64,000 nucleotides of DNA from Balneolales bacterium (GTDB taxonomy: Bacteria > Bacteroidota > Rhodothermia > Balneolales > HLUCCA01), in NCBI GenBank assembly GCA_024711145.1, contig JANJTJ010000002.1:31593-95592 (forward strand), in the 5' to 3' direction. Below are positions 1 through 64,000 of this stretch, in pieces (within the stretch, counting starts at the first letter, position 1; the number at the start of each line of letters is the position of its first letter). Below the pieces are notes generated by a model. It saw nothing but the letters and a program-made list of their open reading frames with translations, did not search any database and was not told the DNA's origin. Made by a program: the position numbers and the translations under genes.

Positions 1-897
1 CAAGGTGGTGAAACGGGTCTCATGCCCATAGGAACGGACAACGATTTCGCGGGTGGCGATGCGGTCCAGGTCGAAGGCATGCAAGGGTTGCCCCATCTCG
101 CGCATCACCAGGTTGGTGGCGTCCACCAGGGCGTTGATGGGGCGCAGCCCGATGGCTTCCAGTCGACGGCGCACGGGTTCCGGCGAGGGAACGGCCTGCA
201 CGTTGCGGATGACGACGCCCACGTACCGCGGACAGGCGTCCGCGTCTTCTATGCGGATGCGGATGTCGGCCGGGTCGGCGGGGGGCAGGTCGCCGATGGC
301 CGGTTCGGGTTTGCGCAGGGGCACATTGGCTACGGCCGCAAGGTCGCGCGCGATGCCCAGGTGGCAGGTGGCGTCGGGCCGGTTCGGCGTGATGGCCACT
401 TCAAGCACATGGTCCACATCCAGGGAGGTCACCTCGGCCAGGGCCGTGCCCGGCGCGGCGGTGGTATCGAGCACCCAGATGCCGCTGTGGTCGCTGCCCA
501 GGCCGAGCTCGTCCAGGGCGCAGATCATGCCTTCGGATACCTGGCCGCGGATCTTGGACTTGCGGATGACCAAGGGGCTGCCGTCGGGCAGTTTCACGGG
601 CAATTCGGTGCCCACGGTGGCTACGGGCACGCGTTGCCCGGCCGCCACGTTGGGCGCTCCGCACACGATCCGGACGGGCGCCTCGGCGCCGATGTCCACG
701 GTGCACACGCTCAGGCGGTCGGCATCCGGGTGGCGGTCGCAGGTGAGCACATGGCCCACCACCACACCGTCCAATAGCGAACCGACCTGCTCCACGGCTT
801 CGACCTCGAGGCCGGCCAAGGTGATGCGCTCGGCGATTTCGGCGGGTGTGCCGTGCAATTGGACCAACTCCTTCAACCAATTCAGGGAAACAAGCAT
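1..897 (-). CDS. pheT: Phenylalanine--tRNA ligase beta subunit, N-terminal 299 codons (runs off the left edge)
   Basis: My reverse-strand translation from the ATG at 897 reads MLVSLNWLKELVQLHGTPAEIAERITLAGLEVEAVEQ...HPDADRLSVCTVDIGAEAPVRIVCGAPNVAAGQRVPVA...KIRGQVSEGMICALDELGL, a typical PheT tRNA-binding domain. The frame stays open to nt 1, so it is absent from the ORF track. It starts 13 nt downstream of pheS. Confidence 0.9.
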   Translation of the reverse strand, partial: MLVSLNWLKELVQLHGTPAEIAERITLAGLEVEAVEQVGSLLDGVVVGHVLTCDRHPDADRLSVCTVDIGAEAPVRIVCGAPNVAAGQRVPVATVGTELPVKLPDGSPLVIRKSKIRGQVSEGMICALDELGLGSDHSGIWVLDTTAAPGTALAEVTSLDVDHVLEVAITPNRPDATCHLGIARDLAAVANVPLRKPEPAIGDLPPADPADIRIRIEDADACPRYVGVVIRNVQAVPSPEPVRRRLEAIGLRPINALVDATNLVMREMGQPLHAFDLDRIATREIVVRSYGHETRFTTL

Positions 898-909
898 GGG
901 ATATCGGGC

Positions 910-1920
910 TTAGCGGAATTGTTCGAGGAAACGCACGTCGTTCTCATACAGCAGGCGGATGTCGTCTATGCCGTACCGCAGCTTGGCCATACGCTCCACG
1001 CCCATGCCCAAGGCGAACCCGGAGTATTCGTCGGGGTCGATGCCGGCGGCCTGCAACACGTTGGGATGCACCATGCCCGCACCGAGGATCTCCATCCAGC
1101 GGCCCGGTTGCCCCGGCGACTCGTACCAGATGTCCATTTCGAGAGAAGGTTCGGTGAACGGGAAGAAGGAAGGACGCATGCGGTATTCCACCTTCCGGTT
1201 GAAGACCATCTCGGCCAGCATCACCAGGGTTTCCTTCAGTTCGGCGAAGGTGACGTGTTTGTCCACATACAGGGCCTCCACCTGGTGGAAGAGGAAATAG
1301 GACTTGTAGTTGACGGCCTCGTTGCGGTACACGCGCCCCGGCATGATGGCCCGGATGGGTGGTTTGCGGTCCAGCATGTGGCGGATCTGCACCGGCGAGG
1401 TATGCGTGCGCAGCAGCAGGTCGCGCGTGGGATCGGAGGCATCCTTGCGGATGAAGAAGGTGTCCTGCATGTCCCGGGCGGGGTGCTCGGGCGGGAAATT
1501 GAGGGCCGTGAAATTGTGGAAGTCGTCTTCCAGTTCGGGTCCGTCGGCTACGGAAAAGCCCAGACGGAAGAAGATCTGCTTGATCTCTTCGAGCGTGAGG
1601 GTGACCGGATGCAGGGAACCCAAAGCGGGCATGGCCGGCGGGAGCGACCAATCGTCGGTGGCTTTGGCCGGGCCTGCGGGACCGTTGCCCAGGACCGCCT
1701 TGGCCGCATCGTACCGGGCTTGGGCCGATTGCCGCAGCTCGTTCAGGGGTTTGCCCACCGCAGCGCGTTCGTCGGCCGGCAACGAGCCCAACCGGGAGAA
1801 CAACTCCGTAAGGGGCGATTTTTTGACCAGGAAGCGGAGGCGGTAGGCCTCCAGCTCGGCGGGCGTAGCCAGGGAGGCGGCTTCCACCTCCGATCGGAGA
1901 GCTTCGATGTCGGAACGCAT
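910..1920 (-). CDS. pheS: Phenylalanine--tRNA ligase alpha subunit
   Basis: Track ORF 910..1959. Class II aaRS motifs are present (FPPEHPARDMQDTFF, LLRTHTSPVQIR, FFPFTEPS, GMGVERM). I take the start as ATG 1920 (MRSDIEAL). The upstream GTG 1959 lies inside a terminator hairpin. Confidence 0.93.
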   Translation of the reverse strand: MRSDIEALRSEVEAASLATPAELEAYRLRFLVKKSPLTELFSRLGSLPADERAAVGKPLNELRQSAQARYDAAKAVLGNGPAGPAKATDDWSLPPAMPALGSLHPVTLTLEEIKQIFFRLGFSVADGPELEDDFHNFTALNFPPEHPARDMQDTFFIRKDASDPTRDLLLRTHTSPVQIRHMLDRKPPIRAIMPGRVYRNEAVNYKSYFLFHQVEALYVDKHVTFAELKETLVMLAEMVFNRKVEYRMRPSFFPFTEPSLEMDIWYESPGQPGRWMEILGAGMVHPNVLQAAGIDPDEYSGFALGMGVERMAKLRYGIDDIRLLYENDVRFLEQFR

Positions 1921-1934
1921 GGTGCGGTAGGGAT

Positions 1935-1982
1935 AAAAAAAAAACCGGTACGCGTGCACCTCGGGAGGCCACCACGTACCGG
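1935..1982 (-). terminator. Intrinsic terminator or attenuating hairpin between rplT and pheS
   Basis: On the minus strand, CCGGTACG (1982..1975) pairs with CGTACCGG (1952..1945) around an inner CCTC/GAGG stem, followed by a run of 10 T (1944..1935). It ends only 14 nt before the pheS ATG. Confidence 0.6.
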
Positions 1983-2003
1983 CGAAGGTTCAAGTAAGGC
2001 GGA

Positions 2004-2354
2004 TTACTTCCCGAGGGCGGTATCGACGACGGCCTTGAAGGCTTCCGGGTGGAAGATGGCCAGGTCGGCGAGGGCCTTGCGGTTGATTTCCATCTGCTTG
2101 GATTTCATGGCTCCCATCAGGGCGGAGTACGAAACTCCATTCAGGCGTGCCCCCGCGTTGATCCGTGCGATCCACAAGGCGCGGAATTCGCGCTTACGGA
2201 CCCGACGGTCGCGGTATTGGTACTGCAACCCTTTCTCGACGGTGTTTTTGGCCGCCGTGTAGACGTTGCTACGCCGACCCCAGTAACCTTTCGCTTGATC
2301 CAGGATCTTTTTGCGACGGCGACGGGAAGCCACATGGTTTACGGAACGTGGCAT
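2004..2354 (-). CDS. rplT: 50S ribosomal protein L20
   Basis: [51 protein letters not shown]... is a canonical L20 sequence. Confidence 0.97.
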
Positions 2355-2406
2355 TTTTGTGCGTGTTTAATGGTTTGCGGGAAGTGTTGAGGAAACGGAA
2401 TGCGGA

Positions 2407-2604
2407 TCAGAGGTAGGGAATCAGCATCTTGATGTTGGCCTCGTCGGCCGGATGCACCAAGGTGGACGTACCCAGATTGCGTTTCCGTTTCGCATCCTTT
2501 TTCGTCAGGATATGACGCAGGAATGCCTTCTTGCGCTTCAGGCGGCCGGTTCCGGTCACTTTGAAACGTTTCTTGGCACCACTGTTCGATTTCACCTTGG
2601 GCAT
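2407..2604 (-). CDS. rpmI: 50S ribosomal protein L35
   Basis: [36 protein letters not shown] is a canonical L35 sequence. Confidence 0.95.
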
Positions 2605-2657
2605 GGGACCTTCTGGTAGTTTGCGTTACGGATAGACTTGTAAAATACGGCGGAAAC

Positions 2658-3194
2658 CTACTTCGGTGCAATGATGACCGACATGCGTTTGCCTTCCAGC
2701 AGGGCCTGTTGTTCCACTTTGCCCAATTCCTTCAGGTCGTCGGCGAAGCGTTTGAGCAGGTTGGTTCCGTTTTCGGAGTAGATGATGTCGCGCCCGCGGA
2801 ATTGCACGGTGGCTTTCACCTTGTTGCCTTCGCCCAGGAACTCCTTGGCGTGGCGCATTTTGAACTCGTAGTCGTGGTCGTCGGTGTGCGGGCGGAACCG
2901 GATCTCTTTGATCGTGACCGTATGCTGTTTCTTGCGGGCTTCTTTTTCCCGCTTCTTCTTCTCGAACTGGTATTTGCCGAATTCCAATATGCGGCAGACG
3001 GGCGGTACGGCCAACGGGGCCACTTCCACCAGGTCCAGATTCATGCCGGCGGCCAAACGGACGGCCTCCTCGATGCCGAGGATCACATGTTCGTTGTTCG
3101 GCTTGATCACCCGCACTTTCTGCGCGGTGATTTCCTCATTGATGCGTTCGCGGTTTTCATCGCGCTGCGGGGCGCGGTTGTAGCGTGGGTTGAT
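2658..3194 (-). CDS. infC: Translation initiation factor IF-3, with a non-canonical ATC start
   Basis: The track ORF starts at GTG 3116. The open frame continues upstream as INPRYNRAPQRDENRERINEEITAQKVRVIKPNNE, which matches the conserved IF-3 N-terminus (RIN.EI.A..VRLI). The ATC at 3194..3192 is preceded by AAGGAG (3206..3201) with a 6 nt spacer. Confidence 0.85.
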   Translation of the reverse strand: MNPRYNRAPQRDENRERINEEITAQKVRVIKPNNEHVILGIEEAVRLAAGMNLDLVEVAPLAVPPVCRILEFGKYQFEKKKREKEARKKQHTVTIKEIRFRPHTDDHDYEFKMRHAKEFLGEGNKVKATVQFRGRDIIYSENGTNLLKRFADDLKELGKVEQQALLEGKRMSVIIAPK

Positions 3195-3211
3195 AGGATG
3201 CTCCTTGGTTC

Positions 3212-5152
3212 TTATTCGGGATTGACTTTGGAGGAAATTTCCTCCGAAACGCGGCTAATAAACGCTGAAAACGGCACACTTCCAAGATTTCCCTTCTTGT
3301 GCCTGCGCACCGCCACACTGCCGTCGGCGGCTTCCTTCTCGCCGATGACCAGCATGTAGGGAATCTTGCGGGTTTCGGCATTGCGGATCTTGGCTCCGAT
3401 CTGGTCGGTGGACCCATCCAATTCGGCCCGGATGCCCGACGCCTTCAGTTCTTCCACCCGCTGGGCGGCCAATTCGCGGTGCGGATCCGACACCGGTATG
3501 ACCAACACCTGCACGGGGGCCAGCCAGACGGGGAAGTCGCCGGCGAAATGTTCGATGAGGATGGAGATGAACCGTTCCATGGACCCGAAGGGGGCCCGGT
3601 GGATGATGACCGGCCGATGCTTCTTGTTATCGGCACCCACATATTCCAGATCGAAGCGCTCGGGCATCACATAATCCACCTGCACGGTGCCGAGCTGCCA
3701 TTTGCGGCCCAGGGCGTCCTGCACGATGAAATCGAATTTTGGGCCGTAGAAGGCGGCCTCGCCGATGCCCACGAAACTGTCCAACCCCATTTCCCGGGCC
3801 ACTTCGGCGATCTCGCGTTCGGCCTGATCCCACATTTCGGCGGAACCGGCATATTTGGAGGTGTCGGCCGGGTCGCGGAAGGAAAGCCGGGTCTTCACGG
3901 GCATGTCGAAGGTCTTGAAGACCAACTGGGTGAGCTCGATGGCGTTCTTCAGTTCGTCCTTGAGCTGGTCCTGCCGGCAATAGATATGGGCGTCGTCCTG
4001 GGTGAAGCCACGCACCCGCGTGAGGCCGGTGAGCTCGCCCGACTGCTCGTAGCGGTACACGCTGCCGAATTCGGCCAGGCGGATGGGCAATTCCCTGTAA
4101 CTGCGGGGCTCGTTGAGGTACACCTGGTGGTGGTGGGGGCAGTTCATGGGCTTGAGGAGGTATTCCTCGTCTTCCACGGTGATGGGGGCGAACTGCGAAT
4201 CGGCGTAGTAGGGGTAATGCCCGGAGGTGCGGTACAGGTCCAGGTTCCCGATGTGCGGAGTGATGACCTCCTGGTAGCCGCGGCGGATGAGCTCGGCCCG
4301 AAGGAAGGCTTCCAGCTCCCGACGGATGATGGTTCCGTTGGGCAACCATACGGGCAGGCCGCGTCCCACCATCTTGTTGAACATGAAGAGGCCCAGCTCT
4401 TTGCCCAGCTTCTTGTGGTCCCGCTTCTTGGCTTCCTCCAACCGATACAGATGCTCGTCGAGCAGGGATTTTTTCGGGAAGGTGACCCCGTACACACGGG
4501 TGAGCTGTTTGCGGTCGCTGTCGCCCCGCCAATAGGCACCGGCGATGCTCAGCAATTTGACGGCCTTGATGGGCTCGGTATCGGGCAGGTGCGGGCCCCG
4601 GCACAGGTCGGTAAAGTCGCCTTGGGAATAGAACGTGATGGTGCCGTCGCTCAGGTCTTGCAACAGTTCCACCTTGTAGGGATCGCCTTTGGCTTCGAAA
4701 TAGGCCAGGGCTTCGTCTTTGGGCACCTCGCGCCGCTCGAAGCGGCTCTTGGCCCTGGCCAGCTCCAGCATCTTGGTTTCGATGCGGGCCAGGTCCTCTT
4801 CGGTCAGTTTCCGGTCCCCGAAATCCATGTCGTAGTAGAAGCCGTTGGCGATGGGCGGACCGATGGCGAACTTGGTTTCCGGGAAGAAATGCTGCACGGC
4901 TTCGGCCATCAGGTGGGCCGAGGAGTGCCAGAAGGTCTGCTGCCCGTCTTCGTCGTTCCAGGTGTGGATGCGCACCAGGCCGTCGCCGGGGATGGGGCGG
5001 GCCAGGTCGCGCACTTCGCCGTTCCAACTGTAGGAGAGGGCCTCGCGCTCGAGCCGGGGCGATATGGACGCGGCCAGCTGGGCACCGGTGGTGCCGGCGG
5101 GGTAGGAACGGACGGAGCCGTCGGGGAAGGAAAGGGAGATGGTTGCGGACAT
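3212..5152 (-). CDS. thrS: Threonine--tRNA ligase
   Basis: Track ORF 3212..5251. It has a TGS domain (ISLSFPDGSVRSYPAGTTG), a second additional domain (WHSSAHLMAEAV), a class II core and an anticodon-binding domain. I take the start as ATG 5152 (MSATISL). The upstream part of the ORF covers a terminator and a tRNA. Confidence 0.95.
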   Translation of the reverse strand: MSATISLSFPDGSVRSYPAGTTGAQLAASISPRLEREALSYSWNGEVRDLARPIPGDGLVRIHTWNDEDGQQTFWHSSAHLMAEAVQHFFPETKFAIGPPIANGFYYDMDFGDRKLTEEDLARIETKMLELARAKSRFERREVPKDEALAYFEAKGDPYKVELLQDLSDGTITFYSQGDFTDLCRGPHLPDTEPIKAVKLLSIAGAYWRGDSDRKQLTRVYGVTFPKKSLLDEHLYRLEEAKKRDHKKLGKELGLFMFNKMVGRGLPVWLPNGTIIRRELEAFLRAELIRRGYQEVITPHIGNLDLYRTSGHYPYYADSQFAPITVEDEEYLLKPMNCPHHHQVYLNEPRSYRELPIRLAEFGSVYRYEQSGELTGLTRVRGFTQDDAHIYCRQDQLKDELKNAIELTQLVFKTFDMPVKTRLSFRDPADTSKYAGSAEMWDQAEREIAEVAREMGLDSFVGIGEAAFYGPKFDFIVQDALGRKWQLGTVQVDYVMPERFDLEYVGADNKKHRPVIIHRAPFGSMERFISILIEHFAGDFPVWLAPVQVLVIPVSDPHRELAAQRVEELKASGIRAELDGSTDQIGAKIRNAETRKIPYMLVIGEKEAADGSVAVRRHKKGNLGSVPFSAFISRVSEEISSKVNPE

Positions 5153-5171
5153 GGGCGACGGGCGGACGGTC

Positions 5172-5197
5172 AAAAAAAAGGCGCACCGAAGTGCGCC
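5172..5197 (-). terminator. Rho-independent terminator after tRNA-Val
   Basis: The minus strand reads GGCGCAC-TTCG-GTGCGCC followed by T8 (5179..5172). It ends 19 nt upstream of the thrS ATG. Confidence 0.8.
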
Positions 5198-5209
5198 TGG
5201 CTCGGGATG

Positions 5210-5283
5210 TGGGTCGTAATGGACTCGAACCATCGACCTCCACGATGTCAACGTGGCGCTCTAACCAACTGAGCTAACGACCC
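5210..5283 (-). tRNA. tRNA-Val (anticodon GAC)
   Basis: A manual cloverleaf fits GGGTCGT-TA-GCTC-AGTTGGTTA-GAGC-G-CCACG-TTGACAT-CGTGG-AGGTC-GATGG-TTCGAGT-CCATT-ACGACCC-A. No CCA is encoded. Confidence 0.92.
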
Positions 5284-5290
5284 GAAGCAC

Positions 5291-5298
5291 CAAAGATA
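5291..5298 (-). promoter_or_regulatory. Bacteroidetes-type -7 promoter box (TATCTTTG) for tRNA-Val
   Basis: This is an exact TAnnTTTG match, ending 7 nt upstream of the mature tRNA 5' end. The spacing is close to that seen at tRNA-Leu (8 nt). Confidence 0.55.
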
Positions 5299-5319
5299 CG
5301 AACAATCGCTTGGGGTGCG

Positions 5320-5327
5320 TATCTTGC
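5320..5327 (+). promoter_or_regulatory. -7-like box (TATCTTGC) for nusB-ychF
   Basis: One mismatch to TAnnTTTG. It ends 7 nt before the nusB ATG and forms an inverted repeat (AAGATACG/CGTATCTT) with the divergent tRNA-Val box. Confidence 0.35.
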
Positions 5328-5334
5328 GAATCTT

Positions 5335-5820
5335 ATGATGCATCGCCGCCCGTTGCGGGAAATCGCTCTTTGCACGCTGTACGCCCACGCCCTCGACCAA
5401 GGGGACCCGGCCTATGCCATGCTGCATGTCATGGGTCCGCGCTTGGATGAGCTCAAGTCGGCGGGCTTACCCAAAGAAGACCGCATCTTCTGCGAGAACC
5501 TGTATCTGAAGACGGTCAGCCTGTCCGAAACCGCCGACGCCCTCATCGGCTCGAAGACGGCCAATTGGGATCTGGAGCGGATCGCCCTCATCGACCGTCT
5601 GATCTTGCGCTTGGCCATCACCGAGTGGTTGGAATTCGAAGACATTCCGCCCCGGGTAAGCCTGAACGAAGCCATCGAACTGGCGAAAACCTATTCCACC
5701 GGTAATTCCGGCAAATTCGTGAACGGCATACTGGATGCCGTACTCACCGAACTCAAGAAAGAAAACCGCCTGCACAAGACCGGTGCGGGCTTGCTGGACC
5801 TCCCCTCGAAGAAATCATGA
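5335..5820 (+). CDS. nusB: Transcription antitermination factor NusB
   Basis: A 161 aa protein. The segment NWDLERIALIDRLILRLAITEWLEFEDIPPRVSLNEAIELAKTYSTGNSGKFVNGILD is the typical NusB core. Confidence 0.88.
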   Translation: MMHRRPLREIALCTLYAHALDQGDPAYAMLHVMGPRLDELKSAGLPKEDRIFCENLYLKTVSLSETADALIGSKTANWDLERIALIDRLILRLAITEWLEFEDIPPRVSLNEAIELAKTYSTGNSGKFVNGILDAVLTELKKENRLHKTGAGLLDLPSKKS

Positions 5821-6917
5821 GTCTTACCTGCGGAATCGTAGGCCTTCCCAATGTGGGCAAGTCCTCCCTGTTCAATGCCTTGAGCAACGCCGGCGCCGAA
5901 GCCGCCAATTTCCCCTTCTGCACCATCGACCCGAACGTGGGTGTGGTGCCGGTGCCTGACCCCCGGTTGGACAAACTGGCCGAGTTGGTCAAGCCCCAGC
6001 GGGTGATACCCACCTCCATCGAATTCGTGGACATCGCCGGGTTGGTGAAAGGCGCTTCGGAAGGAAAAGGGAAGGGGAACGCCTTCCTGTCGCATATCCG
6101 CGAGACCGACATCATCGTGCATGTGGTGCGGTGTTTCGAGAACGACGACATCATCCATGTCGAGGGCTCGGTGAATCCCAAGCGCGACATCGCCATCATC
6201 GATTCCGAATTGCTCATCAAAGATCTGGAGAGCATCGAGAAGCGGGTGGACAAGCTGCGCAAGCAGGCCAAGACCAACGACCGTTTGGCCAAGCTGCAGC
6301 TGGAAGCCATCGAACGGCTGGCCGACCACGTGCAGAACGGAAACCCCGTGCGCACCTTCACCGCCTCGGAAGAGGAGCGTGAGGGGTACGCCGACCTGTT
6401 CCTGCTCACCGAAAAGCCCGTGCTGTTCGCCTGCAACGTAAGCGAGGCCGACCTGCCCACCGGCGCCGGCAATGCGTATGTGGAAGCCGTGCGGGCCATA
6501 GCCCTGGAACGGGGGAGCGAGGTCGTGGTGCTCAGCGCGGCCATAGAAGCCGAAATCGCCGAGCTGGAGCCGGCCGAGAAGGCCGAATTCCTCAAAGACC
6601 TGGGCATCGAGAGTGCCGGGTTGGACCAGCTGATCCGGGCCGCCTATCGGGAACTGGGGCTCATCACGTATTTCACGGCGGGTGAGAAAGAGGTGCGGGC
6701 CTGGACCATCCACGCCGGTTTCAAGGCTCCCCAGGCCGCTGGCGTCATCCACAGCGATTTCGAGCGGGGATTCATCCGTGCCGAGACCATCGCCTTCGCC
6801 GATTACGTGAAATACGGCACCGAGCAGGCCTGCAAAGACAACGGCAAGTTGCGCGCCGAAGGGAAGGAGTACGTCGTCCAGGATGGCGACGTACTGCACT
6901 TCCGGTTCAACGTGTGA
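5817..6917 (+). CDS. ychF: Ribosome-binding ATPase YchF
   Basis: It has the GIVGLPNVGKSSLFNALS P-loop, a TGS-like C-terminus (KAPQAAGVIHSDFERGFIRAE) and ends ...GDVLHFRFNV. Its ATGA overlaps the nusB stop. Confidence 0.95.
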   Translation: MSLTCGIVGLPNVGKSSLFNALSNAGAEAANFPFCTIDPNVGVVPVPDPRLDKLAELVKPQRVIPTSIEFVDIAGLVKGASEGKGKGNAFLSHIRETDIIVHVVRCFENDDIIHVEGSVNPKRDIAIIDSELLIKDLESIEKRVDKLRKQAKTNDRLAKLQLEAIERLADHVQNGNPVRTFTASEEEREGYADLFLLTEKPVLFACNVSEADLPTGAGNAYVEAVRAIALERGSEVVVLSAAIEAEIAELEPAEKAEFLKDLGIESAGLDQLIRAAYRELGLITYFTAGEKEVRAWTIHAGFKAPQAAGVIHSDFERGFIRAETIAFADYVKYGTEQACKDNGKLRAEGKEYVVQDGDVLHFRFNV

Positions 6918-6926
6918 GGTAGCCTC

Positions 6927-8591
6927 TCAGAACCCGACCGATACTCCGTATTTGAACAGCAGGTCGGGGTAGGTGACGGTGCTGAAGCCCATTTTCACGC
7001 GGTCGCCCAGCATGTAGGTGCGTGTGAGGGACAGGCCTGTGGGTAAAGGCATGCCCAAGGTGGCTTTCAGGTCGGAATCGGCCTTGCTGTGCAACCCTTC
7101 GCCGAACATGATGTTGGTGCCGAACCGGTAGTGCGGATTGTTGTAGCCGGTGCGTTTGCCGAAGGCCTGCATGAGGAGCCCGTCGAAATCCAGGTAGAGC
7201 AGCCGCAGGGGGATATAGACCAGACTCATGGGCGTGAACCGGTCTTTCATGCGGAAATCCACCCCTATGCCCAGGCCGTGTGCCGCCTGTTTGCCGATGT
7301 ACGAATCGCCGAAGGCGACGGAGAGGTCGCCCTGGTAGTTGGTGTAGTTGAGGGTGAGGGTATGCCTACCCATGGCGAAATCGGCCCCCAGGGTAAAGGA
7401 GGAGGGCAACGACACGGTCATGTCTTCGATGAGTTGGTTGATGTCGCGCCGGGTGGTGAGGTTGGGTTTGGCCGCCTGCAGGGTGTCCAGCTTCACTTTG
7501 AGATCGCCGCCGAGCACATCGTCTCCGATCACGAAAACCGGGAGGTAGGCATCGCCATACGCGTCGGGGTCGGAAAGTCGGAAGGTGGGCATGCGGGTAT
7601 AGAGGGCCGAAACGGTGACCCAGCGGAAGGTGGGTGGGCGATAGGTGAGCCCCAGGGAGAAGCCGTTCCGAGTATCCGAATAATCGCCTCGTGCGCGCAT
7701 GTAGAGGGCGTTGGTTTCGCCGTTGGCGGCATCCAGATTGGGGTCGTCCGGGTTGTTGAAGAAACGTTCGTCGGCCCGGCTGACCACCACCATGCCGGTG
7801 AAGTCGGCTTCCAGATTCCGGAAGCTGGTCATTCGGTAGCGAGAATGGGAAAACCCGACATCCAGGTCTCCATACGGGCTTCCTTCCAGTATCCGGACTC
7901 CCAAAGCCGTGGTGAACGCGTTCATGTCCAGGGTCATGCGGGTGGCCAGGGAAATGTTCATGAGCACATCGAACCGGATGCTCACATCATCGGAGCCCTG
8001 TTCCTGGGCGATTTGGGTATTGATCCCTGTGGCCAACAATTCGAACTGACCTTGGATGGGTTGATGGGTGGCGAATGCCAGGGTGGCCCGGTTTCCCAAA
8101 GGCAAGGCCAAGGCGATGGACGGGAAAGGTGGGCGTATGCCGCCCCCTACACCCCGGAATTCGGTATGGGAGCGGTAGCCTCCGGGCAGGAAATTGACCT
8201 GTTCCGGATCGTCGAGGATGTCGTTCATGGCACCGGCCACTTCGTCGTCCAACATGGAACCCACTTCGTTGCTGAGGGATCCGCCTTTGGCGAGCGAAGG
8301 CATCAGGCTGCCGTCGAACAGGAATTCGCCGGTTCGCAGGGCGGCCAGTTCGGCCGGGTTGCCGGTGACGGCCGCGCCACCCGCACGCGTGCGGGGCGAC
8401 AGCAAGCCACCGTACCCCGAAGAGCCGAACGTGCTCGAGGAGTTGAACCCGAGGCGGAAGACCAGGTCCACGTTACCGCCACGCCAGATCGACATTTCGG
8501 GTTTTGCTTCTTCGTCTTCGGTTTGGGCGAATGCGCCGGTTGTGCCGATACCGACGGCAAGCAGGGCGATAAACAGTGAGCGGATGTTCAT
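6927..8591 (-). CDS. Outer-membrane beta-barrel protein of unknown function (554 aa)
   Basis: It has a signal peptide (MNIRSLFIALLAVGIGTTGAFA|Q), alternating amphipathic strands and a C-terminal ...YGVSVGF. It is the last gene of a three-gene minus-strand operon, with a 13 nt gap. Confidence 0.6.
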   Translation of the reverse strand: MNIRSLFIALLAVGIGTTGAFAQTEDEEAKPEMSIWRGGNVDLVFRLGFNSSSTFGSSGYGGLLSPRTRAGGAAVTGNPAELAALRTGEFLFDGSLMPSLAKGGSLSNEVGSMLDDEVAGAMNDILDDPEQVNFLPGGYRSHTEFRGVGGGIRPPFPSIALALPLGNRATLAFATHQPIQGQFELLATGINTQIAQEQGSDDVSIRFDVLMNISLATRMTLDMNAFTTALGVRILEGSPYGDLDVGFSHSRYRMTSFRNLEADFTGMVVVSRADERFFNNPDDPNLDAANGETNALYMRARGDYSDTRNGFSLGLTYRPPTFRWVTVSALYTRMPTFRLSDPDAYGDAYLPVFVIGDDVLGGDLKVKLDTLQAAKPNLTTRRDINQLIEDMTVSLPSSFTLGADFAMGRHTLTLNYTNYQGDLSVAFGDSYIGKQAAHGLGIGVDFRMKDRFTPMSLVYIPLRLLYLDFDGLLMQAFGKRTGYNNPHYRFGTNIMFGEGLHSKADSDLKATLGMPLPTGLSLTRTYMLGDRVKMGFSTVTYPDLLFKYGVSVGF

Positions 8592-8604
8592 GAGGGCGTC
8601 CCGG

Positions 8605-9579
8605 TCAGAATTGGAGGGCGATGGAGATGCGCTGGGAGGGTTTCAGCGGGTCGATCAGGTAGGCGTAATCCAACCGCAGGCGCAGGCCTGCCACCGCCGG
8701 CGTTTTCAGGCCGACCCCGGCCGTGTAGCGTTCATCATCGATGGAATTGACCCGATATTCGGCACCACCCCGTAGGTAGGCGATGTCCATGAATCCGGTT
8801 TCGAAACCGACGCGGAGTGCCGGATCGATGTCGGCGTGCAGGGCGGGTTTGTAATCGGCGACCACGGTGGTCGAGCCGAACGTCCTGAAACTGGCGCCGA
8901 GGATGAGTTCCGAGGGCAGGTTTTCCGCATAGCCGCCTCGGGCCGGGTTGGTGCTGCTGTTGTTCTCTGAATTCCACGTGAAGGTGTTGGCCACATCCCG
9001 GTAGGCCAGACCGAAGCCGACGCGGTCGTTCGGTCGGTACAGGAGACCCAGATCGATTCCGAACCCGGTGCCATTGCCACGCACCTGTCGGTCGCGGCCT
9101 TCGTTGATTTCATCGGGATCGAAAACGATGTAGTCGCCATCATCGAAGCTGTTATTACCGAATCCGGAGTGGCGGTATTTGATGCCCAGGCCGGCCCGGA
9201 AATCCCCATAGCCATATCCCACACCCAATTGGGCGGAGAATTCGCGGAGCATGTCATCGCCCGATTCGATGACGGTGAGCCCGGCTCCCAACCGATCCCA
9301 GGGCAGGGGCGCCACCAGGGCCATGAACCGGTAGGTGACGAACTCCATCTGGTCGGCATGCGAGAAGGAGGTGACGTAGTGTTCGGCGTCCGACAATCCG
9401 GCGGGGTTCCAGTACACGGCATGTTCGTCGTCGGCCAGGCCGACGAAGGCGCCCCCCATGGCCATGGGCCTGGCGCCGAAACCGATATCCACGTGGGATG
9501 CGGGAAGGTTGCTGAGCCCCTGGGCTTGTACCGCCGGAACCGACAATGCTGCGAACAGAAGAAGCGGGATGGATTTCAT
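8605..9579 (-). CDS. PorV/PorQ-family (FadL-like) outer-membrane barrel
   Basis: It has a signal peptide (VPAVQA|Q) and the motif GARPMAMGGAFVGLADDEHAVYWNPAGLS, which I recognise from PorV/PorQ and UPF0164-type barrels. It ends ...ISIALQF and lies 11 nt downstream of the giant gene. Confidence 0.6.
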   Translation of the reverse strand: MKSIPLLLFAALSVPAVQAQGLSNLPASHVDIGFGARPMAMGGAFVGLADDEHAVYWNPAGLSDAEHYVTSFSHADQMEFVTYRFMALVAPLPWDRLGAGLTVIESGDDMLREFSAQLGVGYGYGDFRAGLGIKYRHSGFGNNSFDDGDYIVFDPDEINEGRDRQVRGNGTGFGIDLGLLYRPNDRVGFGLAYRDVANTFTWNSENNSSTNPARGGYAENLPSELILGASFRTFGSTTVVADYKPALHADIDPALRVGFETGFMDIAYLRGGAEYRVNSIDDERYTAGVGLKTPAVAGLRLRLDYAYLIDPLKPSQRISIALQF

Positions 9580-9590
9580 GATGGGGCTCC

Positions 9591-12500
9591 TTATTTGATG
9601 AGGACGACGGGCAGGTATTCGACCCGGTCGGCCACGCTGTCCTTGAGGCGGATTTCTATGATATACCGCCCGTTCCGGGCCATATCGCCCGAATCGGTGC
9701 GGCCGTCCCAGAGGATTTCGGCCAGGCTGCTGGCACTGCCGTAGCGGCCGGGTTGCTGGAGGTCGTCCTTCAGCAGATGCCTTACCAATTCGCCCCTCAC
9801 ATTGTAGATGCGGATGTTGACCAAGGCTGGTGGGTAGGCCGTGTTCAGCAGATATCCGATCCGAACGGGCCCGGCATCGGGCGAGAAGGGTGAGGGCAGT
9901 ACGGCCGCATGGTTGAGCCCGAGCGGTTCGTTCTGGGCCAGCACGGCGAATTGTCCCATGGTGCGCAGGCCACCGACGGTGCGCAGGTCGCCGACGGAGG
10001 TTTCCAGCTGGGTATCCGCCGCATGGGCCCGGGACAGCGATCCGGTCACTTGGGAATCCAGCACTCTCCAGGAAAGCACCAACGGATCGAAATAGGCGAC
10101 CACTTTGTCGCCCTCGAGGAACCGGAAGGAATCGTCGACCGGGATCTCCAGTTCCACATCCTGCACGAAGGAACCGGTGGATAGGTTGAACCGGTAGATG
10201 GTTTCGGAGGTGGTGAAGGCATCGTCCGTGCCGAAGGGCATGACGTACCGTTTCACGGATTCGGGCCTCACCCGCCGCAGGGTGATTTCAGAGGGACCAC
10301 TCACAGCCTGGGTGGGTATGCGAAGGGTCACGCCTTGCAGGTCCGACAGGGTGTAATTCTGGTCGGCTTGTACCGATGCGGCCAGTACGACCGGATCGGT
10401 GGTTTCGGTGATGCCGGTGCGGGTATCGTGCACCTGCACCTGGAACTCTCCGAGATAGGAGGTGGAAGCCGCACGGAAGACCCCGCTGGACGAAATGGTA
10501 CCGGCCACGCTCGGAATCACGCTCCATTCCAACCCCGATCCCAGCGCCAGGGAGCGGCCCGTCAGGTCGGTGGCGGTGTAGCTGAAGGCCGCCGCCGCCG
10601 CATTCGATACCTGGGAGCCCGGTGTGCGCAGGGTGATCGCCGCTACCGGCACATCGGTGACCGTAATCGATTGGGAGCCGGTGAGTTCCACTCCGTTCAG
10701 CGCCAGCACGGTCCGGATGGTGTAGTTGCCCGCCTGAACCGCTTTGAACCGGATGCCGGCACCCGTGCCGCTCTCCAATTCCAGTCCGGTGGGCAGGGTC
10801 CAGGTGATGGTGCCCGAACCGGATTGGAATTCATCCAGGATGGATTGGTTCAAGCCGTCCGATATGGCCAGTTCGAGCGTGTATGAATCGTTCACACGCA
10901 GGTTGAGGCCGGCTATCTGCGGGGTGTATCGGAACGTGCTGAGGATGCCGCTGGCCAGGGGCGTGATGGTGCGGTCGATGGACCGGTATTGCCGTCCATC
11001 ATGTGTGGCAGACACGAAATAAACCACCGGTTCTATGGAGAAGAGGGCCGGAATCCGGGCTTCGAACCCGTTCTCGGTGGGGGTCATGTCCACCGTCGTG
11101 AAGCCGGGTGTGGAGCTTTGCCGGTAGTGCAACTGCAGAGTGGGGGTGATGGGCACGAATCCGGCTTCGTGGCTGATGCGCACCACGCTTTCCTCATCGG
11201 CCAGGATCTGGGTCAACGGGGTGATCCGGTACGGCATGAGCACCGTGGTCTCAACCCGGCTGGTGTCGGTCGTCAGGGTCACCAGCGTCGGCGCGACCGG
11301 CCTCAGATAGCCGATGCGCTCGAAATTGGCCACATAGGTGGCTTGGCGCAGGTTGTCGCCGGACGTGAACAGGCCGGTGTTGCCGATGAGGGTGGTGGCC
11401 GGTGTGGCGCCTTGCCGGCCGAACTGGACCTGCACTCCGGGCAGCGGATTCACGCCGTCGGAAGTGCGGATCCGGATCCGACCGCTTGGAACGAGGAAAT
11501 CCTGGGCATCCACCCATTGTCCGATGCGCGATCCCGTTACGCTGAGCAGTTGGGTGAGGGTCACATCGCCCACCGTCGCCCGGACCTCGAATGTGGTGGT
11601 GTCGGTCGCACCCGTCCGAATGGGGTAATCTTCCATGTAGAAGAACCCGTTGGATGCCGTGGTCACCGACTTGCTCGTGCTACCCACGGCGCTGATGGTC
11701 ACGTTCGGTACGGGTTGCCCGAGTCGGGTGACCCGGCCCCGCAGGTTGATGACGGCGGGGTCCAGGTCGATGAACAGCCCGGTCTTGCTTTCACCCACGC
11801 CCACGGCTACCGTCAGGGTATCGGTGGTGAACCCGTTTTTGGAAGCGATGATGTGGTAGTTGCCCGCACTCACGGTGGGGAAGGAGAAGATCCCGTTCCA
11901 GATGGTCTGCATGGATTGTGTGGCACCGGTCGCCGTGTTGGTCAGGCGCACGGTGGCATCCGCCAACAGGGTCGGTTCCGTGCCCTGGATTCTGCGTATG
12001 GTGCCCGCAATGCTGGAACTGTTGGGTACACCTTGGAATGTGGCCGCTGCGGTACCGTTCAGCGTTACAGTCACTTCACGACGGGTCGGTTCGAAACTGT
12101 ATCCGGATCGGGTGGGGGTTAGGGCATAGACCACGCCGGCCGGCAATTCGGTCAGACTGACGGTTCCCTGGGCGCCGGTTACCAGGTTGCGATTCACGCT
12201 GCCATCCGAGCTGATCACGGAAACCGCCACGTTGGAGAACGGCTGCCCCTGGTTGGTCACGGTGACCGCTATGGAGCCCACATTGGCCGTCGCGGTCGTA
12301 TTGAAGGTGGCCGTGCCGCCCACACCCAATACCAGATCGGGGCTGGCGGCCGGGTTGAACACGAAGCCGGACCGGCTCACGCGTACCTGGTAGGTTCCGG
12401 CGGCCAACAGCGGGAATGCGTAGGTACCATCTTCGGCCGACGTGGCACTGGTGATCACGGTACCCGCAGGTTGGCTTACCAGCGTTACCGTGGCGCCCGA

Positions 12501-15500
12501 CCGACCCACATTGCCGCTGATCCGGCCGTCGTTCACGGTAACGATCAGATCGAGAACGGCTTCCTCGGCGCCGTCGGGGTAGGCCAGGACCTGTTCGGCA
12601 TTCATATGACCCGGGCGGAACACGCGGGTGGCAACCGAATAGGACACACCGGTAGGCATGTCTCCGATTTCATAGAAGCCGCTGGTGTTGGTGGTCACTT
12701 GGAAGGAGCGGTCGCCCGTCACGAACCGGATTTCGGCCGTTACCGCAAGGGGAGTTCCGTTCTGGTTGGTCACCCGTCCCCGGATCCGGCCGTTGTCCCG
12801 TTTCAACACGAGATTCCGGTCGGCGGTTTGGGATGCCTCCACATTCAGATTGATGGAGTTCTCCCGATAATTGGCAAGCTGGGCGCGCAGGGTGTAGGTG
12901 CCCGGCGCCAGGTTCGGTATGCGGAAGGTGCCGTTGGAGGCCGTGATGGCCGAACCGGCTCCGTTGGGGCCTTGAGCGGTGACCTGTACGCCGGTGAGCG
13001 GGGTTCCGCCACTGAAATTGGTGATGGTTCCGGTGATCACGGCATCGTTCGGTATCAACCCGTCGATGTCGGCACCGATGATGGTCAGGGCTTCGGCTGT
13101 GATCCGCGTCTGCAGGGGTTCGGCCACGCCGTACCCGGTGGCGCTGGCGTCGAGTACATAATCGGCGGGGGGCAGCATGGACAACGTGTACCGGCCGTCC
13201 GCGTCGGTTGTCGCGCTGTGTTCCGTACCCGATTCGGCCGTGGCGGTCACGGTAGCACCGGCCACTCCGGTTCCGGATCCATCCCGGCGTACGGACCCGC
13301 TGATGGAACCCGTGGCCTGAACCAAGGTCAGATCCAGGCGTCGGGTTTGCCCGTCGTTCAATTGGAAGCCGTTCTGTACCTGGGTGATGTAACCCGATCG
13401 CCTGACTTCAACCCGATAACTGCCACCAACCAGCCGGGCGGCGCTGAAAGCCCCGTTGGCATCGGTGATGAGGGATGCCCCGGAACCACCGGCCGACTGC
13501 AGACTTACCACGGCGCCGGCCAATGGCACGGCCGATGCGTCGGTAATGACCCCGGTGATGAACCCGTAGTTCTCGGACAACAGGAAATCGGTATTGACCA
13601 GGTTGTCGCCCAGGTTGAGCGTGATGCTCCGGCGGTCTACCGTGTGCCCCGGCAACCGGGCCGATACGGTGTAGTTACCGCCGGGAAGGCCCAGTGCGTA
13701 GGTACCGTTGGCCCGCGTGAAGACGCTGTCGACCGGAAGGTTGGTATCGGCATGGCGGGCCATGATGCGGACATTCGCCAAGGCGTTGCCGGCCTGGTTG
13801 CGCACAACCCCGCTGAAACTGGACGGATTGGGGGTCAGTTGCAGGGATGTGTTCACCGGTGTGCCACCGGCGGCCAGCACCGGGGTGGTGGCGGTGGCGG
13901 TAGCGTATTGCACCGATTCGTTGCGGATGCTGTAGGCACTTCCCGCAGGCACGGTGAACGAGAAGGTGCCGTTGATGAGCGTCAGGGTGCTCTGGGTGTA
14001 GGTGGCATCGGTTACGGAGGTCACCACCACGCGCAGGTTCCGCACCGGCCCGTTGGCATCGGTCACCACGCCGTTTATGCGGGCGGTGTTCTCGACCAAA
14101 GCGTACCCACGGCCCGTGATCTGTTGCCCCGGCCCCAGCGTGATGGTATCGGGTGTGGAGGGGAGGAAGCCGGAACGGCTCACCACCATGCGATAGCGCC
14201 CCGGTTGCAGACTCATGGTGAAGAGTCCGTCCGAATCGGATGTCTGGGTGGTCGTCTGATTGGTGGAAAGCGAACGCGCCGACACGGTGGCCGATGGCAG
14301 GCTCAACCCGCCCGAGCTCACCCGGCCCGATACCACGCCGGCATTGGCCGACATGCGGAATTCGACCCCGGTTACCTGCTGTGCCGCCGCCACCGTCACG
14401 GTTTGCGAACCGCTGGCCACATACCCCGTGCGCGATGCGGTAAGCGTGTGGGTCCCTTCGGACAGGCTCAGTGTGAAATTGCCCGACGGGCTCGTTTCCG
14501 CCGTGGCGCCGGCCGACGACCGGACCGTGACACCGGTTATACCTACTCCGTCGGTGCCCACCACCCGGCCCGAAACCGAACTGGGGTTGGGTATCATCAC
14601 GAAATCGACGCCGTTCACCGTTTCCTGCACGTTCAATACCAGGGTGGTGGCCGAACTGGTGGTGTAGCCTTCACGCGTCAACCGGATGGTATAGTTGCCG
14701 CTGGTCAGGCTCAGGCTGTACGAACCGTTGGTGCCGGTCACGGTGGAAACCGCGGATCCCGTTGTCGGAATGGCGGATACCGTTACCCCGGCGAAGGTGG
14801 AGAAACCCGTTTGGCCGTCGGCCGTGGTCACCGCCCGGCGCACCACGCCCGTCACCTGGTTGGCCCCCGAGGCGAGGCTGAAGTTCTGGTTCTGGATCTG
14901 CGACCCCACCGATGCCGATACCTGAACCGATTGGGATGCCACGAATCCGGTTTTTGAGGCGTTGACCGTCCAGGTTCCGCTCGACACATTGGCCGAGTAG
15001 AAGCCTTGGGAGTTGGTCAGAGCCTCGATCTCCGTGGTTCCGGACCGGAAACGGACCCGGGCCAGACTGATCGGCGAACCCGACTGGTTGCTCACCGTGC
15101 CGCTGATGGTGGCCATATCGTTGCGGATCACGAAGGGCGTGGCCGTTTCATCCTGGCTCTCACCCAGGTCCACGGTCAGGTTCCGCGCGGTGGATGCGAT
15201 GAAACCGGCCTTGGTTACGGTCACGCTGTAGGAACCGGGATTCACCTGGATGGAGAATTCGCCCAGGTTGTTGCTCAGGGTGGTCCGCTGGGTTCCGGTG
15301 AGGATGTCCACCACCCGAATGGTGGCCTCGGCCACCACGGTCCCGTTTTCGTTCACCACCTTGCCCACGATGGATGAAGGCTGCGGACTCATGGGCAGAG
15401 GCACCCAGGTGGTCTGGTTTTCCCGGATGGTGGCCACCACGGTCAAGGGTTCGTACCCTTGTTTGGTGGCTTGAAACTCATAGGTACCCACCACCAGACT

Positions 15501-16751
15501 GTCGTTCAGGCTGCTGCTTTGCAGGATGTAGCCTACCGTGGATGTGGCACCTTCGTTGATGGCCACCGTCTTGACCTCCACACCCACCAGAACCGAGTTG
15601 TCGCTGGCATCGGTAGCGAAAACAGAGAACTCACCCGCCGGCACCCGGTAGCGGAAGGCGTTCGTCAGGCTGGAGGTGCCATTGCCCAGTTCGTCGTTGG
15701 CTACCACCATCCACCGGTAGCTGGCGTTCTCCATCAGTCCCTGGGTGTTCAGGTCCACCAGGGTGTTGGTGGTGGTGGTGCTCCAGATCGGAATGGCCAC
15801 CTCGGCTCCGGCTTGGGTCAGCATTTTGGACAAGCGCACCGAATAGTTGGTAGCCCCGGTAACCGCCCGCCACTGGAAGGTGATCTGCGGTGTGGATACG
15901 ATGGTGGTGTTGTTGGCCGGAGCCGTGAGAACCGGTGCCGGCAAAGCGGTCGGATTCACATACCGGAAGGGGATGATGCCCCCGAAAACGGGACTCACAT
16001 ATACCGGATTCTGGTCGGCATACAGGTTGAGGATGGTGTAGGAATATTCCTGACCGGCATTCAACGGGGGTGGTTCGTCGGGAAAGGCATCCGAAACGGC
16101 ACCGTAGGTGGCCGAGGTGCCCGTGGTGATGTATTGCCAGACACCCGTCACCCCTGTGATGCTGATGTTGCCGTCGGTCCCTTCCTCGATCTTGAACGGG
16201 GTGCTCGATACGATCACCCAGTAGGCGACCACACCGGGCACCGGTTCCCAGGTGAAGGTGGGTGTTCCCACCGTGATGGTGCCGCGCGGTGCGATCGGGA
16301 AGGCCGCCGTCGGGGCCTCCACGATGATTTCGATCTCGTTCGAATAGATGATGGTGGACGGATTGGCCTGGTAGTTGCCCAGAATGGCGCTGGTGGTGCG
16401 GCCGCTGCCGTTCGTGATGCGGGCGAAGTACTTGCCCGGCGCCAATCCGGCCGACGCCGGCGTGAATTCCAACCGGTTGCCGGTTACCGCCACCTGGGCC
16501 ACATCGTACGAATTGGATACCCGCCCGATCACCAGCGACGCGTTCCGCCCGGTCAGGGAGTAGGCCTCGCCTTGCAGCGTGTTCCAATCCAACCGAACGG
16601 TCCGATCCCGCTTCACCAGCAGTTTTACCGTCCCGGAGCCGTCCGTTTCAATGATTTTTGTGGGCTGTAGCGCGAACGTCTGCGCGGATACCTGGTGGGC
16701 TGCCACTCCGAAGTACAGCAGAAGGAGGGCCAACCGGCTCAAACGACTCAT
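9591..16751 (-). CDS. Giant secreted cell-surface protein (2386 aa) with CarboxypepD_reg-like repeats and a FlgD-Ig-like C-terminal domain
   Basis: Signal peptide (HQVSA|Q), then two FN3/Ig-like units (TPTFTWEPVPGVVAYWVIVS, TPQITFQWRAVTGATNYSVRLS). About 17 modules of roughly 86 aa follow, then Big_2-like segments. The tail reads LPSPFSPDAGPVRIGY...IRIYNVRGELVRHL...ILWDGRTDSGDMARNGRYIIEI. Confidence 0.85.
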   Translation of the reverse strand: MSRLSRLALLLLYFGVAAHQVSAQTFALQPTKIIETDGSGTVKLLVKRDRTVRLDWNTLQGEAYSLTGRNASLVIGRVSNSYDVAQVAVTGNRLEFTPASAGLAPGKYFARITNGSGRTTSAILGNYQANPSTIIYSNEIEIIVEAPTAAFPIAPRGTITVGTPTFTWEPVPGVVAYWVIVSSTPFKIEEGTDGNISITGVTGVWQYITTGTSATYGAVSDAFPDEPPPLNAGQEYSYTILNLYADQNPVYVSPVFGGIIPFRYVNPTALPAPVLTAPANNTTIVSTPQITFQWRAVTGATNYSVRLSKMLTQAGAEVAIPIWSTTTTNTLVDLNTQGLMENASYRWMVVANDELGNGTSSLTNAFRYRVPAGEFSVFATDASDNSVLVGVEVKTVAINEGATSTVGYILQSSSLNDSLVVGTYEFQATKQGYEPLTVVATIRENQTTWVPLPMSPQPSSIVGKVVNENGTVVAEATIRVVDILTGTQRTTLSNNLGEFSIQVNPGSYSVTVTKAGFIASTARNLTVDLGESQDETATPFVIRNDMATISGTVSNQSGSPISLARVRFRSGTTEIEALTNSQGFYSANVSSGTWTVNASKTGFVASQSVQVSASVGSQIQNQNFSLASGANQVTGVVRRAVTTADGQTGFSTFAGVTVSAIPTTGSAVSTVTGTNGSYSLSLTSGNYTIRLTREGYTTSSATTLVLNVQETVNGVDFVMIPNPSSVSGRVVGTDGVGITGVTVRSSAGATAETSPSGNFTLSLSEGTHTLTASRTGYVASGSQTVTVAAAQQVTGVEFRMSANAGVVSGRVSSGGLSLPSATVSARSLSTNQTTTQTSDSDGLFTMSLQPGRYRMVVSRSGFLPSTPDTITLGPGQQITGRGYALVENTARINGVVTDANGPVRNLRVVVTSVTDATYTQSTLTLINGTFSFTVPAGSAYSIRNESVQYATATATTPVLAAGGTPVNTSLQLTPNPSSFSGVVRNQAGNALANVRIMARHADTNLPVDSVFTRANGTYALGLPGGNYTVSARLPGHTVDRRSITLNLGDNLVNTDFLLSENYGFITGVITDASAVPLAGAVVSLQSAGGSGASLITDANGAFSAARLVGGSYRVEVRRSGYITQVQNGFQLNDGQTRRLDLTLVQATGSISGSVRRDGSGTGVAGATVTATAESGTEHSATTDADGRYTLSMLPPADYVLDASATGYGVAEPLQTRITAEALTIIGADIDGLIPNDAVITGTITNFSGGTPLTGVQVTAQGPNGAGSAITASNGTFRIPNLAPGTYTLRAQLANYRENSINLNVEASQTADRNLVLKRDNGRIRGRVTNQNGTPLAVTAEIRFVTGDRSFQVTTNTSGFYEIGDMPTGVSYSVATRVFRPGHMNAEQVLAYPDGAEEAVLDLIVTVNDGRISGNVGRSGATVTLVSQPAGTVITSATSAEDGTYAFPLLAAGTYQVRVSRSGFVFNPAASPDLVLGVGGTATFNTTATANVGSIAVTVTNQGQPFSNVAVSVISSDGSVNRNLVTGAQGTVSLTELPAGVVYALTPTRSGYSFEPTRREVTVTLNGTAAATFQGVPNSSSIAGTIRRIQGTEPTLLADATVRLTNTATGATQSMQTIWNGIFSFPTVSAGNYHIIASKNGFTTDTLTVAVGVGESKTGLFIDLDPAVINLRGRVTRLGQPVPNVTISAVGSTSKSVTTASNGFFYMEDYPIRTGATDTTTFEVRATVGDVTLTQLLSVTGSRIGQWVDAQDFLVPSGRIRIRTSDGVNPLPGVQVQFGRQGATPATTLIGNTGLFTSGDNLRQATYVANFERIGYLRPVAPTLVTLTTDTSRVETTVLMPYRITPLTQILADEESVVRISHEAGFVPITPTLQLHYRQSSTPGFTTVDMTPTENGFEARIPALFSIEPVVYFVSATHDGRQYRSIDRTITPLASGILSTFRYTPQIAGLNLRVNDSYTLELAISDGLNQSILDEFQSGSGTITWTLPTGLELESGTGAGIRFKAVQAGNYTIRTVLALNGVELTGSQSITVTDVPVAAITLRTPGSQVSNAAAAAFSYTATDLTGRSLALGSGLEWSVIPSVAGTISSSGVFRAASTSYLGEFQVQVHDTRTGITETTDPVVLAASVQADQNYTLSDLQGVTLRIPTQAVSGPSEITLRRVRPESVKRYVMPFGTDDAFTTSETIYRFNLSTGSFVQDVELEIPVDDSFRFLEGDKVVAYFDPLVLSWRVLDSQVTGSLSRAHAADTQLETSVGDLRTVGGLRTMGQFAVLAQNEPLGLNHAAVLPSPFSPDAGPVRIGYLLNTAYPPALVNIRIYNVRGELVRHLLKDDLQQPGRYGSASSLAEILWDGRTDSGDMARNGRYIIEIRLKDSVADRVEYLPVVLIK
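11226..15629 (-). repeat. Array of about 17 tandem CarboxypepD_reg-like modules (protein-level repeat, aa 375-1842)
   Basis: The pattern G.V...G.P...A.V......T.T...G.F/Y.....G.Y.V..S..GF/Y recurs every ~86 aa. Examples: SIVGKVVNENGTVVAEATIRVVD...GSYSVTVTKAGF and FITGVITDASAVPLAGAVVSLQ...GSYRVEVRRSGY. The modules are diverged at the DNA level. Confidence 0.8.
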
Positions 16752-16889
16752 GATGGAATTGCCAATAGGTGAACGGACGACTGCAAGGCCCTGCGGGCGT
16801 TTACATTGTAGTCAATTCACCAGCCGGATGACAATAGGTGTTTCCCCTCATTTTGGGGTTCGACCTGTCAGCGGACGGCCTTCGGCCGT

Positions 16890-17348
16890 TCAGTTTTTCG
16901 CCCGTTCCGGTATGATCTGGTCGTATACCACCCAGGCGTCGGGGAAGGCGGTTTTGAGGATTTCGGCCCATTCCTGGGCATAGGTACGTTTCCTGAAATC
17001 GCCCACGTGCACTTTGTAGAAGGGTTGTTTGAACTGCACGTACACGGCTATGGCATCGTCGGGATAGTACATGGCCAACCACCGTTCGCTATCGGCCTTC
17101 AGACGGTCGGCTTCGGCCAGGTCGGTGGTGGAACCCAACTGCACACGGAAACCGGCGTTGCGCACGGTGCGGGTGCGGGCCGTGCTGTCGGCGCGCAGGG
17201 CTTCGGGGATGTCGTGTGTCAGGATGGCGAACCGGTCGCTCAGACGGCTGCGGTACCGGGCCCAATCCACCGGTTCCAGGCGCTGGGCCCAGGCGGGCGC
17301 GGCGGCGAAGGCCAGCACGAGCAGGATCAGAAGCCGACGGGATGCCAT
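16890..17348 (-). CDS. SPOR domain-containing protein (152 aa)
   Basis: ATG 17348 gives MASRRLLILLVLAFAAAPAWA|Q. The C-terminus FRVQLGSTTDLAEADRLKADSE...YKVHVGDFRKRTYAQEWAEILKTAFPDAWVV fits SPOR. Confidence 0.75.
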   Translation of the reverse strand: MASRRLLILLVLAFAAAPAWAQRLEPVDWARYRSRLSDRFAILTHDIPEALRADSTARTRTVRNAGFRVQLGSTTDLAEADRLKADSERWLAMYYPDDAIAVYVQFKQPFYKVHVGDFRKRTYAQEWAEILKTAFPDAWVVYDQIIPERAKN

Positions 17349-18169
17349 GTGGTCTTGGTTTCCGTGAGGGCCAGGATGCGGTACGGATCGGCCGCGGGCC
17401 CCTCCCAGAACGTGAGGCGTTTCAGGTTTCGTACCGCATCGAGTTGGAGCTGTTTGCGCTCGGCATCGTCGGCACCTACGGCCACCACGGCGTTCACATC
17501 CATATGACCGGCCAGATGCGGACGCAGCTCGGCCCGTTCGGAAACGAGCAGGTTCACCACGCCGGCGGGAAGGTCGCTGGTACCCAGCACTTCGCCGAAG
17601 GTGAGGGCGCTGGCCCCGATGGCGGCCGGACCCACCCACACCACCGTATTCCCCGAGGCGATAACGGGGGCCAGGCTGGCGGCCAACGCCTGCAGCGGGG
17701 CGGCCGCATCGGCAAGCACGCCGACCACACCGGTGGGCTCGGGTACCGAAAAGTTGAAATGGGCGCTGGATACCGGGTTCACGGCGCTGAACACCTGCTG
17801 GTATTTATCGCACCATCCGGCATAATGCACCCACAGGTCGATGGCGGCGGCCACATCGGCCTCGGCGGCCTTGGCGGTGGCTCCCTCGCGCATGCGCTCG
17901 GCAACGAATTGGGTTTTGCGGCCTTCCATCATCTCGGCGATGCGGTACAGGATCTGCCCCCGGTTGTAGGCGCTGCGGCCGGCCCATCCGCTCTGTGCGC
18001 CGCGTGCGGCCACCACGGCGTTGCGCAGGTCCTTGCGGCTGGCCCAGGCGATGTTGGCCACCAGGCCTCCTTTCTTGTCGCGCAGGGGCAGGTAACGTCC
18101 CGATTCGGAGCGTTCGTAGGCGCCACCGATCAGGAGTTTGTAGGTTTTCAGAACATCCAATCGTTGCAT
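17327..18169 (-). CDS. Aldehyde-dehydrogenase-like protein, half-length (280 aa), lacking the catalytic domain
   Basis: It aligns by eye with the N-terminal, cofactor-binding half of ALDHs (KLLIGG..., RNAVVAARGAQSGW, NRGQILYRIAEMMEGRK, YYAGWCDK-like HYAGWCDKY, EPTGVVGV, GNTVVW). It stops near the position of the ELGGK motif, and there is no catalytic Cys segment. Confidence 0.6.
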   Translation of the reverse strand: MQRLDVLKTYKLLIGGAYERSESGRYLPLRDKKGGLVANIAWASRKDLRNAVVAARGAQSGWAGRSAYNRGQILYRIAEMMEGRKTQFVAERMREGATAKAAEADVAAAIDLWVHYAGWCDKYQQVFSAVNPVSSAHFNFSVPEPTGVVGVLADAAAPLQALAASLAPVIASGNTVVWVGPAAIGASALTFGEVLGTSDLPAGVVNLLVSERAELRPHLAGHMDVNAVVAVGADDAERKQLQLDAVRNLKRLTFWEGPAADPYRILALTETKTTWHPVGF

Positions 18170-18182
18170 AAGAGGGGCTTTA

Positions 18183-19664
18183 TCATTCCAAATTCAAATA
18201 CGCCATCAATCCGTGGAGACCGCCTTCGCGACCCACACCGCTTTCCTTGTAGCCGCCGAAGGGACTGGCCGGGTCGAATTTGTTGAAGGTGTTGGCCCAA
18301 ACCACTCCGGCGCGCAATTTGCCGGTCATCTTGAAGATCTTGGAGCCTTTGTCGGTCCATACGCCGCCGGAGAGGCCGTACGGGGTGTTGTTGGCTTTTT
18401 CGAGCGCTTCTTCGGGCGTACGGAAGGTCTGGATGGCCAACACGGGGCCGAAGATCTCTTCCTGCACGATGCGGCTGGATTGGGCCACATTGGTGAACAG
18501 GGTGGGAGGGCACCAATAGCCTTTTCCGGGTAGCTCGCAGGCCGGTTGGTACATTTCGGCGCCTTCCTCCAGACCGATCTTCAGGTAGCCGGAGATCTTG
18601 TCGAGCTGCATGCGGGAGTTGATGGCACCGATGTCGGTGTTCTTGTCGAGAGGGTCGCCCACGCGCAGGGTCTGCATGCGGTCTTTGAGCTTGCGGATCA
18701 CGGTACCGGCCACGCTTTCCTGAACGAACAGGCGGCTGCCGGCACAGCAGACATGGCCCTGGTTGAAGAAGATGGCGTTCACCACACCTTCCACGGCCTG
18801 GTCGAGCGAGGCGTCCTCGAAAATGATATTGGCCGCTTTGCCACCGAGTTCGAGCGTGTAGGATTTGCGGGTACCGGCCAGCGACTCCATGATCTTCTTG
18901 CCCACGGCGGTACTGCCGGTGAAGGCGACCTTGTCCACACCGGGGTGGTTCACCAGGGCGGACCCCGTTGCGCCGGCACCGGTCACGATGTTCACCACGC
19001 CGTCGGGCAGGCCGGCATCGCGAATGAGTTCGGCCAGCTTGAGTGCCGTTAGCGGGGTGGTTTCGGCGGGTTTGAGTACCAAGGTGTTCCCGCAGGCCAA
19101 GGCCGGTGCGATCTTCCAGGCCGCCATGAGGAGGGGGAAGTTCCAGGGAATGACCTGCCCCGCCACACCGATGGGTTTCGGGGTTTTGCCGGGAAAGGCG
19201 TACTGGAGTTTGTCGGCCCAACCGGCATAATAGAAGAAGTGGGCGGCCACCAGGGGCACATCCACATCGCGCGATTCACGGATGGGTTTGCCCCCGTCCA
19301 GCGATTCGATCACCGCGAATTCGCGGGCGCGTTCCTGGAGCAGCCGGGCGATGCGGAACAGGTATTTGCCCCGTTCGGCACCAGGTAACTTGGACCAGGC
19401 CGGAAACGCCTTGCGGGCGGCGGCCACGGCGGCATCCACATCTTCGGCGCCGGCTTCGGCCACCTCGGCCAGTTTCGATTCGGTGGCCGGGTTGTGCGTA
19501 TCGAAATACCGGCCGCTCTTCGGCTCAACGAATCGGCCGCCGATGAACAGGCCGTAGCGGGCGTCGATCTTGGCATGGCCGCGGTCCTCGGGCGCCGGAT
19601 CGTAGCTCCAGATGCCGCTGAAATCGAGTTTGAGTCCGTCGGTGGTGGGTTCGGGCGTTCGCAT
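18183..19664 (-). CDS. NAD(P)-dependent aldehyde dehydrogenase (493 aa)
   Basis: Full-length ALDH with VIPWNFPLLMAAWK, FTGSTAVGKKI, the catalytic Glu (LELGGKAA) and Cys (NQGHVCCAGSR), EEIFGPV and PFGGYKESG. Confidence 0.92.
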   Translation of the reverse strand: MRTPEPTTDGLKLDFSGIWSYDPAPEDRGHAKIDARYGLFIGGRFVEPKSGRYFDTHNPATESKLAEVAEAGAEDVDAAVAAARKAFPAWSKLPGAERGKYLFRIARLLQERAREFAVIESLDGGKPIRESRDVDVPLVAAHFFYYAGWADKLQYAFPGKTPKPIGVAGQVIPWNFPLLMAAWKIAPALACGNTLVLKPAETTPLTALKLAELIRDAGLPDGVVNIVTGAGATGSALVNHPGVDKVAFTGSTAVGKKIMESLAGTRKSYTLELGGKAANIIFEDASLDQAVEGVVNAIFFNQGHVCCAGSRLFVQESVAGTVIRKLKDRMQTLRVGDPLDKNTDIGAINSRMQLDKISGYLKIGLEEGAEMYQPACELPGKGYWCPPTLFTNVAQSSRIVQEEIFGPVLAIQTFRTPEEALEKANNTPYGLSGGVWTDKGSKIFKMTGKLRAGVVWANTFNKFDPASPFGGYKESGVGREGGLHGLMAYLNLE

Positions 19665-19667
19665 GGG

Positions 19668-20576
19668 TCAGTCTTTGGAGAAATAATCGAGGGAGGTGTA
19701 CACACCCGTTTCCTGCTTCACGATCTGCATGAGGATGTCGTTGGCCAACACGGAGGCACCGAACCGGAACCAGTCGGGGTGCAACCAGGCGGCCCCCAGG
19801 GTTTCCTTGACCATCACCAGATAGCGGAGGGCGGTTTTGGCGTCGCGTATGCCGCCGGCGGGTTTCATGCCCACCATGCGACCGGTGGCGTAGTAATGGT
19901 CGCGGATGGCTTCCAACATCACCAGCGTGACCGGCTGCGTGGCCGATGGCGTCACTTTGCCCGTGCTGGTCTTGATGAAATCGGCGCCGGCGGCCATGGA
20001 GATGTCGCTGGCCTTGCGTACCAGTTCCAAGGTGTGCAGTTCGCCGGTTTCCAGGATGACCTTGAGATGGGCGGGGCCGCAGGCTTCCTTCACGGCGGCT
20101 ACCTCGTCGAAGGTGAAGGCGTATTCGCCCCGGAGGAACTCGCCCCGGGAGATGACCATGTCGATCTCGTCGGCGCCGTCGTCTACGCATCGGCGTACTT
20201 CGTCCAGTTTCTCGGGCAAGGGTGCGTGCCCGCTGGGGAAGGCGGTGGCTACGGAAGCCACGTTCACGCCGGTGCCCCGCAACTCCTGTTTGGCCAGTTT
20301 CACGAACGGCGGATATACGCATACGGCGGCCACCCGGGGCAGGTCGTCGCGGCCCGCTATGGGTTGCACGGCCTTGCGGCAGAGCTGGCGCACCTTTCCG
20401 GGCGAATCCATACCCTCCAAGGTGGTGAGGTCGAGCATGCTCAAAGCCAGTTTCAAGGCTTGCACCTTGGAGCTTTTCTTGATGCTGCGGGTGTTCAATC
20501 GGGCCACACGCTCTTCCACACCTACGGTGTCGATGGGAACGATGCGGCTGAAATCGGGATAGGTTCGGTCGGCCAT
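19668..20576 (-). CDS. deoC: Deoxyribose-phosphate aldolase (long form)
   Basis: LDLTTLEG, ADEIDMVI and the Schiff-base region DFIKTSTGK, plus GMKPAGGIR. The stop is 3 nt upstream of the ALDH start. Confidence 0.88.
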   Translation of the reverse strand: MADRTYPDFSRIVPIDTVGVEERVARLNTRSIKKSSKVQALKLALSMLDLTTLEGMDSPGKVRQLCRKAVQPIAGRDDLPRVAAVCVYPPFVKLAKQELRGTGVNVASVATAFPSGHAPLPEKLDEVRRCVDDGADEIDMVISRGEFLRGEYAFTFDEVAAVKEACGPAHLKVILETGELHTLELVRKASDISMAAGADFIKTSTGKVTPSATQPVTLVMLEAIRDHYYATGRMVGMKPAGGIRDAKTALRYLVMVKETLGAAWLHPDWFRFGASVLANDILMQIVKQETGVYTSLDYFSKD

Positions 20577-20585
20577 GGGGCGAAG

Positions 20586-21599
20586 TTAGGGAAGCTGACG
20601 GAAGGTGCGGTGTCCTCGGATGAAATGAGCCCATACCACGCTGCCGGGGTACAGCCCGCTGAGCCGCTCCAAAGGCGGCGGTGGGTGCACCGGCGAACGT
20701 TTGCGCCAGTGGCGGCGGCTGCGGAAGAGGGTGTGCCAACTGGCACGCACCAAGGCGACCGCCTCGGCCCATTTGCCGGTAACGAGCAGTCGGAACAGGG
20801 CCATGTCGTCCAGCACGGCCCGCACCAGGAAGGTGCGCAACAGGCGCCCCTTGGGTAGGTTCTTGACCAGCATGGCGTGGTTGTTCCGGAAATTGTAGTA
20901 GGTCTTGCGGGGCGAGGCTGCCGGCAGCGACCCGCCACCCCAATGGTACACCACGCTGCGGGGTTCGTAGGCCACCCGCCACCCATGGGCTTGGGCCCGC
21001 CAGCACAGGTCGATCTCCTCCATATGGAACTCGAAATCCTCGTCGAACCCGCCCAGGGTTTCGAAGAGGGAGCGGCGGATGGCGAAGGCGGCCCCGCTGG
21101 CCCAGAAGATGTCGCAGGCGTCGTCGTACTGGCCCAGGTCTTCCTCGACCACGTCGAAGATCCGTCCCCGGCAGAAGGGATACCCGTAGCGGTCCAACCA
21201 TCCCCCCGCGGCTCCCGCATATTCGAAATGGGTGGGCCGGGCCTCGCTGCGCAATTTCGGCTGCAAAATGCCCAGGTCCGGCTCGGCCCGGAAACGGGCG
21301 GCCAGAGGTTCCAACCAACCGGGTTCCACACGCACGTCGTTGTTCAGGAACAGCAGGAGGTCGCCGGTGGCCTGGCGGGCACCCCGGTTGTTGCCTCCGC
21401 AGTACCCGTGGTTGGCGTCGAAGGTGTCGATCTTCACCTGGGGATGGTGCGCACGCACCCATTCGGCCGAGCCGTCGGCCGAGGCGTTGTCGGCCAGGCG
21501 GATCTCGAGGTCGGCATAGGTGCTGGCCACCACCGATGGCAGGTACCGCTGCAACAGGGGCAAGGCGTTCCAGGTCACGATGATTACGGAGATGCGCAT
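20586..21599 (-). CDS. Family 2 glycosyltransferase
   Basis: MRISVIIVTWNALPLL..., ADNASADGS, FLNNDV and HMEEIDLCWR are typical GT2 (rhamnosyltransferase-like) features. I take the start as ATG 21599, not the ORF-track start 21662. Confidence 0.8.
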   Translation of the reverse strand: MRISVIIVTWNALPLLQRYLPSVVASTYADLEIRLADNASADGSAEWVRAHHPQVKIDTFDANHGYCGGNNRGARQATGDLLLFLNNDVRVEPGWLEPLAARFRAEPDLGILQPKLRSEARPTHFEYAGAAGGWLDRYGYPFCRGRIFDVVEEDLGQYDDACDIFWASGAAFAIRRSLFETLGGFDEDFEFHMEEIDLCWRAQAHGWRVAYEPRSVVYHWGGGSLPAASPRKTYYNFRNNHAMLVKNLPKGRLLRTFLVRAVLDDMALFRLLVTGKWAEAVALVRASWHTLFRSRRHWRKRSPVHPPPPLERLSGLYPGSVVWAHFIRGHRTFRQLP

Positions 21600-21605
21600 G
21601 GGCCG

Positions 21606-21613
21606 GGAAGATA
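21606..21613 (-). promoter_or_regulatory. -7-like box (TATCTTCC) for the GT2-deoC-ALDH operon
   Basis: The minus strand reads TATCTTCC, ending 6 nt before the GT2 ATG. It belongs to a recurring TATCTT / TATATT motif set in the intergenic DNA. Confidence 0.3.
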
Positions 21614-21654
21614 CGATGCCGGATTTGGGTACCTTCCGGCACAACCCCATTCCC

Positions 21655-22161
21655 ATGCGCATCGGCCTGTTATCAGATACCCATCATTTCCTGGATCCGG
21701 CTTTGGAGTCGGTTTTCTCCGGTTGCGACGAGATCTGGCATGCGGGCGATTTCGGCACGGCGGCCGTGGCCGACCAGCTGGCCGCCTGGGCACCCTTGCG
21801 CGGGGTTTTCGGCAATATCGACGGCGCCGACATCCGGTCCCGCTTTCCCGATGTGCTGCGGTTCCGCGTGGAGGGTGTGGAGTTCTTCATGACCCACATC
21901 GGTGGCAATCTCGGCCGTTACGCCCTGCCCGTGCGCGCCGAGATCCTGGCCAATCCTCCGGATGTGTACATCTGCGGGCATTCCCATATCCTGAAAGTGG
22001 GGCGCGACCAGAACCTGCACAACCGCATGCTGTTCATCAATCCGGGTGCGGCGGGTCGGCATGGGTTTCAGGAAGTGCGTACCGCCATGCGCTTTTCGGT
22101 GGACGCCGGCCGTGTGCACGATGTGGAAGTGATCACTCTCGGGCCCCGGGTGGAGCCATAA
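21655..22161 (+). CDS. YfcE/MJ0936-family metallophosphoesterase
   Basis: MRIGLLSDTHH..., HAGDFG and ICGHSHI match calcineurin-like phosphoesterase motifs. Confidence 0.8.
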   Translation: MRIGLLSDTHHFLDPALESVFSGCDEIWHAGDFGTAAVADQLAAWAPLRGVFGNIDGADIRSRFPDVLRFRVEGVEFFMTHIGGNLGRYALPVRAEILANPPDVYICGHSHILKVGRDQNLHNRMLFINPGAAGRHGFQEVRTAMRFSVDAGRVHDVEVITLGPRVEP

Positions 22162-22191
22162 AAAAAGCCCGGTCCGTATCGGGAACCGGGC
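22160..22191. terminator. Bidirectional intrinsic terminator between convergent genes
   Basis: An A7 run, then GCCCGGT...ACCGGGC (22167..22191). Read on the minus strand, the hairpin is followed by a T-run, so it should work well for the 22217..22672 gene. It is weaker for the plus-strand gene. Confidence 0.65.
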
Positions 22192-22216
22192 TTGTATGGG
22201 TCGATTCTAGGGATCT

Positions 22217-22672
22217 TCAGAAGGTGATGCGCACCCCGGCGTTGATGCCCAGGATGGCGGCTCCGCCGAGCATGTAACGGGCTTCGCCATACGCGCTGCC
22301 GAATCCGAGTTTGTATTCGGCACCGGCGCCCAGGTTCAGAATGCCCGATACCAGGCCGGTGGTGGTGTCGCTGTTCCAGAACAGGGCCGAGCTGCCCACG
22401 ATGGCGTAGGCTTTCATGGTTTCCTTGTTCAGCACGAAATAATGGGCGTTGGCCGTGATTTCGATCAGGGTTCCGCCATCGACGAAATAGTACCCGATTT
22501 CACCACCGCCACGGGTGTTCTTGTACAGTTGGTCGGTGTTGCGGTACATGCTCACGTGCACACCGGCACCTTCGAGGAAGCTCAGGCCGCCGCCGAGTTG
22601 GAACTGGGCTTGGGCTTTTTCGGTGGGGAGGAGCAGGGCCAGGACGAACGCCAGGGAGAGTAGGTATTTCAT
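22217..22672 (-). CDS. Small outer-membrane beta-barrel protein (OmpW/opacity-like)
   Basis: MKYLLSLAFVLALLLPTEKAQA|Q, with alternating Gly- and aromatic-rich strands, ending ...GVRITF. The start could instead be GTG 22687. Confidence 0.55.
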   Translation of the reverse strand: MKYLLSLAFVLALLLPTEKAQAQFQLGGGLSFLEGAGVHVSMYRNTDQLYKNTRGGGEIGYYFVDGGTLIEITANAHYFVLNKETMKAYAIVGSSALFWNSDTTTGLVSGILNLGAGAEYKLGFGSAYGEARYMLGGAAILGINAGVRITF

Positions 22673-22830
22673 GGGATGGTGCGACACAAATGTTGTTGAT
22701 GGGTTGAGGTCGGAAAATCCGTTACCACAAACCGTGCCAACACCGATTCCGCCGTCCGGGAGGCGGTTTCCGGATGGGGTTGTCGGACATATCCGACAGG
22801 TGGGGGAGCCTTGTCGGATTCGGCAGACTC

Positions 22831-24204
22831 CTACTTGCCGGCCATCCAGCGCAAGGCCAGGCCGATGAGCAGCAGATAGACGGCCAGGGCCAGGCCCACA
22901 TAGGCGAACCCGGCCGACGGGTCCTCGAAATAGTTGACCGGAGCGTTGATGAGTACCAGCAGGGGGAACCCGAGCACCAGGGCCAGGCCGCTACCATACA
23001 CCAGGTCGTGGCTCACCGGCGATTTGAGCCGGGGATCGAGCACCCGCAGCAGCACCAGGGCCGACTGCATGGTTCCGGTCATGTTGCCGAACACAGCCAA
23101 AAACCGCTCGAGGCGGTGGTCGGTGAACAGGCCGTTGATGGCGATGCGCAGGGTGCACACGGTGGCTACCGTAACGGCTACGCTCATGAGCAGGATGGGC
23201 AGCCAGTACGCGGCCACCACGGCGAAACTGATGGCGGCCACGGAAGCCACCACCATGAGGTCCATACTCACATTGGCGATGCGGGTCATGGTGGGATCGT
23301 CCACATAGGTGCCGGCGCGGGTGGCGTCGAGCAAGCGCCGCATGCCCATGGCCACCACGGCCGCCGCGATGAAATGGAAACTCCAGAGCGTGGGGATTTC
23401 CTGTCCGGCACCGGCCGCGACCAGCAGCCGCTCGGCTCCGGTGAGCAAGACCCAGGTGACCACATAGGTAAGCCCGACGAGGCCGGCGTGGAAGGTGAGC
23501 GATTCCAGGCTTTCGGGCGCCGTGGTCAGATGCCCTCCATGGGGTCGCCCCCCGGGGGCGATCAGGCCGGTGCGCAGCTCGCGGCCGGCGGCCGTATCGG
23601 CATCGAGGTAGGTGGCCTGGCCGGCCGCGATGCCCCGGCGCAGGTAGGCGATACCCACACCATAGGCCACCAGGAACCCGATGGCGGCCAGGGTCAGCCC
23701 AACGATGCCTCCATCGGGGAAGCCGTGCGACTCCCAGTTGGAACCGATGGAATAGGCGATACCCGGATTCATACCGAAGGCCAGTGGCATCAGCAACCCG
23801 ATGCCGGCGAACAAGTCGGGCATGATGGTGGCGATGAGCGCATAAGCGATACCCAGGCCCACCAGGCCCTGGATCAGGTAGGAGAAGATGAACAACAACC
23901 CGAAAATGACGGGGTTGCGGCCTTTGCCCTGTTCCGGCGAGCGTAACCCCAGTGCGATGAACAGCAAGGCCAACAAATGGTACACGTACACCGCCAGGCG
24001 GTCGCCGTCCAGGTCGATCCAGGCGAATCCGTTGCTGCCGCAGGCCAGGGCCAGCATGCCGGCCAGCAGGTTGACCGGTATGAGGTAGTCCTGGATGAGC
24101 CCGACCTGGCGCCGCAGCCACACGGCCGCCACCACGAAAACCCCCATCCAGGCGAAATCCAGGAAAAAGGCGCCGGCCGGAAACTCCAGCGACCAGGCAC
24201 TCAT
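22831..24204 (-). CDS. Polytopic membrane transporter, GltS (sodium:glutamate symporter)-like
   Basis: 457 aa with about 10-12 hydrophobic segments. The N-terminus (LRRQVGLIQDYLIPVNLLAGMLA) and overall layout resemble the ESS/GltS family. Judged by eye only. Confidence 0.45.
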   Translation of the reverse strand: MSAWSLEFPAGAFFLDFAWMGVFVVAAVWLRRQVGLIQDYLIPVNLLAGMLALACGSNGFAWIDLDGDRLAVYVYHLLALLFIALGLRSPEQGKGRNPVIFGLLFIFSYLIQGLVGLGIAYALIATIMPDLFAGIGLLMPLAFGMNPGIAYSIGSNWESHGFPDGGIVGLTLAAIGFLVAYGVGIAYLRRGIAAGQATYLDADTAAGRELRTGLIAPGGRPHGGHLTTAPESLESLTFHAGLVGLTYVVTWVLLTGAERLLVAAGAGQEIPTLWSFHFIAAAVVAMGMRRLLDATRAGTYVDDPTMTRIANVSMDLMVVASVAAISFAVVAAYWLPILLMSVAVTVATVCTLRIAINGLFTDHRLERFLAVFGNMTGTMQSALVLLRVLDPRLKSPVSHDLVYGSGLALVLGFPLLVLINAPVNYFEDPSAGFAYVGLALAVYLLLIGLALRWMAGK

Positions 24205-25388
24205 CCGGCCCGTTCTCCGCTTTGCAGGCGGCGCAGGTAGATCTGCCAGGCCAAGGCGCTCTGCCCCTCCAGGTTGATCTGCACCGAACCGCCGGTGGTG
24301 GGGTACAGGCTGAGTTTGTGGTTGCCCTCGATGGAGATGTATTTCACATCATCGACGGGTATGCGCTGTTTTTTGCCGTCAACGGTATATATGAAGGCTT
24401 CCGGTGTGAGCACGGCGTCGCCGTCGGGCAGGCGCACCAGGTCGAGCCGGTCGTTCAGGGTGTAGATGGGTCGGTGGGTGGCCGAAAGCAGGGTACCGTC
24501 TTTGCGCAGGGTCATGGGCAACCGGTTCATGCCGTCGTACACCTCCAGCAGGTTGTGGGAGGCCCCGTCGCGGTCGATCAGGCGGGAGTGGATGTCCATG
24601 CGGTACCGGAATGCGGGGGCGGCATGGGAGCGGACCTCGTGCCCGTCGGGCGAATAGACGGCGCCGGGCGACCCGGTGACCGGGCAGCGGTACAGGAAGC
24701 GTTGGATGCCCGAGGCGGGTTTCCAGCCCATCACGGGCAGGGTTTCCACCGGCGGTTCGTATTCGTCGAATCGGATGGCCTGGCGGCAGGCTTCGGCGAA
24801 GGTGTCGTAGTCGGCGAAATCGGACGGATGCAGGGGTTTGAGCCAGCGCGCCTCCACGGAGCCCGGCCGGGGGTGGTCGGCCCAACGCGGCCAGGTGAGG
24901 AAACTGCCGTGCAACTGTACGGGATGCACCGGCACTTTCAGCTTCCAGAACAGCTTCATGGTGCTTTCGATGAGGCCCTTGGGCCGGCCGTCCCACCGGC
25001 GTCCTCCTTCCGGAAAGATGACGACCATGCGGCGTTGGTCCATCATTTTCACCACGCTGCGCACCACGCCGGGTTCGGGCACATACTTGCTGGTGGGTAC
25101 GATACCGACCGAATCCATGGCCAGGGCCGGTACGGTTTTGTGGAACTGCTCGCGGGTCATGACACCGGCGGTGGGTTCCGACTTCATCAGCACGTTCAGG
25201 AAGAACGGATCGAAATAGTTGCTGTGGTTGCCGAAGATGAAGCAGGGACCCGTGGTGGGCATGTGTTCCCGCCCCGTCACACGCACCCGGAAGATCAGAT
25301 TGGTGGTGCCGATGATGAGGTTGTGCAGGATGGGAAAGGTGAGGTCGGAGAAGCCTCTATCGTTTTTCTTGAACCGGAACGACGTCAT
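24201..25388 (-). CDS. PlsC-family (lysophospholipid) acyltransferase with an uncharacterised C-terminal half
   Basis: I take the start as ATG 25388 (MTSFRFKKND). It has the HX4D motif (GNHSNYFD) and FPEGGR. ATGA overlaps occur with the crtD-like stop and the GltS-like start. Confidence 0.7.
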   Translation of the reverse strand: MTSFRFKKNDRGFSDLTFPILHNLIIGTTNLIFRVRVTGREHMPTTGPCFIFGNHSNYFDPFFLNVLMKSEPTAGVMTREQFHKTVPALAMDSVGIVPTSKYVPEPGVVRSVVKMMDQRRMVVIFPEGGRRWDGRPKGLIESTMKLFWKLKVPVHPVQLHGSFLTWPRWADHPRPGSVEARWLKPLHPSDFADYDTFAEACRQAIRFDEYEPPVETLPVMGWKPASGIQRFLYRCPVTGSPGAVYSPDGHEVRSHAAPAFRYRMDIHSRLIDRDGASHNLLEVYDGMNRLPMTLRKDGTLLSATHRPIYTLNDRLDLVRLPDGDAVLTPEAFIYTVDGKKQRIPVDDVKYISIEGNHKLSLYPTTGGSVQINLEGQSALAWQIYLRRLQSGERAG

Positions 25389-26854
25389 GATGAAATCGGG
25401 ATGTGGGAGACCGCATGGAAGGCGGAAAGTACGCAGAGGGGGATACCGCCGCCCGGATGCGTGCTTCCGCCGGTGAGGTACAGGTTTCTGATGTGGGGCG
25501 AGCGGTTGCGGGGCCGCAGGAAGGCGGCCAGCCGCGAGTTGGAACTGGTACCGTAGATGCTGCCGCCGTGGCTGCGGTAGCGGCGTAGGAAGTCGCCGGG
25601 TGTGATGTGCGAACGGTAGGCGATGCGGGTGCGCAACCCGTCGTATCCGCGCTGCTCCAGCGTGGCGATGAGATGGTCGCCGTACGCGGGTGCCACCGAT
25701 TCCCAATCGGTATGGGCATCGGTATAGGGTGCGTTGACCAGGATGAACCAGTTGGCGCCGCCGGCGGGGGCGTGGTCGGCATCGGTCACGGAGGTGTCGG
25801 CGATGTAGATGGATGGGTCCTGCGGCAGACGCCGATGGTCGAAGATGTCGCGGAATTCGGCGGGGTAGTCGCCGCCGAACAGCAGGGTGTGGTGGGCCTG
25901 GCCCTCGTAGCGCCGGTCGAGCCCGAGCAGCAGCACGAACCCGCTGCAGGAGGGTTCGGCGGCGGCCGTGCGCCGGCGCAAGCCGGCCGGCACCGCCTCG
26001 GGTGGCAGCAGGCGCAGGTAGGTTTCGGCGGCATCGGCGTTGGAGACGACCACATCGTAGGCGGTGCCGTCCACACCGACAGCCGTGCCGGCACGCACGT
26101 CGATGCGCCGAACGGGCGTTTCGAACCGATACGAAACGCCCAGGTCGGCGCCGAGCCGGTGCAGGGCCTGGGCCACCCGATACAGCCCTCCTTCCACATA
26201 CCAACCGCCCATGGTGAGTTCCACGTGGGGTATCACGTTGAGTGTGGCGGGGGCCCGGTAGGGTGAGCTGCCGTTGTAGGTGGTGAATCTTTTGAAAAAC
26301 TGGCGCAGGTAGGGCGAAGCGAACCGCGAATCGACCCGGGAGCTGACGGTGCGCAGGGCGTCGATGCGCAACAGGTCGCTGATGCGCAGGTGGGCCAGGT
26401 CGCGCCAGCTGTCGAGGGGATTGAACAGGAAGGCGTCTGCCGTGCGGCGGTACAGGTCTTCGGAATACCGCAGGAACTGCAGGTAGGCGTCGGTGTCGGC
26501 CGGGGCGATGCGGCGGATCTCGGCCAGAGCGGCTTCCGGTTCCGAATAGCTATCGAACCGGGTACCGTCGGCGAACCGGTAGTGGCAGAGCGGGTGCAGG
26601 GGGCTGAGCGTGAGGTAATCCTCGAGCCGTTTTCCGCAGGTTTCGAACAGGCGCCGCAGCACGAAGGGCATGGTCATCAGGGAGGGACCCGTATCGAACC
26701 GGAATCCATCCGCCCGGATTTCGGACATCTTGCCACCGGGCACGGCATTGGCTTCGAGCACGTCCACGCGGTAGCCCCGGGCGGCCAACAGGGCGGCCGA
26801 GGCCAAACCGCCGATGCCGGCCCCGATTACCGCAGCCGAAGCTTGGCCACGCAT
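25385..26854 (-). CDS. CrtI-family carotenoid desaturase, CrtD (1-hydroxycarotenoid 3,4-desaturase)-like
   Basis: I take the start as ATG 26854 (MRGQASAAVIGAGIGGLASAALLAARGYRVDVLEANAVPGGK), a FAD dinucleotide fold. FRFDTGPSLMTMP and the C-terminal GGSTHPGGGIP are also present. Confidence 0.75.
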   Translation of the reverse strand: MRGQASAAVIGAGIGGLASAALLAARGYRVDVLEANAVPGGKMSEIRADGFRFDTGPSLMTMPFVLRRLFETCGKRLEDYLTLSPLHPLCHYRFADGTRFDSYSEPEAALAEIRRIAPADTDAYLQFLRYSEDLYRRTADAFLFNPLDSWRDLAHLRISDLLRIDALRTVSSRVDSRFASPYLRQFFKRFTTYNGSSPYRAPATLNVIPHVELTMGGWYVEGGLYRVAQALHRLGADLGVSYRFETPVRRIDVRAGTAVGVDGTAYDVVVSNADAAETYLRLLPPEAVPAGLRRRTAAAEPSCSGFVLLLGLDRRYEGQAHHTLLFGGDYPAEFRDIFDHRRLPQDPSIYIADTSVTDADHAPAGGANWFILVNAPYTDAHTDWESVAPAYGDHLIATLEQRGYDGLRTRIAYRSHITPGDFLRRYRSHGGSIYGTSSNSRLAAFLRPRNRSPHIRNLYLTGGSTHPGGGIPLCVLSAFHAVSHIPISS

Positions 26855-28206
26855 TCGATGTGGTAGGTCTGGGGGAACATGTCCACCGGTTGCACTTCGA
26901 GGGTTTCGTAGACCTCGTTCAATAGGGCCAGGTCGCGGGCCATGGTGCTGGAATTGCAGCTCACATAGGCGATTCGGGGGATGCGCAACTCGGCGATGCG
27001 GGCCACCACGTCGGCATGCATGCCGGCCCTGGGCGGATCGGTGATGAGCACGTCGGGAATGTCTGAAAAGGTGTCTTTGACGTCGCCCAACACGAATTCG
27101 ACGTTGGTCACGCCGTTGCGGTCGCGGTTGGCTTCGGCATTGCGGATGGAGACCGGGTTGAGCTCGATGCCGGTGACCCGCCGCACGTTCGGACTCGCAT
27201 ACATGCTGATGCTGCCCACCCCGCAGTAGAGATCCACCAGGTGGTCGGTCGGCCGCAGGTCCGCATAGGCTACGGCGGTGGCATACAGGCGTTCGGCCAT
27301 GGGCGTGTTGGTCTGGAAGAAGGCGTTGGCGCCGATCTCGTAGGTATGCGGTCCCAACCGCTCGCGGATGACACCCGGACCGAACAGGACCCGCTCGTAC
27401 CGGCCAACCGAGGTGGGCGAGGGGGTGTCGTTCACGTTCTGGACCACGGTGGTGATGTGCGGAAAAGCGGCAAGCAGGGCATCCACCAGAGGACCCGTGA
27501 TGGTTTCGTCTTCCCCGTTGGTCACCAGGTTCACCATCAGGTCGCCGGTATGCTGCCCATTGCGCACCATGAGGTTGCGTAGGAATCCGTGTTTCTTGAC
27601 CGGATTGTAGGGCGCAATGCCGTGCCGTACCGCATAGGTGCGCAGCCAATCGAGCAGGGCGTAGGAGACCGGGTCCTGCAGGTGGCATTCGCGCAGGTCG
27701 AGCACTTTGTCGTATCGGCCGGGCGCATGCAGCCCCAAGGCCACGCCGTCCGAATCAATCGGCGCACCCGATGCGATTTCTTCGGGGGTGAGCCAACGCC
27801 GGTCGGCGAAGGTGTACTCCATCTTGTTGCGGTAGCCGAAGGTGCGGCCGTCCGAAAGGGTGGGATGCGGGTCGATATGGTGCAGGCCACCGATGCGGTG
27901 CAGGTGGTCGCGCACGTGGGCCCGCTTGAAATCGGACTGGGCCGGATAGGCCACGTGTTGCCAGGTGCATCCGCCGCAATGCGATGCGTGGGAGCAACGG
28001 GGGACGATGCGGTCGGGACCCGGTTCGAGCACGTCGAGCAGGGTGCCTTCGGCGAAGTTGGATTTCTTGCGGTCGATGCGGACACGCGCCAGGTCGCCGG
28101 GCGCCGTGCCGGGCACGAACACCGCCAATCCGTCTGCCCGCCCGATGCCTTTGCCTTCGTATGCCGCCGCGTCGATGCGCAGCGGCAGGATGTCACCTTT
28201 CTTCAC
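26827..28206 (-). CDS. rlmD: 23S rRNA (uracil-C5)-methyltransferase RlmD/RumA family
   Basis: A TRAM domain, an Fe-S Cys cluster (CSHASHCGGCTWQH), an SAM fold (DLYCGVGS, DPPRAG) and YVSCN. Confidence 0.85.
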   Translation of the reverse strand: MKKGDILPLRIDAAAYEGKGIGRADGLAVFVPGTAPGDLARVRIDRKKSNFAEGTLLDVLEPGPDRIVPRCSHASHCGGCTWQHVAYPAQSDFKRAHVRDHLHRIGGLHHIDPHPTLSDGRTFGYRNKMEYTFADRRWLTPEEIASGAPIDSDGVALGLHAPGRYDKVLDLRECHLQDPVSYALLDWLRTYAVRHGIAPYNPVKKHGFLRNLMVRNGQHTGDLMVNLVTNGEDETITGPLVDALLAAFPHITTVVQNVNDTPSPTSVGRYERVLFGPGVIRERLGPHTYEIGANAFFQTNTPMAERLYATAVAYADLRPTDHLVDLYCGVGSISMYASPNVRRVTGIELNPVSIRNAEANRDRNGVTNVEFVLGDVKDTFSDIPDVLITDPPRAGMHADVVARIAELRIPRIAYVSCNSSTMARDLALLNEVYETLEVQPVDMFPQTYHIECVAKLRLR

Positions 28207-28735
28207 CCGGCGACCCGTGGTAATAGGTTTCGAACTGGAGCGAGAAGGCCGTGGCCTCGCCGGCGTGCTTGATCAGGCTGTGTACCGTGACCTGCAACTG
28301 CTTGAGGGCGATCATGTTCAGTGTGGTCAGGAATTTGACGCCGATCTTGGGATACCGTTTGGCCAGGGTGTCCAGATCGGGTTTGAAAAAACCGTAAAGC
28401 ACGGCGTCGGTCACGCATCGGGCCGACGACATGCGCCGCATGTCGTAACCGATGCTCAAGGCACCGAAGCTTTCGGGGGCTTCCAGGCGGAAGACGGGCT
28501 TGTCGTCCGATTCGGCCTCGGCGGGCGATTCCACCACCAATTCCACCACGCCTTCCTCGATGATGTACAACCCCGTGCCGGGGTCGCCCTGGTAGTAGAT
28601 GTGTTCGCCGGCCTTGTAGGTGCGGCGGTTGCACAAACCCAGAAAGGCGGCCCGCTCGATGGGGCTCATGGCTTGCAGGATGCGGGCTCGGAGCAAGACG
28701 TTGGACCGGTTGCGGAATTCGGTGTAGAGGGACAT
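28193..28735 (-). CDS. Stand-alone cyclic-nucleotide-binding domain protein (180 aa)
   Basis: YKAGEHIYYQGDPGTGLYIIEEGVVELV...FGALS fits the cNMP-binding beta-roll. No output domain is present. Confidence 0.7.
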   Translation of the reverse strand: MSLYTEFRNRSNVLLRARILQAMSPIERAAFLGLCNRRTYKAGEHIYYQGDPGTGLYIIEEGVVELVVESPAEAESDDKPVFRLEAPESFGALSIGYDMRRMSSARCVTDAVLYGFFKPDLDTLAKRYPKIGVKFLTTLNMIALKQLQVTVHSLIKHAGEATAFSLQFETYYHGSPGEER

Positions 28736-28745
28736 GGCCGGTGGT

Positions 28746-31016
28746 TCAGAAAGTGTGACCGATACCGAAGTGAATATACGGTCGGCGGTCTTGCAGCCAT
28801 TTGTCGCCGAAGCCGCCCGGTACGCTCGGGTCTATGGCCCGGTAGGCCGCATCGATGCGGAAGATGACGTATTCCCAATCCAACCTGACCCCGTAACCGA
28901 TGCCCACGGCCAACTCCTGGTGGAAACGGTCGGCCCGGAACCGCCCTTCGCGGAACTGGGACCGGGGGCCGTACCAGATGTTGCCGGTATCGGCGAAGAA
29001 GGCGGCATGCCAATCGGTGCTCAGGAAATTGCGCAGCAGCAATTGCCGCACTTCCAGGAAGGAGGCCAGCTTGATGTCGCCTCCGTTGAAGGTGACCTGG
29101 TTGTTGGGTACCGAGCCCGGACCCAACCGCAGGGGTGCCCACCCGCGGATGTCGTTGCTGCCCCCGGCGAAGAAACGTCGGTTGAGCGGGATGGTGGGGC
29201 TGGTGCCGTACGCATAGGCCATGCCCCCGAAAAAGCGCCAACCGATGACGGTGGTTTCGGTGACAGGCCAGTACCTACGGTGGTCCAATGTGGCTTTGAT
29301 GAACCGGGAATAGCTCAGGGTGGTGTCGCTGGCCGTGAAACTGGGGATGGTGCCTTGCAAGGGCTCGCCCGGCCGCACCAGATACCGTTCGATCAGGAAG
29401 GGGATGTTGCCCCCGGTTTCTATGGACATCTCATTGTAGAATCCCCGGTTCCGGCGCACCAGGTCGGTATTCAGCATGCGGTGGGTGTACCGCAGGTTCG
29501 AACCGAACTGCTGGGAGAAGTCGTTCAGGATGAGTTCCACCTGCAGCGGATCCAGATTCTCGTTGTTCTCCAACTGGTCGCGGAAGCGCTGGCTAGGGCT
29601 CGCATCCAACCAATCCAGTTCCAACAGGTCCAGTTCGCTCTGCAGGTTGGCCCGGTGCTGCACCGTGTAGCGCATGTTGAACCGGATGTTGGCATTCACG
29701 GTGAAATTGAGCTGGTTGATCCGCGCCAGGGTGATGCCGTAGAGGGTCCGGGACTGCACGTAGAAATCGCGGTCGTTGAAGCTGCGGAACGGGAAGTTGA
29801 GCCGGGGAACCGAATAATTGACGCTGGCCTCGGCACTCTGCAGCAAGCCCTCGGCCACCTGCGGCGCGTTCTCGAAACTGCCTTTTGCGCTCACTTCCAG
29901 CAATTCGGCGTTTCCGAACAGGTTGTTGTTCGAATAGGTGATACCCGCGCCCGCGCCGAACCCGAACCGCTGCATGCCGAACACATCCATGCGGATGCGT
30001 TGGCGCGGAATGGTTTGCAGGTCCACCCGCACGGGCAGGGCCTCGCCACTGAAATCGGGCAATCCTCCGTCTTCGTTCAACGAGAATTGGCGCACGTTCA
30101 CCATGCCCAGGTTCTGGTAGCGACGGATGGTGCGCAGGTATCGGTCGTGGTTGTACCGCTCGCCCGGCGTGAACATCACGTTGCCATACAGCAACCGGAA
30201 CCGAGAGAGGGCTTCGTCTTCCTTGCGCATGATGATGCGCGTGCCGTTGGTGGTGTGCGGCGGCCCTTCCAAGGTATCCATCCGCATGGTGTCGAATCCC
30301 ATGCCCGGACCCTCCAGATTCAGGTACACATCTCCGAAGGTGTACACCCGGCCCGGATAGACCAGGTACAGCAGGTCCACCCGGTATGGGTTGGTCGAAT
30401 CGCGGGCCACGATGGCACGCACCGAATCGTACACCACCGAGGCGTACCCCTGGTTCTTGAGCAGGTCGGTGAGGGCTTGCCGCTCGGCCCCGATCCGTTC
30501 GTACGTGAGGGGTTGGTCGGTGGCGAAGGTGGTATCGTCGATCTGCCGCTCCACCAGCGTGCTCCGCCTGAAATAGCGGGCCATCACGTCCGGGTTGTCG
30601 AACTCGGGCAGGCCGCTGTAGGCCACCCGCCGGATCCGCGTCTGCCGCCCCTCACGGATCAGGAAGCTGACTTCCACCCGGTTCGGTCCGAAAGCCGCCA
30701 CGATGGTGTCCACTTCGGCATCCAGATATCCGATCGACCGATAGTAGGTCTGAAGCCGGATGATGTCGGCACCGACCACCGTCCGGTCCAGCAGGGTGGG
30801 TTCCTCCCCCCAGCGGGTGTTCAGGTTGTTCAGCCAGAGCCAGAGCTTGAACCCCGGAATGCTGAACAACTCCCGGTTCTGCTGGGTGCGCACCAGCGTG
30901 AGCAGGGTGGTACCGTCCACCGCTTCATTACCGGTGAAGCGAACCCGGTCGACCACGGGTTGGGCGGCGGCCGAAACCGCCGCCAAGAGCCAGATCAGGA
31001 GTGCGAGGGACCGCAC
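28746..31016 (-). CDS. bamA: Omp85/BamA-family outer membrane protein assembly factor
   Basis: Signal peptide (AAVSAAA|Q), POTRA-like repeats (VDRVRFTGNEAV...) and a C-terminal barrel with FFAGGSNDIRGW, ending IHFGIGHTF. Confidence 0.85.
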   Translation of the reverse strand: MRSLALLIWLLAAVSAAAQPVVDRVRFTGNEAVDGTTLLTLVRTQQNRELFSIPGFKLWLWLNNLNTRWGEEPTLLDRTVVGADIIRLQTYYRSIGYLDAEVDTIVAAFGPNRVEVSFLIREGRQTRIRRVAYSGLPEFDNPDVMARYFRRSTLVERQIDDTTFATDQPLTYERIGAERQALTDLLKNQGYASVVYDSVRAIVARDSTNPYRVDLLYLVYPGRVYTFGDVYLNLEGPGMGFDTMRMDTLEGPPHTTNGTRIIMRKEDEALSRFRLLYGNVMFTPGERYNHDRYLRTIRRYQNLGMVNVRQFSLNEDGGLPDFSGEALPVRVDLQTIPRQRIRMDVFGMQRFGFGAGAGITYSNNNLFGNAELLEVSAKGSFENAPQVAEGLLQSAEASVNYSVPRLNFPFRSFNDRDFYVQSRTLYGITLARINQLNFTVNANIRFNMRYTVQHRANLQSELDLLELDWLDASPSQRFRDQLENNENLDPLQVELILNDFSQQFGSNLRYTHRMLNTDLVRRNRGFYNEMSIETGGNIPFLIERYLVRPGEPLQGTIPSFTASDTTLSYSRFIKATLDHRRYWPVTETTVIGWRFFGGMAYAYGTSPTIPLNRRFFAGGSNDIRGWAPLRLGPGSVPNNQVTFNGGDIKLASFLEVRQLLLRNFLSTDWHAAFFADTGNIWYGPRSQFREGRFRADRFHQELAVGIGYGVRLDWEYVIFRIDAAYRAIDPSVPGGFGDKWLQDRRPYIHFGIGHTF

Positions 31017-31262
31017 TCAGACATCGTCGTAATCGAAGCCTTCTTCGTCCTCACCATGGAAGAAATCCTCTTTCATGATGTAATCGGGCCAGATTTCTTC
31101 GATGTTCTCGTACGGCGTGTCGTCCTCTTCCTCCAGTTCATAGAGGTTGTCGATCACTTGCTGGGGGCAGCCGTTGCGCTCCGCCCATTCGATCAGTTCG
31201 TTGCGGGTTGCGGGCCAAGGGGCCTCTTCGAGTGTGGCGGCGAGTTCTACGGTCCAGATCAT
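31017..31262 (-). CDS. DUF2795-like small acidic protein (81 aa)
   Basis: [43 protein letters not shown] resembles DUF2795 (FPA.K.ELI..A). Its stop codon abuts the bamA start. The longer ORF-track start (31373) lies upstream of the predicted -7 box. Confidence 0.5.
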
Positions 31263-31361
31263 GGGGATACCCTCGGTATGGTCGATGGGATAAAAGGAAA
31301 CATCGGCGAGAAATCCAAGCTGCTTATCTTCAGCCCGAAATACCCTCCGCGCGACGGCGCG

Positions 31362-31369
31362 CAAATATA
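31362..31369 (-). promoter_or_regulatory. Bacteroidetes-type -7 box (TATATTTG) for the DUF2795-bamA string
   Basis: An exact TAnnTTTG match on the minus strand, in the AT-rich divergent tatA/bamA-side intergenic region. Confidence 0.45.
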
Positions 31370-31384
31370 TCAATAAAGACCATC

Positions 31385-31594
31385 ATGGGAATAGGTGCAG
31401 TTGAATGGTTGGTGATCGTGTTGATCATCCTCCTGCTCTTCGGGGCGAAAAAGATTCCGGAACTGGCCCGCGGCCTCGGGCAGGGCATTTCCGAATTCCG
31501 CAAAGCCTCCACCGAAATCCGCAAGGAGATCGAGAAAGGAGCCCAGGAACCTACCGAACCTGTCAAGAAGAACAACGACACGACCGTATCGTGA
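31385..31594 (+). CDS. tatA: Twin-arginine translocase subunit TatA/E
   Basis: [41 protein letters not shown] is a canonical TatA sequence. Confidence 0.93.
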
Positions 31595-32988
31595 CCCTAC
31601 CTGAGCGCGTTTCCGCGTATTTCGACGCCATTCGGGCCAGGAACGGAGAGGTGAACGCCTTCGTGCGCACCTACGAGGCCGAGGCGATGGCCGAGGCGGA
31701 GTCGGTGCAGCGCAAGATCGATGCCGGAACGGCGGGTCCGTTGGCGGGCATGGTCATGGGCATCAAGGATGTGATCAGCGAGAAAGGCCGCATCACCTCC
31801 TGCGCCTCGGGCATCCTGCGCGAGTTCGAGGCCGTGTACGACGCCACCGTCATCGAGCGGCTGAAAGCCGCCGATGCCGTGCTCATCGGCCGCCTGAACA
31901 TGGACGAGTTCGCCATGGGCTCCTCCAACGAACATTCCATCTACGGGCCCACCCGCAACCCGCACGATTTGAGCCGGGTGCCGGGCGGGTCGTCCGGCGG
32001 CAGTGCCGCGGCCGTCGCGGCCGGTTTCTGCGACGCCACCCTGGGCTCCGACACGGGCGGTTCGGTACGGCAACCCGCCGGTTTCTGCGGCGTGGTGGGG
32101 CTCAAACCCAGCTACGGGCGCGTCTCGCGGCACGGCCTGGTAGCCTACGCCTCCAGTTTCGACAGCATCGGGCCGCTCAGCCGCACCGTGGAGGAATCGG
32201 CCCGCATCCTGGAAGTGATCGCCGGGGAAGACGCCCACGACATGACCTGCTCGCGCAAACCGGTAGGGGAGTATGTGGCCGCCACCCGGCAGTCCATCCG
32301 AGGTTTGCGCATCGGCGTGCCCGACGAATACTTCGGCGAAGGGCTGGATCCGCACATCCGCACCCGCATCATGGACCTGGTAGCCCGGTTCGAGGCGGAT
32401 GGTGCGGTCATCGTGCCCTGCAGGCTTCCCCATTCCGCCTACGCCATCGCCACCTACTACATCCTGGCCACCGCCGAGGCCTCCAGCAACCTGGCCCGCT
32501 TCGACGGCATCCGCTACGGGCACCGGGCCGCGAAACTGCCCGCCGGCGACGAATCGGCCTTGCTGCGCCTGTACAAACAGAGCCGTTCGGAAGGATTCGG
32601 AACCGAGGTCAAGAAACGTATCATGTTGGGCACCTATGTGTTGAGCGCCGGCTATTACGAGGCATACTACGGTAAGGCCCAGCGAGTGCGGCGTCTCATC
32701 CAGGAGGATTTCAAGCGGGCATTCAGCCAGTGCGACGTGCTCATTTCGCCCATCGCACCCACCACGGCGTTTCCCATCGGAGAGCATCCGGACGACCCCG
32801 TGGCCATGTATCTGAACGACATCTACACCATCAGTGCCAACCTGGCGGGCATCTGCGGCATCAGTGTGCCGGCGGGTACCCATCCGGATGACGGCCTGCC
32901 CATCGGCGTGCAATTCATGGCCGATGCCTTCCGCGAGGAGGACCTCCTGCGGGCGGCGGCTCACGTCGAACGCATCCGGGAGGCCTGA
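31591..32988 (+). CDS. gatA: Glutamyl/aspartyl-tRNA amidotransferase subunit A
   Basis: Amidase signature [14 protein letters not shown]...[12 protein letters not shown]. The GTG start at 31591 overlaps the tatA stop. Confidence 0.92.
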
Positions 32989-32989
32989 C

Positions 32990-33754
32990 ATGTCGGACCG
33001 CCTGGCCGGTAGAACGGCGGTCATCACCGGTGCCAGCGCCGGCATCGGAGCGGCGCTGGCGCGCCGCCTGGCCGCCCGGGGAACGCATCTGCATCTGCTG
33101 GCGCGCCGGGCCGGGCGCCTCGAAGCGCTCGCCGACGAGCTGCGCACCGGGCACGGCGTGCGTGCCACCACCCATGGGATAGACCTGCTCGACCTGGACG
33201 CCCTGCGGGCGTTCTGGCGCAATCTGCCCGCCGTGCCCGACATCGTGGTCAACAATGCCGGCATGGCGGCCGGCGCCGACCCCGTCGTTCTGGCCGACCC
33301 GGCCGACTGGGACCTCATGATGCGTACCAACGTGGCCGCCCTCATGGAGCTGAGCCGCCTGGCCGCCGTCGATTTCGCCGCGAGGGGCGGTGGTCATATC
33401 CTCAACGTGGGCAGTATCGCCGGGCACGACCCCTACCCGGGCGGATCGGGGTACAACGCCAGCAAGTTCGCAGTGGACGGCTTCACCCGTGCCCTCAAGA
33501 TGGAGATGATCCAGCACGGCGTACGCGTTTCCCTCATATCACCCGGCATGGTGGAGACCGAATTCTCCGAAGTCCGGTTCAAGGGCGATCGGGAACGGGC
33601 CGCAACGGTGTACAAAGGCATCGAAGCCCTCACGGCCGAAGACGTGGCCGAAATCATGGAATTCATTCTGGACCGCCCTCCCCATGTCGACATCCTGGAC
33701 GTGGTCGTCCATCCCACCCAGCAAGCCTCACCCTATCATGTCCATCGTTCCTGA
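32990..33754 (+). CDS. Short-chain dehydrogenase/reductase (YdfG-like)
   Basis: TGASAGIGAALA, NNAG and YNASKFAV match the classical SDR motifs. Confidence 0.85.
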   Translation: MSDRLAGRTAVITGASAGIGAALARRLAARGTHLHLLARRAGRLEALADELRTGHGVRATTHGIDLLDLDALRAFWRNLPAVPDIVVNNAGMAAGADPVVLADPADWDLMMRTNVAALMELSRLAAVDFAARGGGHILNVGSIAGHDPYPGGSGYNASKFAVDGFTRALKMEMIQHGVRVSLISPGMVETEFSEVRFKGDRERAATVYKGIEALTAEDVAEIMEFILDRPPHVDILDVVVHPTQQASPYHVHRS

Positions 33755-34739
33755 CCGTCTGTTCGCAGCATGCGCGGCCCTCGTGGTGCTGGCAGCCTGT
33801 TCCGACTCCCCGCAACCACCGGCCGGCCGGTTCGATTTCGTCAGGAAGGAGGGAGTGGCCCTTCCGTCGTTCTCGGCGGATTCGGCCTATGCCCACATCG
33901 CCGCGCAGGTCGCATTCGGGCCGCGCGTGCCCAATTCCGCCGCCCACACCGCCACCCGCGACTGGTATGTGCAGGTACTGAGCCGCCACGCCGGCGCCGC
34001 CAACGTGCATGTGCAATCGTTCACGGCCGAGGGGTACGGCGAGCGCCTCAACCTGTCGAATGTCATAGCCTCCTTCAATCCGGAAGCCGAAGAACGCATC
34101 CTCTTGGCGGCACATTGGGACACACGACCCCGCGCCGACCAGGACCCCGACCCCCTGAAAGCCACCCGGCCCATCCTCGGCGCCGACGACGGCGGTTCGG
34201 CCACCGGCGTGCTGCTCGAACTGGCCCGCATTTTCAGTGAGAATCCACCCCCCGTCGGTATCGACATCATCCTGCTGGATGGGGAGGACTATGGCGAAGA
34301 GGGCGACTTGGACCGCTATTTCCTGGGTTCGCGGCATTGGTCCAAGAATCCGGTCATTCCGGTTCCCATGAGCAAACCGCATCGCTTCGGCATCCTGCTC
34401 GACATGGTAGGCCATCCGGACGCCATTTTCCCCATGGAAGGCTTCTCCGTGTCCTACGCCCGCCCCTTGGTCAACGAGATCTGGTCGCTGGCCGCATCCA
34501 TGGGCCATGCCGACCGCTTCCTGGCGCGCGAAGGCCCGGCCGTGGCCGACGACCACATGATCCTGAACCAGGAAGCCGGCCTGCCCACCATCGACATCAT
34601 CCATTACGTGCCTGAGAACGGCGGCATGCGGTTCGGGCCGCATTGGCACACCCATGCCGACAACATGGACGCCATCTCCAAAGAAACCCTGCAGGTGGTC
34701 GGAGATGTGATGGTCGCCTTTCTGTACACCCGCTTCTGA
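33738..34739 (+). CDS. M28-family lipoprotein, glutaminyl-peptide cyclotransferase-like
   Basis: Lipobox (ALVVLAAC|SD). ILLAAHWDTRPRAD...ILGADDGGSATGVLLELARI...IDIILLDGEDYG resembles the Bacteroidetes type II glutaminyl cyclase branch of M28. Confidence 0.6.
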   Translation: MSIVPDRLFAACAALVVLAACSDSPQPPAGRFDFVRKEGVALPSFSADSAYAHIAAQVAFGPRVPNSAAHTATRDWYVQVLSRHAGAANVHVQSFTAEGYGERLNLSNVIASFNPEAEERILLAAHWDTRPRADQDPDPLKATRPILGADDGGSATGVLLELARIFSENPPPVGIDIILLDGEDYGEEGDLDRYFLGSRHWSKNPVIPVPMSKPHRFGILLDMVGHPDAIFPMEGFSVSYARPLVNEIWSLAASMGHADRFLAREGPAVADDHMILNQEAGLPTIDIIHYVPENGGMRFGPHWHTHADNMDAISKETLQVVGDVMVAFLYTRF

Positions 34740-34740
34740 C

Positions 34741-35592
34741 ATGGATACCAACATCGATTGGATCGCGCTGGACATCGTCATCTCCGACGATTGGCAAGAC
34801 ATCCTCATCGGCGAGATGGATGAATGGGGATTCGAAGGCTTCGAACAGGAGACGGACCGTCTGGTGGCCTACATACCCGCCAGCCGCCTGGACGACAGCA
34901 TCCGTGAAGACCTCGAGCGGTGGTTGGCCGCCCATGGCCGGGGTGCGCACATAGCGGCCGAACGGGCCTACGCGCCGCGGAACTGGAACGAGGAATGGGA
35001 GCGCACCATCCAACCCATGGAAGTGGGGCCGTTCTGGGTCCACCCGAGTTGGTACCCGGGCGACAAGCCCGCCCATCTGACCGCCTTGGAAATCGATCCC
35101 AAAATGGCCTTCGGTACCGGATACCACGAAACCACGCGGTTGCTCCTGCGCGCCCTGGACGGGTTGGTGCGGCCGGGCGTTAGCGTGCTGGACGTGGGAA
35201 CCGGCACCGGCATACTGGCCATAGCCGCCTTGCGGTTGGGAGCCGGGTCGGCCTTCGGCTTCGACATCGACGAATGGAGTGCGGTGAACGCCACCGAAAA
35301 CGCCTGGCTCAACGGAGTGCAAGACCGGTTCTCGGTGGCCGAGGGCAGTTTCGAAACGGTTCCCGAGGGTGCCATTTACGGCCTGGTCTTCGCCAACGTG
35401 ATCCGCGACATGCTGCTCACCTACGCTGAGGAAATCATAGCTACGGTAGCTCCGGGTGGCGACCTGCTGCTCAGCGGCCTGCTGGCCGGCGACCGGAGCG
35501 CCATCCTCGCACATCCGCCTTATGCGGCCCTGCAGACCGTAGCCGTGACCGGCGAAGGCGATTGGATCGCCATCCATCTGCGCAAGCCGTGA
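34741..35592 (+). CDS. prmA: Ribosomal protein L11 methyltransferase
   Basis: WEEWERTIQP-type core (NWNEEWERTIQPMEVG), IDPKMAFGTGYHETT and LDVGTGTGILA. Confidence 0.88.
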   Translation: MDTNIDWIALDIVISDDWQDILIGEMDEWGFEGFEQETDRLVAYIPASRLDDSIREDLERWLAAHGRGAHIAAERAYAPRNWNEEWERTIQPMEVGPFWVHPSWYPGDKPAHLTALEIDPKMAFGTGYHETTRLLLRALDGLVRPGVSVLDVGTGTGILAIAALRLGAGSAFGFDIDEWSAVNATENAWLNGVQDRFSVAEGSFETVPEGAIYGLVFANVIRDMLLTYAEEIIATVAPGGDLLLSGLLAGDRSAILAHPPYAALQTVAVTGEGDWIAIHLRKP

Positions 35593-36479
35593 CCGCGGCC
35601 GCCGTCGATATCGGCACCAATACCGTGCTGCTGCTGGTGGGTACCGTGCGCAACGGCCGCCTGCAGGTGCATCATGAAGAGCAACGCATTCCGCGGTTGG
35701 GCAAAGGTGCCGATGCCACCGGTTGGCTGGCACCCGACCGCATGGAAGCCGTCTGTGCCGTACTGGCCGAGTATCGGGATCTCGTGTACGCCCGGTTCGG
35801 GGAAATCCCCATTCTGGTCACGGCCACCGCGGCCGTACGCGATGCCTCCAACCGCATCGAATTCCTTTGGATGGTGGAGTCCGCCACCGGCCTGCGCATC
35901 CGCATCCTCAGCGGGGAGGAGGAGGCGCGCATCACCCGGCGCGGCGCCCTGAGCCGGATCGACGTGGCCGAACCCGTAGCCGTACTGGACATCGGAGGCG
36001 GCAGTACGGAATGGGCGGCCGATATCCGGTTCAGTCTGCCTCTGGGCTCGGTCCGCGTGGCGGAGCGTTTCGGCCTGGTGCCGCCGGTCGCGCGGGCCGA
36101 TTGGCAGGACGTGAGAGACGGGATCGGCCGGCGCCTGCGCGAGGCGGGCCTGGGCACCTACACAGGCACCGTGGTCGGTGTGGCGGGCACGGCCACCGTG
36201 CTCGGGCGGGTGCTGGGTACCGACCGCCTGCGCAAGGATGCGCTCGAAGCGCTGGCCGACCGATGGATCGGCTCCGACCCCGAGCGGATCACGGCCGAAC
36301 TACCAGAAGTGCTGGCGGGCCGCGGCGATGTGATCCTGGCCGGGTTGACCATCCTGCTGGCCGTTTGCGATACGACCGGGGTGGGGGAGTGCCGGGTTTC
36401 GGACGGGGGGATCCGCCACGGCTGGTTGTTCGAGTGGGCTGAAAACGGCGAGGGGCTCCTGGGAGCCCCTCGCGTGTAA
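35589..36479 (+). CDS. Ppx/GppA-family phosphatase (exopolyphosphatase-like, two-domain form)
   Basis: AAVDIGTNTVLLLV, EEEARI and LDIGGGSTE are ASKHA-fold motifs. The GTG start overlaps the prmA stop. Confidence 0.78.
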   Translation: MTAAAVDIGTNTVLLLVGTVRNGRLQVHHEEQRIPRLGKGADATGWLAPDRMEAVCAVLAEYRDLVYARFGEIPILVTATAAVRDASNRIEFLWMVESATGLRIRILSGEEEARITRRGALSRIDVAEPVAVLDIGGGSTEWAADIRFSLPLGSVRVAERFGLVPPVARADWQDVRDGIGRRLREAGLGTYTGTVVGVAGTATVLGRVLGTDRLRKDALEALADRWIGSDPERITAELPEVLAGRGDVILAGLTILLAVCDTTGVGECRVSDGGIRHGWLFEWAENGEGLLGAPRV

Positions 36480-36761
36480 TCAACGATAATCGTTTCGACG
36501 GGGAGGGCGGGGCCGCTCCTCGCGTGGGCGAGCTTCGTTTACGACCAAGGCACGGCCTTGGTATTCGGCGCCATGGGTGGCTTCGATGGCCTCGCGGCCC
36601 TCGTCGTCATTGGCCATTTCGACAAACCCGAAACCGCGGCTACGGCCGGTTGCCCGGTCGATGATCACGGACGAGTTCGTCACTTCGCCGAATTGAGAAA
36701 ACATTTTGCGCAGCCCTTCCGAGTCAGTGGAGTACGGGAGGTTACCTACATAGATATTCAT
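36480..36761 (-). CDS. RRM-type RNA-binding protein (93 aa)
   Basis: MNIYVGNLPYSTDSEGLRKMF (RNP2) and RSRGFGFVEM (RNP1), with an Arg-rich tail. Confidence 0.92.
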   Translation of the reverse strand: MNIYVGNLPYSTDSEGLRKMFSQFGEVTNSSVIIDRATGRSRGFGFVEMANDDEGREAIEATHGAEYQGRALVVNEARPREERPRPPRRNDYR

Positions 36762-36852
36762 ACCGAGAGTTGATCCGTGCTTGTACCGTCGCAGTAACCA
36801 CCAATACCGAAGGAAGAACCACGTCACGTCGGAAGCACATACCGACGCATCC

Positions 36853-36860
36853 ACAAGATA
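36853..36860 (-). promoter_or_regulatory. -7-like box (TATCTTGT) for the RRM gene
   Basis: One mismatch to TAnnTTTG. It would give a 5' UTR of about 85-90 nt. Confidence 0.25.
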
Positions 36861-36889
36861 CACCGAATCTGTGCGAAAGAAACAAGTGC

Positions 36890-36897
36890 TATATTCG
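36890..36897 (+). promoter_or_regulatory. -7-like box (TATATTCG) for the sigma factor gene
   Basis: One mismatch to TAnnTTTG. It ends 6 nt before the ATG at 36904. Confidence 0.35.
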
Positions 36898-36903
36898 AAC
36901 ACC

Positions 36904-37545
36904 ATGAGTCAGGACAACGCGGATACGCCCGCAAGTGAACAAACGCCGCCCGTAAGCACGCCTTCGGCCAGCAGCAAGGAAGATCTCCGGTATGTGAACA
37001 AGGCGCTGAACGGCGATCAGTCGGCGTTCGCCTTCTTGTTGAACAAATACCGTAACCCCTTGTATTTCCACATCTTGCGCATGGTACATTACCGCGATAT
37101 GGTGGAAGATCTGTTGCAGGAAGTGTTCGTGAAGGCCTTCGACAACATCCATACCTACAATTCGCAGTACGCCTTTTCGACCTGGCTGTACCGGATCGCG
37201 ACGAACCATACGATCGATCATCTGCGCAAAAAAAAGTTGCGGACCTACTCGATCGACGAGCCCGTCCAGACCCGCGACGGCGAGATGCGGATCGAAGTGG
37301 CCGACGAAGACGCCACCGCCGACGACACCATCCTGCTGCACCAACGCCGGAACATCATCAATGAGGCGGTGGAGCAATTGCCCCCCCGCTACAAGGAAGT
37401 GATCCAACTCCGGCACATGGAAGACAAGAGTTACCAGGAGATCGCCGACCTGCTCGGCCTGCCTCTGGGTACGGTGAAAGCCCACATCTTCCGTGCCCGC
37501 GAAATGCTCTACAAGATCCTGCGCGATCGGGAAGGCGCCTTCTAG
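36904..37545 (+). CDS. ECF-type RNA polymerase sigma-70 family factor
   Basis: Region 2 (FSTWLYRIATNHTIDHLRKK) and region 4 (YQEIADLLGLPLGTVKAHIFRARE) are both present. Confidence 0.88.
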   Translation: MSQDNADTPASEQTPPVSTPSASSKEDLRYVNKALNGDQSAFAFLLNKYRNPLYFHILRMVHYRDMVEDLLQEVFVKAFDNIHTYNSQYAFSTWLYRIATNHTIDHLRKKKLRTYSIDEPVQTRDGEMRIEVADEDATADDTILLHQRRNIINEAVEQLPPRYKEVIQLRHMEDKSYQEIADLLGLPLGTVKAHIFRAREMLYKILRDREGAF

Positions 37546-38498
37546 GGCGTTTCCAGGTTCCGGAGCACGATCTCGGCATTTCGCTTGAGGCCGCCGAGCT
37601 TGGTGCGTTTCATGGCCGATCCCCGGAACACCTCCCGGTAGGTGGGCTCGTCGAGGCCGGCCCAGAATGCCGCATCGGCGGCGCGCAGCTCCGGCCGTGC
37701 CATCAACCGCGGTTCGGTTCCGGCTTTCGCTTTCCGGTTCCAAGGGCAAACGTCCTGGCAGATGTCGCATCCGTACATCCAGTTGCCCATCATCCGATGG
37801 TATTCGGCCGGTATGGCCTCGCGCAGTTCGATGGTCAGATAGCTGATGCATCGGGTGGCATCCACCACCTGGTCGGCTATGATGGCACCGGTAGGGCAGG
37901 CATCGATGCAGCGGGTACAGGTGCCGCAATGGTCTGTGGTGGGTGGGTCGGGCGAAAAGGCCGCATCCACGATCAATTCCCCGATGAAGAAGAAGGACCC
38001 CAGGTCCCGGTCCAGGAGGTTGCCGTTCTTGCCCTGCCATCCCAATCCGGAACGCCGGGCCCAGGCCTTGTCCATCACCGGAGCCGAATCGGTGAACCCG
38101 CGCCCCTCCACGGGTCCTACGGTCTCGCGGATGAAAGCCATCAGGGCTTCCAATTTGTCCCACATGACCCTGTGGTAGTCTTCGCCCTGGGCGTATTGCG
38201 ATACCCGCGGGCGGTCGGTAGCGGACCCGTCTTCGGCCCGGATATCGGGCTGGTTGTAGCTGAGAAGGACGGAGATGACGGTTTTGGCGCCGGGTACGAG
38301 CAAACGGGGGTCGGTCCGCAGGTCGAAATGCCCCTCCATCCAGCCCATGGTACCATGGCGGCCCTCGTTGAGCCAGCGTTCCAGGTGCCGGGCTTCGGGT
38401 TCCATGAAGGCGGCTTCGGCGAAAGCGCAGGCGTCGAAGCCGAGGGAGAGTGCCCGAAAACGGACGGATTCCTTGAGGATGTCGGGCAGGTGGTTCAC
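37542..38498 (-). CDS. queG: Epoxyqueuosine reductase
   Basis: CGTCTRCIDACPTGA and CDICQDVCPWN ferredoxin motifs within a QueG-length protein. The start is GTG. Confidence 0.88.
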   Translation of the reverse strand: MNHLPDILKESVRFRALSLGFDACAFAEAAFMEPEARHLERWLNEGRHGTMGWMEGHFDLRTDPRLLVPGAKTVISVLLSYNQPDIRAEDGSATDRPRVSQYAQGEDYHRVMWDKLEALMAFIRETVGPVEGRGFTDSAPVMDKAWARRSGLGWQGKNGNLLDRDLGSFFFIGELIVDAAFSPDPPTTDHCGTCTRCIDACPTGAIIADQVVDATRCISYLTIELREAIPAEYHRMMGNWMYGCDICQDVCPWNRKAKAGTEPRLMARPELRAADAAFWAGLDEPTYREVFRGSAMKRTKLGGLKRNAEIVLRNLETP

Positions 38499-38514
38499 AA
38501 GGCTGAATTTATCT

Positions 38515-38522
38515 TATCTTCG
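38515..38522 (+). promoter_or_regulatory. -7-like box (TATCTTCG) in front of the arg leader mini-ORF
   Basis: It lies in an AT-rich patch (GAATTTATCTTATCTTCG) and ends 4 nt before ATG 38527. Confidence 0.35.
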
Positions 38523-38526
38523 GCAC

Positions 38527-38610
38527 ATGCGTTTCGAAATCAGAGGCACCGCCGAGTCCCGACGAGTGAGGATGGCCAACCAGCCCTTCTCCGCGTCGCG
38601 CATGCCCTAG
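38527..38610 (+). promoter_or_regulatory. Putative Arg-rich leader peptide ORF (27 codons)
   Basis: MRFEIRGTAESRRVRMANQPFSASRMP*. Six Arg codons, four of them A/T-rich types (AGA, CGA, CGA, AGG). It sits between the -7-like box and a strong terminator, directly upstream of argG. Confidence 0.45.
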
Positions 38611-38643
38611 ATTCCGGAACGACCCTCGTTACCGAGCCTGAAA

Positions 38644-38676
38644 GGCGGCATCCACGCGGATGCCGCCTTTTTTTTT
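38644..38676 (+). terminator. Strong intrinsic terminator (candidate attenuator) 21 nt upstream of argG
   Basis: GGCGGCATCC-ACGC-GGATGCCGCC followed by T9. There is no plus-strand gene upstream that it could terminate, because queG is divergent. Confidence 0.8.
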
Positions 38677-38697
38677 GCCCACAACCGAATCCGCATC

Positions 38698-39894
38698 ATG
38701 TCTTCACCGGTCATCCTCGCCTACAGCGGGGGCCTCGATACCAGCTTCTGCATACCCTACCTGAAGGAAACCCTCGGCGCGGAGATCCACGCCGTAAGCG
38801 TGGACTGCGTGGGGCTGGATGCACCTGCCCGGGCGGCTCTCGAAGCCAAAGCCCGCCACTTCGGCGCCGACACGGCCCTCGTTCTGGACGGCACCCAAGC
38901 CCTCTACACCGATGTGTTGCGTTGGCTCATCCGGGGCGATGTGCTCCGCGACCGCACCTACCCGTTATGCGTGGGTGCCGAGCGTTTCGTGCAGGCCGAC
39001 CGGGTGGCGGCGTATGCCAGACAGGTGGGCGCCACCCGCATCGCCCACGGCAGCACGGGCGCCGGCAACGACCAGGTCCGGTTCGATGTGGCCTTGCGGG
39101 CGTTGTTACCGGGTTGCGAGGTGATCACGCCCATCCGCGACATGGGGCTCAGCCGCAGCCATACCACGGCCTGGTTGCGGGAACGCGGCTTCGAGGTGAG
39201 CGATTCCACCACCCGCTATTCCATCAACGACGGCATCTGGGGCACCACCATCGGCGGTGCGGAGACCACCCGGCCCGACACGGCGCTGCCGTTCGAGGCC
39301 TTCCCGCACCTGCAGGATCCGGCCTCCTTCACCCGGACACCCCAGGAAATCGTCATCGGTTTCGAGGCCGGGCTTCCGGTTTCGCTCGATGGCCAGGCCC
39401 TGCCTCCGCTTCCGTTGCTCGCCGCCCTGCGCGACCTGGGCCGGGAGCACGGCATCGGCCGGGGCATGCACCTGGGCGACACCATCCTCGGCATCAAAGG
39501 CCGCATCGGGTTCGAGGCTCCCGTGGCCACCATCCTGTTGGCGGCCCACCGCGAACTGGAGAAACTCACCCTCACCAAAGCCCAACGCCTGATCAAGGAC
39601 CAGTTGGGCGATACCTACGGCCTGATGCTGCACGAAGGCCAGTTCTATGATCCGGCCATGCGCGACATCGAGGCCTTCCTCGAGGCCAACCAACAGCCCG
39701 TAACCGGCTCCGTGACCCTGTACCTCGGCTACGGCCAATGCCTCCCACGGGCCGCATCATCCCCATACGGCCTCATGAACAGTGCCATAGCCACCTATGG
39801 CGAAGAAGCGGCCGGCTGGACCGGCGCCGAAGCCCGCGCGTTCTGCAAACTCGTCGGCATGTCCACCCAGATCGCCTTGTCCGTCCGTCCATGA
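38698..39894 (+). CDS. argG: Argininosuccinate synthase
   Basis: AYSGGLDTS, HGSTGAGNDQVRF and the rest of the sequence are canonical ArgG. Confidence 0.95.
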   Translation: MSSPVILAYSGGLDTSFCIPYLKETLGAEIHAVSVDCVGLDAPARAALEAKARHFGADTALVLDGTQALYTDVLRWLIRGDVLRDRTYPLCVGAERFVQADRVAAYARQVGATRIAHGSTGAGNDQVRFDVALRALLPGCEVITPIRDMGLSRSHTTAWLRERGFEVSDSTTRYSINDGIWGTTIGGAETTRPDTALPFEAFPHLQDPASFTRTPQEIVIGFEAGLPVSLDGQALPPLPLLAALRDLGREHGIGRGMHLGDTILGIKGRIGFEAPVATILLAAHRELEKLTLTKAQRLIKDQLGDTYGLMLHEGQFYDPAMRDIEAFLEANQQPVTGSVTLYLGYGQCLPRAASSPYGLMNSAIATYGEEAAGWTGAEARAFCKLVGMSTQIALSVRP

Positions 39895-40934
39895 CCATCG
39901 CATACGAAACCATCCAAGCCGACATCCTGGCTTCCACCAGTGCCGCCGTCAAACTCGGCCACCGGCTCACGCTCGCCAAAACCGTGGTGGCCCAGGAGGG
40001 CTACCTGGTGGCGGTTCGCACCCTGGACGACAAAGACACCTACAACAAGCTGGAAACCGTTACCGGCGATTTCGTGACCTACGGGCGCGACCAGTTGGTG
40101 GTGGGTGCCCTGGGCGAACGCCAGGCCCTGCGCGGGTACAGCGGAGTCATTCCCAGATCCGTGAAAGTGGGCGACATCCTGCACATCCTCAACATGGGCG
40201 GCATCATAGGTTCTTGCCAATCGCCGCACCCCGATTTCGGGCCGGCCATGCGCGTGGAAGTGCTCGGTGCCGTGATGGTCGAAGACGACGGGCACTGGAA
40301 ACACGCCTGCATCCAGGACCACGCCATCGACTGGATCTACGAACTGGGCGAAACCGTGCCGCTCATCGGCGTTACGGGTACGGCCATGAACGTGGGCAAA
40401 ACCATGGCCGCCAGCCAGATCGTGCGGCATTTGGCGGCGGCCGGCCACAAAGTGGGTGCCGTAAAGCTGACCGGTGCCAGCCTCATGCGCGACGTACGTT
40501 CCATGATGGACCAGGGGGCGGCCTTCTGCACGCATTTCTCCGAAGCCGGCCTGGTATCCACCACGGGCAAGAACATCCTGCCCATGGCCAAGGGGCTCAT
40601 CCATCATCTGAACGAGCAGCAACCGGACGTGATCGTCATGGAGTTCGGCGACGGCATCATCGGCCCGTACGGGGTAGACAGCCTGCTCATGGACAAGGAG
40701 ATCCAGCGGAACATCACCTGCCATGTGGTGGCCGCCCAGGATTTCATGGGATGTTGGGCCGCCGACAACTTCTTCCGGAAACGCTACAACCGGGGTATCG
40801 ATGTCATAACGGGTCCTGTGACCGACAATCTGGTAGGTATCCAATTCATCCAGAACACCATGGGTATCCGAGCGGTGAATGCCGTGGCCGAGCCCGAAAA
40901 ATTGGGCCAATGGGTTCGGGAGATCGCCCTATGA
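39891..40934 (+). CDS. Uncharacterised two-domain protein with a BioD/CobQ-like P-loop (347 aa), embedded in the arg operon
   Basis: ATGA overlaps with the argG stop and the argC start. It carries LIGVTGTAMNVGKTMAAS (GTxxxVGKT, as in dethiobiotin-synthetase-type P-loops) and a possible Walker-B-like VIVMEFGDG. I do not recognise the N-terminal ~150 aa. Confidence 0.6.
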   Translation: MTIAYETIQADILASTSAAVKLGHRLTLAKTVVAQEGYLVAVRTLDDKDTYNKLETVTGDFVTYGRDQLVVGALGERQALRGYSGVIPRSVKVGDILHILNMGGIIGSCQSPHPDFGPAMRVEVLGAVMVEDDGHWKHACIQDHAIDWIYELGETVPLIGVTGTAMNVGKTMAASQIVRHLAAAGHKVGAVKLTGASLMRDVRSMMDQGAAFCTHFSEAGLVSTTGKNILPMAKGLIHHLNEQQPDVIVMEFGDGIIGPYGVDSLLMDKEIQRNITCHVVAAQDFMGCWAADNFFRKRYNRGIDVITGPVTDNLVGIQFIQNTMGIRAVNAVAEPEKLGQWVREIAL

Positions 40935-41905
40935 ACCGCATACCGGTCGCACTGGTTGGTGCCAGCGGGTACACGGGTGCCGAGCTCATCCGCTATCTGA
41001 TGGGGCATCCGGTGTTCGAATTGACGGAATTCTATGGGGATTCCTCCGCCGGCAAACGCATCGGTCAGGTGCATCCGGCTTTCGATGGCTATGTGGATGC
41101 GGAGATCCGGCCCATGGCTGCGATAGGGACCACCCATGCGGAAACCGTGATCCTGGCCCTGCCGCACGGGAAAAGTGCGGCCGTGGTGGATGGCCTGCTG
41201 CAGGCCGGATACGCCGGCAAAGTGGTGGATCTGGGCAACGATTTCCGTCCACCCAACGAGGCGCCCGCACCTTTCGCGTACGGATTGACCGAATGGATGG
41301 GGGTAGCATGGGAAGAGGTGCGGTTTCTGGCCAATCCGGGTTGTTTCGCCACGGCCCTGCAGTTGGTGATGCTGCCCATGCTGAAAGCCGGCTACCGGGG
41401 CCGGTTCCATGCCACCCTGATCACCGGGTCCAGCGGGTCGGGCGCCACGCCGAGCGCAACCACCCATTATTCGAGCCGGTTCGGCAACCTGAATGCCTAC
41501 AAGGTGTTCGGACACCAGCACGAGGCGGAGGTGGCGGCCCACTGTGCCACCATGGCGGGCAGGGTGCCGGACCTGAGTTTCGTGCCCGTTTCGGGACCGT
41601 TCGTGCGGGGGATATGGGGCACGCTATTGCTGGATGCGGGTGCCCCGGATCCGGCGCGGGTGTTCGCCGAGGCGTACGCCCGGGCACCGCTGGTACGCCT
41701 GCGCGACCGCCTGCCCGAGCTCAAGCCCGTGGTGGGCACGGCCTTCGCCGACCTGGGCTGGGTGCGCCAAGGCGACCATACCGTGGTCGGCGTGGCCATC
41801 GACAACCTGGGCAAAGGGGCGGCCGGTCAGGCCGTCCAGAACCTGAACCGCATGTACGGCCTGGCAGAGACCACCGGCTTGCTCATACCACCCATCATCC
41901 TATGA
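40931..41905 (+). CDS. argC: N-acyl-gamma-glutamyl-phosphate reductase
   Basis: VALVGASGYTGAELIR, the active-site region ANPGCFATA and the C-terminal DNLGKGAAGQAVQNLN. Confidence 0.93.
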   Translation: MNRIPVALVGASGYTGAELIRYLMGHPVFELTEFYGDSSAGKRIGQVHPAFDGYVDAEIRPMAAIGTTHAETVILALPHGKSAAVVDGLLQAGYAGKVVDLGNDFRPPNEAPAPFAYGLTEWMGVAWEEVRFLANPGCFATALQLVMLPMLKAGYRGRFHATLITGSSGSGATPSATTHYSSRFGNLNAYKVFGHQHEAEVAAHCATMAGRVPDLSFVPVSGPFVRGIWGTLLLDAGAPDPARVFAEAYARAPLVRLRDRLPELKPVVGTAFADLGWVRQGDHTVVGVAIDNLGKGAAGQAVQNLNRMYGLAETTGLLIPPIIL

Positions 41906-43059
41906 CCGCCGCCGACTGCATCGCCACGGAAGACCGTTACGAAGCGGCCACTTATGCCCGCTGGCCCGTCGTGTTCGAACGGGGAGAGGGCATCCATCTC
42001 TTCGATACCGCCGGCAAACGGTACGTGGACCTCTACGGCGGGCACTGCGTGGCCTGCCTGGGGCATTCCCCCCAGCACGTGGTGGCCGCCATCCACCGGC
42101 AGGCCACCGAACTGCCCTTCTATTCGAACCTGATGTACCACCCGTCGCGGGCCCGGGCGGCCCGGAAACTGGTGGAGATGGCCGACGGGTTCGACCGGGT
42201 GTTCTTCTGCAATTCGGGTACCGAAGCCAACGAGAACGCTATCAAACTGGCCTTCAAGGCCACGGGCAAAACCCGCATGGTCTCCACGGTGGGCGGGTGG
42301 CACGGCCGTACGCTGGCCTCTCTCAGCGTGACCCATACCTGGAAGCTGCGCGAACCGGTGGCGTTCGCGCTACCGGAAGTGGATTTCGTGCCCTTCGGCG
42401 ATGCCGACGCCTTGGAGCGACTCTTCGTGGAACGCGACGACATCGCCGGATTCATCCTGGAACCCATACAGAGCATATCGGGCATGGTGATGGCCGATGC
42501 GGCCTATTACCGCCGCATCCGGCAGATCTGCGACCGGCACGGCGTGATCCTCATTTTCGATGAGATCCAGACCGGGGTGGGCCGCACCGGAACCTTCACT
42601 TTCGGGGAAGGTGTGGGCATGCGACCCGACCTGGTGACCCTGGCCAAGAGTCTGGGATCCGGGTTTCCCATCGGTGCCGTGCTCATGCCCGAACGGATTG
42701 CCGGGCTGTTGAAGAACGGCGACCTGGGGTCCACCTTCGCCGGTGGCATGATGGCCATGGCCGCCTGCGAAGCCACCCTGGATGCGATTGCCGACCAAGG
42801 GCTCATGCATCATGTGGCAGTATTGGAAGAGGAGATGCGCAAGGCACTGGCCGGCAGTGGGTTGGATGTGCTCGGCAAGGGCGCGTTATTGGGTGTGGCG
42901 CTGCCCGTGGCCGCCGCTCCCGTGGTCAAAGCCCTCTTCGCCGAAGGATGGATAACCGGCACGTCCGACCATCCGAACGTCATCCGGCTCATGCCACCCT
43001 ACATCACCCCATCCGGCGTGCTGACCGAGTTCGCCCAAGTCCTCCGACATCATGTCTGA
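41902..43059 (+). CDS. argD: N-acyl-ornithine aminotransferase (class III PLP)
   Basis: NSGTEANENAIKLA, FDEIQTGVGRTG and LAKSLGSGFPIGA (the PLP lysine region). Confidence 0.9.
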   Translation: MTAADCIATEDRYEAATYARWPVVFERGEGIHLFDTAGKRYVDLYGGHCVACLGHSPQHVVAAIHRQATELPFYSNLMYHPSRARAARKLVEMADGFDRVFFCNSGTEANENAIKLAFKATGKTRMVSTVGGWHGRTLASLSVTHTWKLREPVAFALPEVDFVPFGDADALERLFVERDDIAGFILEPIQSISGMVMADAAYYRRIRQICDRHGVILIFDEIQTGVGRTGTFTFGEGVGMRPDLVTLAKSLGSGFPIGAVLMPERIAGLLKNGDLGSTFAGGMMAMAACEATLDAIADQGLMHHVAVLEEEMRKALAGSGLDVLGKGALLGVALPVAAAPVVKALFAEGWITGTSDHPNVIRLMPPYITPSGVLTEFAQVLRHHV

Positions 43060-44047
43060 AGTGCGTCATTTCCTGCATCTGCGCGATTGGTCCGATGCCG
43101 AACTGCATGGGTTGCTCGATCTGGCCGCCCGACTCAAAACCGAGGGTCACAGGTCCCGCGAGGCGGCGGGCAAGGTGTTGGGCCTGCTTTTCTTCAACCC
43201 GTCCCTGCGTACCAAAGTCTCCTTCGAAACCGCCGCGGCGCACCTGGGAGCGGCCAGCAGCCTCATTTCGCCAGGGCAGGGGAGTTGGTCTCTGGAGACC
43301 GGAGACGGGGTGGTGATGGATGGAAACAAGACCGAACATGTGAAGGAGGCCATCCAGGTGCTCTCGCGGTATGTGGATACCCTGGGTGTTCGGGCGTTCG
43401 AGGCGGACGATGCCGAATTGGCCCGCATGGCTTCCTATGCTGCGGTGCCCTTGATCAACCTGGAGAGTGCCACGGAGCATCCCTGCCAGGGGCTGGCCGA
43501 CTGGCTCACCCTGCGCGAGCTCTTCGGTCCCAAGCCGGCGGGCAAGACCTTCGTGCTGAGCTGGGCGCCGCATCCGGTGCGGTTGCCGGTTGCCGTACCG
43601 AACACCGCCCTCGAAGTGGCCAGCCGTAGCGGTATGGATGTCCGGGTGGTGTGTCCGCCGGAATACGTGCCGGATGCGCCCCGTCTGGAAGCCGCCGCCG
43701 CAGCCTGTGCCCGCCATGGCAGCCGGTTCGACCTCGTGCACGACCAAGCCACCGGATTCGAAGGCGCGCATGTGGTCTATGCCAAGAGTTGGGGGGCGCC
43801 GGCTTTGGCTGCCGAACCCGAACGGGAACAGGCCCTGCGTTGGGAAACCTATAGGAATTGGACCGTGTCGCCCGAGCTCATGGCACGCACAGACCAGGCC
43901 GCCTTCATGCATTGCCTGCCGGTTCGGCGGAATGTGGTGGTGGCCGACGCCGTGCTCGACTCACCCGCGGCGGTTCACATCCGCCAGGCCGAGAACCGCA
44001 TGCATGTGCAAAAAGCCCTGTTGATGCAGCTATGGCATCTGTCCTGA
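43052..44047 (+). CDS. argF': N-acyl-L-ornithine carbamoyltransferase (AOTCase/SOTCase type)
   Basis: FFNPSLRTKVSFE replaces the S-T-R-T-R motif of OTCases. HPCQGLAD and HCLPVRRN are also present, a pattern I associate with the acetyl/succinyl-ornithine transcarbamylase family. Confidence 0.75.
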   Translation: MSEVRHFLHLRDWSDAELHGLLDLAARLKTEGHRSREAAGKVLGLLFFNPSLRTKVSFETAAAHLGAASSLISPGQGSWSLETGDGVVMDGNKTEHVKEAIQVLSRYVDTLGVRAFEADDAELARMASYAAVPLINLESATEHPCQGLADWLTLRELFGPKPAGKTFVLSWAPHPVRLPVAVPNTALEVASRSGMDVRVVCPPEYVPDAPRLEAAAAACARHGSRFDLVHDQATGFEGAHVVYAKSWGAPALAAEPEREQALRWETYRNWTVSPELMARTDQAAFMHCLPVRRNVVVADAVLDSPAAVHIRQAENRMHVQKALLMQLWHLS

Positions 44048-44808
44048 TCAAACTGAGCGGTGCGCTCACCGACGACCCGGCCGCATTGACCGCGGTGGCC
44101 GACGCCGTGCGCAGCTACCGGGAGGCCGGCATGGGAACGGTGCTGGTACACGGTGGCGGCAAGCAGATGAACGAATGGAGCGCACGGATGGGCCTGCCGG
44201 TGAAGCAGGTGGCGGGTAGGCGCATCACCGACGCGCCCACGCGCGACCTGTTGGCGGCCGTATTGGGCATGCTCAACGCCGGGCTGGTATCCGGGCTCCG
44301 GCAGCGGGGCGTGTCGGCCATAGGCCTTACCGGTGCCGATGCGGACCTCACCACCGCCACCAGGCGGGCACCGCTGCACATCGACGGCGTGGAAACCGAT
44401 TTCGGACTGGTGGCCGAGTTGCGGCAGGTGGATGCGGCCGTCTTGCGGATGGCCTGGGCACACGGCCTCACGCCCGTGGTGGCCTGCATGGCATGGAACG
44501 CCGAACACGGCCTGCTGAACCTCAATGCCGACACCTTCGCCGAAAAACTGGCCCTTGCCTCGGGTGCGACCGAACTGGTGACCCTGATGGAACCGGTCGC
44601 CGTGCTCGACGCCGCCGGCAAGCCCTTGGCCGAACTGGACCGGCCGACCTTCGAAGCGGGAGTCCGGGCGGGTTGGATCACGGACGGGATGCGACCCAAG
44701 CTGGAGGCGGCATTCCGGGCGGTCTCGGGTGGTGTGGCCGGCGTTAGGCTCACCAGCGCCGCGGGGCTGCTGACCGGTGCCGGCACCCGGATCCGGGGGG
44801 CGTCGTGA
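44032..44808 (+). CDS. argB: N-acyl-glutamate kinase
   Basis: MASVLIKLSGAL..., VLVHGGG and NLNADTFA are amino-acid-kinase-fold motifs. Confidence 0.9.
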   Translation: MASVLIKLSGALTDDPAALTAVADAVRSYREAGMGTVLVHGGGKQMNEWSARMGLPVKQVAGRRITDAPTRDLLAAVLGMLNAGLVSGLRQRGVSAIGLTGADADLTTATRRAPLHIDGVETDFGLVAELRQVDAAVLRMAWAHGLTPVVACMAWNAEHGLLNLNADTFAEKLALASGATELVTLMEPVAVLDAAGKPLAELDRPTFEAGVRAGWITDGMRPKLEAAFRAVSGGVAGVRLTSAAGLLTGAGTRIRGAS

Positions 44809-45887
44809 ACTGGTTGACCGACACGCCGGAGGCCTTGTTGATGGAGCTCGTCCGGTTCGAGTCGCTCTCCACCGCGGAAAAGCCCCTGGTGGATGCGTTG
44901 GAGGCTTCCTTGCTCGAAACCGGCCTGGTACGGGTGGAGCGCCATGGCGACAATCTGGTGGTTTCGGTAGGAGAGGGGCGGCCGTGGTTGCTGCTCAATT
45001 CGCATACCGACGTGGTACCCGCTTCGCCCCAGGCCGATTTCCCCCAATTCGAACCGTTCCTGAGAGACGGCCGCGTGTACGGCCGTGGGACCACCGACGC
45101 CAAAGGATGCGGTACCGCCATGCTGAAAGCCTTGGTGGATCTGGCGGTTTCTGGGTGGCGGCCGGCCGGAACCGTATCGGTGGCCCTCACCGTGTGCGAA
45201 GAGACGGCCGGTGAGCACAACGGCATGGAAGCCCTGCGCGGCATCTGGGGCGAGCGCAAACCCGATGCCGCCGTGGTGGGCGAGCCCACGTCGCTGGAGC
45301 CTGTGGTCGCGCAGAAAGGGTTGCTGGTGGTCCGCCTGGATACCCAGGGCGAATCGGGCCATGCGGCCCGCGTGGATGGGGCCAACGCCATCTACCGCCT
45401 GGCGGAAGCCATAGAGGCGGTAGGCGGAATCCGCTTCGAACCCGTCAATCCGTTCATCGGCGGTGTGAAGGTCACGCCTACCACCATGGCCGGTGGCACC
45501 GTGCGCAACGCCCATCCCGAGGCGGCCCACCTGTACCTGGACATCCGCACCATTCCCGAACTGCCGACAACCGACATCCTGGCTACCCTGCGGGCCCGGT
45601 TGCCCGACCACACCCGCATTTCCGTGCACAGCGACCGCTTCGTGGCGGTGGCCACCGATCCGACCGAACGCATCGTGCGGCTGGCCACGGAGGTATCGGG
45701 CAAGGCGCCCGTAGGCTCGCCCACCGCCAGCGATTGGGTGTTCCTGCGGGACGTGCCGACCGTAAAGTTCGGTCCCGGCCACAGTCGTCTTTCCCATACC
45801 GCGGACGAACACCTCGAGATCGCCCAACTCCATGCCGGCGTGGCCCACTACCGCCGCCTCATACAACGCTATTTCGAATCCGCATGA
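44805..45887 (+). CDS. argE: M20-family deacylase (ArgE-like, probably acting on N-acyl-citrulline or N-acyl-ornithine)
   Basis: LLNSHTDVVP, GRGTTDAKG and CEETAG are M20 metal-binding motifs. The GTG start overlaps the argB stop. Confidence 0.8.
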   Translation: MNWLTDTPEALLMELVRFESLSTAEKPLVDALEASLLETGLVRVERHGDNLVVSVGEGRPWLLLNSHTDVVPASPQADFPQFEPFLRDGRVYGRGTTDAKGCGTAMLKALVDLAVSGWRPAGTVSVALTVCEETAGEHNGMEALRGIWGERKPDAAVVGEPTSLEPVVAQKGLLVVRLDTQGESGHAARVDGANAIYRLAEAIEAVGGIRFEPVNPFIGGVKVTPTTMAGGTVRNAHPEAAHLYLDIRTIPELPTTDILATLRARLPDHTRISVHSDRFVAVATDPTERIVRLATEVSGKAPVGSPTASDWVFLRDVPTVKFGPGHSRLSHTADEHLEIAQLHAGVAHYRRLIQRYFESA

Positions 45888-47218
45888 AACACCTTTGGGA
45901 CAAATCCGGTGCCCCCGCTACCGACCGCGCCTGGGCGGACCGCTTCACCTCCGCGGCCGACCGACACTTCGATGCCCGTTTGGTAGAAGCAGACCTATGG
46001 ACCAACGCGGCCCATGCCCGGGTACTGCATCAGGCCGGTGTGCTCGACCGCCAGGAGACCGATGCGTTGCTGGCCGAACTCAGGCGCTTGGAACACCAGG
46101 GCCTGCACCTGACCGATGAGGACGAAGACGTGCACAGCGCCGTCGAAAAAGCCCTCACCGATGCCTTGGGTGCCCCCGGCAAACGCATCCATACGGCGCG
46201 TTCGCGCAACGACCAGGTCCTTACCGACATCCGCATTTTCGTGCGCGACGCCCTCAACGGCATCAGCGATCGGGTGCTTACGCTCATCGACCAGCTGAAA
46301 GCCATGGGTGAGCGCGACGCGGGCATCCTGTACGCCGGTGTGACACACACGCAGCCGGCCATGCCCCTTTCCACCGATGCCTGGGCGGCCGGGTATGCCG
46401 ACCAGCTCTTGCAGGATCTGCACGCCTTACGCGAAGCCTATCGTACGGCCAACCGTTCGCCCTTGGGCACGGCGGCCGGATTCGGCACTCCCTATTTCGA
46501 GCTCGACCGCGATGCCGGCGCCCGGTGGTTGGCTTTCGCCGAAGTGCAACGCCCCGTTGCCGCCGCCCAGTTGTCGAGGGGTCCGGTGGAATCGCGGGTG
46601 TTGGATGCGTGCGGATATCTGGCCGGCACCTTGAACCGCATGGCCGCCGACCTGGTTTGGATGGCCCATCCGGCCCAGGCGTTCGTACGCTTGAGCGACG
46701 ACCAGACCACCGGCAGCTCCATCATGCCCCAGAAACGCAACCCGGACGTATGGGAACTGATCCGTGCCGGAGTGCACCAGGTAGCCGGATACCAGCAGAC
46801 GGTGCGTGGTCTGCACCTGGGATTGGTGTCGGGGTACCACCGGGACCTCCAGGTGCTCAAGCAAGCGGTGGTCCTCGGTACGGACACCACCCGTGACCTA
46901 TGCGACGCGGCCGTGCACGCCCTGCGCGGCACCCGGTTCGATGCGGCCTCGTGCGCGGCGAGCCTGACCCCCGACGTATGGGCCACGCACCATGCCAACC
47001 GCCTGGTACGCGAAGGGTGGCCGTTCCGCGATGCCTACCGCCGTACCGCGGAGGATCTGGCGGAGGGCCGCGTGGGTGCCGGCGAAGCGGGTACCGGATC
47101 CTGGAGGAACGCGGGCGAACCCGGCCGGCCGGTCTGGCCCGACACATCCGGCATCCGGGAAAGCGTCATCCAAGAAAAAGCCCGCATCCAGCGGGCGAAG
47201 AGTCAGTGTTTCGGTTAA
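45884..47218 (+). CDS. argH: Argininosuccinate lyase
   Basis: HTARSRNDQV, the fumarate-lyase signature GSSIMPQKRNPD and the overall ArgH layout. Confidence 0.93.
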   Translation: MKHLWDKSGAPATDRAWADRFTSAADRHFDARLVEADLWTNAAHARVLHQAGVLDRQETDALLAELRRLEHQGLHLTDEDEDVHSAVEKALTDALGAPGKRIHTARSRNDQVLTDIRIFVRDALNGISDRVLTLIDQLKAMGERDAGILYAGVTHTQPAMPLSTDAWAAGYADQLLQDLHALREAYRTANRSPLGTAAGFGTPYFELDRDAGARWLAFAEVQRPVAAAQLSRGPVESRVLDACGYLAGTLNRMAADLVWMAHPAQAFVRLSDDQTTGSSIMPQKRNPDVWELIRAGVHQVAGYQQTVRGLHLGLVSGYHRDLQVLKQAVVLGTDTTRDLCDAAVHALRGTRFDAASCAASLTPDVWATHHANRLVREGWPFRDAYRRTAEDLAEGRVGAGEAGTGSWRNAGEPGRPVWPDTSGIRESVIQEKARIQRAKSQCFG

Positions 47219-47228
47219 TTTAACCTAC

Positions 47229-48155
47229 ATGAACCCCGCCATGCTTCACGACAAATTCCTGGCCGCCTGTCTGGGCGCATCCATCGGAGAAAGCATCGGA
47301 TTGCCGGCCGAAACCCTGGATGCGGCCCGCATAAAAGCCGTATTCGGCCGCATCGATGGTCCGCTCGCAAGGCCCGAATCGGAGGAGTTCCATCCGTTGC
47401 CCGCCGGCAGCACCGGCCGGCAGACCGAAGCCACCCTGGCCGTACTCAAGGCCGGGCATCCGTTGCCCGACCTGGGCGGATTCGCCTTCCACATCAAAGA
47501 CGCCTTCAACCGGTATCCCAACCGGTGGCCCAAAACGGCAGCTTTCCCCTGGCCACCATTCCCCGACGAAGGGCATTACACGTTCGCGTTCGCCCTGCCG
47601 GCCGCTTACCGGTTGTCGGGCAAGGCCGATACGGTGGACACGCTGGCCGAATGGTTGCGGTCGTACACCACCGTGAGCATCGTCTGGCAGCAGGGTACCT
47701 GGATCTATCTGCGGTTGCTGGCCTGCCTGTTCGAACACAACCCGCATACGTTCGACCCCGACCTGTATCTCAAGAAAGCCATGATGTTCGTGGAGGAGGC
47801 CGATGCCTATTTCCCGGGCGACCACAAGATCAAGCGCCGCATGCACACCCTCGATGGCATCGTGCACGGCAACCTGGCCGAAGTGGCCAAGACCTGCGGA
47901 GGAGTCGATTCGGCCGCCGAGAACATGCTGGCCTTCGTGGGTGCCGTCTTCTTCCATCATCCGGTCGATTTCCGGGCTGCCGTAACGGCGGCGGCCAATT
48001 CGGGCGGCCACACCGGCGCCAGCAGCTACTATGTGGGGTCTTTGGTGGGTGCCTTGTGCGGCACCGGGGCCTTGCCGGCCAAATGGTCGGCCACCTTGCT
48101 CGAACGTGAACGGGTGGAGACTGCCGTGGCCACCTATCTCGAAACCACCTCATGA
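47229..48155 (+). CDS. ADP-ribosylglycohydrolase-fold protein with degenerate metal-binding motifs
   Basis: The N-terminus FLAACLGASIGESIGLPAE corresponds to the family pattern G.A.GDA.G.P.E. The C-terminus SGGHTGASSYYVGSLVGALCGTGALPAKW corresponds to GGDTDT...G...G...IP..W. Several acidic ligand positions are replaced. Confidence 0.6.
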   Translation: MNPAMLHDKFLAACLGASIGESIGLPAETLDAARIKAVFGRIDGPLARPESEEFHPLPAGSTGRQTEATLAVLKAGHPLPDLGGFAFHIKDAFNRYPNRWPKTAAFPWPPFPDEGHYTFAFALPAAYRLSGKADTVDTLAEWLRSYTTVSIVWQQGTWIYLRLLACLFEHNPHTFDPDLYLKKAMMFVEEADAYFPGDHKIKRRMHTLDGIVHGNLAEVAKTCGGVDSAAENMLAFVGAVFFHHPVDFRAAVTAAANSGGHTGASSYYVGSLVGALCGTGALPAKWSATLLERERVETAVATYLETTS

Positions 48156-48577
48156 AAGTGACCCTCACGTTGGGGCCCGACGGTCCCTACCACCTCATCG
48201 GCCGCAACGACAGCGGAAACACCGTGACCTTCGACGGAAGCCCGGACATGGGAGGCCTGAATCTGGGTGCCCGGCCCATGCAGACCATGCTCATGAGCAT
48301 AGGAGCCTGCAGCGCCATCGACATGCTCAGCATCCTCGGCAAGCAGCGCCAGCCGGTGGAAGCGTTCGAAATGGAATTGGAAGGAGAGCGTACGGCCGGT
48401 GCGGTACCGGCGCCCTTCACGGCCATCCGGTTCATCTACAAGGTTACCGGCGCCGTGGAACGCGAGAAAGCCGTACGTGCGGCCGAACTCAGCATGGAGA
48501 AATACTGCTCGGCGGTGGCCTCGTTGGACCCGGGCATCCGCATCAGTTGGGATGTGGTGATCGTGCATGGCGCTTAA
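48152..48577 (+). CDS. OsmC/Ohr-family protein
   Basis: 141 aa with the two conserved Cys contexts (SIGACSAIDM and EKYCSAV). Confidence 0.8.
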   Translation: MKVTLTLGPDGPYHLIGRNDSGNTVTFDGSPDMGGLNLGARPMQTMLMSIGACSAIDMLSILGKQRQPVEAFEMELEGERTAGAVPAPFTAIRFIYKVTGAVEREKAVRAAELSMEKYCSAVASLDPGIRISWDVVIVHGA

Positions 48578-49736
48578 GCCCGAAACGCGGGCCATCCGCC
48601 TGCAGTCGGAACGGGTGCGCAGGGAACATTCGGTGCCCCTGTACCTGACCAGCAGTTTCGTGTTCGACGACGCCGAACAGGCGCGGGCCCTGTTCGCGGA
48701 CGAGGTGCCGGGGTCCATCTACAGCCGGTTCTCCAATCCGAATACCGACGAATTCACCGCCAAAATGGCCGATCTGGAAGGGGCCGAAGACGGCGTGGCC
48801 ACGGCCAGCGGCATGTCGGCCGTGTTCACCTCTCTGGCCGGGCTCTTGCGTGCGGGTGACCACCTCATCGCCGGGCGGGCCTTGTTCGGCAGCAGCCATC
48901 AGATCCTCACCCAGATCCTGCCCCGGTTCGGCATTTCGCATACCTATGTGGACGGGTCCGATCCGGCGGCGTGGGAATCGGCCTTGAGGCCCGAAACCCG
49001 CATGGTATTCCTGGAGACGCCTTCCAACCCCGGGTTGGACCTCATCGATCTGGCCGCGGCCGGGGCGTTCGCCGCATCGCACGGCCTCATCCTGAACGTG
49101 GACAACTGTTTCGCGACCCCGGTGCTGCAACGGCCCTTGGAGTTCGGAGCGCATATCGTGACCCATTCGGCCACCAAATGGCTGGACGGCCAGGGCCGCA
49201 CGTTGGGCGGCGTGGTACTGGGTTCCAAAGACCTCATCAAGGAGATCCGGTTCTTCGCCCGGCATACGGGTCCGGCGTTGTCGCCCTTCAATGCCTGGGT
49301 GTTGTCCAAATCGTTGGAAACCCTGCACATCCGCATGCGGGCGCATTCGGATAACGCCCTACGCCTGGCCGAGGCGCTACAGTCCAGGCCGGAAATCGAT
49401 TGGGTGAAATACCCGCACCTGGCCTCGCATCCCCAGTACCCACTGGCAAAACGGCAGATGGATCTGGGAGGCGGGTTGTTGGCGTTTCAGGTGAAGGGGG
49501 GAGTGGACCGCGGCCGGCGGTTCCTGAATGCCCTGGAACTGCTCTCGCATACCGCCAACCTGGGCGATACGCGCACCATCGCCACGCATCCTGCCAGTAC
49601 CACGCACAGCAAACTGAGCGAGGCGGACCGCCTGGCGGTAGGGATCACGCCGGGCATGATCCGCTTGAGCGTAGGCCTGGAGCATACCGACGATGTGCTC
49701 GCCGATCTGCTCCAGGCGCTCGGACGCTCGGCCTAA
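48567..49736 (+). CDS. metZ: O-succinylhomoserine sulfhydrylase (Cys/Met-metabolism PLP enzyme)
   Basis: YSRFSNPNTDEF, ASGMSAV and the PLP lysine region HSATKWLDG, within a MetZ-like sequence. Confidence 0.85.
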   Translation: MALKPETRAIRLQSERVRREHSVPLYLTSSFVFDDAEQARALFADEVPGSIYSRFSNPNTDEFTAKMADLEGAEDGVATASGMSAVFTSLAGLLRAGDHLIAGRALFGSSHQILTQILPRFGISHTYVDGSDPAAWESALRPETRMVFLETPSNPGLDLIDLAAAGAFAASHGLILNVDNCFATPVLQRPLEFGAHIVTHSATKWLDGQGRTLGGVVLGSKDLIKEIRFFARHTGPALSPFNAWVLSKSLETLHIRMRAHSDNALRLAEALQSRPEIDWVKYPHLASHPQYPLAKRQMDLGGGLLAFQVKGGVDRGRRFLNALELLSHTANLGDTRTIATHPASTTHSKLSEADRLAVGITPGMIRLSVGLEHTDDVLADLLQALGRSA

Positions 49737-51421
49737 CGCACCAGGGTCATGATGCGGGATTGAACGCCCGCAGCCGTTTCCAGGCGGTACACATATACGC
49801 CGGAAGCCAGGTCGGTCGCATCGAAGGTGGCCTCGTGGGTGCCTTCGGGCATGGTCCCATTCACCAGCACCGCGATTTCGCGTCCCAACAGGTCGTAAAC
49901 GGCCACTCGTACCGCACCCGCCTCGGCCATCCGGAATCGGATCAGCGTGGTGGGGTTGAAGGGGTTCGGGTAGTTGGACAGGAGTTCGTAACGGGGAGCT
50001 GTCCACTGTCCGCTTTCCTCTGTCGAGGTATCGGTAGGGCCGGTCTGCACGAAACGCAGGGCATCGGCCACCACATAGGTGGCGCCGGCACCGGGAGTGG
50101 CGGCGTTGGAGATGAGGACCTGGTCGGCGGTGGTGCCGGAGAATTCCCAACTGCCGAGCTTGACCCATCTGCTGCCGTTCTGCTGCTGGTTCACCCGCAC
50201 GGTGTCGCGACCGTTGCGGTGCACTACGATGTAGGGCGTGTCGGCCGCACGGTTCGTTGCCGATACCCACCAGCCGTACACATCATATAGAGCTTTGTTC
50301 AGGCCGGGACTGTAGGAGACGGTAGCCGAGCCGTCGCCGGTCGGATGCACCCAGGCACGGCTTTCGCCGAAGTAGCCGATATTCTGGGACTGGAACCAGC
50401 CGGCTCCGTTCACCTGGACCTGACCGCTGAATTCGGTATCCAGTTCGAGCTCGTCGATGGGCGGTACCGGGCGTTTGAGGCTGTCGATCGGAATGATGGA
50501 CAGAATGGTGGGGACGGGCCGCTGTTGGGTGCCTCCGCTGGGCTTGCTCAACAGGGAACCGCGCACGGCCATGGTGGTGGAACCGCCACCGTCCAGGTTC
50601 ATGCCTTTCACCACACCGATTTCCACCAGGATTTCGGCCAGCCGTTGCAGGGTGAGGCCGCCGGAGAAGTTGAAATCGGCCATCATCACACCGGAATCCC
50701 CGGTCAGGAATACGACGGTCTTGCCATCGGCTTTGATGCCGACCGCCGAGCGCGGCACGCGTTGGTCCCACTGAAGGCCGTTGTTGTAGAGTTCCTCGAA
50801 CCGACGCACGTTCACCACGCCGCCTTCCACCAGGTTGGGGCCCGCGCCCACACCGGTCAGAACGTCGCCGTAGTAGTGCCCTTCGGCCCGGGTGGGCATG
50901 GGGGCCGGCGCACCGGTCTGGTTGTTCGGGGGCAGGTCGAACCGGTATAGGTCTTCGATGGCCGGCGTGAAATGATGGATCCAATCTATGCGGGGGGTCA
51001 GGTCGGCTCCCAAACCGAAGAATGCCCGCATGAAGGGGAACACCTTGCCCGATATGGTGGACTGCTTGGGCGTGGCATAGAGCAGCTCGTTACCGGTGAT
51101 CACGGTGGACACGCTGCCACCGCCCGCGATATCGAAGAACCCGCCATTGATGCTGATGTAGGCGCCCACGTCCCGCGAGAACGTGGTGGTCGTCTTGTAT
51201 GGGATGGAATAATAGGCCTGGGCCGTTATGGCCGGGTTGCTCAGGTCGGCTTCCACGCGGGTCAGGTATTCGCGGGTACTGGTGTTCTGACCCACCCAGA
51301 CCCGGATACCGGCAGGCAGGTTATGGTTGGCGGTTTGCTCCACCCAGACGATCTGAGCCTGGAGCGAAGCGGCGGTTACGACCGTCAAGGTCAACAATAG
51401 TAATAAGCGCATGGACGTCAT
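49733..51421 (-). CDS. Secreted phosphodiester glycosidase (NAGPA/DUF2233) family protein with golvesin-C-like domain and T9SS type-A C-terminal domain (562 aa), paralog 1
   Basis: Signal peptide (AASLQA|Q). SINGGFF and GMNLDGGGST (NAGPA). TPYIVVHRNGRDTVRVNQQ...YVVADALRF. C-terminal domain YPNPFNPTTLIRFRM...DLLGREIAVLVNG...ASGVYVYRL. Confidence 0.8.
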   Translation of the reverse strand: MTSMRLLLLLTLTVVTAASLQAQIVWVEQTANHNLPAGIRVWVGQNTSTREYLTRVEADLSNPAITAQAYYSIPYKTTTTFSRDVGAYISINGGFFDIAGGGSVSTVITGNELLYATPKQSTISGKVFPFMRAFFGLGADLTPRIDWIHHFTPAIEDLYRFDLPPNNQTGAPAPMPTRAEGHYYGDVLTGVGAGPNLVEGGVVNVRRFEELYNNGLQWDQRVPRSAVGIKADGKTVVFLTGDSGVMMADFNFSGGLTLQRLAEILVEIGVVKGMNLDGGGSTTMAVRGSLLSKPSGGTQQRPVPTILSIIPIDSLKRPVPPIDELELDTEFSGQVQVNGAGWFQSQNIGYFGESRAWVHPTGDGSATVSYSPGLNKALYDVYGWWVSATNRAADTPYIVVHRNGRDTVRVNQQQNGSRWVKLGSWEFSGTTADQVLISNAATPGAGATYVVADALRFVQTGPTDTSTEESGQWTAPRYELLSNYPNPFNPTTLIRFRMAEAGAVRVAVYDLLGREIAVLVNGTMPEGTHEATFDATDLASGVYVYRLETAAGVQSRIMTLVR

Positions 51422-53106
51422 CGGATCAGGGTCATGGTTCTGGTAGTTGTGGTTGCGGGTGTGGTCAACCGATAGACATAGAGGCCTGTGGCCAAGCCGG
51501 TCGCATCGAAGGTGGCTTCGTGGGTGCCGCCCGGCATCGCACCATTCACCAGGACGGCCACTTCGCGGCCCAACACATCATGGACCGACAGCCGGACATG
51601 GCTGGTTCCGTCCAACCGGAATCGGATCAGCGTGGTGGGGTTGAAGGGGTTCGGGTAGTTGGACAGGAGTTCGTAACGAGGAGCTGTCCACTGTCCGCTG
51701 TCCTCTGTCGAGGTATCGGTAGGGCCGGTCTGCACGAAACGCAGGGCATCGGCCACCACATAGGCCGGCTCCGGACCGCCGGCGGCGGCATTCGAAATGA
51801 TGACCTGGTCGGCCGGGGTACCGGAGAATTCCCACTCGCCGAGGCGCACCCATTGGCTGCCGGTCGCCTGCTGGTTCACCCGCACGGTGTCGCGCCCGTT
51901 GCGGTGCACGACCACGAAGGGGGTATCGGTGGTCCTGTTGTTCGCGGCAACCCACCATCCATACACCTCGTGCCGTGCCCGTTGCAACTGGGGTGCGTAG
52001 GTGATGGAGGCGCTGCCGTCGCCTTTGGGGTGGAGCCAGGCCCGGCTTTCGCCGAAGTAGCCGGGGTTGGCCGATTGGAACCAGCCTGCGCCGGATATGC
52101 TCACCTGCTGCGCGAATTCGGTGTCCAACACCGTTTCGGGCAGGGGAGCGGCCGGACGTTCCACACTGTCGGCATACACCACCGACAAGATGGTGGGAAC
52201 CGGGCGTTGGGTGGTGCCGCCCGAAGGCCGGCTGGCCAGGGTGCCGCGAACCGCTACCGCCGTAGACCCACCACCATCCAGGTTCATGCCTTCGACCACA
52301 CCGAGCGAAACGAGGATTTCGGCCATGCGGTTGAGGGTCACACCGGCGCTGAAGGTGAAATCGGAGGGGATGAGGACGCCGGTGTCGGCGGCCAGGAAGA
52401 CCACCTTGTTGTCGGCCGTGATGCCCACGGCCGAACGCGCGCGATTGGACCCGCCTTCCAACCCGGAACCACCGAAGAAGACCTCTTCGTCGTAGGTGAC
52501 ATGCACCTGGCCATTGCTGACCAGGTTGGGGCCGCCGCCCACGCCGTTGAGCACTTCGTCGAAGCGGGTACCGCCCTCACGGGTGGGGGTTGCGGCGGGA
52601 GAACCGATCTGGTTCGGCGCTACGGCGTCGTACCGGTACATGTCGGCCATGGCGTTTCCGAAATGGTAGATCCAATCGATGCGGGGCGAACCGTCCGGAA
52701 GCATGGCGAAAAACGCGCGGGTGAGCGGGTAGTTCTGGCCGTCCCGGTTCAAGGTCTGCCCGGTGGCCACGACCAGTTCGTTGGCGAACACCACGGTCGA
52801 AACCGAACCGGTGGCGCTGAAGAATCCGCCGTTGATGGAGGCGATGGCTCCCACATCCCGCGAAAAGGTGGTGGTCGTCTTGTAGGTGGGTGAATGGTAG
52901 GCCTGAACCGATATGGCCGGGTTGCCCAGGTCCGCTTCGACCCGGGTGAGGTATTCGGCCGGGGTGCCCCTGGTACCGGTCCATATCCGGACCCCATCGG
53001 GCAGATCGAATTCCGAACTGCGGTCTGTCCAGACCACTTGCGCCTGTGTGGTTTCTACGGCCAAGCCCATGAGGGCCAATGCCATGAGGATGCATGCGTG
53101 CTTCAT
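51418..53106 (-). CDS. Secreted phosphodiester glycosidase family protein with T9SS C-terminal domain (562 aa), paralog 2
   Basis: I take the start as ATG 53106 (MKHACILMALALMGLAVETTQA|Q). The architecture and length match paralog 1. ATGA overlaps occur with both neighbouring genes. Confidence 0.8.
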   Translation of the reverse strand: MKHACILMALALMGLAVETTQAQVVWTDRSSEFDLPDGVRIWTGTRGTPAEYLTRVEADLGNPAISVQAYHSPTYKTTTTFSRDVGAIASINGGFFSATGSVSTVVFANELVVATGQTLNRDGQNYPLTRAFFAMLPDGSPRIDWIYHFGNAMADMYRYDAVAPNQIGSPAATPTREGGTRFDEVLNGVGGGPNLVSNGQVHVTYDEEVFFGGSGLEGGSNRARSAVGITADNKVVFLAADTGVLIPSDFTFSAGVTLNRMAEILVSLGVVEGMNLDGGGSTAVAVRGTLASRPSGGTTQRPVPTILSVVYADSVERPAAPLPETVLDTEFAQQVSISGAGWFQSANPGYFGESRAWLHPKGDGSASITYAPQLQRARHEVYGWWVAANNRTTDTPFVVVHRNGRDTVRVNQQATGSQWVRLGEWEFSGTPADQVIISNAAAGGPEPAYVVADALRFVQTGPTDTSTEDSGQWTAPRYELLSNYPNPFNPTTLIRFRLDGTSHVRLSVHDVLGREVAVLVNGAMPGGTHEATFDATGLATGLYVYRLTTPATTTTRTMTLIR

Positions 53107-56051
53107 GTTCCCAAAATAGGCAACCCGATTCGGAATCGGGTGCCTTTTCCGGGCTTCGATTCCACTTCCAAAGTTCCGCCCTGGGCGAGCACCAGTTCGC
53201 GGCTGGTGTAAAGGCCCAGGCCGAACCCCTTGGTTTTGGTGGTATGGAAGGGTTGGAAGAGCTTCTTGCGGATGTATTCGGCACTCATGCCCGGCCCCGT
53301 GTCTTCCACATCGATGCGGCATACGCCGTCTCCGATGCCGGCCGATATGGTGAGCGTGCCGCCGGATCCCATGGCTTCGATGGCGTTGATCGCCAGGTTC
53401 TCCACCACACGGGCCAGGGCTTGCCGGTCGTGCAGGGCCACAAGGCCTGACCCGACCCGGTCGACCACGCGGATGTCCGAGCCCTCCGGCAGTTGCAGGC
53501 GGTCCAGCGCCTGCCGGATGCTCTGGCCCACGTCGGCCGGTATGCAGCGCACCTCGTGATGGTCGCTCTGATGGTGGAACCGCTCGATCAGGCGGGAGAG
53601 GTAGTCCAACGAGGATTCCAGGGTTTCGATGGCATCGCGCCGGAATTCGGGTTGGTCGAACCGTTTTTCGAGGTTCTTGGCCAAGAGCGACAGGGAGAAT
53701 ACCGTGTTCTTCATGTCGTGCGCGATACCGGCCCCGATGCGTTGGATGGCTTCGAACTGGCGTTGCCGGCCTTTCCGTTGCACCTCTTCGCGTACCTGGG
53801 TGATCCGGCGGCGCACGAGCAGCAGGCTTGCGATCAGGAGCAGGATGAACGCGCCCGACCGGAACCAGCCGGTCATCCAATAGGGTGGGCGGATTTCGAC
53901 CACGAACCGGGCTTCCTCGGCCGATTCCATGCCTTCGGCGTTAACGGCCTTCACCCGCATGGTATAGGTGCCCGGGGCGAGTTGGGCGTAGCGCACCGGT
54001 GTGCCCCTGTCGATTTCGGACCAGTTCGGGTCGGCACCTTCCAGCCGATATCGGAAGCGCACGCCGGCCTCATCGATGAAGGATGCGCCCAGGAAGCGGA
54101 ATTCGACCGTGCCGGATGCGGACGTGAGGGTGAAACGACCGGCTCCGGGGTCGGCGTCGGTGGTGTCCACCCGCACACCGGCTATGGAGACCCGCGGTGG
54201 CGGTGTGCCGCCCGATTCGGCCAGCAGGTCGTACAACAGCCAACCGAAGCTGCTGGCCACGTGCAGGGTGCGCCCGTCGGTATCCAGATGCAGGCGGTTG
54301 GCGGTGGCGAAATAGGGCCGGAGGGGCAATAGGGACCGGTACCGTTCCAACCGCCCCAGCCGGAACCGGTGGATCTGGGTCCGGGTTATGACCCAGAAAA
54401 CCCCGGGCTCCGATGCGGGAAAGATGCCGATCACGGCCGTCCCCACCAACCCATGGCGGGTGTCCAGGCGCTCCATGGTTCCGTTCCGGATCACGACCAG
54501 CCCGTCCGTAGTCCCGATCAGCCGCATCGAATCGGATTCGGCTACGCTGCGCACATCACCGACCTGGTAGTGGGTCACGGTGTCTGCGGCTATGCGGACG
54601 GCGCCGCGGTCGTTGGTGAGCAACCACATGGTGTTTCCCGCACGGACGATATCTTCCACGCCGAACAGGGTCGGCAAACCGGGCATGCGTAGGGTATCCA
54701 TACCGGTCGGGGTGGCGCGGAGCTGATGGGCGCCCGCCGTGGCGATCCAAACCGAGCCATCCGGTGCCCATTCCATGTCGTTCACTCCATCACCGGCCGG
54801 ATATTGGCGTCGCGCGCCCGTTCGTCCGTCCCGATAGGTCACATAGGGAAAGTGCCCCATCCAGGTCTGTTCGCCCCGTTTCAGATAGCCGCGGGGTTGG
54901 TCGATGGCCCAAATGGGCAGCAGCCGTTCCGAAGCGGGATCCAGGCGGTACACGCCGTCTTTCAGAACGGCCACCGGTCGGTCGTGGTCCATTCCGAACC
55001 GCCAGATGTGGGGGTCCTGGACGCCGGCCGAGCGGTCGATGAGGCGGGCGCCCCATTCCGGAATCTTGACCACACCGGCGCCGAACGAGGACACCCAAAC
55101 CGTGCCTTCGTAGTCTTGGAACAGGGAGGCGATGAGGACGCGGTCGGAGCGGTGGTGCAGGCGCACGGGCTCGGGCAAGCGGGTTTCCCCGTTCCATTTC
55201 AACAGGCCCTGATGGCGGGACCCCAACAACCATCCCGTTCCACCGGCCTGCCGGACGACCGCATGTTGAAGGGTCATGGTGGTGAAGGGCAGCACACGCG
55301 CCACGTGCAGGGTGTCGCCCTGTAGGCGGCCGCTGAGGATGCGCGTTGTGAGCACCAGATGGGTTTCGCCACCGGGCAGCGCCACGAGGGCCGAATAAAT
55401 GGAATAATCGCCCGGATCGACTGAAATGCCGGATACCAGGAGCGGGCGGACCCGGATGCTATCCGGATCGGAGGTATCCAACAGATGGCACCCTTGGCTG
55501 CCGCAGCTCGCGAACCGGTCCGCATCGATGGGAAGGATTTCGCCCATGTCCGTTTGCGTGACCACTTCAGCCAACCGCCGCCCATCCCATACCAGCAGGG
55601 AGTTTCGGTTGGTGAGCAACAGGCGGCCGTGCCCATCCAATCGCATGTGGCCTACGGGGGTGGTCAACCGGGCTTCCGCGGGGAAGGGGGATATGCGGCG
55701 GCCGTCCCAACGGACTGGCAGGTCGGAGCCGGCCGTGGCGATCCAGGCGGTGCCGTCGGCTTGATGGACTACCTGGTACACGAAATTGGCGGGCAACCCG
55801 TCGCGGACGGTCAAGGTGCGGAACCGGTCGCCATCGTACATGGCGACGCCTTTCTCGGTGGCGAACCACATACGTCCCAGTTGGTCCTGGGAAATGTGGG
55901 TCACATAGTCCGAAGGCAACCCGTCGGCCTGGGTGTAGGTGCGGTTGGGTACCAACTGGGCCGAAGCCGGAATTCCGGCGCCCAATACCCCCAGAACGAC
56001 GAAAAAGATGAATTTTGATGACGACGACACGCGGGAAGATAGCCGTGCCAT
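53103..56051 (-). CDS. Sensor histidine kinase with periplasmic Reg_prop beta-propeller and Y_Y_Y domains (982 aa), no receiver domain
   Basis: I take the start as ATG 56051 (MARLSSRV...). Repeats (GLPSDYVTHISQDQLGRMWFATEKGVAMYDG). Y_Y_Y domain (FRYRLEGADPNWSEI...YAQLAPGTYTMRVKAVN). One TM segment. HisKA (IAHDMKN) and HATPase_c (DTGPGM, GFGLGLY). Confidence 0.85.
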   Translation of the reverse strand: MARLSSRVSSSSKFIFFVVLGVLGAGIPASAQLVPNRTYTQADGLPSDYVTHISQDQLGRMWFATEKGVAMYDGDRFRTLTVRDGLPANFVYQVVHQADGTAWIATAGSDLPVRWDGRRISPFPAEARLTTPVGHMRLDGHGRLLLTNRNSLLVWDGRRLAEVVTQTDMGEILPIDADRFASCGSQGCHLLDTSDPDSIRVRPLLVSGISVDPGDYSIYSALVALPGGETHLVLTTRILSGRLQGDTLHVARVLPFTTMTLQHAVVRQAGGTGWLLGSRHQGLLKWNGETRLPEPVRLHHRSDRVLIASLFQDYEGTVWVSSFGAGVVKIPEWGARLIDRSAGVQDPHIWRFGMDHDRPVAVLKDGVYRLDPASERLLPIWAIDQPRGYLKRGEQTWMGHFPYVTYRDGRTGARRQYPAGDGVNDMEWAPDGSVWIATAGAHQLRATPTGMDTLRMPGLPTLFGVEDIVRAGNTMWLLTNDRGAVRIAADTVTHYQVGDVRSVAESDSMRLIGTTDGLVVIRNGTMERLDTRHGLVGTAVIGIFPASEPGVFWVITRTQIHRFRLGRLERYRSLLPLRPYFATANRLHLDTDGRTLHVASSFGWLLYDLLAESGGTPPPRVSIAGVRVDTTDADPGAGRFTLTSASGTVEFRFLGASFIDEAGVRFRYRLEGADPNWSEIDRGTPVRYAQLAPGTYTMRVKAVNAEGMESAEEARFVVEIRPPYWMTGWFRSGAFILLLIASLLLVRRRITQVREEVQRKGRQRQFEAIQRIGAGIAHDMKNTVFSLSLLAKNLEKRFDQPEFRRDAIETLESSLDYLSRLIERFHHQSDHHEVRCIPADVGQSIRQALDRLQLPEGSDIRVVDRVGSGLVALHDRQALARVVENLAINAIEAMGSGGTLTISAGIGDGVCRIDVEDTGPGMSAEYIRKKLFQPFHTTKTKGFGLGLYTSRELVLAQGGTLEVESKPGKGTRFRIGLPILGT

Positions 56052-56054
56052 GCG

Positions 56055-56062
56055 TATATTTG
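56055..56062 (+). promoter_or_regulatory. Bacteroidetes-type -7 box (TATATTTG) for tRNA-Leu
   Basis: An exact TAnnTTTG match, ending 8 nt upstream of the mature tRNA 5' end. Confidence 0.55.
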
Positions 56063-56070
56063 CAGCCCAC

Positions 56071-56152
56071 GCCGGCGTGGTGGAATTGGTAGACGCGCAC
56101 GACTCAAAATCGTGTTCCGCAAGGAGTGTCGGTTCGAGTCCGACCGCCGGTA
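56071..56152 (+). tRNA. tRNA-Leu (anticodon CAA), class II with a long variable arm
   Basis: A manual fold fits GCCGGCG-TG-GTGGAATTGGTAGACGC-G-CACGA-CTCAAAA-TCGTG-TTCCGCAAGGAGT-GTCGG-TTCGAGT-CCGAC-CGCCGGT-A. The 1:72 pair is G:U. No CCA is encoded. Confidence 0.9.
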
Positions 56153-57591
56153 CATGTAGGGTAGGAGACCACACGGTTCCCATAGACGAACCAGTGATGG
56201 TCGGCCGACCGGTGGTAGGAGTCGGCCTTTACTACCACTAGGGGCGCGCCTCCGGGGCCGTTTTCCACCATCCAATCGGATCCGTCGGTATAGACGCCGG
56301 CGAAGTCGGTATCGGGTACCCACCCTTCACCCGAAGTCATGATCCGGGATTCCCGTGTCCGGGTATCCACTATCATCAGATCCCCGGCTCCGGTTTCGAT
56401 GGTCCATAGGTGCGCACCGGCTTTGGGCCGGATGTCCGACCGGAATCGGAGGTAGCCGCTGTCCCGCGGATCGGGCAATGGGATTTCATCCCGTATGTCC
56501 CCGCTTGAGGCATCCAGTACCAGAAGGGATGCGGTGGTCAGCACGACGATGGAATCCGCTTGCAGCCGATAGTCCTGCAACCCTTCCATGTTCCGGTGCC
56601 AGACGGAATCGGACAAGTCGGCGTGGTATCGGGCCACATAGGGTGGAGTCGGGCTATCATCGGCCTTGGGACCCACAACCACCCACACGGCTCCCTCCGC
56701 AACCTGCATGGACGCGGGCATGCCGTCCAGGGGTGGAATGCCGATTCTTCCGACCAACCCACCATCTTCCAGCCGGACCGCCTGGATGGCGTCGTCCGCT
56801 ACCATATAGAAGAGGCTGTCGAGGCGGGCATAGGGAAGATTCAGGGTGCTTTCGAACTCGAACATGACCCATAGCGAGACTCCCATGGTTATGGTGCCGG
56901 TAGCCAACAGGAACGCGGTATCCACAACGGACATCGCGACGGAAGCGGGCACATCCACCCGGATGGATGACCGGATGGGCAGGTCCACGTCTTTGCGCCA
57001 ACCGGATCCGTCCCGCGGATCCAACACGTGCATTTTCGAGGTCATGAATACCCAAGTTTCCGGGTCCAGGCGGATCAGTGGCGTCAAATTGGTTGAAAAG
57101 TACCGGCTGCTCCATTTCCGCTCGCCGGTATCGGCATCGTATGCCACGACCCCATTCGTAACCAATCCCTCCTCAAACCCAACGAATAGATTGTGGACCG
57201 GGTCGTACAGGGTTTGCATGAGTTTGGGGGCGACCAGGCGCTCGCGGGTGCGCAGGTCCAACAACATGGGGTTGTTGGAATCCATACGGTACAGCTTGTC
57301 GCCGTAGCGGGTCCAGCTCCGGTGTCGCGATTCGGAATACCTAAGACTCCACCCGGTTTCTCCGGTAGTGCCGTCCACCCATTGCCAACGGTACCCACCC
57401 GAGCCGTCCTGCATGCGCACCACGATCTGCTGGTCGGTGGTGTCGGTGAGCAGGTCGGCCACCGGATGGGCGAAGGTCCAGGTGCGGACACCAGCCGAAT
57501 CGGCGGCGGTATGGGCGGGAAGGGTGGGTTGTGTGCTGGCGCATGCCGTGGCCAAGGCTACCAACACACACCAGATCGGGATGGGGTGCAT
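56104..57591 (-). CDS. Hypothetical lipoprotein (495 aa), possibly beta-propeller-like
   Basis: Lipobox (VLVALATAC|AS). I recognise no family. The last ~16 codons run antisense through tRNA-Leu, and the stop codon lies in the anticodon loop sequence. Confidence 0.55.
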   Translation of the reverse strand: MHPIPIWCVLVALATACASTQPTLPAHTAADSAGVRTWTFAHPVADLLTDTTDQQIVVRMQDGSGGYRWQWVDGTTGETGWSLRYSESRHRSWTRYGDKLYRMDSNNPMLLDLRTRERLVAPKLMQTLYDPVHNLFVGFEEGLVTNGVVAYDADTGERKWSSRYFSTNLTPLIRLDPETWVFMTSKMHVLDPRDGSGWRKDVDLPIRSSIRVDVPASVAMSVVDTAFLLATGTITMGVSLWVMFEFESTLNLPYARLDSLFYMVADDAIQAVRLEDGGLVGRIGIPPLDGMPASMQVAEGAVWVVVGPKADDSPTPPYVARYHADLSDSVWHRNMEGLQDYRLQADSIVVLTTASLLVLDASSGDIRDEIPLPDPRDSGYLRFRSDIRPKAGAHLWTIETGAGDLMIVDTRTRESRIMTSGEGWVPDTDFAGVYTDGSDWMVENGPGGAPLVVVKADSYHRSADHHWFVYGNRVVSYPTCTGGRTRTDTPCGTRF

Positions 57592-57594
57592 GGT

Positions 57595-57602
57595 TGAATA
57601 TA
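57595..57602 (-). promoter_or_regulatory. -7-like box (TATATTCA) for the lipoprotein gene
   Basis: It ends 3 nt before ATG 57591 and sits in a 30 nt divergent intergenic region. Confidence 0.3.
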
Positions 57603-57610
57603 GTATTCAC

Positions 57611-57618
57611 TAGATTTA
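57611..57618 (+). promoter_or_regulatory. -7-like box (TAGATTTA) for the DUF2177-DUF1295-epimerase-CotH string
   Basis: It ends 3 nt before ATG 57622. Confidence 0.3.
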
Positions 57619-57621
57619 CGC

Positions 57622-58023
57622 ATGCAACACCTCGTCCTCATCACATCCACCGTGGTCGCCTTCGTGGCGATCGACGCCGTCTGGCTGTCCACCATGTACC
57701 AACGGTTCTATGGCGCCCGCATAGGGCATTTGCTGGCACCGAAAGCCGATTTGGGCGCCGCAGCCGTCTTTTATGCCATCTTTCTGGCCGGACTCACCTT
57801 CTTCGTTACGGCGCCGGCCATCAACGCCGGCCATACCCTGGGCAAGGTGTTCCTGCACGGCGCGGCTTACGGCCTTGTGACCTACGCCACCTACGACCTG
57901 ACCAACCAGGCCACCTTGCGCGACTGGCCCTGGATCGTGACCCTGGTGGACCTGGCCTGGGGCGCCTTCCTGTGCGGCACCGTGAGTGTGGCGGCCGTCT
58001 GGAGCACCCGCACGTGGGGCTGA
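57622..58023 (+). CDS. DUF2177-family membrane protein
   Basis: 133 aa with 4 TM segments. AIDAVWLSTMYQRFY and YGLVTYATYDLTNQATLRDWPW resemble DUF2177. Confidence 0.6.
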   Translation: MQHLVLITSTVVAFVAIDAVWLSTMYQRFYGARIGHLLAPKADLGAAAVFYAIFLAGLTFFVTAPAINAGHTLGKVFLHGAAYGLVTYATYDLTNQATLRDWPWIVTLVDLAWGAFLCGTVSVAAVWSTRTWG

Positions 58024-58742
58024 CACTCGCCTTCATCGTCCTGTGGTCGGTGGCCGGCTTCGGCCTGAGCCGCCTGCGCCGCCGGTTGGACACGGCCGAT
58101 GCCCTCTGGGGCAGCGGCGTATCCACGTTGGCCCTGCTCCAGGTATGGGCGCATCCGGCTCCCGGCGGGTTCGCCATCCTGCTGGCCTTGCTCGTTTCCA
58201 TCTGGGGCGGCCGACTGAGCGCGCATATCTGGGAGCGCCAACGCCGCAAGCCCGAAGATCCCCGTTATGCCGCTTTCCGGCGGCATCCCTTCCTGCAGGT
58301 GCACCTGCTGCAGACGGCGCTCATGCCCATCGTGGCCTTGCCCGTGTCGGCCGCCCTGGGTCAGGTCCTGCCCACCGGCCCCTGGCCGTGGATCGGCATC
58401 GGCTTGTGGGCCTTCGGCATGGGCTATGCCACCCTCGCCGATACCCAATTGAGGCGTTTCCTGACGGATCCCGCCAACCGCGGCAGTGTGCTCGACACCG
58501 GCCTGTGGGGACTCAGCCGCCATCCCAATTATTTCGGGGAAGCCTTGGGGTGGTGGGGGCTGGGTCTGGCCTCGGCCTCTACCGGGGCCTGGTGGGCGCT
58601 CGCGTCGCCCGTGTTGGTCACCTACCTGCTCCGCTACGTCTCCGGCGTGCCCCTGCACGATCGGCGCCGGGCGGGCAATCCGGCCTATGCCCGTTATCTG
58701 GCCGAAGTTCCGGCCATGTGGCCTAGGTGGAGGCGGGCATGA
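58014..58742 (+). CDS. DUF1295 / steroid 5-alpha-reductase-like membrane protein
   Basis: GLWGLSRHPNYFGEALGWWG is the family signature. I take the start as GTG 58014, overlapping the DUF2177 stop. The longer ORF-track N-terminus is a shadow. Confidence 0.65.
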   Translation: MGLTLAFIVLWSVAGFGLSRLRRRLDTADALWGSGVSTLALLQVWAHPAPGGFAILLALLVSIWGGRLSAHIWERQRRKPEDPRYAAFRRHPFLQVHLLQTALMPIVALPVSAALGQVLPTGPWPWIGIGLWAFGMGYATLADTQLRRFLTDPANRGSVLDTGLWGLSRHPNYFGEALGWWGLGLASASTGAWWALASPVLVTYLLRYVSGVPLHDRRRAGNPAYARYLAEVPAMWPRWRRA

Positions 58743-59614
58743 ACATCATGACACTCGCCAACGCCTACCAACGCCTCGGGTTCAAAGCCCTGGGTGGCGA
58801 ATGGTGCTCCTGGCTCACCGCCGACGGCCGCGAGCGGCTCTGGCAAGGCGATCCCGCCGTCTGGGCCGGGCAGGCGCCCATCCTGTTTCCCACCGTGGGG
58901 GCATCCGCGGGCGGGGTGGTCCGCATCGGGGCTGAATCGTATCCGCATCCCAAGCACGGCCTGGTTCGGCATATGCAACCATCCGTTGTCTCCCATACGG
59001 ATACGGAACTCCTATTGAGATGGGATGATACATCCGGAACCCGTGCGGCCTATCCCTTCGCATTCCGATTCGAAGTGACCTACCGGCTCGAAGGACCCGT
59101 GTTCGTCACGGAATTCCGGGTCGTGAATACGGGAACCGACCCCTTGCCATACCAGCTCGGCGCACATCCGGCCTTCGCGCTGCCTTTGCGCGCAGGCGAC
59201 CCGCTCGAGGCCCATTTCATCGAATTCCCCGAGCCCGAAACCGCCGGCATCTACGGGGTCACCGCTGACGGCCTGCTCGAGGCCACCGCCAAGCCCTACC
59301 TGCGCGACGAGCGGCGCATCCGCCTCACGGCCGACACCTTCCGTCCCGATGCCCTCGTCTTCCGCGAGCTGCGATCCCGTTCCGTCGAAGTGGGCGCCGA
59401 CGGGCACGGCTCCCGCATCCGGGTGCGTTGGGCAGGCTTTCCCCACCTGGGCATCTGGGCCAAACCCGGCGCGGCCTACGTGTGCATCGAACCCTGGCAA
59501 GGCTGCGCCGACACGGCCGGCACCACACCCGACATCACCCGCAAAACCGGAATCATCCTTTTACAATCCGGCGCCGATCGCGTGCATCGGGTGGAGGTGG
59601 AATTTCTACCTTGA
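58739..59614 (+). CDS. Aldose 1-epimerase family protein
   Basis: ILFPTVG...HG..R and YQLGAHPAF, with a galactose-mutarotase-like layout. Its ATGA overlaps the preceding stop. Confidence 0.7.
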   Translation: MNIMTLANAYQRLGFKALGGEWCSWLTADGRERLWQGDPAVWAGQAPILFPTVGASAGGVVRIGAESYPHPKHGLVRHMQPSVVSHTDTELLLRWDDTSGTRAAYPFAFRFEVTYRLEGPVFVTEFRVVNTGTDPLPYQLGAHPAFALPLRAGDPLEAHFIEFPEPETAGIYGVTADGLLEATAKPYLRDERRIRLTADTFRPDALVFRELRSRSVEVGADGHGSRIRVRWAGFPHLGIWAKPGAAYVCIEPWQGCADTAGTTPDITRKTGIILLQSGADRVHRVEVEFLP

Positions 59615-59617
59615 GGC

Positions 59618-61852
59618 ATGCGCCTCATCATCCTATGCCTGCTGGCCTTCGGGTCGGCCGCTCCGCTCGCCGCCCAGTCCGTCGCCTTCAGCCATGAGCG
59701 CGGTTTCCATACCGTACCCTTCGAGTTGGTGCTCACGGCCGATGCCGGCACCGAGATCCGATACACGTTGGATGGTTCGGTACCTACGGCCACTTCCCGC
59801 TTGTACGCGGCGCCCTTGCCCATAGCGGACCGTACGCCCGCACCGAACTCGCTATCCACCATTTCGGATGTGAGCACGTCCTACGCCCCCTGGGCCGCAC
59901 CCCGCGGGCAGGTGTTCAAGGGCACCGTGGTGCGTGCCGCCGGGTTCGCGGCCGGCGAACGGGTCACACCTGTGGCCACACGCACGTTTTTCGTACACCC
60001 CGACGGCGACAACCGCTACCGGCTGCCGGTCATTTCCCTGGTAACCGATTCCCTGCATCTGTTCGACCACGAATCGGGCATTTATGTGAACGGGAAGATC
60101 TATGCCGATTGGAGGGCCGCCAATCCCACCGCCACCGAAACCGGAGACACGCCCACCAATTTCGCGCAGACCGGCGAAGCCTGGGAGCGTCCCCTGCATA
60201 TCGAACTCTTCGAGGATGACGGCAGCCTCGGGTTCGCACAGGACGCCGGCGTGCGCATGCACGGGTCCTGGGCCCGCGCCTTCCGCCAGAAAACCTGGCG
60301 CCTGTACGCCAAAAACGATTACGGTCCCAGTTGGTTCGATTACCAGCTCTTTCCCGATAAGGACCTCACCCGGTACAAACGGTTCATCCTGCGCAATTCC
60401 GGCCAGGATTGGACCAAAACCATGCTGCGCGACGGATTCATGCAGCGCCTGGTGCAGGATCTGAACTTCGACACCCAGTTCTACCGCCCGGTGGTGGTAT
60501 TCGTGAACGGGGAATTCTGGGGCATCCACAACATCCGCGACCGCTACGACGACTACTACATCGAAACCCACTACGGGGTGCCCCGCAACCAGATCGATTT
60601 CCTGGAGCTTGACGCCGTGGTGCAGGAAGGGGAGGCCACCCATTACAACGAGATGATCGTGTTCCTGCGGTTCAACGCCCTCAATTCGCCCCAACGCCTG
60701 GCCCAGCTCCGAACCATGATGGACACGGAGAACTACGGCGAATATGCCATGTCCCAGATCTATTTCAACAACCGGGACTGGCCCCACAACAACATCGATT
60801 ACTGGCGCAAGCGCACCAGCACCTACCTGCCCGACGCCCCCTACGGGCACGACGGTCGCTGGCGTTGGATGATGAAAGACACCGATTTCGGGTTCGGATG
60901 GAATATGGGCAGCGATGCATGGAAACACGACATGCTCGGGTTCGCCCTCATCGCCACCGGCGATCGGGAATGGTCCACCCTCATCCTGCGGTCCATGCTG
61001 GCCAATCCGGATTACCGCACCTGGTTCCTCACCCGGTTCACCGATCTGCTGAACACCCATTTCGTGGCCGAACGGGTAGGGGCCGAGCTCGAAGCCCGGG
61101 TGGCCCATATCGAACCCCACATGGCCGAGCATCTGGACCGCTGGGGCTACAACAACGACCGTTGGGCCACGCCGCGCAACACCACCGACTGGCAGGCCAA
61201 TCTGGATCTGATGCGGCATTTCGCGAGTGTGAGGGCCGACACCCTGCTCGGGTTCATCAATCAGCGCTACAATCTGGGCGGCAAGGTGCGGGTGTCGGTG
61301 GAACGTCCCGATGCGGCCGCCGGGCATATCCTGTTCAACACCGTGGCCCTCACCGACAGCACCCCGGGTGTGGCCGCCCAAGGCGGCACCTGGGAAGGCA
61401 CCTGGTTCCGGAATCTGGACCTGACCGCAACCGCCGTGCCCGCTCCGGGCTGGGAGTTCGCCGGGTGGACCGGAACCGTGGTGAGTGAGGACGCGACCAT
61501 CGTCCTGCGTCCCACGGGTACCACCTTGCTGGTGCCCGTATTCGTGCCTACCGAAACCGGCACCGAAACGACACGGGACGAACCCGGCGACTCCTTCGCG
61601 TTGATCGGGGCCTATCCCAATCCGTTCAATCCGTCAACGGTCATCAGATATCGTTTGTCGGAAAACGGACCTACCAGACTGGCCATCCACGATCTGCTGG
61701 GTAGGGAGGTGGCGGTGCTGGCGGACGGGTGGTTGCCCGCCGGTGAACATGCTACCCGTTTCGAAGCGGCGGGGTTGGCCAGCGGGGTGTACCTGGTACG
61801 CCTCGTGGCGGGTGGGGAAATCCACACCCACCGCATCACCCTGCTGCGCTGA
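59618..61852 (+). CDS. CotH kinase-family protein with N-terminal chitobiase/Fn3-associated domain and T9SS type-A C-terminal domain (744 aa)
   Basis: Signal peptide (APLAA|Q). EIRYTLDGSVPT. CotH core (RLYAKNDYG, ILRNSGQDW, NGEFWGIHNIRDRYDD). C-terminal domain YPNPFNPSTVIRYRL...DLLGREVAVLADG...ASGVYLVRL. Confidence 0.8.
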   Translation: MRLIILCLLAFGSAAPLAAQSVAFSHERGFHTVPFELVLTADAGTEIRYTLDGSVPTATSRLYAAPLPIADRTPAPNSLSTISDVSTSYAPWAAPRGQVFKGTVVRAAGFAAGERVTPVATRTFFVHPDGDNRYRLPVISLVTDSLHLFDHESGIYVNGKIYADWRAANPTATETGDTPTNFAQTGEAWERPLHIELFEDDGSLGFAQDAGVRMHGSWARAFRQKTWRLYAKNDYGPSWFDYQLFPDKDLTRYKRFILRNSGQDWTKTMLRDGFMQRLVQDLNFDTQFYRPVVVFVNGEFWGIHNIRDRYDDYYIETHYGVPRNQIDFLELDAVVQEGEATHYNEMIVFLRFNALNSPQRLAQLRTMMDTENYGEYAMSQIYFNNRDWPHNNIDYWRKRTSTYLPDAPYGHDGRWRWMMKDTDFGFGWNMGSDAWKHDMLGFALIATGDREWSTLILRSMLANPDYRTWFLTRFTDLLNTHFVAERVGAELEARVAHIEPHMAEHLDRWGYNNDRWATPRNTTDWQANLDLMRHFASVRADTLLGFINQRYNLGGKVRVSVERPDAAAGHILFNTVALTDSTPGVAAQGGTWEGTWFRNLDLTATAVPAPGWEFAGWTGTVVSEDATIVLRPTGTTLLVPVFVPTETGTETTRDEPGDSFALIGAYPNPFNPSTVIRYRLSENGPTRLAIHDLLGREVAVLADGWLPAGEHATRFEAAGLASGVYLVRLVAGGEIHTHRITLLR

Positions 61853-61858
61853 GGAGGT

Positions 61859-62458
61859 TCAGTCCTTGAGCAGGTGGGCGAACTCGCGCTGGAACTTGCG
61901 GATCTTCGGCGCGATCACCACCTGGCAATAGCCCGCGTTGGGGTTCAGCGCGAAATAATCCTGGTGGTAGTTCTCGGCCGTGTAGTAGTTCAGCAAGGGT
62001 TCCACCGCAGTCACGATGGGATCCTTCCACAGGCCTGAAGCCCCCACTTCGCGCATCACGCGCTCGGCCGTAGCCTTCTGTGCGGCGGTATGGTAGTAGA
62101 TCACCGACCGGTATTGGGGGCCCACATCGGCGCCCTGCCGGTTCAACGTGGTGGGGTCGTGCGTGTGGAAAAAGACATAGACCAGTTGCTCGTAGGTGAT
62201 CACCGACGGGTCGTAACTGAACCGGATGACCTCGGCATGGCCGGTGTCGCCATCGCTCACCTGCCGGTAGGTGGGGTTGGCCACATGGCCGCCGGAATAA
62301 CCGGATTCCACTTCGGAAACACCCTTGAGGCGTTCGAAAACGGCTTCCACACACCAAAAACAACCGGCACCGAAGGTGGCTTGTTCCATACGGAAAGGGG
62401 ATTGGGCTGACAGGGCCGGCACCAGGGCCAGGGCCATCAGGAGATGAAAGATGCGCAT
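61859..62458 (-). CDS. msrA: Peptide-methionine (S)-S-oxide reductase, exported form
   Basis: Signal peptide (VPALSA|Q), the active site GAGCFWCVE and HDPTTLNRQG. Confidence 0.92.
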   Translation of the reverse strand: MRIFHLLMALALVPALSAQSPFRMEQATFGAGCFWCVEAVFERLKGVSEVESGYSGGHVANPTYRQVSDGDTGHAEVIRFSYDPSVITYEQLVYVFFHTHDPTTLNRQGADVGPQYRSVIYYHTAAQKATAERVMREVGASGLWKDPIVTAVEPLLNYYTAENYHQDYFALNPNAGYCQVVIAPKIRKFQREFAHLLKD

Positions 62459-62631
62459 GCCGCATATAACGTACGGCGGCTCCTGTTAATTCCCCTAAAT
62501 TGAGGGGTTGAACCGCGCGCATCCGACTACTTCGGAGTGGATGAGAGGAAACACATCCGAGGTAGCCGGTGGCGCGTTCAAGGTCGGCTCATATCCGGAC
62601 GGGACAGAACTCATAACCTTAACGCATGGTA

Positions 62632-62646
62632 TTCACAAATCGTGAA
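62632..62646. promoter_or_regulatory. Palindromic operator candidate 1 (TTCACAAATCGTGAA)
   Basis: A perfect TTCAC-N5-GTGAA inverted repeat, with a second copy 30 nt downstream. Confidence 0.55.
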
Positions 62647-62661
62647 CAAGTCAACAGATGA

Positions 62662-62676
62662 TTCACAAAACGTGAA
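62662..62676. promoter_or_regulatory. Palindromic operator candidate 2 (TTCACAAAACGTGAA)
   Basis: It has the same arms as copy 1 and overlaps the proposed GTG start (62672) of the HTH gene. Confidence 0.55.
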
Positions 62677-62971
62677 TGAAATTTTCGACCGGGTGAAACG
62701 CGCCTATCGGTTAGCCAACGATGCCGAATTGGCCCGCCACCTGGGTATGCGACCGTCGGCGTTGTCCATGAACCGGGCGCGGAATACGGTGCCCTATGCG
62801 GCCATCATCGAACGGTGCGCCGGGTCGGACCTGAACCGCATCTTTCTGGGCACGGCGCCCGCACAGACCGGTACGGCCGCCGAAAAACCCGAGGCCTACG
62901 GAGACCTGAAGGCGCATCTGCTATCGGCGCGCAACGAGATCGATCGGGCGTTGGCGCGGTTGGAGGATTGA
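62672..62971 (+). CDS. Phage CI-repressor-like HTH protein (about 99 aa, start uncertain)
   Basis: IFDRVKRAYRLANDAELARHLGMRPSALSMNRARNTVPYAAIIERCAGSDLNRIFLG resembles the Phage_CI_repr N-terminal HTH domain. The ORF-track start (62537) would place the operators inside the coding sequence. Confidence 0.6.
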   Translation: MNEIFDRVKRAYRLANDAELARHLGMRPSALSMNRARNTVPYAAIIERCAGSDLNRIFLGTAPAQTGTAAEKPEAYGDLKAHLLSARNEIDRALARLED

Positions 62972-62996
62972 ACCCGCCGCCGTGGTACCTTCGGGC

Positions 62997-64000
62997 ATGC
63001 GTTTACGACATGCCGCCGGGCTCTTGGCAGCCCTGGCCTTCACCGCCTGCACCGAACCCGCCACCCAGCGGTTCGCCTCCCCGGCCGACTCGCTCTTCGG
63101 GCATTTGCCCGTGGAGATGGACGGGGCCTTGGCCGAACTCGATTCCATCGCCCGCAACCGGTGGGTCGATTCGGTATGGACCGCCTGGGCCCGCGAGGGT
63201 GCCGTGCCGGTGGTCACTACCGATACCGTGGTCTTCTTCTATCGTGGAAACGCCGTATCGGTGCGTTGGAACGGCGATTTCAACGGTTGGGGCCGGGTAG
63301 ATTCCATTCCCAACACGGGTACCCGGTTGCCCATGACCGACCTGTGGACCCTGGTGCTGCCTTTGCCCACCGATGCCCGGGTCGATTACAAAATCGTGGT
63401 GAACGACAGCCTGTGGATCCTGGATCCAGCGAATCCGGCGGTGCAATGGGGCGGAGCCGGGCCCAACTCGGAAGTCCGCATGCCTGGGTTCGTGCCCTCG
63501 CCCTTCGTCGGGGTGGAAGCGACCACTTCGGGCCGCATCCGCGGGCCGTTCCGCATGGCCAGCGCCGCCCTGGGGTACGACGTGGAATACCAGATCTACC
63601 TGCCGCCCGGGTGGCGCAGCGACCGCCGGTATCCGGTACTGGTGACCACCGACGGCCAGGAGTACCTGGATGACCGCCTCGGCGACCTGCGCCGCCAGGC
63701 CGACGCCCTCATCAGTTCGGGTCTGGTGCGGCCATTCATCATCGTAGGGGTGGATCCGCGCGATCCGGACGACCACCGCCGCAACCGGCGCATGGACGAA
63801 CTGATCGGCAACGGGAACTACGTCCGGTTCATCACCCGGGAATTGCTCGACAAAGTGAACCGGCAGTTCCCCTTGGCGGCCGAACCGGAGCAGCGCGCCT
63901 TGCTCGGCACCTCCCTGGGCGGCCTGTTCACCACCGACATCCTGGCCAACCATCCGGGCGTGTTCGGCAACTACATCATCCAATCGCCGGCCTACTGGGT
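62997..64000 (+). CDS. Esterase-family alpha/beta hydrolase lipoprotein with N-terminal E-set/CBM48-like domain (runs off the right edge)
   Basis: My translation from ATG 62997 reads MRLRHAAGLLAALAFTAC|TEP...VVFFYRGNAVSVRWNGDFNGW...VDYKIVVND...YQIYLPPGW...YPVLVTTDGQEY...LLGTSLGGLFT (GxSxG nucleophile). It resembles enterochelin-esterase-like proteins. It is open at the window end, so it is absent from the ORF track. Confidence 0.7.
   Translation, partial: MRLRHAAGLLAALAFTACTEPATQRFASPADSLFGHLPVEMDGALAELDSIARNRWVDSVWTAWAREGAVPVVTTDTVVFFYRGNAVSVRWNGDFNGWGRVDSIPNTGTRLPMTDLWTLVLPLPTDARVDYKIVVNDSLWILDPANPAVQWGGAGPNSEVRMPGFVPSPFVGVEATTSGRIRGPFRMASAALGYDVEYQIYLPPGWRSDRRYPVLVTTDGQEYLDDRLGDLRRQADALISSGLVRPFIIVGVDPRDPDDHRRNRRMDELIGNGNYVRFITRELLDKVNRQFPLAAEPEQRALLGTSLGGLFTTDILANHPGVFGNYIIQSPAYW

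Follow-up and report, generated by a model that had tools for sequence, protein, structure and literature searches.

The question raised by this locus was whether the 199 nt spacer between the divergent genes queG and argG (38499-38697) holds a cis-acting control element for arginine biosynthesis, and to which signal such an element would respond. The window, i.e. the 64 kb stretch of DNA analysed as a whole, carries the queG start codon GTG at 38498 on the minus strand and the argG ATG at 38698 on the plus strand. A first-pass annotation had read four elements in the spacer, an AT-rich box, a 27-codon ORF, a hairpin with a T9 tract and the argG start 21 nt further on, and all of them were found where it had placed them. 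It had also described the plus strand upstream as free of genes, which was incorrect: a sigma-70 family gene lies at 36781-37545 (+ strand), with minus-strand queG between this gene and the spacer. Downstream, Pfam and NCBIfam matches defined the putatively regulated operon argG-X-argC-argD-argF' (38698-44047, + strand), which consists of argG (38698-39894), gene X of 347 aa with unassigned function (39891-40934), argC (40931-41905), argD (41902-43059) and the N-acetylornithine carbamoyltransferase gene argF' (43052-44047), all on the plus strand. The arg operon of the relatives has the same gene order. Folding of the whole spacer gave a z-score of -4.4 relative to shuffled sequences.

When the window is taken alone, the terminator is the sole element beyond chance. 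Its core hairpin, GGCGGCATCC/ACGC/GGATGCCGCC followed by T9, is located at 38644-38676 (+ strand). The 10 bp stem and T9 tract first reported are present, and A:U pairs lengthen the stem to 13-14 bp (38640/41-38670/71). The hairpin alone has a folding energy of -24.0 kcal/mol, and no second terminator this strong was found on the plus strand of the 64 kb window. Region 3 (38641-38657, + strand) comprises the terminator 5' arm (38641-38653) and the loop ACGC (38654-38657), and can pair with either the box described below or the 3' arm, while region 4 (38658-38676, + strand) comprises the 3' arm (38658-38670) and the T9 tract (38668-38676). With the argG ATG only 21 nt beyond the T tract, argG is most likely expressed by read-through.

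The leader ORF MRFEIRGTAESRRVRMANQPFSASRMP, with 27 codons plus TAG (38527-38610, + strand), has no annotation in public gene calls. It contains six Arg codons, CGT, AGA, CGA, CGA, AGG and CGC, and the proposed stall site is the group of putative sensor codons CGA CGA GUG AGG (Arg at ORF codons 12, 13 and 15; 38560-38571, + strand). The codon usage of the window ORFs agreed with the guess that four of the six Arg codons are of rare types (Arg codon share: CGA 7.5%, AGG 7.0%, AGA 1.3%). As for the Arg richness first noted, the six codons and the RRVR cluster are real, but they do not exceed chance in this ORF alone: composition-matched shuffles gave P = 0.11 for six Arg codons and P = 0.11 for three Arg in four codons. 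The in-frame AGG is preserved in 10/10 members of the window's clade.

The AT-rich box TATCTTCG (38515-38522, + strand) ends 4 nt before the leader ATG at 38527. Within it, the -10-like hexamer TATCTT (38515-38520, + strand), 6 nt 5' of this ATG, aligns with a TATCAT/TATCTA hexamer kept in 9 relatives, with a hexamer-ATG gap of 5-7 nt in the relatives aligned at the hexamer. The first pass had called the box -7-like; the alignment fits a conserved -10 hexamer and not a Bacteroidetes-type -7 box. In the relatives, a -35 element (TTCCAT/TTGATT/TTGCAT) is found exactly 17 nt 5' of the -10 box. The possible -35 element of the window, TTCACA (38494-38499, + strand), overlaps the first queG codons and is weakly supported, being a poor match at a deviating spacing of 15 nt, and a sigma-70 consensus scan of the window's promoter region gave no site. 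The short distance from the -10 box to the ATG would imply a leaderless or nearly leaderless leader mRNA.

The spacer was then compared with 15 divergent argG leaders from Balneolales- and Rhodothermales-like genomes, whose ArgG proteins are 51-71% identical to that of the window. An ArgG scan of metagenome_contigs reached a top identity of 51%, and the relatives at 65-71% came from protein search and contig look-ups. All 15 leaders share one layout: a -10 box, an ATG 5-10 nt further on, an ORF of 20-36 codons from the equivalent ATG, a box placed where this ORF stops, and finally a terminator. The distance from the terminator to argG is 16-38 nt in the relatives, except for 62 nt in L007 and 109 nt in L004. 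This layout is kept although the upstream neighbour varies (queG, an amidohydrolase, a PIN gene or a zinc-ribbon gene), and the leader invariably opens the operon at its 5' end.

In the first pass, the proposed test had been whether relatives conserve the combination of an Arg-rich mini-ORF and a terminator. This combination was found in the relatives, and it is clear in L002 (Arg run IRRRRP), L003 (RRLRRRR), L004 (RRRRFRRR), L007 (LRRRF), L008 and L084 (both RRRARRVRR), L170 (RRRLRR) and L171 (RRRLSR). These runs occupy the same part of the ORF as the window's sensor codons, directly 5' of the box. Over the 15 leaders, Arg accounts for 80/411 codons in frame (19.5%) versus 35/396 and 37/396 in the other two frames (about 9%), and the enrichment per leader is significant in 7 of them (P = 0.0004-0.05). 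The nearest relatives (L162, L166, L168, L172 and L173) have 1-5 scattered Arg codons, a single one in L173, with no significant enrichment. Interspecies differences at Arg codons are confined to third positions in the class-F alignment, and class-T leaders use assorted synonymous Arg codons. In the terminator-type leader peptides, no conserved residues besides Arg and no conserved arrest peptide were seen. The stop codon falls -1 to +15 nt from the box in 13/13 leaders tested, for which the chance expectation is 0.11-0.19 per sequence.

Both alternative helices show covariation. For the antiterminator, in which the box pairs with the terminator 5' arm, 13 sequences gave 90% pairing and 4 pairs changed on both sides, while control alignments slid out of register gave 38-54% paired. 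The terminator helix is 91% paired across the relatives with 5 compensatory pairs, and alignment column 231 covaries with both its partners. In addition, 10 of the 13 leaders have a box:arm duplex better than shuffled sequences (P <= 0.018). When a modelled ribosome occupies the Arg cluster, the box folds onto the 5' arm in every leader, that of the window included; when it is placed at the stop codon, the terminator forms.

A covariance model, R1, of the Balneolales-type argG leader RNA was built from 12 relatives, leaving the window out. It matched the window at 38641-38677 with 30.2 bits and E = 8e-5 over model positions 83-119, which correspond to the terminator part; the window's box is not covered by this alignment. 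No other plus-strand match was obtained in the 64 kb up to E = 10, the second one listed being the reverse complement of the same hairpin, and 607 kb of other loci gave no spurious matches. R1 fails to detect the Rhodothermales leaders L007, L008 and L084, which are related by architecture only. A search of the spacer, the whole window and about 20 related loci with Rfam 15, including T-box, riboswitch and amino-acid leader families, gave no match at or above the gathering score. The best score was 23.2 bits for ncS54 against a threshold of 43 and was driven by the terminator, and the sub-threshold matches to small RNA families were rejected as terminator look-alikes. A known but unrelated ncRNA or riboswitch had been named in the first pass as what would overturn its reading, and no Rfam 15 family matches the spacer.

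In the window, region 2 is the box GCGU(C)G(C)G(C)AUGCC (38593-38606, + strand), with its 3' end 2 nt before the stop codon. It corresponds in the alignment to the GAAGRYURUGUCY box conserved among the relatives and would form the 5' strand of the antiterminator. The switching mechanism had been left open in the first pass, and the modelled folds now offer a candidate helix: with the ribosome occupying the Arg codons and the 3' arm still to be made, 38593-38606 pairs with 38647-38657. The box:5' arm duplex of the window has an energy of -12.6 kcal/mol and is no better than those of shuffled boxes (P = 0.38). In the stalled-ribosome model, the terminator state of the window is 11.9 kcal/mol more stable, compared with 0-3 kcal/mol in most relatives; therefore, the switch would have to act kinetically. 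Region 1, the predicted anti-antiterminator (38545-38577, + strand), includes the Arg codons and pairs with the box in the minimum free energy fold of the ribosome-free RNA. Such pairing is seen in the folds of the window and of relatives, beats shuffled sequences in L170, L171, L002 and L004 only, and is not above shuffles in the window. The window's copy is thus one of the weaker examples: its Arg codons are few, and its antiterminator is less stable than the terminator state by about 12 kcal/mol.

Two pairings suggested earlier by eye were discarded. GACGAG:CTCGTT is missing from all predicted folds. On energetic grounds, GGATGGCC could pair with the terminator 5' arm (-14.6 kcal/mol), but a ribosome stalled at the Arg codons would cover it, and its position differs from that aligned with the box of the relatives.

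The comparative sequence evidence indicates that the spacer is probably a trp-type ribosome-mediated transcription attenuator, by which the expression of argG-X-argC-argD-argF' would be set by the supply of charged tRNA-Arg. The arginine-sensing attenuator of the first-pass annotation gains support from the conserved ORFs with Arg runs, the placement of the stop codon at the box and the compensatory changes in both helices. Transcription would begin at or a few nt from the leader ATG, as judged from the conserved -10 spacing, and a ribosome would translate the leader of 27 codons. With ample Arg-tRNA, this ribosome would reach the UAG at 38608 and cover the box (38593-38606), the terminator (38641-38670 plus T9) would form and transcription would end 21 nt short of argG. 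When Arg-tRNA is scarce, the ribosome would stall on CGA-CGA-GUG-AGG (38560-38571), melting the region 1:box pairing, and the free box could pair with the 5' arm and loop (38647-38657) ahead of 3' arm synthesis, giving read-through into argG. If the leader is not translated, region 1 would sequester the box and termination would occur by default.

Not every observation points to a ribosome reading Arg codons. The box/terminator switch could be real and be triggered by an RNA-binding protein, an undescribed ligand-sensing RNA or the overall efficiency of translation, the ORF being a coupling device or incidental. Arg codons are few in the window and its nearest relatives, with only one in L173, and the conserved GAGAGGAC and GAAGRYURUGUC must be RNA-level elements, because they lie in different reading frames in L002 and L162. 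This explanation is nevertheless unlikely, since all leaders retain the ATG, the ORF length and the stop at the box, most lineages have Arg runs with 3-nt periodicity, and from the ATG to the box there is neither a conserved structured domain nor an Rfam match. The weakness of the window's own copy bears on a different possibility, namely that it is a decaying relic whose terminator is either bypassed or damps transcription constitutively, with arginine control in this genome exerted elsewhere, for instance by a repressor of the ArgR type where the divergent promoters overlap. Its antiterminator is the weakest relative to its own terminator (ddG +11.9 kcal/mol), its Arg enrichment is not significant, and the promoter spacer, A/T-rich and conserved in part (CTGAAT..., TTCAAAT in relatives), could serve as an operator. 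However, the ORF, the in-frame RRVR cluster with its rare codons and the stop-at-box geometry are intact, and L008, with an equally large ddG, still has a clear 10-Arg leader. In the E. coli trp attenuator, the terminator is about 8 kcal/mol stronger than the antiterminator, which also weighs against decay, and this reading is considered quite unlikely.

The end of the leader peptide raises the further question of whether free arginine itself could be sensed by arrest of the nascent chain on or close to the stop codon, as in the fungal AAP or TnaC. Many Bacteroidota leaders end in ...RRRP-stop and that of the window in ...SRMP-stop, and Pro-stop is a slow-termination context known from TnaC. 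Such arrest would need a conserved arrest peptide, while the terminator-type peptides are unconserved outside their Arg codons, and it is judged very improbable; arrest at the stop codon would also cover the box and cause termination at high arginine, the same logic as in the attenuator, so that the two are hard to separate by sequence. Finally, the unit from promoter to terminator, about 150 nt long, could be an independent gene for a small RNA or small protein with its own terminator and no role in argG control, in line with the weak, terminator-driven resemblance to small RNA families below threshold. With 21 nt from the T tract to the argG ATG there is no space for a separate promoter, and the unit stays linked to argG or the first arg operon gene across rearranged neighbourhoods and phyla, which makes this the most remote of the explanations considered.

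The attenuator reading may extend beyond the window's relatives. Mini-ORFs with Arg runs were found at about 40 other Bacteroidota loci, 5' of a GNAT-argG operon in which the leader precedes the GNAT gene and this gene precedes argG. In the Flavobacteriia/Cytophagia type, the Arg run closes the ORF (...RRRRP-stop) within an invariant CGCCC-GUAA-GGGUG hairpin, which is followed by a second hairpin with the invariant loop AGGUGAGUCC and without a U tract, suggesting an output different from the terminator switch. A reverse-strand control for Arg-run ORFs gave 18 loci versus 34, a comparison that is confounded since CGN repeats encode Arg on both strands. It is slightly more likely than not that arginine biosynthesis in an entire super-phylum branch (Bacteroidota, Rhodothermota and Balneolota) is governed by undescribed Arg-codon leader peptides on leaderless or nearly leaderless transcripts, in two architectures (the trp-like switch right before argG, to which the window belongs, and the Flavobacteriia/Cytophagia type), and the window's clade may have narrowed to one rare AGG, i.e. 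to a single tRNA-Arg isoacceptor.

Leader-peptide attenuation is textbook material in which arginine is a conspicuous gap, and arginine pathways are taught as ArgR-repressor regulons. If the proposed attenuator is true, the class would gain an arginine specificity, and classical attenuation would reach Bacteroidota-related phyla, where initiation is largely not led by Shine-Dalgarno sequences. A leaderless sensory ORF would also become available as a compact and testable case. In practice, dozens of regulatory mini-ORFs that lack annotation are flagged, together with a ready arginine sensor part for these organisms, and many arg operons of environmental and gut Bacteroidota are suggested to report tRNA-Arg charging and not free arginine.

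Among known systems, the closest in design are trpL, hisL, leuL, thrL, ilvL and pheL of E. coli and Salmonella. Like the window's leader, they have a short ORF with codons for the end product of the pathway, three mutually exclusive pairings (1:2, 2:3 and 3:4), an intrinsic terminator right before the first structural gene and a region 2 covered by the terminating ribosome. The argG leaders differ in the amino acid, in the phyla (Bacteroidota, Rhodothermota and Balneolota) and in an ORF apparently located at the 5' end of the transcript without a Shine-Dalgarno leader, and they have no sequence relation to the Rfam leader families of the classical attenuators. The fungal AAP (arg-2/CPA1 uORF) likewise couples the expression of the arginine pathway to the arginine level through an upstream ORF. 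It is eukaryotic, and its conserved nascent peptide senses free arginine, with effects on translation and scanning, whereas here the peptide sequence is unconserved and the output would be transcription termination. Among papers whose full text can be searched without subscription, no Arg-codon attenuator of arginine biosynthesis was found, and arginine would be a new amino-acid specificity of a known attenuation mechanism.

Three bacterial systems share parts of the proposed design. In mycobacteria, sensory stalling on polycysteine leaderless short ORFs reshapes the downstream RNA (Canestrari et al., bioRxiv 10.1101/834739); these ORFs are also leaderless, carry consecutive codons for the amino acid of the regulated pathway and are repeated across related loci (10.1101/834739), while the argG leaders differ in amino acid, phylum and an output through an intrinsic terminator. 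In the Salmonella speF leader, pausing at the consecutive Arg codons of orf34 switches the mRNA conformation and reports arginine supply (Ben-Zvi et al. 2019, PMC6386406). The consecutive Arg codons of an upstream ORF thus serve there as the arginine sensor, but the target is ornithine decarboxylase and not arginine biosynthesis, and Rho-dependent termination, RBS unfolding and RNase G decay take the place of the intrinsic terminator/antiterminator proposed here (PMC6386406). In S. aureus rbfL, the rare Arg codons AGA and AGG of a small uORF sense arginine limitation by pausing (Kohl et al. 2026, PMC13009471), a rare-codon sensing that resembles the rare in-frame AGG retained in the window's clade. 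Its logic is the opposite, since the paused ribosome hides the downstream RBS, so that starvation represses the translation of its target, a biofilm regulator (PMC13009471).

The spacer between the start codons of queG (GTG, 38498, minus strand) and argG (ATG, 38698, plus strand) is 199 nt long. On the plus strand it contains the TATCTTCG box (38515-38522) and, 4 nt downstream, a leader ORF of 27 codons, MRFEIRGTAESRRVRMANQPFSASRMP (ATG at 38527, TAG at 38608-38610), with six Arg codons (CGT, AGA, CGA, CGA, AGG and CGC), three of them clustered as CGA-CGA-GUG-AGG (38560-38571). A terminator hairpin, GGCGGCAUCC/ACGC/GGAUGCCGCC, with a U9 tract follows (38644-38676), leaving 21 nt between the U tract and the argG start. 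A:U pairs lengthen the hairpin to 13-14 bp, with a predicted energy of -24.0 kcal/mol in isolation, and no second plus-strand hairpin of comparable strength was found in the whole 64 kb window. Compared with dinucleotide shuffles, the fold of the entire spacer is 4.4 sd more stable. Each spacer element was present as described in the first-pass annotation, whose statement that no plus-strand gene lies upstream was incorrect: a sigma-70 family gene is found on that strand at 36781-37545, separated from the spacer by the minus-strand queG.

This sigma-70/ECF-type gene is convergent with queG, with a 4-nt overlap and without a terminator. The first strong plus-strand terminator 3' of this gene is the one in the argG leader (stretch 36781-38676), which could double as a stop for antisense read-through across queG. 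Since only 28 nt separate the queG GTG from the leader ATG, the divergent promoters must overlap in the A/T-rich AATTTATCTTATCTT segment (38494-38530, both strands), and the -35 element of the leader would fall inside the first codons of queG.

Conservation was studied in argG loci from 80 species genomes and 80 metagenome contigs, plus nine closer relatives obtained by protein search and contig look-ups. The Arg-rich mini-ORF and terminator were found again 5' of argG in a Balneolales/Rhodothermales-like group, even though most of the sequence cannot be aligned. Leader peptides of this group include MKTNAIHSPRPSIRRRRPGNRPSEGYVF (locus L002), ...TVRRLRRRRTGK... (part, L003), ...TSSRRRRFRRRSVV... 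(part, L004), ...DSLRRRFVAHRYS (end, L007), ...TTRRRARRVRRLH... (part, L008 and L084), MMLNRLTPIENRRRLRRKSCS (L170) and MQKISLFTPTRRRLSRKTCE (L171). An intrinsic terminator follows each of them, 16-38 nt before argG (62 nt in L007, 109 nt in L004). Since the gene 5' of the leader varies by locus (queG, an amidohydrolase, a PIN or a zinc-ribbon gene), the element travels with argG. The promoter is also conserved in relatives (-35 TTCCAT/TTGATT/TTGCAT, 17-nt spacer, -10 TATCAT/TATCTA), and the -10 lies only 5-7 nt from the leader ATG, so a leaderless or near-leaderless leader mRNA is predicted. The leader was absent from two Rhodothermales loci, L005 and L006, and no convincing one was found in the non-Bacteroidota loci of the sets (Acidobacteria, Lysobacterales, Planctomycetia). 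Five small ORFs ending in ...RRRRLD, ...RRRRD or ...RRRRRRD occur in L006 at about 100-1400 (1.6-2.9 kb 5' of argG) with a spacing of about 300 nt; rather than leaders, they resemble a tandemly repeated coding region read in the wrong frame.

Arg codon usage in the window ORFs (CGC 40%, CGG 35%, CGT 10%, CGA 7.5%, AGG 7%, AGA 1.3%) bears out the earlier guess that four of the six leader Arg codons are rare types. By our own arithmetic, at least four rare codons among six has a chance of about 0.007, a value valid only if the ORF is translated. Against composition-matched shuffles, the Arg content of the window ORF alone was within chance, both for six Arg codons (P = 0.11) and for three in four codons (P = 0.11). 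Over 15 leaders, Arg codons account for 19.5% of codons in frame vs. 8.8% and 9.3% when the two remaining frames are read. The nearest relatives of the window are less clear-cut than other leaders: L162, L164, L166 and L168 have R-x-E-R-type clusters with 2-3 Arg codons, and shuffling gave no Arg enrichment in L162, L166, L168, L172 and L173. An in-frame AGG a few codons 5' of the box, the 5' strand of the antiterminator, is kept in all ten members of the window's clade. L172 (leader 1328-1420) and L173 (1329-1415) keep promoter, ORF, box and terminator with only 1-2 Arg codons, always including this AGG; in this sub-lineage, either Arg is no longer sensed or sensing has narrowed to one rare codon.

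In relatives, a conserved box, GAAGRYURUGUCY, is located at the leader stop codon and is complementary to the terminator 5' arm and loop (GGGCAGAAUCUUC). In a 13-sequence alignment, pairing in the antiterminator reaches 90%, and four pairs differ on both sides; control registers shifted by 1-3 columns give 38-54%. For the terminator, pairing is 91%, with five compensatory pairs. Column 231 covaries with each of its two alternative partners, the pattern that mutually exclusive helices should give. The box:arm duplex is better than with shuffled boxes in 10 of 13 leaders (P <= 0.018), and the cognate arm ranks first or second for the box in 11 of 13. When a ribosome was modelled on the Arg cluster with the 3' arm untranscribed, the box folded onto the 5' arm in every leader. 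In folds without a ribosome, the box is paired with the Arg-codon region (significant in L170, L171, L002 and L004). The stop codon lies -1 to +15 nt from the box in all 13 leaders tested (per-sequence chance 0.11-0.19), so that a terminating ribosome would always cover it.

The window equivalent of the box, GCGU(C)G(C)G(C)AUGCC (38593-38606, plus strand), is predicted to form 11 bp with 38647-38657, interrupted by three single-C bulges; the predicted fold also engages 38643-38646 in a small GCCU:AGGC helix. In the model, a ribosome on codons 12-15 would lead to a three-way antiterminator domain (-21 to -24 kcal/mol), one at the UAG would allow the terminator alone to form, and with no ribosome 38545-38565 would hold the box. 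The modelled copy would thus have full trp-type logic, but in a weak form. Its box:arm duplex, at -12.6 kcal/mol, does not outperform shuffles, and with a stalled ribosome the terminator state is still 11.9 kcal/mol more stable, compared with 0-3 kcal/mol in most relatives and +12.0 in the Arg-rich, GC-rich L008. Switching would thus need to be kinetic. The E. coli trp attenuator is also called kinetic, with roughly -12 (2:3) and -20 kcal/mol (3:4). A covariance model built from 12 relatives, with the window left out, matched the window terminator (30.2 bits, E = 8e-5), with nothing else on the plus strand of the 64 kb and no spurious matches in 607 kb of other loci; it did not align the window's box. 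Since the window copy is among the weaker instances, we consider it likely, though well short of certain, that it is a functional Arg-responsive attenuator.

Downstream lie argG, a gene for a 347-aa protein, argC, argD and an N-acetylornithine carbamoyltransferase gene (Pfam/NCBIfam), a single arginine operon of the acetylated Bacteroidetes/Xanthomonas type. The window ArgG has at most 71% identity to any public-collection sequence, its closest named relatives being Balneolales and Rhodothermales MAGs. The 347-aa ORF (39891-40934, plus strand) is kept at the same place in all relatives with this leader layout (354-359 aa). It matched no Pfam or NCBIfam family, showing only a weak P-loop/bioD-like stretch (residues 161-197), and as its slot is held by a GNAT acetyltransferase in other Bacteroidota, it may be an unrecognised arginine-pathway enzyme. 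Elsewhere in the window, a very strong terminator 3' of rpmI-rplT (about 1935-1990, minus strand; -25.4 kcal/mol, T10) has a T tract that stops about 24 nt short of the pheS start codon; no leader ORF could be seen upstream of pheS, whereas E. coli pheST has the Phe-codon leader pheM.

Beyond this clade, Arg-run mini-ORFs were seen at roughly 25 of the 74 genome loci and at about a dozen of the 59 from metagenomes. They lie some 50-135 nt 5' of a gene for a GNAT acetyltransferase, itself immediately followed by argG, and occur in Flavobacteriaceae, Cytophagales, Saprospiraceae, Chitinophagales, some Bacteroidales and Gracilimonas. Typical peptide ends are ...TPVRRRRP*, ...SPLRRRRRFIFRV* and ...VRRRIPRRP*. 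In small upstream ORFs, a triplet of Arg is far more common than a triplet of any other of the 20 amino acids (34 of 74 loci, vs. 16 for Lys and 14 for Leu). The Flavobacteriia-type leaders (L029, L034, L037, L038, L040, L051, L055, L058, L066, L073, L081, L101, L107, L116, L118 and L126) lie about 700-900 nt 5' of argG (e.g., L037, 2211-2367), and their Arg codons vary at third positions only. Their ORFs end in ...RRRRP-stop, and an invariant CGCCC-GUAA-GGGUG hairpin carries the stop codon in its loop; a second, covarying hairpin with invariant loop AGGUGAGUCC and without a U tract comes next. No Rfam match was obtained for this type, which probably represents another arginine leader class, with a different mechanism, before GNAT-argG operons.

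Anatomy and covariation support the first-pass reading of an Arg-sensing leader-peptide attenuator, and the window element probably belongs to a conserved, apparently undescribed family of putative Arg-codon leader-peptide attenuators. No Arg-codon transcription attenuator for arginine biosynthesis was found in the full-text literature searched, much subscription literature being outside its scope, and arginine is absent from the broad survey of attenuators by Naville and Gautheret. The mode of action would be like that of trpL, with no sequence relation to known leader families. The nearest described systems, among which fungal AAP is counted, include Salmonella orf34 upstream of speF, which has consecutive Arg codons and acts via Rho and RNase G (PMC6386406), S. 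aureus rbfL, with rare AGA/AGG codons and RBS occlusion (PMC13009471), and the leaderless polycysteine sORFs of mycobacteria, which affect translation (bioRxiv 10.1101/834739).
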